16,329 nucleotides of DNA from a virus (lineage: Duplodnaviria; Heunggongvirae; Uroviricota; Caudoviricetes), in the IMG/VR virus record IMGVR_UViG_3300044798_000244, positions 64,001 through 80,329 of that record, one strand, 5' to 3'. Position numbers and translations under genes: made by a program. The notes below the pieces were generated by a model that saw only the letters and a list, made by a program, of their open reading frames with translations, was not told the origin of the DNA and did not search any database. Each line of letters begins with the position of its first letter. Within the stretch, counting starts at the first letter, position 1. Of the stretch, positions 1 to 16,329 are shown in pieces.

Positions 1-757
1 CGGATTTCTGAATAATATCACTACTGATCTGCTGTAATCGTGTTTCAGGGAGATTGATCTTAGCCTTCTGAACAACAATCAACTGATCCACTAAACCTTG
101 AAGTTTTTGGTGTTTCTTTCCAAGTTCTACCTTCTTACTCTCAAGTTCGTCGGCCTGATTGATCAATAGTTCGAGTTTCTCCAGATCAACTGCTGAGATA
201 GCAGAGAACTTCTCTCGTGCAGACGTCAGTTCTGCCTCCTTATCCGTCATGCTTCCTTTGCACGAACGAATCCTCGATGTGATAATGTCCGAGACCTTAT
301 CGATTTGCTCCATTCCTGTGACCTGTCGAATCTGAGTAGCAACAGAGCCTGGGCTATCAAACACGAGGAAGTATGGAGCGAACTGAGATTGGATATTTGT
401 CTCTCGGAGATTTAGGGCTTGGAGAATGTCCTCCGGTGGATTACTACCAAAGGCCGTGAAGGGATATTCAGTAGCACCATTTAGAATATACGCGTTCTTT
501 GTCTTACTTCGTATCCTCTCAACTGTAACTACTGTCCCGTTAGTCTTCTTCTCTTCCAGTAAGACATCAGCTTCATCCTGACCATTGCGAATGAATTGCA
601 CACCAAGAGGCCTATTAGTCAGTGCCCAATTCACTGAACGGACACAGGCGGTCTTGCCCGCATTAGACTGTCCTACAATCACGTTAACACCAGAGCCTAG
701 TTCAATGACCGAGTCCTGGTGGGATTGAAAGTTCCGAATTCTAAGCTTAGTCAGCAT
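1..757 (-). CDS. SbcC/Rad50/gp46-like ABC-ATPase, N-terminal part (runs off the left edge; absent from the ORF track)
   Basis: Manual translation from ATG at 757: MLTKLRIRNFQSHQDSVIELGSGVNVIVGQSNAGKTACVRSVNWALTNRP...NIQSQFAPYFLVFDSPG..., then coiled-coil-like sequence. Typical 'I.NFQSH' start and Walker A GQSNAGKT. Open to base 1. ATG overlaps the stop of the upstream ruvC-like gene. Confidence 0.9.
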   Translation of the reverse strand, partial: MLTKLRIRNFQSHQDSVIELGSGVNVIVGQSNAGKTACVRSVNWALTNRPLGVQFIRNGQDEADVLLEEKKTNGTVVTVERIRSKTKNAYILNGATEYPFTAFGSNPPEDILQALNLRETNIQSQFAPYFLVFDSPGSVATQIRQVTGMEQIDKVSDIITSRIRSCKGSMTDKEAELTSAREKFSAISAVDLEKLELLINQADELESKKVELGKKHQKLQGLVDQLIVVQKAKINLPETRLQQISSDIIQKS

Positions 758-1476
758 GAGACGTATCTAGCAAAAGGCCTATCTAAAATGTTGACAGGAT
801 GGGCTTTAGTCACTCGGTTGAACACTCGGATTTGATTCTCCTTGAGGTCACAGAGCATAATCTGACCTCTCCGTAGAAACATCTCGGTCCTGAGTAGCTG
901 TGCCAACCAATACGCATCGGTCAAGTCAGTCCCTGGACCATCATACTCCTCAACCTTTGTTGGATTCTTAATTCCAACTTTCTTCGAGATGGTCTTGAGA
1001 AGAGCTTTGGGGAAGAAGACACTTCCTTTTTGATCTATAATAGGCAGCTGGTCAACCATATCCTTCTTCAGGGCATGGCCATTAGCGGCCCCAAACAGCT
1101 TCACACTATCTGGATCGTGGAGCCGAAGAAGTCCACCCCCGGCCAGGAACATATTCTTTACGATTCCGGTCTGTTCTGCTATTTCAGCAAATCTAGTGGA
1201 CTGACTCGCATAGCCGTAGTCTTCGATAGCAACAGTAAAAGCATCTGTAGGCCAGACTTGATTAGTTAGGAAGTGGAGGATTTCTTTGATCCGGAAGAAG
1301 TGCTCAGTCTCATGATCGAGATCCTTCGGCATCTTATAGAACAGGCAGTGCTTCGGATCAATAGCTTCGAACTTCTTCACATCTATCATGTAGGAATAGT
1401 TCACTACAGATCCAGAATCATCAAGCTCGACAAATCCAAAATGTCGCAGAGAAATATCAAGTCCGAATATTCGCAT
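751..1476 (-). CDS. ruvC: RuvC-like Holliday junction resolvase (long, 241 aa)
   Basis: RNase H-fold acidic motifs: IFGLD (first Asp), VAIEDY (Glu), helix EIAEQTGIVK, and DLTDAY (paired Asp). TGATG overlap with the recA stop. Confidence 0.8.
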   Translation of the reverse strand: MRIFGLDISLRHFGFVELDDSGSVVNYSYMIDVKKFEAIDPKHCLFYKMPKDLDHETEHFFRIKEILHFLTNQVWPTDAFTVAIEDYGYASQSTRFAEIAEQTGIVKNMFLAGGGLLRLHDPDSVKLFGAANGHALKKDMVDQLPIIDQKGSVFFPKALLKTISKKVGIKNPTKVEEYDGPGTDLTDAYWLAQLLRTEMFLRRGQIMLCDLKENQIRVFNRVTKAHPVNILDRPFARYVSC

Positions 1477-2606
1477 CAGAACACCCTCTGCTTACGAGGT
1501 TCCATTCGATACACCTCTTCCCAGACCTTAGCAACATACTTCCGAAGATTGATCTCCTGATTATGCTCTTCTATCCATCCAACCCACTCCATCATTCGTT
1601 TAGAGACGAACTTAGCAGTACCACCACAGCTACAAGGACCTTCAATCGTTTGGATTGCTCCACACTTGTCACAGACCGGAATCTTTACCTGGCAGGTCAT
1701 CTTGTAGGACTCTTCGATTCCTGTATCATTTTCAGCCAGGAAGGAAAGACTTGATACAATATCATCCATTCCATAATCAAAGAGAATTTTGAACTTCCCT
1801 GACCGAAACGGAGGAGCAACCTTGTTCTTAGAAACTTTGAACTTCACCCAAATACCTATCTCTTTGTTGGCGGAGTTGGTTACTTTTTTATCGTGCTTCA
1901 GATATAGCCGGACTGAAGTGTAGAACTCAGGTCCCCGACCACCTGTAGTTGTCTCACCTCCAAAGGGAGATCCAACATCATCTCGAGTCTGATCAATGAT
2001 AAAGAGAGTCATCCCTTTATGAGCTAAGTCGTGAGTGTATTTCCGAAGACCAAGTCCAATCTGCTTGGGACGGGTTGCACCATATCCTTGTTTGTCCATG
2101 GACTTTTCGGCTTCCCAGGCGGTCGGAAGAACAGTGAGGGTATCAACAACCCCGAACTTCGGTTTACGAGTGGGCAATTCAAGAATGCCTCCGAGCCAAC
2201 CATCGAACAACTCTTCGACAGTTGTTGGCTGATCACCTTTCTTATACGACTCACCTTTACTCTTGACATACCCATAATAGAAGTTCTCATGATGACAATC
2301 CAGACCATAAATCTTAGCAAAGGTCGGATCGAATGTATGCTCAACATCAGCTAAAAACGCATGATTTCCAGATCGTAAAGCATATCCCATTGCAGTCGTC
2401 GCAATCACGGTCTTAGCAGTACTGGCCCCACCATAAACTTGTATGATCCTTCCTACAGGAAAACCACCAGGAGACCGATTTGAAACTGCTAAATCCAGAA
2501 CTTGGCACCCTGAAGAGCACCAATTAGTAACTTCTGGAAGATCAACAAAGTCAACAGCTTCTGCCGTCTTCTTGATTTCTTGTGCAAGATCTTGTGTCTC
2601 ACCCAT
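1476..2606 (-). CDS. recA: RecA/UvsX-family recombinase
   Basis: SSGCQVLDLAV..GGFPVGRI, Walker A variant GGASTAKT, DVEHTFDP (catalytic Glu), Walker B VVDT, IDQTR, TTGGRG.EFY.SVRL and KNKVAPPF signature. Confidence 0.95.
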   Translation of the reverse strand: MGETQDLAQEIKKTAEAVDFVDLPEVTNWCSSGCQVLDLAVSNRSPGGFPVGRIIQVYGGASTAKTVIATTAMGYALRSGNHAFLADVEHTFDPTFAKIYGLDCHHENFYYGYVKSKGESYKKGDQPTTVEELFDGWLGGILELPTRKPKFGVVDTLTVLPTAWEAEKSMDKQGYGATRPKQIGLGLRKYTHDLAHKGMTLFIIDQTRDDVGSPFGGETTTGGRGPEFYTSVRLYLKHDKKVTNSANKEIGIWVKFKVSKNKVAPPFRSGKFKILFDYGMDDIVSSLSFLAENDTGIEESYKMTCQVKIPVCDKCGAIQTIEGPCSCGGTAKFVSKRMMEWVGWIEEHNQEINLRKYVAKVWEEVYRMEPRKQRVF

Positions 2607-3150
2607 TACTTCCCACCCCTATATTTTCTTCTCTTGAGGCCTCAGTCTCATGCTCCACTGCTGTATGTCTACGGAGGTCATTGATTCGTTCCTCTGTTAC
2701 CTTTACTAGACCAGATTTCTGTGGAGCCATATCATCTTTGGTCGAGAAGTACTCATGGATGTAAAGAGCAACAGCATCTTTAATCATTGATTTCCGCTGT
2801 TCAGCAGCAGCGATGAGTACATTCGCACAGTCGGCCAGATACTGTGCCTCTGTAGCTGATTGTAGTGCTCTACGGTAGTCATCATGGGTAATAACTCCAT
2901 CTTCAAGTGCCGACTCCGTGAGCTTAGCAATCCCATACGCTCCAGTATTCTCACGTATTGCCTTCCTGAGCCGAGAGTGCTCTAGATCCAAGAAGTCTTT
3001 GGCATTGCGAGCATCTCTCTTCAGCTCTGAAACGAACTCACCAACGTCAGCATACATAGCGGCTTGGCCAACGCATTCTTCATCCAGGCGGGTTCGGTCG
3101 ATGGGCATTCTAGACTTCAGCTCACGGAGTCGGTCTTGTAGTACGGACAT
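2599..3150 (-). CDS. UvsY-like recombination mediator (helical)
   Basis: IDRTRLDEECVGQAAMY...AEQRKSMIKD resembles the T4 UvsY pattern (ID.T.L..E......LY ... AI..R...IK) as recalled. Lies between the gp32-like ssb and recA. Confidence 0.65.
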   Translation of the reverse strand: MSVLQDRLRELKSRMPIDRTRLDEECVGQAAMYADVGEFVSELKRDARNAKDFLDLEHSRLRKAIRENTGAYGIAKLTESALEDGVITHDDYRRALQSATEAQYLADCANVLIAAAEQRKSMIKDAVALYIHEYFSTKDDMAPQKSGLVKVTEERINDLRRHTAVEHETEASREENIGVGSNG

Positions 3151-3154
3151 GGTC

Positions 3155-4228
3155 TTATACTCCTTGTTTCAATTGAGCAATACGGTCACGAACTTCAGGG
3201 CTCACTCCACCAGCAGGAGCAGAAGCCTCACCACGGGAGCGAGTCTCTCCACCAGGAACTTCAGCTTCACCCCGGGCACGAGTCTCTGCTACTATTACCC
3301 CTGAAGGACCATTAACCCGCTGGACTTCAACAGATTGAATTGGTGTTTGAGCAACAACCGGCGGAGAGGTCGGAGACTGAACAGCGGCCTGAGGAAGCGG
3401 CGTCTGCGGTGGTGTAGCTTGTGGAACCTGCCCTCGGGTCTCAGAAGCCGGATCCTGAACAACACCAGGATTAGCTTCTCCAGGACTTCTTGCCCCACCA
3501 CGAACCTCACTACCACGCGTCTCAGAGGAAGGAACTGAGAGCTGTGCGAGCTCTGTAGATACCTCAGCATAATCCGGTTTCAAGATAAACTCTTCAAAGT
3601 CATCTGGAGCGTTCTTGTACCAGGACTCCGGAGGCTTCTCACCCGGCATCAACCTAAAAGCCAAATACTTAGTATTCAGACCTGAACCAACTCGATCGAA
3701 CACAACGTCCATACCTTCATCACGCGAGCTGATGTCAATAGTTCGTTGGGTTCGAGGATCCGTAGACAGTGCTACAATACCGTCCTTAATTGCCACTGGA
3801 GCATCAAACCACAGAAGACCCTTCCTCTCGGTATCAGCGCTGCGGGTGTCATAGACAAAAAACAAGTACCGAGAGCTTGGCCACAGCTCTTTGATACGAG
3901 CATCATCAGGATTGGCGGCCTTCAACTTCTCGGACAGGTCACACACAGCACACCGCTCTCCGTACATCTTCTTGGAGCAGATGTAGGTCCGATCATCAGC
4001 ACCAACATGGTGGTGAATATAAATCGGCTTTCCGTAGAAGGGCTTCTTATCAATTGGATATTTTGAGAAGTGAAGGTCAATGACCCTCATAAAATTAGAG
4101 CCAGGCATCGCCTTGTACTGCTGGATCCCTACTCGTTCCAGGGCTCTAACATCAACATAGTTAAACTTGCCTGAAGTACCTTCTCGAGTCTTTCTCTGTT
4201 CATCTGCAATTGATTCTTGACGACCCAT
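3155..4228 (-). CDS. ssb: gp32-like single-stranded DNA-binding protein with a long low-complexity C-terminal tail
   Basis: Zn-site-like HHHVGADDRTYICSKKMYGERCAVC (H..C-x8-C-x2-C), RYLFFVYD, LLWFDAP, EGMDVVFDRVGSGLNTKY. Followed by about 125 aa of P/Q/G/R-rich tail. Confidence 0.85.
   Translation of the reverse strand: MGRQESIADEQRKTREGTSGKFNYVDVRALERVGIQQYKAMPGSNFMRVIDLHFSKYPIDKKPFYGKPIYIHHHVGADDRTYICSKKMYGERCAVCDLSEKLKAANPDDARIKELWPSSRYLFFVYDTRSADTERKGLLWFDAPVAIKDGIVALSTDPRTQRTIDISSRDEGMDVVFDRVGSGLNTKYLAFRLMPGEKPPESWYKNAPDDFEEFILKPDYAEVSTELAQLSVPSSETRGSEVRGGARSPGEANPGVVQDPASETRGQVPQATPPQTPLPQAAVQSPTSPPVVAQTPIQSVEVQRVNGPSGVIVAETRARGEAEVPGGETRSRGEASAPAGGVSPEVRDRIAQLKQGV
3225..3287. repeat. 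Imperfect 39-bp tandem repeat (2 copies) in the ssb tail, encoding ETRARGEAEVPGG / ETRSRGEASAPAG
   Basis: gcctcaccacgggagcgagtctct at 3225 and gcttcaccccgggcacgagtctct at 3264; period 39 bp = 13 aa. Confidence 0.8.
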
Positions 4229-4301
4229 TGTTTGGAACCCTTAAAAAAGTAACTTGTTACTGGCTAACTTGTACCAGTGCATATCTGATGGTGTACATTC
4301 A

Positions 4302-5276
4302 TTATACTGTTCGAAGAGGCGGAAGGTATGGATTCTCGGCAAAGCATGCTTGAGCCACAAGGGCCCCCAATTGAGCCCTACTTCCGTAAAAAACACTCAC
4401 TGAAAAGATCCGAATCAGATGTGCCAGGTCAAGTGCCTCCCTCGCATCAGAAGAGGTAACCAGCTTTTTATACAAATATCCTAAAATGGACTTCCTAACG
4501 ACTTCGGGTTCCTCTGCGATCTTATCAAAGGTCTGAATAATCACTTGCCACTTCTGCTGACGCACCAGAGGAGAACCATACATCAATTTGCATATCTCAA
4601 TGACCTGGACATCTTTCTCTGTGCCCTTCACCAGCATCTGAAATGCTTCATCTACATTAGTAATGTCCTTGAGTGCTTCCAGAGATACCAGAGCTGCTCT
4701 CGGTGAACCTTCACAAGTACAAGCAATGCCCTGGATGATCTGTGGGTCTACTTTGAAGCCCTTCTTCTGACAGGCACAGTCCAAAAGAGCAATGATCTTC
4801 AATTCACCTAACTTCGAGACCTCATATGGTGTACATCGATTCCGGACAGTAAGAATAAGACTATTCGGATCAGTAGTACAAAGGACGAAGTAGCAGTGAA
4901 CAGGTGGCTCCTCAAGTACCTTCAGAAAAGCTTCCTGGGCAGCCTTGGTCAACTCATGACACTCGTCAATGATGTAGGTTTTAGGCTTGCCTCCCAGAGA
5001 GGACAATCCGGCCTGGGCACTAATCTCTCTTACAGTATCAATACCTCTGGTGTTGGCTGCGTTGTACTCAAAGATGCTATTCTCATCTGACCCAAACTCA
5101 TGGGCCAGAATTCGCCCGAGAGTAGTCTTTCCACATCCAGAAGGTCCAAAGAAGAGAATGGCATGGGGACGAGTGGGGCTCTTGAGCATCTTCGCAAGAG
5201 CCCCAACAGTCGTTTCATTTCCAACCACTTCGGCAAGACAGGTCGGACGAAGTTCTTGATACAATCCTACTGACAC
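4302..5276 (-). CDS. dnaX: DnaX (gamma/tau)-like AAA+ clamp-loader subunit
   Basis: LYQELRP..LAEVVGN, Walker A GPSGCGKT, Walker B IIDECH, LKVLEEPP, arginine-finger NRC (SRC-like). Start reassigned to GTG at 5276 because AAGGAG lies 7 nt upstream; the track's 5330 start overlaps the previous gene. Confidence 0.9.
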   Translation of the reverse strand: MSVGLYQELRPTCLAEVVGNETTVGALAKMLKSPTRPHAILFFGPSGCGKTTLGRILAHEFGSDENSIFEYNAANTRGIDTVREISAQAGLSSLGGKPKTYIIDECHELTKAAQEAFLKVLEEPPVHCYFVLCTTDPNSLILTVRNRCTPYEVSKLGELKIIALLDCACQKKGFKVDPQIIQGIACTCEGSPRAALVSLEALKDITNVDEAFQMLVKGTEKDVQVIEICKLMYGSPLVRQQKWQVIIQTFDKIAEEPEVVRKSILGYLYKKLVTSSDAREALDLAHLIRIFSVSVFYGSRAQLGALVAQACFAENPYLPPLRTV

Positions 5277-5287
5277 GCATGTACTCC

Positions 5288-6316
5288 TTAGACTTTCTCG
5301 TGCTTTGTCAACTGATGGCACGAGGGGCATAAGTTGTATTCGTGAGTAACTCTACCAGCAATGCTCTGAAGGGCCCGGGCACCAGAGGTGGACATCTTCG
5401 AAGAGTAAGTACCAACCCTCGTGATGCTGTTCCAAATATCGTACATTGTTTTTGGGCCTGCCCCACCATTTTGTGTGGCAGCTTCAGCAACGATCTCCTT
5501 CTGTGTCCGGACCGGGATGCCAAACTTGCGAAACAGGCTGGCCAGCGTATCAGGAACATGGCCTTCAACTCCGACCTCGGTCAGATGCTTAATACGATCA
5601 AACTCACCATTGAGAGCCCCCAACGAGCCTTGCGTAGCATTTCGGACCCAAGGACTAATAGGCTCGTTACTATCACTGCGGTGTGACCACTGGCTGATGT
5701 TCTCATATACAATGGCACCGTTGACACAGATGGCCCGACAAATGTACGGAGCGATCTCGATCTTGTGTTCTCCGATAATGGAATTCTGAAGGTCAATTCC
5801 ACCATGAAGAACATCGCCGGTGATGGTTTCAAATACGCGATCAGTAACAATAGAAATGCGTGAGTGATCCAAGCGACTGAACACCTGATGATAACCCAGG
5901 ACGTGATCGGCACCAATGATCTCCTCAGCAGCACCAAGGAGTTCAGTGTTGTTGTAGTACTGCGGACGATTGGCATTACAGCCAACAACTACACCATCGT
6001 AAAGAAAGAACCTAAGTTTACCATTAGCACCACCTCGATACCAGTGGTCCAAGTTTCGGAACAGAAGGTCTGTCGGGCACTTCCTGCTGTAAGACTCAGG
6101 AATACCAACACCTCGAGCGGCTTCTTGCAGACCTTCGGTCGTCATCTGGTGTTCCTTTTTGTTGAGGGTAATGACTGGGGCACCTTTATCATCTGTCTTG
6201 AAGAAGATCTCCGACTTCAATCCAAGCTCCGCATCTACATGTGTGAGCCCCTCAGTAGGTTCAAGGATCTTCGTCACTTGTTCCCGGGTCATGAGGTTAA
6301 GTACTGGCTGTGACAT
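5288..6316 (-). CDS. DUF932-like protein
   Basis: GGIDLQNS....H...I...ICRAICVNGAI and YDIWNSIT resemble the DUF932 'NS.DG...RLVC.NG' core as recalled. GGAGG lies 10 nt upstream of the ATG. Confidence 0.7.
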   Translation of the reverse strand: MSQPVLNLMTREQVTKILEPTEGLTHVDAELGLKSEIFFKTDDKGAPVITLNKKEHQMTTEGLQEAARGVGIPESYSRKCPTDLLFRNLDHWYRGGANGKLRFFLYDGVVVGCNANRPQYYNNTELLGAAEEIIGADHVLGYHQVFSRLDHSRISIVTDRVFETITGDVLHGGIDLQNSIIGEHKIEIAPYICRAICVNGAIVYENISQWSHRSDSNEPISPWVRNATQGSLGALNGEFDRIKHLTEVGVEGHVPDTLASLFRKFGIPVRTQKEIVAEAATQNGGAGPKTMYDIWNSITRVGTYSSKMSTSGARALQSIAGRVTHEYNLCPSCHQLTKHEKV

Positions 6317-6406
6317 ACTTTGTGTACCTCCAAAAAGGTGTTTATTTACGGAAGATTATACTGGTCTCACAAGCAAGAATCTCTCGAGAAAATTCCTATA
6401 TTCTAG

Positions 6407-6435
6407 TTGGCTTTCGGACTAGTTGACTATATACT
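6407..6435 (+). promoter_or_regulatory. Sigma70-type promoter, rightward (92-aa gene)
   Basis: TTGGCT (6407-6412), 17 nt, TATACT (6430-6435), upstream of the AGGAG and ATG at 6490. Confidence 0.55.
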
Positions 6436-6454
6436 ATATATTGTAGACAGTCAA
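6426..6454 (-). promoter_or_regulatory. Sigma70-type promoter, leftward (DUF932-dnaX-ssb-uvsY-recA-ruvC-sbcC)
   Basis: Minus strand reads TTGACT (6454-6449), 17 nt, TATAGT (6431-6426), within the only long intergenic gap. Confidence 0.7.
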
Positions 6455-6489
6455 TAAGGCAACCAAAACCTAAGTCAGGAGATACGAAG

Positions 6490-6768
6490 ATGAATCAAAA
6501 TCCGGAGAATATCACAAACAAAGACAAAGCGATTGAGTTCTTCAAGAAAACCCAAGAACTCATGACTACTTTGTGGGCTCGGTGGCAGGATGAGAAGCAG
6601 TACGAAGACATCAAGGACTACCAGATGCCTCTCAATACAATTGCTACCTCGTGCGGGGTGACAATCATGAAAATGAACAAGCGACCTTTTGGTTGTGATA
6701 TCCAAGTTGGGGATCAGGCATTCCAACTGAGGATCAACAGTCAGAACTACTCACTAGTAACTCGATAG
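6490..6768 (+). CDS. Hypothetical protein (92 aa), the only plus-strand gene
   Basis: AGGAG 8 nt upstream of the ATG, own candidate promoter, and fills a gap with no long minus-strand ORF. Motif LWARWQDEKQYEDIKDY. Confidence 0.8.
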   Translation: MNQNPENITNKDKAIEFFKKTQELMTTLWARWQDEKQYEDIKDYQMPLNTIATSCGVTIMKMNKRPFGCDIQVGDQAFQLRINSQNYSLVTR

Positions 6769-7224
6769 TTGAGTCCCTGCAATGGCCACCTGATACGCCT
6801 TTATCTTGGGTGGCCATTGCAATTCGTGACTAATCGACCACATTGTCTCTGTAACATTCACTCCCATCGCCTCGGGACAAGTTGTAACGAACAGCCCTAG
6901 ATGCTCAGCCTGAAAGGCTTCTATCTCCCGTCGAAGAACCTTCCGAGCGGAGCCCTGCCAGTAGAGACAACATTGTTTCTGTCTGTCTGACCACTCAGGG
7001 TGCATCATTCCCATTCTCTTCAGATGCTTCTCTATATCAAAGACGTTCCAAATGACCCACGTTGGTTTGGTCCAATCGAAAATTTGTGTAACCAGAGGAC
7101 ATCCTGGTGGACATGAAGATCTCTTTCCAAAGTTAGGACACCCCTTCGGATGACCAGGATATGATTTGTAGCACAGATCTCTAACGGAAGGATCTATAAT
7201 CAGATGTACCTCTGCATATGGCAT
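6754..7224 (-). CDS. DUF2284-like predicted metal-binding (Cys-rich) protein
   Basis: VRDLC...GCPNFGKRSSCPPGCP, QCCLYWQ and CPEAMGVNVTET match the recalled DUF2284 pattern (C..CPNYG...CPP; EA.GIDV..T). TGATG coupling to the polA stop and GAGGTG upstream favour ATG at 7224 (alternative GTG at 7227). Confidence 0.65.
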   Translation of the reverse strand: MPYAEVHLIIDPSVRDLCYKSYPGHPKGCPNFGKRSSCPPGCPLVTQIFDWTKPTWVIWNVFDIEKHLKRMGMMHPEWSDRQKQCCLYWQGSARKVLRREIEAFQAEHLGLFVTTCPEAMGVNVTETMWSISHELQWPPKIKAYQVAIAGTQLSSY

Positions 7225-9956
7225 CACTTCACCTCAACCCAGTTCTTAACTTGTCGGCAGGTTCCACACTGCAATGAATGAGTAATCTGCTTGCGACCTT
7301 CAGACAAATCTTTTTTGTCTTTCGAGTGACCCATCGGTCCATGCACGTGACAGAAGTCACAATCACCAAATTCAAGGTTCGTAAGATCGTACCAGTTCGT
7401 AATTCCCACTTCCCATTCAACTCCAAGGGGAACGATTCCTTGCCAATCAAATCTCTTAGCACACATGATCTCAGTCACAATTTGCACCATTTCCTCAGCC
7501 TCACTCGGCACTGTATCAATCGTGACACTATCATGGATTTCGAAGACGGGTCTTGATCGAAGACCCCGCTCAGCAAAAACTTTCTCTATCTGAATCAACG
7601 CTCCCACCATCAGATGGAACGCTGGACCTTGGATAGGAGTATTGTAGAGTTTGTTAATGGTGAGAGGCCCGTACCGACGGAAGCCGGACATACCTTCTAC
7701 ATATCCACAGTCCCGATACATCTCAATCGTTCGGCGTTGCCAAGTCCTGACACCATAGAACTCATTCCAGAACTTATCCTGAACGAAGGCGATGTGACCT
7801 TCGGGGGCTGTAGGAAACTTGCGGGCTATCGAATCAGCTGTAGCTCCATAGAAAGATGCGAAGATGAAACCATTCTTACTCTCATATCTCTCATCACTAG
7901 TAATTAGGTCAAGAGGCTTCCTATAAATTTCACCTGCCCATCTCTTATGTGTATCAACACCTTGGATGATCTGTCGTGTGAGCTCCTGGTCCTTCGAGGC
8001 CATTGCGATCACACGCACTTCCAGACCGCTATAGTCTACTTCGAGGAGAATGTTTCCAGGAGTCGGAATGATAATGCGGCGGAACTTCTTCAGCTCCTTA
8101 TCATGCTTAAAAACATTTTGGATGTTGGGTGAGTCGGAGCTTGATCTATAAGTATCAGCAATATGTAAATTGAAGATAGGATGAACCAAGCATGCTGTAT
8201 CCATCAACCTTCGATAGTTGGCAGCTCTTTTTAGAAGGGTACCACATTTCCTATACCGGAACAGATTCTTAATTAGCTCTTTAACATTCTCATTATCTGT
8301 TTTCTTCTGAATCATCTCCAAGGCTTCTACATCTGCAGCTCCTCTCTCAGTCTTAGTCTTCTTGAAAAGAGGTACCTGATACACCCCATACAGAATTTTG
8401 CCCATTTGCGAGGTGGACTCAGGATTAAATCCTTTGAAGCCTCTGGTATCCACATTCTCTTGTAAGTACTGAACAACACCAGGAGAGCTCGCCATGGCTC
8501 TAACGCGAGACTTCTTCTCCTTCTCATACTTCTCTTCAAGGTCTTTCAGGACATTGACATCAATCAAAACACCCCTTCTTCGCAGCTCAACCAACACCAT
8601 CGAGCCCCTCTGGAGAAGGTCATTGAATTCAAGAAGACGACCCTCTCTCTGGAGGCGGGGCAACTGGTGGTAGTAAGACATCAATGTATACCGAGCATCC
8701 CAACAGTTGTAGTGAAAGATTTTTAGCGGGTCTTCCTTACGAAGATCTTTACAATTGACCATTTCCTTGTAATCATGGCCACACATCTCAAAGACCTGGA
8801 ACGCCAAGGAAGTCGTAAGTGTATTGCAGTTCAGAACGTGCTGAGCCAGCATCGTATCATGTATGAAGTTTGACATCGGCTGATGGAGATACTCGCGATT
8901 CCACAGCTCTTCCATGTTCAGATTCTGCACAAGTTTTGGAGTTTTGCTGGTCAAGAAACGTTTCCATGCCTCAAGTATATAGCCCTGCTCAACAAGATTA
9001 AAATACTTCTGTCCTGTGGCAGGATTGACCAGACCAAATGGGATGAAATAACCTAGATCTACCTTGTTAGTAAAGCTAATAGACAGAAGCTCGGCCTCAG
9101 GTTCGAAGGGCGTAAGTCGGAAGGTTTCGTAGTCATAACCTACTGGGTCGACTGATTCGCACATCTCATTGACAGCCCGAATCGCTTCATTCGTATCTGA
9201 GAGCATCTTGTTGCCTGCTTCGGTCAGAGGCTCTATCGGAGTCTTGCCTAAGTAGCTCAAGGCTTTCGCTATGTCAAACACAAAGAGATTTTCATCGTTC
9301 GGCACACCAGGCTTGTTCTTCCTTCGAAGAAAAAATGCAGGATGGTAGGAAGACGCAACCCAGCAATTGAACTTTCTGCTGTACACAACCAGACCATGCA
9401 TCATTCCGGCCGAGAACCTTGCGAGCTTCTTAATAGATTTTGGCTTCTCGAGGATAGAATTGATAGCCAGATCACCTAAGCAAATAATCAGCTCAGGCTT
9501 CGTCTCTTCAATATCTTTGATGAGGTTTTGGCGGCAGCACTGGATCTGGACAGGTGTTGGATCTATCGAAGAATAGCAGCGGGCGATGTTGGTTCGGACG
9601 CAATCCTTGTCCAGGTCTACTCCAACATAAGAGCAGTGGCGTCTCAGTAGTTCTCCTGATGCTCCAACGAAAGGTACTCCAGCCTTATCTTCATCTTTGC
9701 CCGGACAAAGGCCAATGAATAAGATCTTCTTGTGGCCTTCTCCAAACCTCTTGATTCGAGGGCTACGGCAAGAAGTAGATAATCCGCAAAAATTGCAGTC
9801 ATATACCTTCGGTGCAGCTTCGTCCTTCTTGGAACCATCTCTCCGAGGGTTTGGAGATCCGGCAGGACGACGACCTTGTTTGGATTGAAATCTCTCAGGA
9901 TTCTCTTTCTGAAAGACCTCAAGTGGGCTGGGGAAAAATGATTTCTGCTCTGACAT
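7224..9956 (-). CDS. polA: Family A DNA polymerase with N-terminal family-4 uracil-DNA glycosylase-like domain and 3'-5' exonuclease (SPO1-like architecture)
   Basis: UDG4: CNFC, GLCPG.DED..G.PFVG.SG.LL, TNIARC, QCC, YHPA. Exonuclease: YDYET, QNLNMEE, YNCWD. Polymerase motif A VDYSGLEVR, motif B R..SKNGFIFASFYG, motif C EIHDS. Confidence 0.95.
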   Translation of the reverse strand: MSEQKSFFPSPLEVFQKENPERFQSKQGRRPAGSPNPRRDGSKKDEAAPKVYDCNFCGLSTSCRSPRIKRFGEGHKKILFIGLCPGKDEDKAGVPFVGASGELLRRHCSYVGVDLDKDCVRTNIARCYSSIDPTPVQIQCCRQNLIKDIEETKPELIICLGDLAINSILEKPKSIKKLARFSAGMMHGLVVYSRKFNCWVASSYHPAFFLRRKNKPGVPNDENLFVFDIAKALSYLGKTPIEPLTEAGNKMLSDTNEAIRAVNEMCESVDPVGYDYETFRLTPFEPEAELLSISFTNKVDLGYFIPFGLVNPATGQKYFNLVEQGYILEAWKRFLTSKTPKLVQNLNMEELWNREYLHQPMSNFIHDTMLAQHVLNCNTLTTSLAFQVFEMCGHDYKEMVNCKDLRKEDPLKIFHYNCWDARYTLMSYYHQLPRLQREGRLLEFNDLLQRGSMVLVELRRRGVLIDVNVLKDLEEKYEKEKKSRVRAMASSPGVVQYLQENVDTRGFKGFNPESTSQMGKILYGVYQVPLFKKTKTERGAADVEALEMIQKKTDNENVKELIKNLFRYRKCGTLLKRAANYRRLMDTACLVHPIFNLHIADTYRSSSDSPNIQNVFKHDKELKKFRRIIIPTPGNILLEVDYSGLEVRVIAMASKDQELTRQIIQGVDTHKRWAGEIYRKPLDLITSDERYESKNGFIFASFYGATADSIARKFPTAPEGHIAFVQDKFWNEFYGVRTWQRRTIEMYRDCGYVEGMSGFRRYGPLTINKLYNTPIQGPAFHLMVGALIQIEKVFAERGLRSRPVFEIHDSVTIDTVPSEAEEMVQIVTEIMCAKRFDWQGIVPLGVEWEVGITNWYDLTNLEFGDCDFCHVHGPMGHSKDKKDLSEGRKQITHSLQCGTCRQVKNWVEVK

Positions 9957-9965
9957 TACTAATTC

Positions 9966-11045
9966 CTATGATCTGGTCTGCACCAAATACTTAAATTGTG
10001 TACCTTCGAAGAGGACAATCCCAGCATCAGGAAAATATGAAAACTGCCAACATTTTCCCATCGCATCGAGCAACAGGGAAGGATTCACTCGGAACTCAAA
10101 AGTGTTCGGACTCGTATTGTTCTTGACAGTGGTATCCTCACTTAGCTTACGAGTTGGCTGTGCTCCTGAAGAGGTCTTAGACACAGACAGTGTACCAACC
10201 TTCTCACTAGTAACAGTGAATACCAACTCCTTATCAACTGGAGGGACGTCTTTCAGAAAAGTTAGATGACGATCAAGAACAGCGGGGAAGTCGGAGGACA
10301 TCTCCATCTTCACAGCCGACTCGGTCTTCGGGAAGAAAACCGACAGGTCCCGATACTCACCAACATGTGCACAGCCCCACAGCTCAGCCCCTCCTTCCAA
10401 AGTCACGCGAAGGGTTCCACCACTACTCGCACCTGGGTTGGAACGGAACATAATATCTTTGATCTGACCTTGGACGCGACTCAGAATCTCAATCATCTTA
10501 GTTGAGATACTAGCAGTCAGATTCACAGGCTTCTCCATCTTCCATTGAAGCACACGGAACCGGTCACATCCCCACACTACATCACCATTGATATACACAC
10601 CACACATTACACCCTGAGACTCATCTTTAGCAGCACCATAATGGCAGAAGTCAAGTCCTCGAACGAACTCGGCTATACTAGGAACTTCGACCTTCGTCAT
10701 TCCATCAGTAGGAACAGATGCTGGCTTCGGATCATGGAAGGTAAACTCACTCTTAATGGTACCTGTTTTGATCACAAGCTTCTTCAGCTCATCCCCAACA
10801 ACCTCCAGCTCAATCTCTTCATCCTTGATACTCTGGATTAGATGATACACAGGTTCTGCCTGGACAGCTAATTTCAAGTCCAGCCCTTCGGGAAGGGGTG
10901 AGTCCAACCAAAGTGCCCCGTCCGTTGCTTGAACTCTTGTTCCATAGAAGGTGAAGCATTGATATTCAGGAACGAGTTGATTATTACCTACAACAGGCCA
11001 TACGCGAGATAAACTACTAAGAAGAGCTAATCGGTTAACACGCAT
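9966..11045 (-). CDS. dnaN: DNA polymerase III beta-type sliding clamp
   Basis: 359 aa. M.VNR..LL..L..V..VV.N...VP start, VQATDG, and AAKDESQGVMCGVY...GCDRFRV (equivalent to 'S.DE.RP.L.GV...ATD..RL'). AGGAG 6 nt upstream. Confidence 0.85.
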   Translation of the reverse strand: MRVNRLALLSSLSRVWPVVGNNQLVPEYQCFTFYGTRVQATDGALWLDSPLPEGLDLKLAVQAEPVYHLIQSIKDEEIELEVVGDELKKLVIKTGTIKSEFTFHDPKPASVPTDGMTKVEVPSIAEFVRGLDFCHYGAAKDESQGVMCGVYINGDVVWGCDRFRVLQWKMEKPVNLTASISTKMIEILSRVQGQIKDIMFRSNPGASSGGTLRVTLEGGAELWGCAHVGEYRDLSVFFPKTESAVKMEMSSDFPAVLDRHLTFLKDVPPVDKELVFTVTSEKVGTLSVSKTSSGAQPTRKLSEDTTVKNNTSPNTFEFRVNPSLLLDAMGKCWQFSYFPDAGIVLFEGTQFKYLVQTRS

Positions 11046-11057
11046 TGAAAACTCCTA

Positions 11058-12167
11058 TTAAAAGAAAGACTTAGTTCGATAGAAAGGTTTTCGCTCATGT
11101 ATTCTGGGATCTTTAAGCAATTCTTCATAATAGTAAGTGTTAACTTTGAACCGCTCAAGCAGGTCGACTTTGAGCCTCGCAAGATCAGCACCGGCCCTAC
11201 GGAAGTACTCCTCAACACGCTCAATCTCTTTAGGTGAACAACTAAGTGTGTAGTGGGGGTTCTTAGTAGCTTTTATCAACGACACATCTGACACAGAATA
11301 GATTATTGGGGGTTGGAAGTAATCAAAATCTTGTTTCTCTTCTGAGAAATGCGGCGCCATTACATTTCCGTAAGCCGCATGCTTAAGCCAAGTTGTCGAA
11401 TCGACTGACCAAAAAGGATAGCGAATCATCAACTGATGGGACGTAACGGCGAACCCATGTACTTTACAATCAGGCTTCTTCTTCCACAAGTACTCAAAGG
11501 CTGGATCAGCGAAGTTTACGAATTGGTTAAGAGTAACACCACCAGCCACACCACCAATGCCTATGTAGTCATACTCGTCCACCATTCGCTTCCAGTGTTT
11601 GATATCCTCACCAAAATGGTACACTGGTATTGGACGGAGGCCTTTGGACTCCATACACATCTGGTTCTTCCAGGACTCATCTGCGTTGTAGATAATATCC
11701 AGGTTCACGTATGCCATCAGTTGGTTAGCATACTTCTTGATGAACTCGATATAGTTGTCCAGATACTGCCGAACATCAGAATTGTCGTTGAATGAGAAGT
11801 CTGCGAAGAACTGAGGAGCTCCACTTACATGCTTGGAGTAGTGAATCCGTTGGTTAGAATCAAGACGGCCCTGAAACTCATCTCCAGTGAATGTGACGTT
11901 GCCATCCTCATCAGTCTTCTTCTCAGTCTTCACGGTGGCCCCGGTGTTGATAAGACCGACCTGGGCATTCAGGAGTGAGTGTGCACCTGAATCCAAGAAA
12001 ATCTTTATTGTTGGATTTGCATCAAGAAGCTTCGTTATCTCCTTGGTCTTCCAAAAAGTTTCCAGTGTGGTGACCCGACCCTCTTTCAAGATACCAAGGT
12101 TTACGACTTTGATATCTATTCTCCCTGCAGAAAGGAAGTTAGCAAGATGGACAAATTGTGTTGACAT
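11058..12167 (-). CDS. dpdA: DpdA: TGT-fold 7-deazaguanine DNA transglycosylase
   Basis: FLDSGA (catalytic Asp), YVNLDII, GLRPIPVYH.GED, YDYIGIGGVA, KVHGFAVT, and PFWSVDSTTW (second Asp). Phage DpdA-like, with no bacterial-TGT CxCxxC zinc motif. Clustered with queC/E/F. Confidence 0.85.
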   Translation of the reverse strand: MSTQFVHLANFLSAGRIDIKVVNLGILKEGRVTTLETFWKTKEITKLLDANPTIKIFLDSGAHSLLNAQVGLINTGATVKTEKKTDEDGNVTFTGDEFQGRLDSNQRIHYSKHVSGAPQFFADFSFNDNSDVRQYLDNYIEFIKKYANQLMAYVNLDIIYNADESWKNQMCMESKGLRPIPVYHFGEDIKHWKRMVDEYDYIGIGGVAGGVTLNQFVNFADPAFEYLWKKKPDCKVHGFAVTSHQLMIRYPFWSVDSTTWLKHAAYGNVMAPHFSEEKQDFDYFQPPIIYSVSDVSLIKATKNPHYTLSCSPKEIERVEEYFRRAGADLARLKVDLLERFKVNTYYYEELLKDPRIHERKPFYRTKSFF

Positions 12168-12168
12168 A

Positions 12169-12519
12169 TTATCCCTTCAGATTTCCTTCCTGGTACATCT
12201 TCTCGTAAAGAATGTAATGTTCTTTTATGATTTGCTTCCGTCCAAACACTGCATGAAGGCTGATCCCATTGCTTTTGTTATGGTGTTTATAGCACAGAAC
12301 AACACCATTTTCTGGATCGAACAGAATATGAACAAAACGCTTCCAATTTTCTTTCGTAATACCATACTTCTGAATAAGATAAGATAAGCTATCCAAATGA
12401 TGAACTTGGGGTCGATACTTGGATCCACACAAATAACACTGCTTAGATGTTTTTAGAAGGGCATTCTTCCATTCGGCATACTCTGAGGATCCCACTAAAA
12501 TGGAAGACAACTGAATCAA
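12169..12519 (-). CDS. Small HNH endonuclease
   Basis: CYLCG....QVHHLD...PENGVVLCYKHH: ββα-metal HNH core with Zn ligands. TTG start overlaps the queC TGA (TTGA). Confidence 0.85.
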   Translation of the reverse strand: MIQLSSILVGSSEYAEWKNALLKTSKQCYLCGSKYRPQVHHLDSLSYLIQKYGITKENWKRFVHILFDPENGVVLCYKHHNKSNGISLHAVFGRKQIIKEHYILYEKMYQEGNLKG

Positions 12520-13340
12520 CCGTGAAGCTCACTCTGCTCCTGTTGATAGTCCAGAGCAGACTTGATGTCCTCTTTGTGGTCTTTATTGAACTCATCGACC
12601 ACCTTCTTCATATTCTTAACACCTTGATCCCACTCCTCCATAGTTAGAGCTGGATCTTTTGCTCCAGTTTTGAAAAATGCTTCACACCTTTCTATACAAG
12701 TGCAGCAACGAAGGCACGGACGATCTCTTTGTCCGTTATAACAACTCCAGGTAAGTTCAAGAGGGGCACCAATCTCTATACCCATCTTCGCAATGTCTGT
12801 CTTGGTCATATTGACAAAAAGAGAACGAATTTCGATCCCTTCAAAAGTACCAAGAACAGCAGCATTACCTATAGCATTCACAAAATCAGACCGGCAATCG
12901 GGGTAGTTTGTGTTGTCGCCAGCATGGTTGCCATAATACACAGCTGTACAACCATGACTCTCAGCAAAACCAACAGCAATAGATAACATGATCCCATTTC
13001 GGAACGGAACCACCGTCTGTCTCATATTTGCTTCTTCATAGTGACCTTCAGGAATAGCCTCTCCGGTCTTTAAGAGATTAGAAGCCAACAGACTCTCAGG
13101 AACTTCTTGATTACATGTGTTAGGAATATACTTGCTCACATTCACAGGAAGATCATACAAGTACACAGGCACATTAAGCACATCACAGACATCCAGCAAT
13201 GCTCTACGTTCTTTTTTGTTGTGCTTACTACCATAGCTGAAATTTAAGACCAAGACCTCCTTGCCCTCGACCAGCAACTTCTTAAGAAGAGTTACGGAAT
13301 CCATCCCCCCACTTACGATTGTGACAACTCGTTCACTCAT
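12516..13340 (-). CDS. queC: 7-cyano-7-deazaguanine (preQ0) synthase
   Basis: SGGMDS PP-loop, TVVPFRNGIMLSIA, YPDCR, TWSCY, and C..C.TC Zn motif. AGGAG 9 nt upstream. Confidence 0.97.
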   Translation of the reverse strand: MSERVVTIVSGGMDSVTLLKKLLVEGKEVLVLNFSYGSKHNKKERRALLDVCDVLNVPVYLYDLPVNVSKYIPNTCNQEVPESLLASNLLKTGEAIPEGHYEEANMRQTVVPFRNGIMLSIAVGFAESHGCTAVYYGNHAGDNTNYPDCRSDFVNAIGNAAVLGTFEGIEIRSLFVNMTKTDIAKMGIEIGAPLELTWSCYNGQRDRPCLRCCTCIERCEAFFKTGAKDPALTMEEWDQGVKNMKKVVDEFNKDHKEDIKSALDYQQEQSELHG

Positions 13341-13368
13341 ACAATGATTCTCCTTTTACTGGGCTACT

Positions 13369-13399
13369 AGTATATTCTACTGTCAACATGGGTTGTCAA
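13369..13399 (-). promoter_or_regulatory. Possible promoter for queC-HNH-dpdA-dnaN-polA (tandem TTGACA)
   Basis: Minus strand reads TTGACA (13399-13394), acccatg, TTGACA (13386-13381), gtagaa, TATACT (13374-13369). The spacer from the first -35 is 19 nt, which is non-optimal. Confidence 0.35.
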
Positions 13400-14082
13400 G
13401 AGTTAAGAAACATCTTCACCTTCTCAATCACTTGATCAGGATCCTTTAGTTCGTGTTCCCAGATTATCAAGGTCTTGTAGCCTTGAGACTCAAACAACTT
13501 GATTCTCTCTTGTTCGTGTTGTTCATTCGGAATACCTGTTACTTCTTGGGAGTGCCAGTAGTCACCAAATAACTCGATGATTAGCTTTTCCTCTTCGTTA
13601 ACAAAATCAGGGCACTTGCCTGCGATGATTTTCTGTCCGTCACCAGTGAACTGGAAACCAGAACAAGCTCTCTCGAGAAATTCTTGAAGAAGCTTCTCAA
13701 GTTTGTTCTGAGAAACTTGTCTGGAGAGCATCTGCTTAGCTACATACTCAGAATTCTGCCAAAGTTGTTTTGAACTTTTTTGATGCTTTTGTCGAATTTC
13801 GGGTCGTTTGTTTGGGTTTTTTTCTCCCCTGTTCGCATCTCCGATCTTCTTCCGAGTTTCCAAAGAAGGATTTCTGAGAGCATCACCTTTTTTCTTACAA
13901 ATTTCAGGGGATTGATGTTTTCCTCGAAGAGAATCACCTATCTTCTTGCAAATTTCAGGAGAAAGAGTTTTTCCTCGAAGGGCATCACTTTTCTTCTTGC
14001 ACGTTTCAGGAGAGAAGTAGCTATCACCCCTTTTGGTCTTGCAAATAGCACATTGACAATCTTCTTTATGCACTCTTCCCAT
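13396..14082 (-). mobile_element. Free-standing putative homing endonuclease: NUMOD3-like repeats plus Vsr/DUF559-like nuclease domain
   Basis: N-terminal H-x3-C-x-C-x2-C, repeats SPE(T/I)CKK(K/I).D.LRG, and C-terminal NKLE..L...L, PDFV, IIELFGDYWH, QGYKTLIIWEHEL. Confidence 0.8.
13880..14012. repeat. Coding 51-bp tandem repeat (about 2.6 copies, plus a degenerate copy near 13835) encoding the NUMOD3-like units
   Basis: g(c/a)atcac...ttctt(a/g)ca..tttcagg recurs at 13880, 13931 and 13982; period 51 bp = 17 aa. Confidence 0.9.
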
Positions 14083-14095
14083 GGTTTGTAATTTC

Positions 14096-15043
14096 CTAAG
14101 AATTTAGAACCAGATCCCAAAGAGCATCTGTTCCAAATTTTCGACCATAGCTATCAGGATCCTCATCAGTAGAAAATTGAACAGTTGAAACTTGTGGAAA
14201 GAACACCTGAAGATCTTCTGCTTCTTCAAGTGAATAAAAATAAGCATCCCCATCTCGGGCGACAATCACTTTTTCAGGATGTACGCTTATAAGCAGATTC
14301 TTCTGTCGGTCGGTTATGTGAGAACCAAAAGTAGCAAGAGAGTTACGCCCCAATCTCCAGGAATCAAGAATTCCTTCTACAAGTACGATTGGTCCCTTCT
14401 GGACATCTATCATGTCCCAACGATACAAAAAATCATTTACACGCCCTGGGGCGGTCTTATACTTCACCTGAGCTCGTCTGGTAAGATCTGCTGCTTGATA
14501 ACTGACCAATTCTCCTTTGAAGAACACAGGAATTATGAGTCGGTTCATGCACTCCCCAACAGTGCACACACCACACTGATACTCTATCAATATATCTCGT
14601 GTGTAGCCCCTCAGGTTGAGGTACCAATCAAGTAGAGGGAAATCTAACTGCCATGTTACTGGATCAAAATACTTAGGGAGAGTGATGGGGCCGGTCGGGG
14701 CAACTTTCTGCTCCGGTTGAGGATCGCTCTCCCCCCAAAGATCTTGAACTTGGGTCTCTGAATCAACTTCGAATGTGAACCCAAGGTCGCGTATCTGCTC
14801 AGCAACCACCTCCATCGCCTGCTTAGTGATTCGAGCTAAGAGGTAATCAAATGAACCTGTTGCACTGCACTTCCAACAATTGTAACTAAGAGATTCCTTG
14901 AAGACACCTAGATGGTTGCTTTGATCGTCACAGAAAGGGCACTGAATCTGAATCGTGTTCTGCGAGACGTTTTTTCCTTCAAGCCAAAACGGAATATCGT
15001 ATTTTTCAAGAAGGGCAATGATGATTTTACTATTATCTTCCAT
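14096..15043 (-). CDS. dnaG: DnaG-type DNA primase (Zn finger plus TOPRIM)
   Basis: CPFC....H....YNCWKC zinc-binding domain, [19 protein letters not shown] and VARDGD TOPRIM motifs. Confidence 0.92.
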
Positions 15044-15548
15044 CTTCGTGGTGATTCCACACGTCCATGATCATTTTATTGTATTGTGGAAGAGTTTCTT
15101 GTGGCAAAATAACAGTTGGGTTTATAGAAATCCCACCTCGGGGGAAAAAGTCTCCTCGTACCATAATAATGTGAGGGAGCATAACCATGTAGAGATCAAA
15201 TGCGATCCGACTGGTGACACTCTCGTGAAACTCACCATGATTCCGAAATGAGAACAGATACAGCTTCAGCGCCTTGCTCTCAATCAATTTCTTGTTTGGT
15301 ATGTAGAGAATCTTGAATTTTGCGAAGTCTGGCTGGCCGGTTTTTGGACAAAGACTGGTAAATTCAGGGCACTCGAGCTCAACAACATAAGGAATAGAAG
15401 GCCACTTGTTATCAAAAGTTTCGAGGACAGCATCTTCAGGTCGGGTTGGATACTGGGTCTGACCAGATCCGAGTTGCTGTAGATCTTTTCCTGCTTCCTT
15501 CCAGGTCTCATCCAGGTGTGCAACACCATTTTCAGGATATCCAGACAT
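15033..15548 (-). CDS. queF: NADPH-dependent preQ0 reductase, unimodular (type I) QueF
   Basis: [14 protein letters not shown] (catalytic Cys/Asp), QueF motif [14 protein letters not shown]...FHE and PRGGI. ATG at 15548 has GGAGG upstream; the track's 15566 start is the alternative. Confidence 0.95.
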
Positions 15549-15553
15549 TCTTG

Positions 15554-15853
15554 TCAATGCCTCCATCTGTATGAATTGTTTTGGTACTCTCGTGCGTCTC
15601 CTTGGGAGGGAAATGGGGGATCTATCAGCCCTTCGTACCTTGTATGGTAACTCGATAGCTGAATAAACTCTGAGATTCGTGCTGCTGGCCAGCCTTTCTC
15701 TCTCAGTTTGACTAAGAATGGCTGAAGCTCTTCATCATATCCATCTTTCCCAAGAAGGTCATACAAATCCAGCAGAGCTCGGAGATACTCTACTACTGCT
15801 TTGGGATCCTCGTAGTCGACTTGTGCTGGTTGAGGAAACGTTTCAGCGTTCAT
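15554..15853 (-). CDS. Hypothetical protein (99 aa) between queE and queF
   Basis: Exactly fills the gap and overlaps the queE stop region by 11 bp. No family motif recognised. Confidence 0.7.
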
Positions 15854-16329
15854 TTTTCTCTCCTGATCCGGGCCAAAGAATCTTATGTAGTTGCAATGAG
15901 TATTGAACTGGACGTGACAGCTTCGGAGAGAACTCGATCAGCTTCTCAGCGAGTTGTGTCGCCCAACAAAGCTCTGGACCATAAGGTGTCATCTTAACCG
16001 CAGGACTGAAGACCATCTTAGCTTTACAGGATTTATAACATTTAAGAACATCACAAGCCCTCAACCAGTCTCCTCCATCCGAGATTACAAACTTCACTAC
16101 GTCCTGCTCTTGAAGTAGAGGAGCATTCCCTTGGTATGCCAGTTGATCTTCCATTCCGGAGGATGGAAGCTTGTAATCAACTACAAATCGAACGCTGCCA
16201 CAAGTACCACTTCGGATGCGAGGAAGATAGCACAGTCCATATCGAAGAAGGGAAATCGATCCATTAGTCTCAACTGTTACGTCTTTTCCCTCGTGGACCA
16301 AAAGAGCAAGCAGAGTTGCGACCTCCTCA
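15843..16329 (-). CDS. queE: 7-carboxy-7-deazaguanine synthase (radical SAM), C-terminal part; runs off the right edge
   Basis: The frame stays open to the edge (EEVATLLALLVHEGKDVTVETNGS). Motifs VETNG, DYKLPSSG, VKFVI, FSP and SLQLHKILW. The CxxxCxxC motif lies outside the window. Confidence 0.9.
   Translation of the reverse strand, partial: EEVATLLALLVHEGKDVTVETNGSISLLRYGLCYLPRIRSGTCGSVRFVVDYKLPSSGMEDQLAYQGNAPLLQEQDVVKFVISDGGDWLRACDVLKCYKSCKAKMVFSPAVKMTPYGPELCWATQLAEKLIEFSPKLSRPVQYSLQLHKILWPGSGEKNER

Follow-up and report, generated by a model that had tools for sequence, protein, structure and literature searches.

Why should the polymerase and the DNA 7-deazaguanine transglycosylase (DpdA) of an uncultured phage carry the same short peptide, one at its very start and the other at its very end, and why should the gene of a DnaN-type sliding clamp lie between the genes of both? 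The stretch of DNA analysed here (16,329 nucleotides, in the following "the window") is part of a metagenome-derived record of 80,329 bp (IMG/VR). The initial annotation of this locus had the polymerase beginning with MSEQKSFF (QKSFF at 9947-9933) and DpdA ending in FYRTKSFF (TKSFF at 11075-11061), placed the two genes on either side of the clamp gene, and saw KSFF at no other protein terminus in the window. All of these readings were recovered: the minus-strand open reading frames (ORFs) 7224-9956 and 11058-12167 begin and end as described, with the clamp ORF (9966-11045) in the gap, separated by 12 nt from the DpdA stop upstream and by 9 nt from the polymerase start downstream. Six-frame translation of the window yields three occurrences of KSFF, namely the two termini and one in a non-coding frame, and in the full record (80,329 bp, ~125 ORFs) no further protein has such a terminus. 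Judged from the sequences compared below, the match between the two termini is not due to chance.

The locus and its two terminal peptides

The features on which the argument draws are the following.

4302..5330, minus strand: clamp-loader AAA+ subunit (phrog_5846, E=1.4e-60; Pfam DNA_pol3_delta2, 1.8e-22)
7224..9956, minus strand: replicative polymerase, 910 aa, with a family-4 UDG-like domain, a 3'-5' exonuclease and a family A polymerase
9798..9926, minus strand: polymerase region between the peptide and the UDG domain, made up of conserved short helices (residues 11-23, 9888-9926) followed by a low-confidence linker that varies in length (residues 24-53, 9798-9887) (AF2, alignment)
9933..9947, minus strand: QKSFF, polymerase residues 4-8, putative clamp-binding motif (conservation in relatives)
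9966..11045, minus strand: phage DnaN-type beta sliding clamp, 359 aa (phrog_947, E=1.4e-23)
11058..12167, minus strand: dpdA, DNA 7-deazaguanine transglycosylase of the TGT superfamily, 369 aa (phrog_887, E=6.5e-41)
11061..11096, minus strand: DpdA tail of predicted coil, residues 358-369, with TKSFF (11061-11075) at its very end, putative clamp-binding peptide (AF2, logo)
12516..13340, minus strand: QueC, preQ0 synthesis (Pfam QueC, 7e-52)
15033..15566, minus strand: QueF, preQ0 to preQ1 reductase (Pfam QueF, 5.6e-28, 97 bits, cut-off 27)
15843..16328, minus strand: QueE-like radical SAM enzyme, incomplete at the window end (phrog_2076, E=1.1e-10)

The identity of the three central proteins is shown by sequence and fold comparison. 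DpdA shares 30-35% identity with annotated DpdA of cultured phages including Iggy and Vid5 (tblastn) and has an insertion of ~65 aa at residues 66-130. The top 27, and all but two, of the 50 PDB fold matches listed for its AF2 model (pLDDT 89) are tRNA-guanine transglycosylases. As candidates for the catalytic aspartates of the TGT active site, D59 (in D-S-G), D157 and D256 are invariant across 56 sequences. The polymerase matches the Pfam families UDG (3.9e-19), DNA_pol_A_exo1 (5e-6) and DNA_pol_A (1.9e-56). For the clamp, the family profile (A2) aligns with PDB beta clamps over all three domains (E=9e-36, profile positions 3-312), and the N-terminal, central and C-terminal domains of Pfam DNA_pol3_beta are found in 35, 19 and 17 of the 67 family members, respectively; the window clamp sequence scanned alone matched no Pfam clamp domain. 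The preQ0/preQ1 genes for QueE, QueF and QueC are encoded in the same window as dpdA (the QueF gene carries the PHROG label GTP cyclohydrolase), and the genes of a gp32-like SSB and a UvsX-like recombinase lie near the dpdA-clamp-polymerase genes.

Both peptides sit on flexible termini. In the AF2 model of DpdA there is no secondary structure past residue 357, the final block has a pLDDT of 66, and TKSFF is directly followed by the stops TAA TAG. At the other end, a stop four codons ahead of the polymerase ATG leaves no upstream in-frame start, and the protein begins M-S-E-Q-K-S-F-F. Its residues 1-10 are modelled as coil (pLDDT 62), residues 11-23 as short conserved helices (pLDDT 86) and residues 24-53 with a pLDDT of 50-65, before the UDG domain begins at about residue 54. 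The disordered linker of ~45 aa proposed initially thus holds for residues 24-53 and not for the helices that precede them. Across relatives this linker measures 10-50 residues and shows little conservation (alignment A3).

Conservation across related loci and cultured phages

We compared ~170 related phage loci. The order dpdA-clamp-polymerase is present in ~72 of 80 IMG/VR loci, and the motifs co-occur with a phage clamp gene between or beside the dpdA and polymerase genes in ~85 loci. Conservation of the terminal peptide among DpdA homologues, on which the initial annotation had made its case depend, is strong in close and distant relatives alike: [FL]F forms the C-terminus of 63 of 72 homologues (35-83% identity), a hydrophobic pair lies within the final three residues of all 72, and the 8-10 residues before it vary freely. 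The family logo is [KR]-[S/R/T/P]-[F/L]-F-COOH, and some relatives end in IQKRFF or TQKSFF. Among the other ORFs of the related loci such an [FL]F ending is rare (7 of 1306, 0.5%). Five of these seven fall in four identifiable gene families (N6/N4 DNA methyltransferase, SAM methyltransferase, DnaB-like helicase and clamp loader), which is a typical list of clamp clients.

The polymerase peptide behaves similarly. Conservation of F7 and F8 is 90% or higher (40 and 21 aligned relatives, 20-84% identity), and 59 of 68 polymerases have [FL]F no more than 11 residues from a start; 7.5% of other ORFs pass when this generous rule is applied to them. In both proteins, therefore, the motif is kept among orthologues while the linker varies. 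Of 18 loci with a clamp and no DpdA within 7 kb upstream, ~15 also keep the polymerase peptide, which thus tracks the clamp and not DpdA.

Cultured phages (the deazaguanine phages JenP2, Seurat, Iggy and Vid5, and also R7M, pVco-14, M39, RHEph04, Ssp-JY38, BcepGomr and a Stenotrophomonas phage) share the dpdA-clamp-polymerase order and a terminal LF or FF on DpdA, with a different polymerase. Their DpdA proteins end in QELF, QDLF(DE), MELF, QGLF, QGFF, QRLF, PVLF or QGLF(V), and their polymerases start with M-[RSP]-x(2-5)-G-[FLM]-F-W. The arrangement of a polymerase N-terminal and a DpdA C-terminal peptide therefore recurs with an unrelated N-terminal polymerase domain. In Queuovirinae-type phages, with GFFW on the polymerase and QELF on DpdA, the aromatic pair is all that the two peptides have in common.

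Whether the two peptides change together is less clear. Polymerase and DpdA agree in the presence or absence of a glycine before the aromatic pair in 34 loci and disagree in four, and both peptides are switched together in small lineages (PALF with PNLF, MELF with NMLF, VSFF with QSLW). With the tree taken into account, there are five independent pairs in which the type of polymerase changes; DpdA follows in about three of them, stays unchanged in about two and goes the opposite way in none, so that co-variation is not significant (p ~0.25).

The initial annotation had further proposed to test whether DpdA carries the motif only where a phage clamp is co-encoded; like most of the checks it named, this one went the predicted way, within limits. 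The motif is absent from all seven DpdAs of clamp-less phages or loci (two Mycobacterium phages, Bacteroides phage BS162P1, two IMG/VR genomes 95-96% complete and two partial ones), which in the DpdA tree form essentially one outgroup clade and one long branch; with only two independent contrasts a sign test cannot reach significance, and this comparison has no statistical power. On the other side, a clear terminal motif is absent from 25 of 87 clamp-linked DpdAs, including a sub-clade (L019, L038, L040, L044, L048, L050, L072) whose polymerase carries MGFF. Tethering is therefore either not universal or achieved via other contacts.

Class of the motif and competing explanations

The bacterial clamp-binding class has the consensus Q-L-[SD]-L-F or Q-L-x-L-x-L, and the KSFF peptides resemble its Q-L-[SD]-L-F form. 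By eye-level comparison with this consensus, Q-K-S-F-F of the polymerase fits at four of five positions (Q1, S3, hydrophobic 4 and F5), whereas T-K-S-F-F of DpdA is without the canonical Q1, which its relatives have in IQKRFF, TQKSFF and QELF. The flexible setting of the class holds for both, i.e. for the coil at DpdA 358-369 and for the coil at polymerase residues 1-10 with the low-confidence linker behind it. An analogy to the PIP box (Q-x-x-[LIMV]-x-x-[FY]-[FY]), drawn initially, does not apply because the clamp is of the bacterial DnaN type: the polymerase Q stands three residues ahead of F-F with no aliphatic residue at position 4, the DpdA tail has no Q, and a PCNA/gp45-type partner was rejected for a three-domain DnaN homologue of 359 aa.

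In our view the KSFF peptides are best read as short linear motifs by which polymerase and DpdA dock on the DnaN-type sliding clamp that the phage itself encodes, with DpdA tethered to it in this way; on this sequence evidence we put the probability at roughly 0.6. The initial proposal that DpdA rides the clamp is supported in part, by conservation, synteny and the clamp-less pattern; the 25 motif-less, clamp-linked DpdAs, the missing glutamine of TKSFF, the tree-corrected co-variation and the window clamp sequence that alone matches no Pfam clamp domain count against it.

The peptides might instead dock on another shared hub, such as the host beta clamp, the gp32-like SSB, the clamp loader or the replicative helicase. 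Indeed, conservation, flexible context and sharing by two replisome-linked enzymes point to a docking peptide and not to its partner, Q-x-x-hydrophobic-F could fit the cleft of a host DnaN too, and the SSB and recombinase genes lie close by. We nevertheless regard this as unlikely: a phage clamp gene lies between or beside both genes in ~85 motif-bearing loci, absence of the motif in the seven DpdAs of clamp-less phages is not expected if the host clamp is the target, and SSB-type hubs usually bear the tail themselves rather than receiving one. It appears quite improbable that the aromatic pairs at the DpdA end and the polymerase start have separate functions, such as fold capping, oligomerisation, tagging for degradation or contact with DNA, and are alike by coincidence. 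The common core is admittedly just 2-4 residues, a quarter of the clamp-linked DpdAs manage without it, and the tree-corrected co-variation falls short of significance; yet both peptides lie on low-confidence coil outside the folded domains and are far more conserved than their linkers, the arrangement recurs with a different polymerase type, and all identifiable other proteins with this ending are DNA enzymes.

Neighbouring genes and similar peptides would also suit a direct binding of DpdA and polymerase to one another via their termini, without the clamp. This we consider very doubtful given the polymerase peptides kept at clamp loci without a nearby DpdA and, conversely, a DpdA (at locus L054) that keeps its tail (KGFGL) beside a PHP/DnaE-type polymerase without such an N-terminus; moreover, two like peptides would be expected to compete for one site. 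Hardly credible, finally, is a constraint at the nucleotide level, i.e. a U-rich signal for translational coupling to the clamp gene downstream, even with the DpdA stop of the window just 12 nt from the clamp start and AGGAG between them. DpdA retains the peptide even at a distance of 140-2,200 nt from the start of the downstream clamp gene (L001, L005, L007, L022-type loci) and despite intervening genes (Seurat, Iggy, Vid5, BcepGomr, RHEph04), and the alternation of F and L at the penultimate position is what selection on the protein would produce.

DpdA as a putative clamp client

The comparison of related loci suggests that both enzymes may dock on the clamp, in which case DNA would be modified while it is copied. 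In this picture the phage's own loader would put the clamp onto primed DNA of the phage, where it would next keep hold of the polymerase for processive synthesis, by the motif at the extreme N-terminus of the enzyme, ahead of the flexible linker and the UDG-like domain. DpdA, whose motif ends the coil behind the TGT-like barrel at the protein's extreme C-terminus, would be held via the second cleft of the clamp or once the polymerase has left, and would swap guanine for preQ0/preQ1 supplied by the neighbouring QueE, QueC and QueF. Binding to the clamp cleft, exchange right behind the fork and a preference for, or confinement to, phage DNA are what we infer.

Bacterial beta-clamp clients that carry the motif include Pol III alpha, Pol II, Pol IV, UmuC, delta, MutS, Hda (with an N-terminal motif) and ligase. 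As in these systems, the phage locus combines a DnaN-type clamp with a hydrophobic peptide of 4-6 residues on a flexible terminus, one motif is spread over several DNA enzymes, and QKSFF fits Q-x-S-hydrophobic-F. It differs in having F-F for L-F, in the missing glutamine of the DpdA copy, in that clamp and putative clients are all phage-encoded, and in the proposed client itself, a DNA base-exchange enzyme, which is on no list of beta-clamp clients found in the literature. The clients of T4/RB69 gp45 (C-terminal tails of gp43 polymerase, gp55 and gp33) likewise use a phage clamp as a tool-belt, with one type of terminal hydrophobic peptide on the polymerase and on other proteins; there, however, the clamp is a gp45/PCNA-like trimer instead of a three-domain DnaN homologue, and the polymerase is of family B with a C-terminal motif instead of a UDG-PolA with an N-terminal one. 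UNG2 bears its PCNA peptide at the N-terminus of a uracil-DNA glycosylase, much as the peptide here precedes a UDG-like domain, and both UNG2-PCNA and DNMT1-PCNA couple a DNA-repair or DNA-modifying enzyme to replication via a short clamp-binding peptide, albeit with another clamp type and an 8-residue PIP box whose pattern is not found here.

The same idea exists for the T4 alpha-glucosyltransferase, a hypermodifying phage enzyme proposed to ride gp45 and to modify DNA during replication, without a shared terminal motif as the basis and with glucosylation of 5-hmC as its chemistry. That interaction was proposed from in vitro work, and pull-downs did not reproduce it (bioRxiv 10.64898/2025.12.06.692756). 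Phage DpdA1-type systems (9g, CAjan/Seurat, Iggy, Vid5) have the same enzyme family, pathway genes and dpdA-clamp-polymerase order, while the DpdA of the window is a divergent branch with 30-35% identity and an extra insertion. They are described as post-replicative guanine exchange, in papers where the word "clamp" does not occur and the only related remark is that the genes adjoin polymerase genes (PMC6884629, PMC10516641, PMC10484667). In line with the initial annotation, which knew of no description of a clamp-coupled DpdA, our literature search found none.

Clamp tethering may be general to DpdA-type modification, including that of 9g-like phages, CAjan/Seurat, Iggy and Vid5, with the clamp as a tool-belt for DpdA and, in some phages, for DNA methyltransferases, and with an exchange that is co-replicative and phage-targeted rather than a free post-replicative scan; we advance this tentatively, at slightly below even odds. 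Iggy, Seurat/CAjan, Vid5 and 9g-like phages are in culture, have had their modifications measured and share the tail and the gene order, and the hypothesis is therefore directly testable in them. It bears on how DpdA finds phage DNA and why modification levels span <0.1% to 100% of guanines, as well as on how modification keeps up with replication and escapes restriction in time. If true, a clamp tether would be a physical mechanism for speed, processivity and self-targeting, and DNA base-exchange enzymes would join the clients of the bacterial-type sliding clamp as a new class, in parallel to DNMT1 on PCNA.

Genes of the window and the identity of DpdA and the clamp

All genes of the window are carried on the minus strand, in the following order of transcription.

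Genes of the window (positions in the window; all minus strand)
1: QueE, cut by the window end
2: 99-aa ORF
3: QueF, 15033-15566
4: primase
5: NUMOD3/Vsr-like (Vsr/DUF559-like) free-standing homing endonuclease, 13396-14082, between primase and queC
6: QueC
7: 116-aa HNH-like ORF
8: DpdA, 11058-12167
9: clamp, 9966-11045
10: UDG + exonuclease + family A polymerase, 7224-9956
11-12: two small ORFs
13: 342-aa protein, 5288-6316; phrog_1362, no Pfam match, C-terminal C-x2-C-H motif
14: clamp-loader AAA+ subunit
15: gp32-like single-strand binding protein
16: 183-aa ORF
17: UvsX/RecA-like recombinase, 1476-2606
18: RuvC-like resolvase
19: start of an SbcC/Rad50-like gene

CheckV estimates the 80,329-bp IMG/VR record, of which the window is the final 16.3 kb, to be about half complete. 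A blastn search with a 5-kb region against cultured phages returned no close relative at the DNA level and a tblastn search with the window clamp no match; the connection to cultured phages was made only via DpdA matches and the record annotation. The product of 15033-15566 is QueF according to Pfam (97 bits, cut-off 27; its PHROG name is GTP cyclohydrolase), which suggests that the phage probably makes preQ1 and not preQ0 alone; neither FolE nor QueD was found in the window. The 342-aa phrog_1362 gene, conserved in the closest loci only, has a 43-nt overlap with the clamp-loader gene, and its product may be an accessory clamp-loader subunit.

The identities that the initial annotation had assigned to the polymerase, the clamp and DpdA were all borne out by Pfam, PHROG, profile and fold matches. 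The profile of the clamp family (67 aligned sequences) matches solved bacterial beta clamps with E = 9e-36 across all three domains, and Pfam DNA_pol3_beta domains are present in 35 of these 67 members; the window clamp scanned alone is too divergent in sequence to yield a Pfam clamp domain, and its C-terminal part aligns weakly with E. coli beta. DpdA matches phrog_887 and shares 30-35% identity with DpdA as annotated in Iggy, Vid5, Seurat-like phages and others; tRNA-guanine transglycosylases are the top 27 fold matches of its AlphaFold2 model (pLDDT 89), and 48 of the 50 listed. Residues 66-130 (window 11778-11972) are a ~65-residue insertion of this DpdA clade, of lower confidence (pLDDT 64-79); Queuovirinae DpdA lacks it, the tblastn alignments there starting at residue 132 or later. 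In one related locus (L012:10001-12352) the DpdA ORF, at 783 aa, is double the normal size; it nonetheless ends in NKSFF, and may contain an intein or other insertion.

Terminal peptides of DpdA and the polymerase

The polymerase starts M-S-E-Q-K-S-F-F (QKSFF at 9947-9933), unambiguously so because a stop codon lies four codons upstream, and DpdA ends R-T-K-S-F-F (TKSFF at 11075-11061) followed by two stops, precisely where both peptides had been placed. Translation of the window in six frames gives three occurrences of KSFF, at these two termini and once in a non-coding frame, and the claim that only these two proteins carry it terminally holds for every ORF of the 80-kb record. A likeness to the PIP box of PCNA partners, also drawn at the outset, was rejected: its pattern does not fit these peptides, and the comparison is inapplicable since the clamp is DnaN-type. 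The relevant class is that of the bacterial beta-clamp-binding motif, Q-L-[SD]-L-F, of which the window DpdA peptide lacks the canonical glutamine.

Conservation of the DpdA tail among homologues, on which the proposal depends, is pronounced. An [FL]F ending is found in 63 of 72 homologues of 35-83% identity, and a hydrophobic pair lies among the final three residues of all 72, as compared with [FL]F endings in just 7 of 1306 other ORFs of the same loci. The tail logo reads [KR]-[S/R/T/P]-[F/L]-F-COOH, the 8-10 residues ahead of it vary freely, and residues 358-369 of the model are coil of lower confidence. Judged from these alignments, the tail is a conserved short motif. At the other terminus, two alignments, of 40 and of 21 relatives (20-84% identity), show at least 90% conservation of F7 and F8 of the polymerase. 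The N-terminal motif is carried by 59 of 68 polymerases, whereas the rule used to score it picks out 7.5% of other ORFs. Between this peptide and the UDG-like domain, measured up to the first cysteine of the latter, the linker is some 10 to 50 residues long; in the polymerase model, residues 1-10 are coil, 11-23 short conserved helices and 24-53 of low confidence, the fold beginning at ~54. At its opposite end (window 7224-7380) the polymerase has a ~50-aa Cys/His-rich, zinc-ribbon-like extension past the family A domain (C-x2-C ... C-x2-C).

Five of the seven background ORFs with an [FL]F ending could be identified and fall into four gene families.

Other ORFs with an [FL]F ending (coordinates within numbered related phage loci)
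L018:5101-5844, N6/N4 DNA methyltransferase, ending LKIFF
L065:6758-7612, SAM methyltransferase, ending KNSFF
L079:3894-5480, DnaB-like helicase, ending LQSFF
L020, clamp loader, [FL]F ending
L006:3110-4021, 303-aa protein (two loci), ending QKGFF

The FF-tailed methyltransferases, the DnaB-like helicase and the 303-aa protein are possible further clamp clients on the strength of these endings. As whole families, the clamp loader, SSB, primase, QueC and UvsX are without the motif. The C-terminus of UvsX (PRKQRVF, window 1476-1500) was considered as a third copy and rejected, as close relatives of this UvsX/RecA-like protein keep a terminal peptide distinct from the DpdA/polymerase type, the basic R-K-x-R-[IVE]-[WFY] with 0-2 residues after it.

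Proposed association of the peptides with the clamp

The order dpdA, clamp, polymerase is found in ~72 of the 80 IMG/VR loci that were collected via DpdA. Polymerases of the window clade start M..Q-x-[SA]-F-F and their DpdAs end [KR]-x-[FL]-F; a second large clade pairs a polymerase start of M-x-G-F-F with a DpdA tail in which W-P-W-P-F is followed by basic residues and these by a final G-F-(F/G/R)-L, G-L-F or G-F-F. In 34 loci polymerase and DpdA either both have or both lack the glycine, in 4 they differ, and small lineages have switched both peptides jointly (PALF with PNLF, MELF with NMLF, VSFF with QSLW). When corrected with a DpdA tree from which the tail was left out, this amounts to 5 independent contrasts, in ~3 of which DpdA follows the polymerase and in none of which it goes the opposite way (p ~0.25), so that co-variation in peptide flavour is suggestive, not demonstrated.

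Raw counts were taken to see whether the DpdA motif occurs only together with a phage clamp. All seven clamp-less DpdAs lack it (Mycobacterium phages Cracklewink and Quesadilla, Bacteroides phage BS162P1 and four IMG/VR cases, two of them in genomes 95-96% complete and two in partial ones), and no clamp-less DpdA has it; among the 87 clamp-linked DpdAs, 62 carry it and 25 have no clear terminal motif, including a sub-clade whose polymerases do begin MGFF. On the tree the seven form one outgroup clade and one long branch, i.e. two independent contrasts, and since the clamp state thus changes just twice, the comparison has no statistical power. Prediction of a complex between the clamp and DpdA residues 325-369 from the two family alignments, run without controls, gave ipSAE values of 0.00 and 0.11 against a mark of 0.32 and counts neither way.

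Two other explanations of the paired peptides can be weighed against binding to the clamp. Direct contact between DpdA and the polymerase through their peptides would accommodate the neighbouring genes and the similarity of the peptides; in ~18 of 79 loci collected by a search with the full-length polymerase alignment, though, a clamp is present but the 7 kb upstream contain no DpdA, and ~15 of these 18 keep the N-terminal FF, while in L054 DpdA still ends KGFGL beside a PHP/DnaE-type polymerase without such an N-terminus. Both observations argue against such contact, and by the former the polymerase peptide tracks the clamp, not DpdA. An effect at the nucleotide level, i.e. translational coupling, was rejected because the motif is kept where the clamp gene lies far downstream. 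Tethering of DpdA to the clamp via its terminal peptide, as originally proposed, is the best-supported reading, with a probability of roughly 0.6. The PHP/DnaE-type (Pol III alpha-like) polymerase replaces UDG-PolA at L039:11457-14846 and L054:12245-16474, adjoined by the same clamp family and DpdA.

Cultured deazaguanine phages and earlier work

Phages known for deazaguanine DNA have the same dpdA-clamp-polymerase order in their annotated genomes.

DpdA endings in cultured phages
JenP2 (9g-like): LQDLFDE
Seurat: VMELF
Iggy: IQELF
Vid5: IQELF
R7M: IQELF
pVco-14: TQGLF
M39: TQGFF
Stenotrophomonas phage: QMELF
RHEph04: EQRLF
Ssp-JY38: DPVLF
BcepGomr: QQGLFV
ZHS: KQSLW (polymerase start VSFF)
ART: QMELLG (clamp 3 kb away)

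Apart from that of ZHS, the polymerases of these phages have no UDG domain and all start M-[RSP]-x(2-5)-G-[FLM]-F-W (eleven examined; ART and Vid5 excluded), for example in the Queuovirinae-type phages at L087:5676-5720, L088:5581-5625, L089:6458-6500, L091:5619-5660 and in other cultured-phage loci. An N-terminal polymerase peptide and a C-terminal DpdA peptide thus surround the clamp here too, with a polymerase N-terminal region of another kind. We found no mention of this polymerase peptide in the phage DpdA literature examined.

Similarly, the full-text literature yielded nothing on clamp coupling of DpdA or of 7-deazaguanine modification. The three main phage DpdA papers, in which the word 'clamp' is absent, describe the modification as post-replicative and say of gene placement no more than that the genes adjoin polymerase genes (PMC6884629, PMC10516641, PMC10484667). 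The nearest precedent for a clamp-riding phage DNA modification is an old proposal that the T4 alpha-glucosyltransferase binds gp45, an interaction not reproduced in a 2025 preprint (bioRxiv 10.64898/2025.12.06.692756). That clamp clients are recruited through a short motif is already known; what is new here is a DNA base-exchange enzyme as a putative client.
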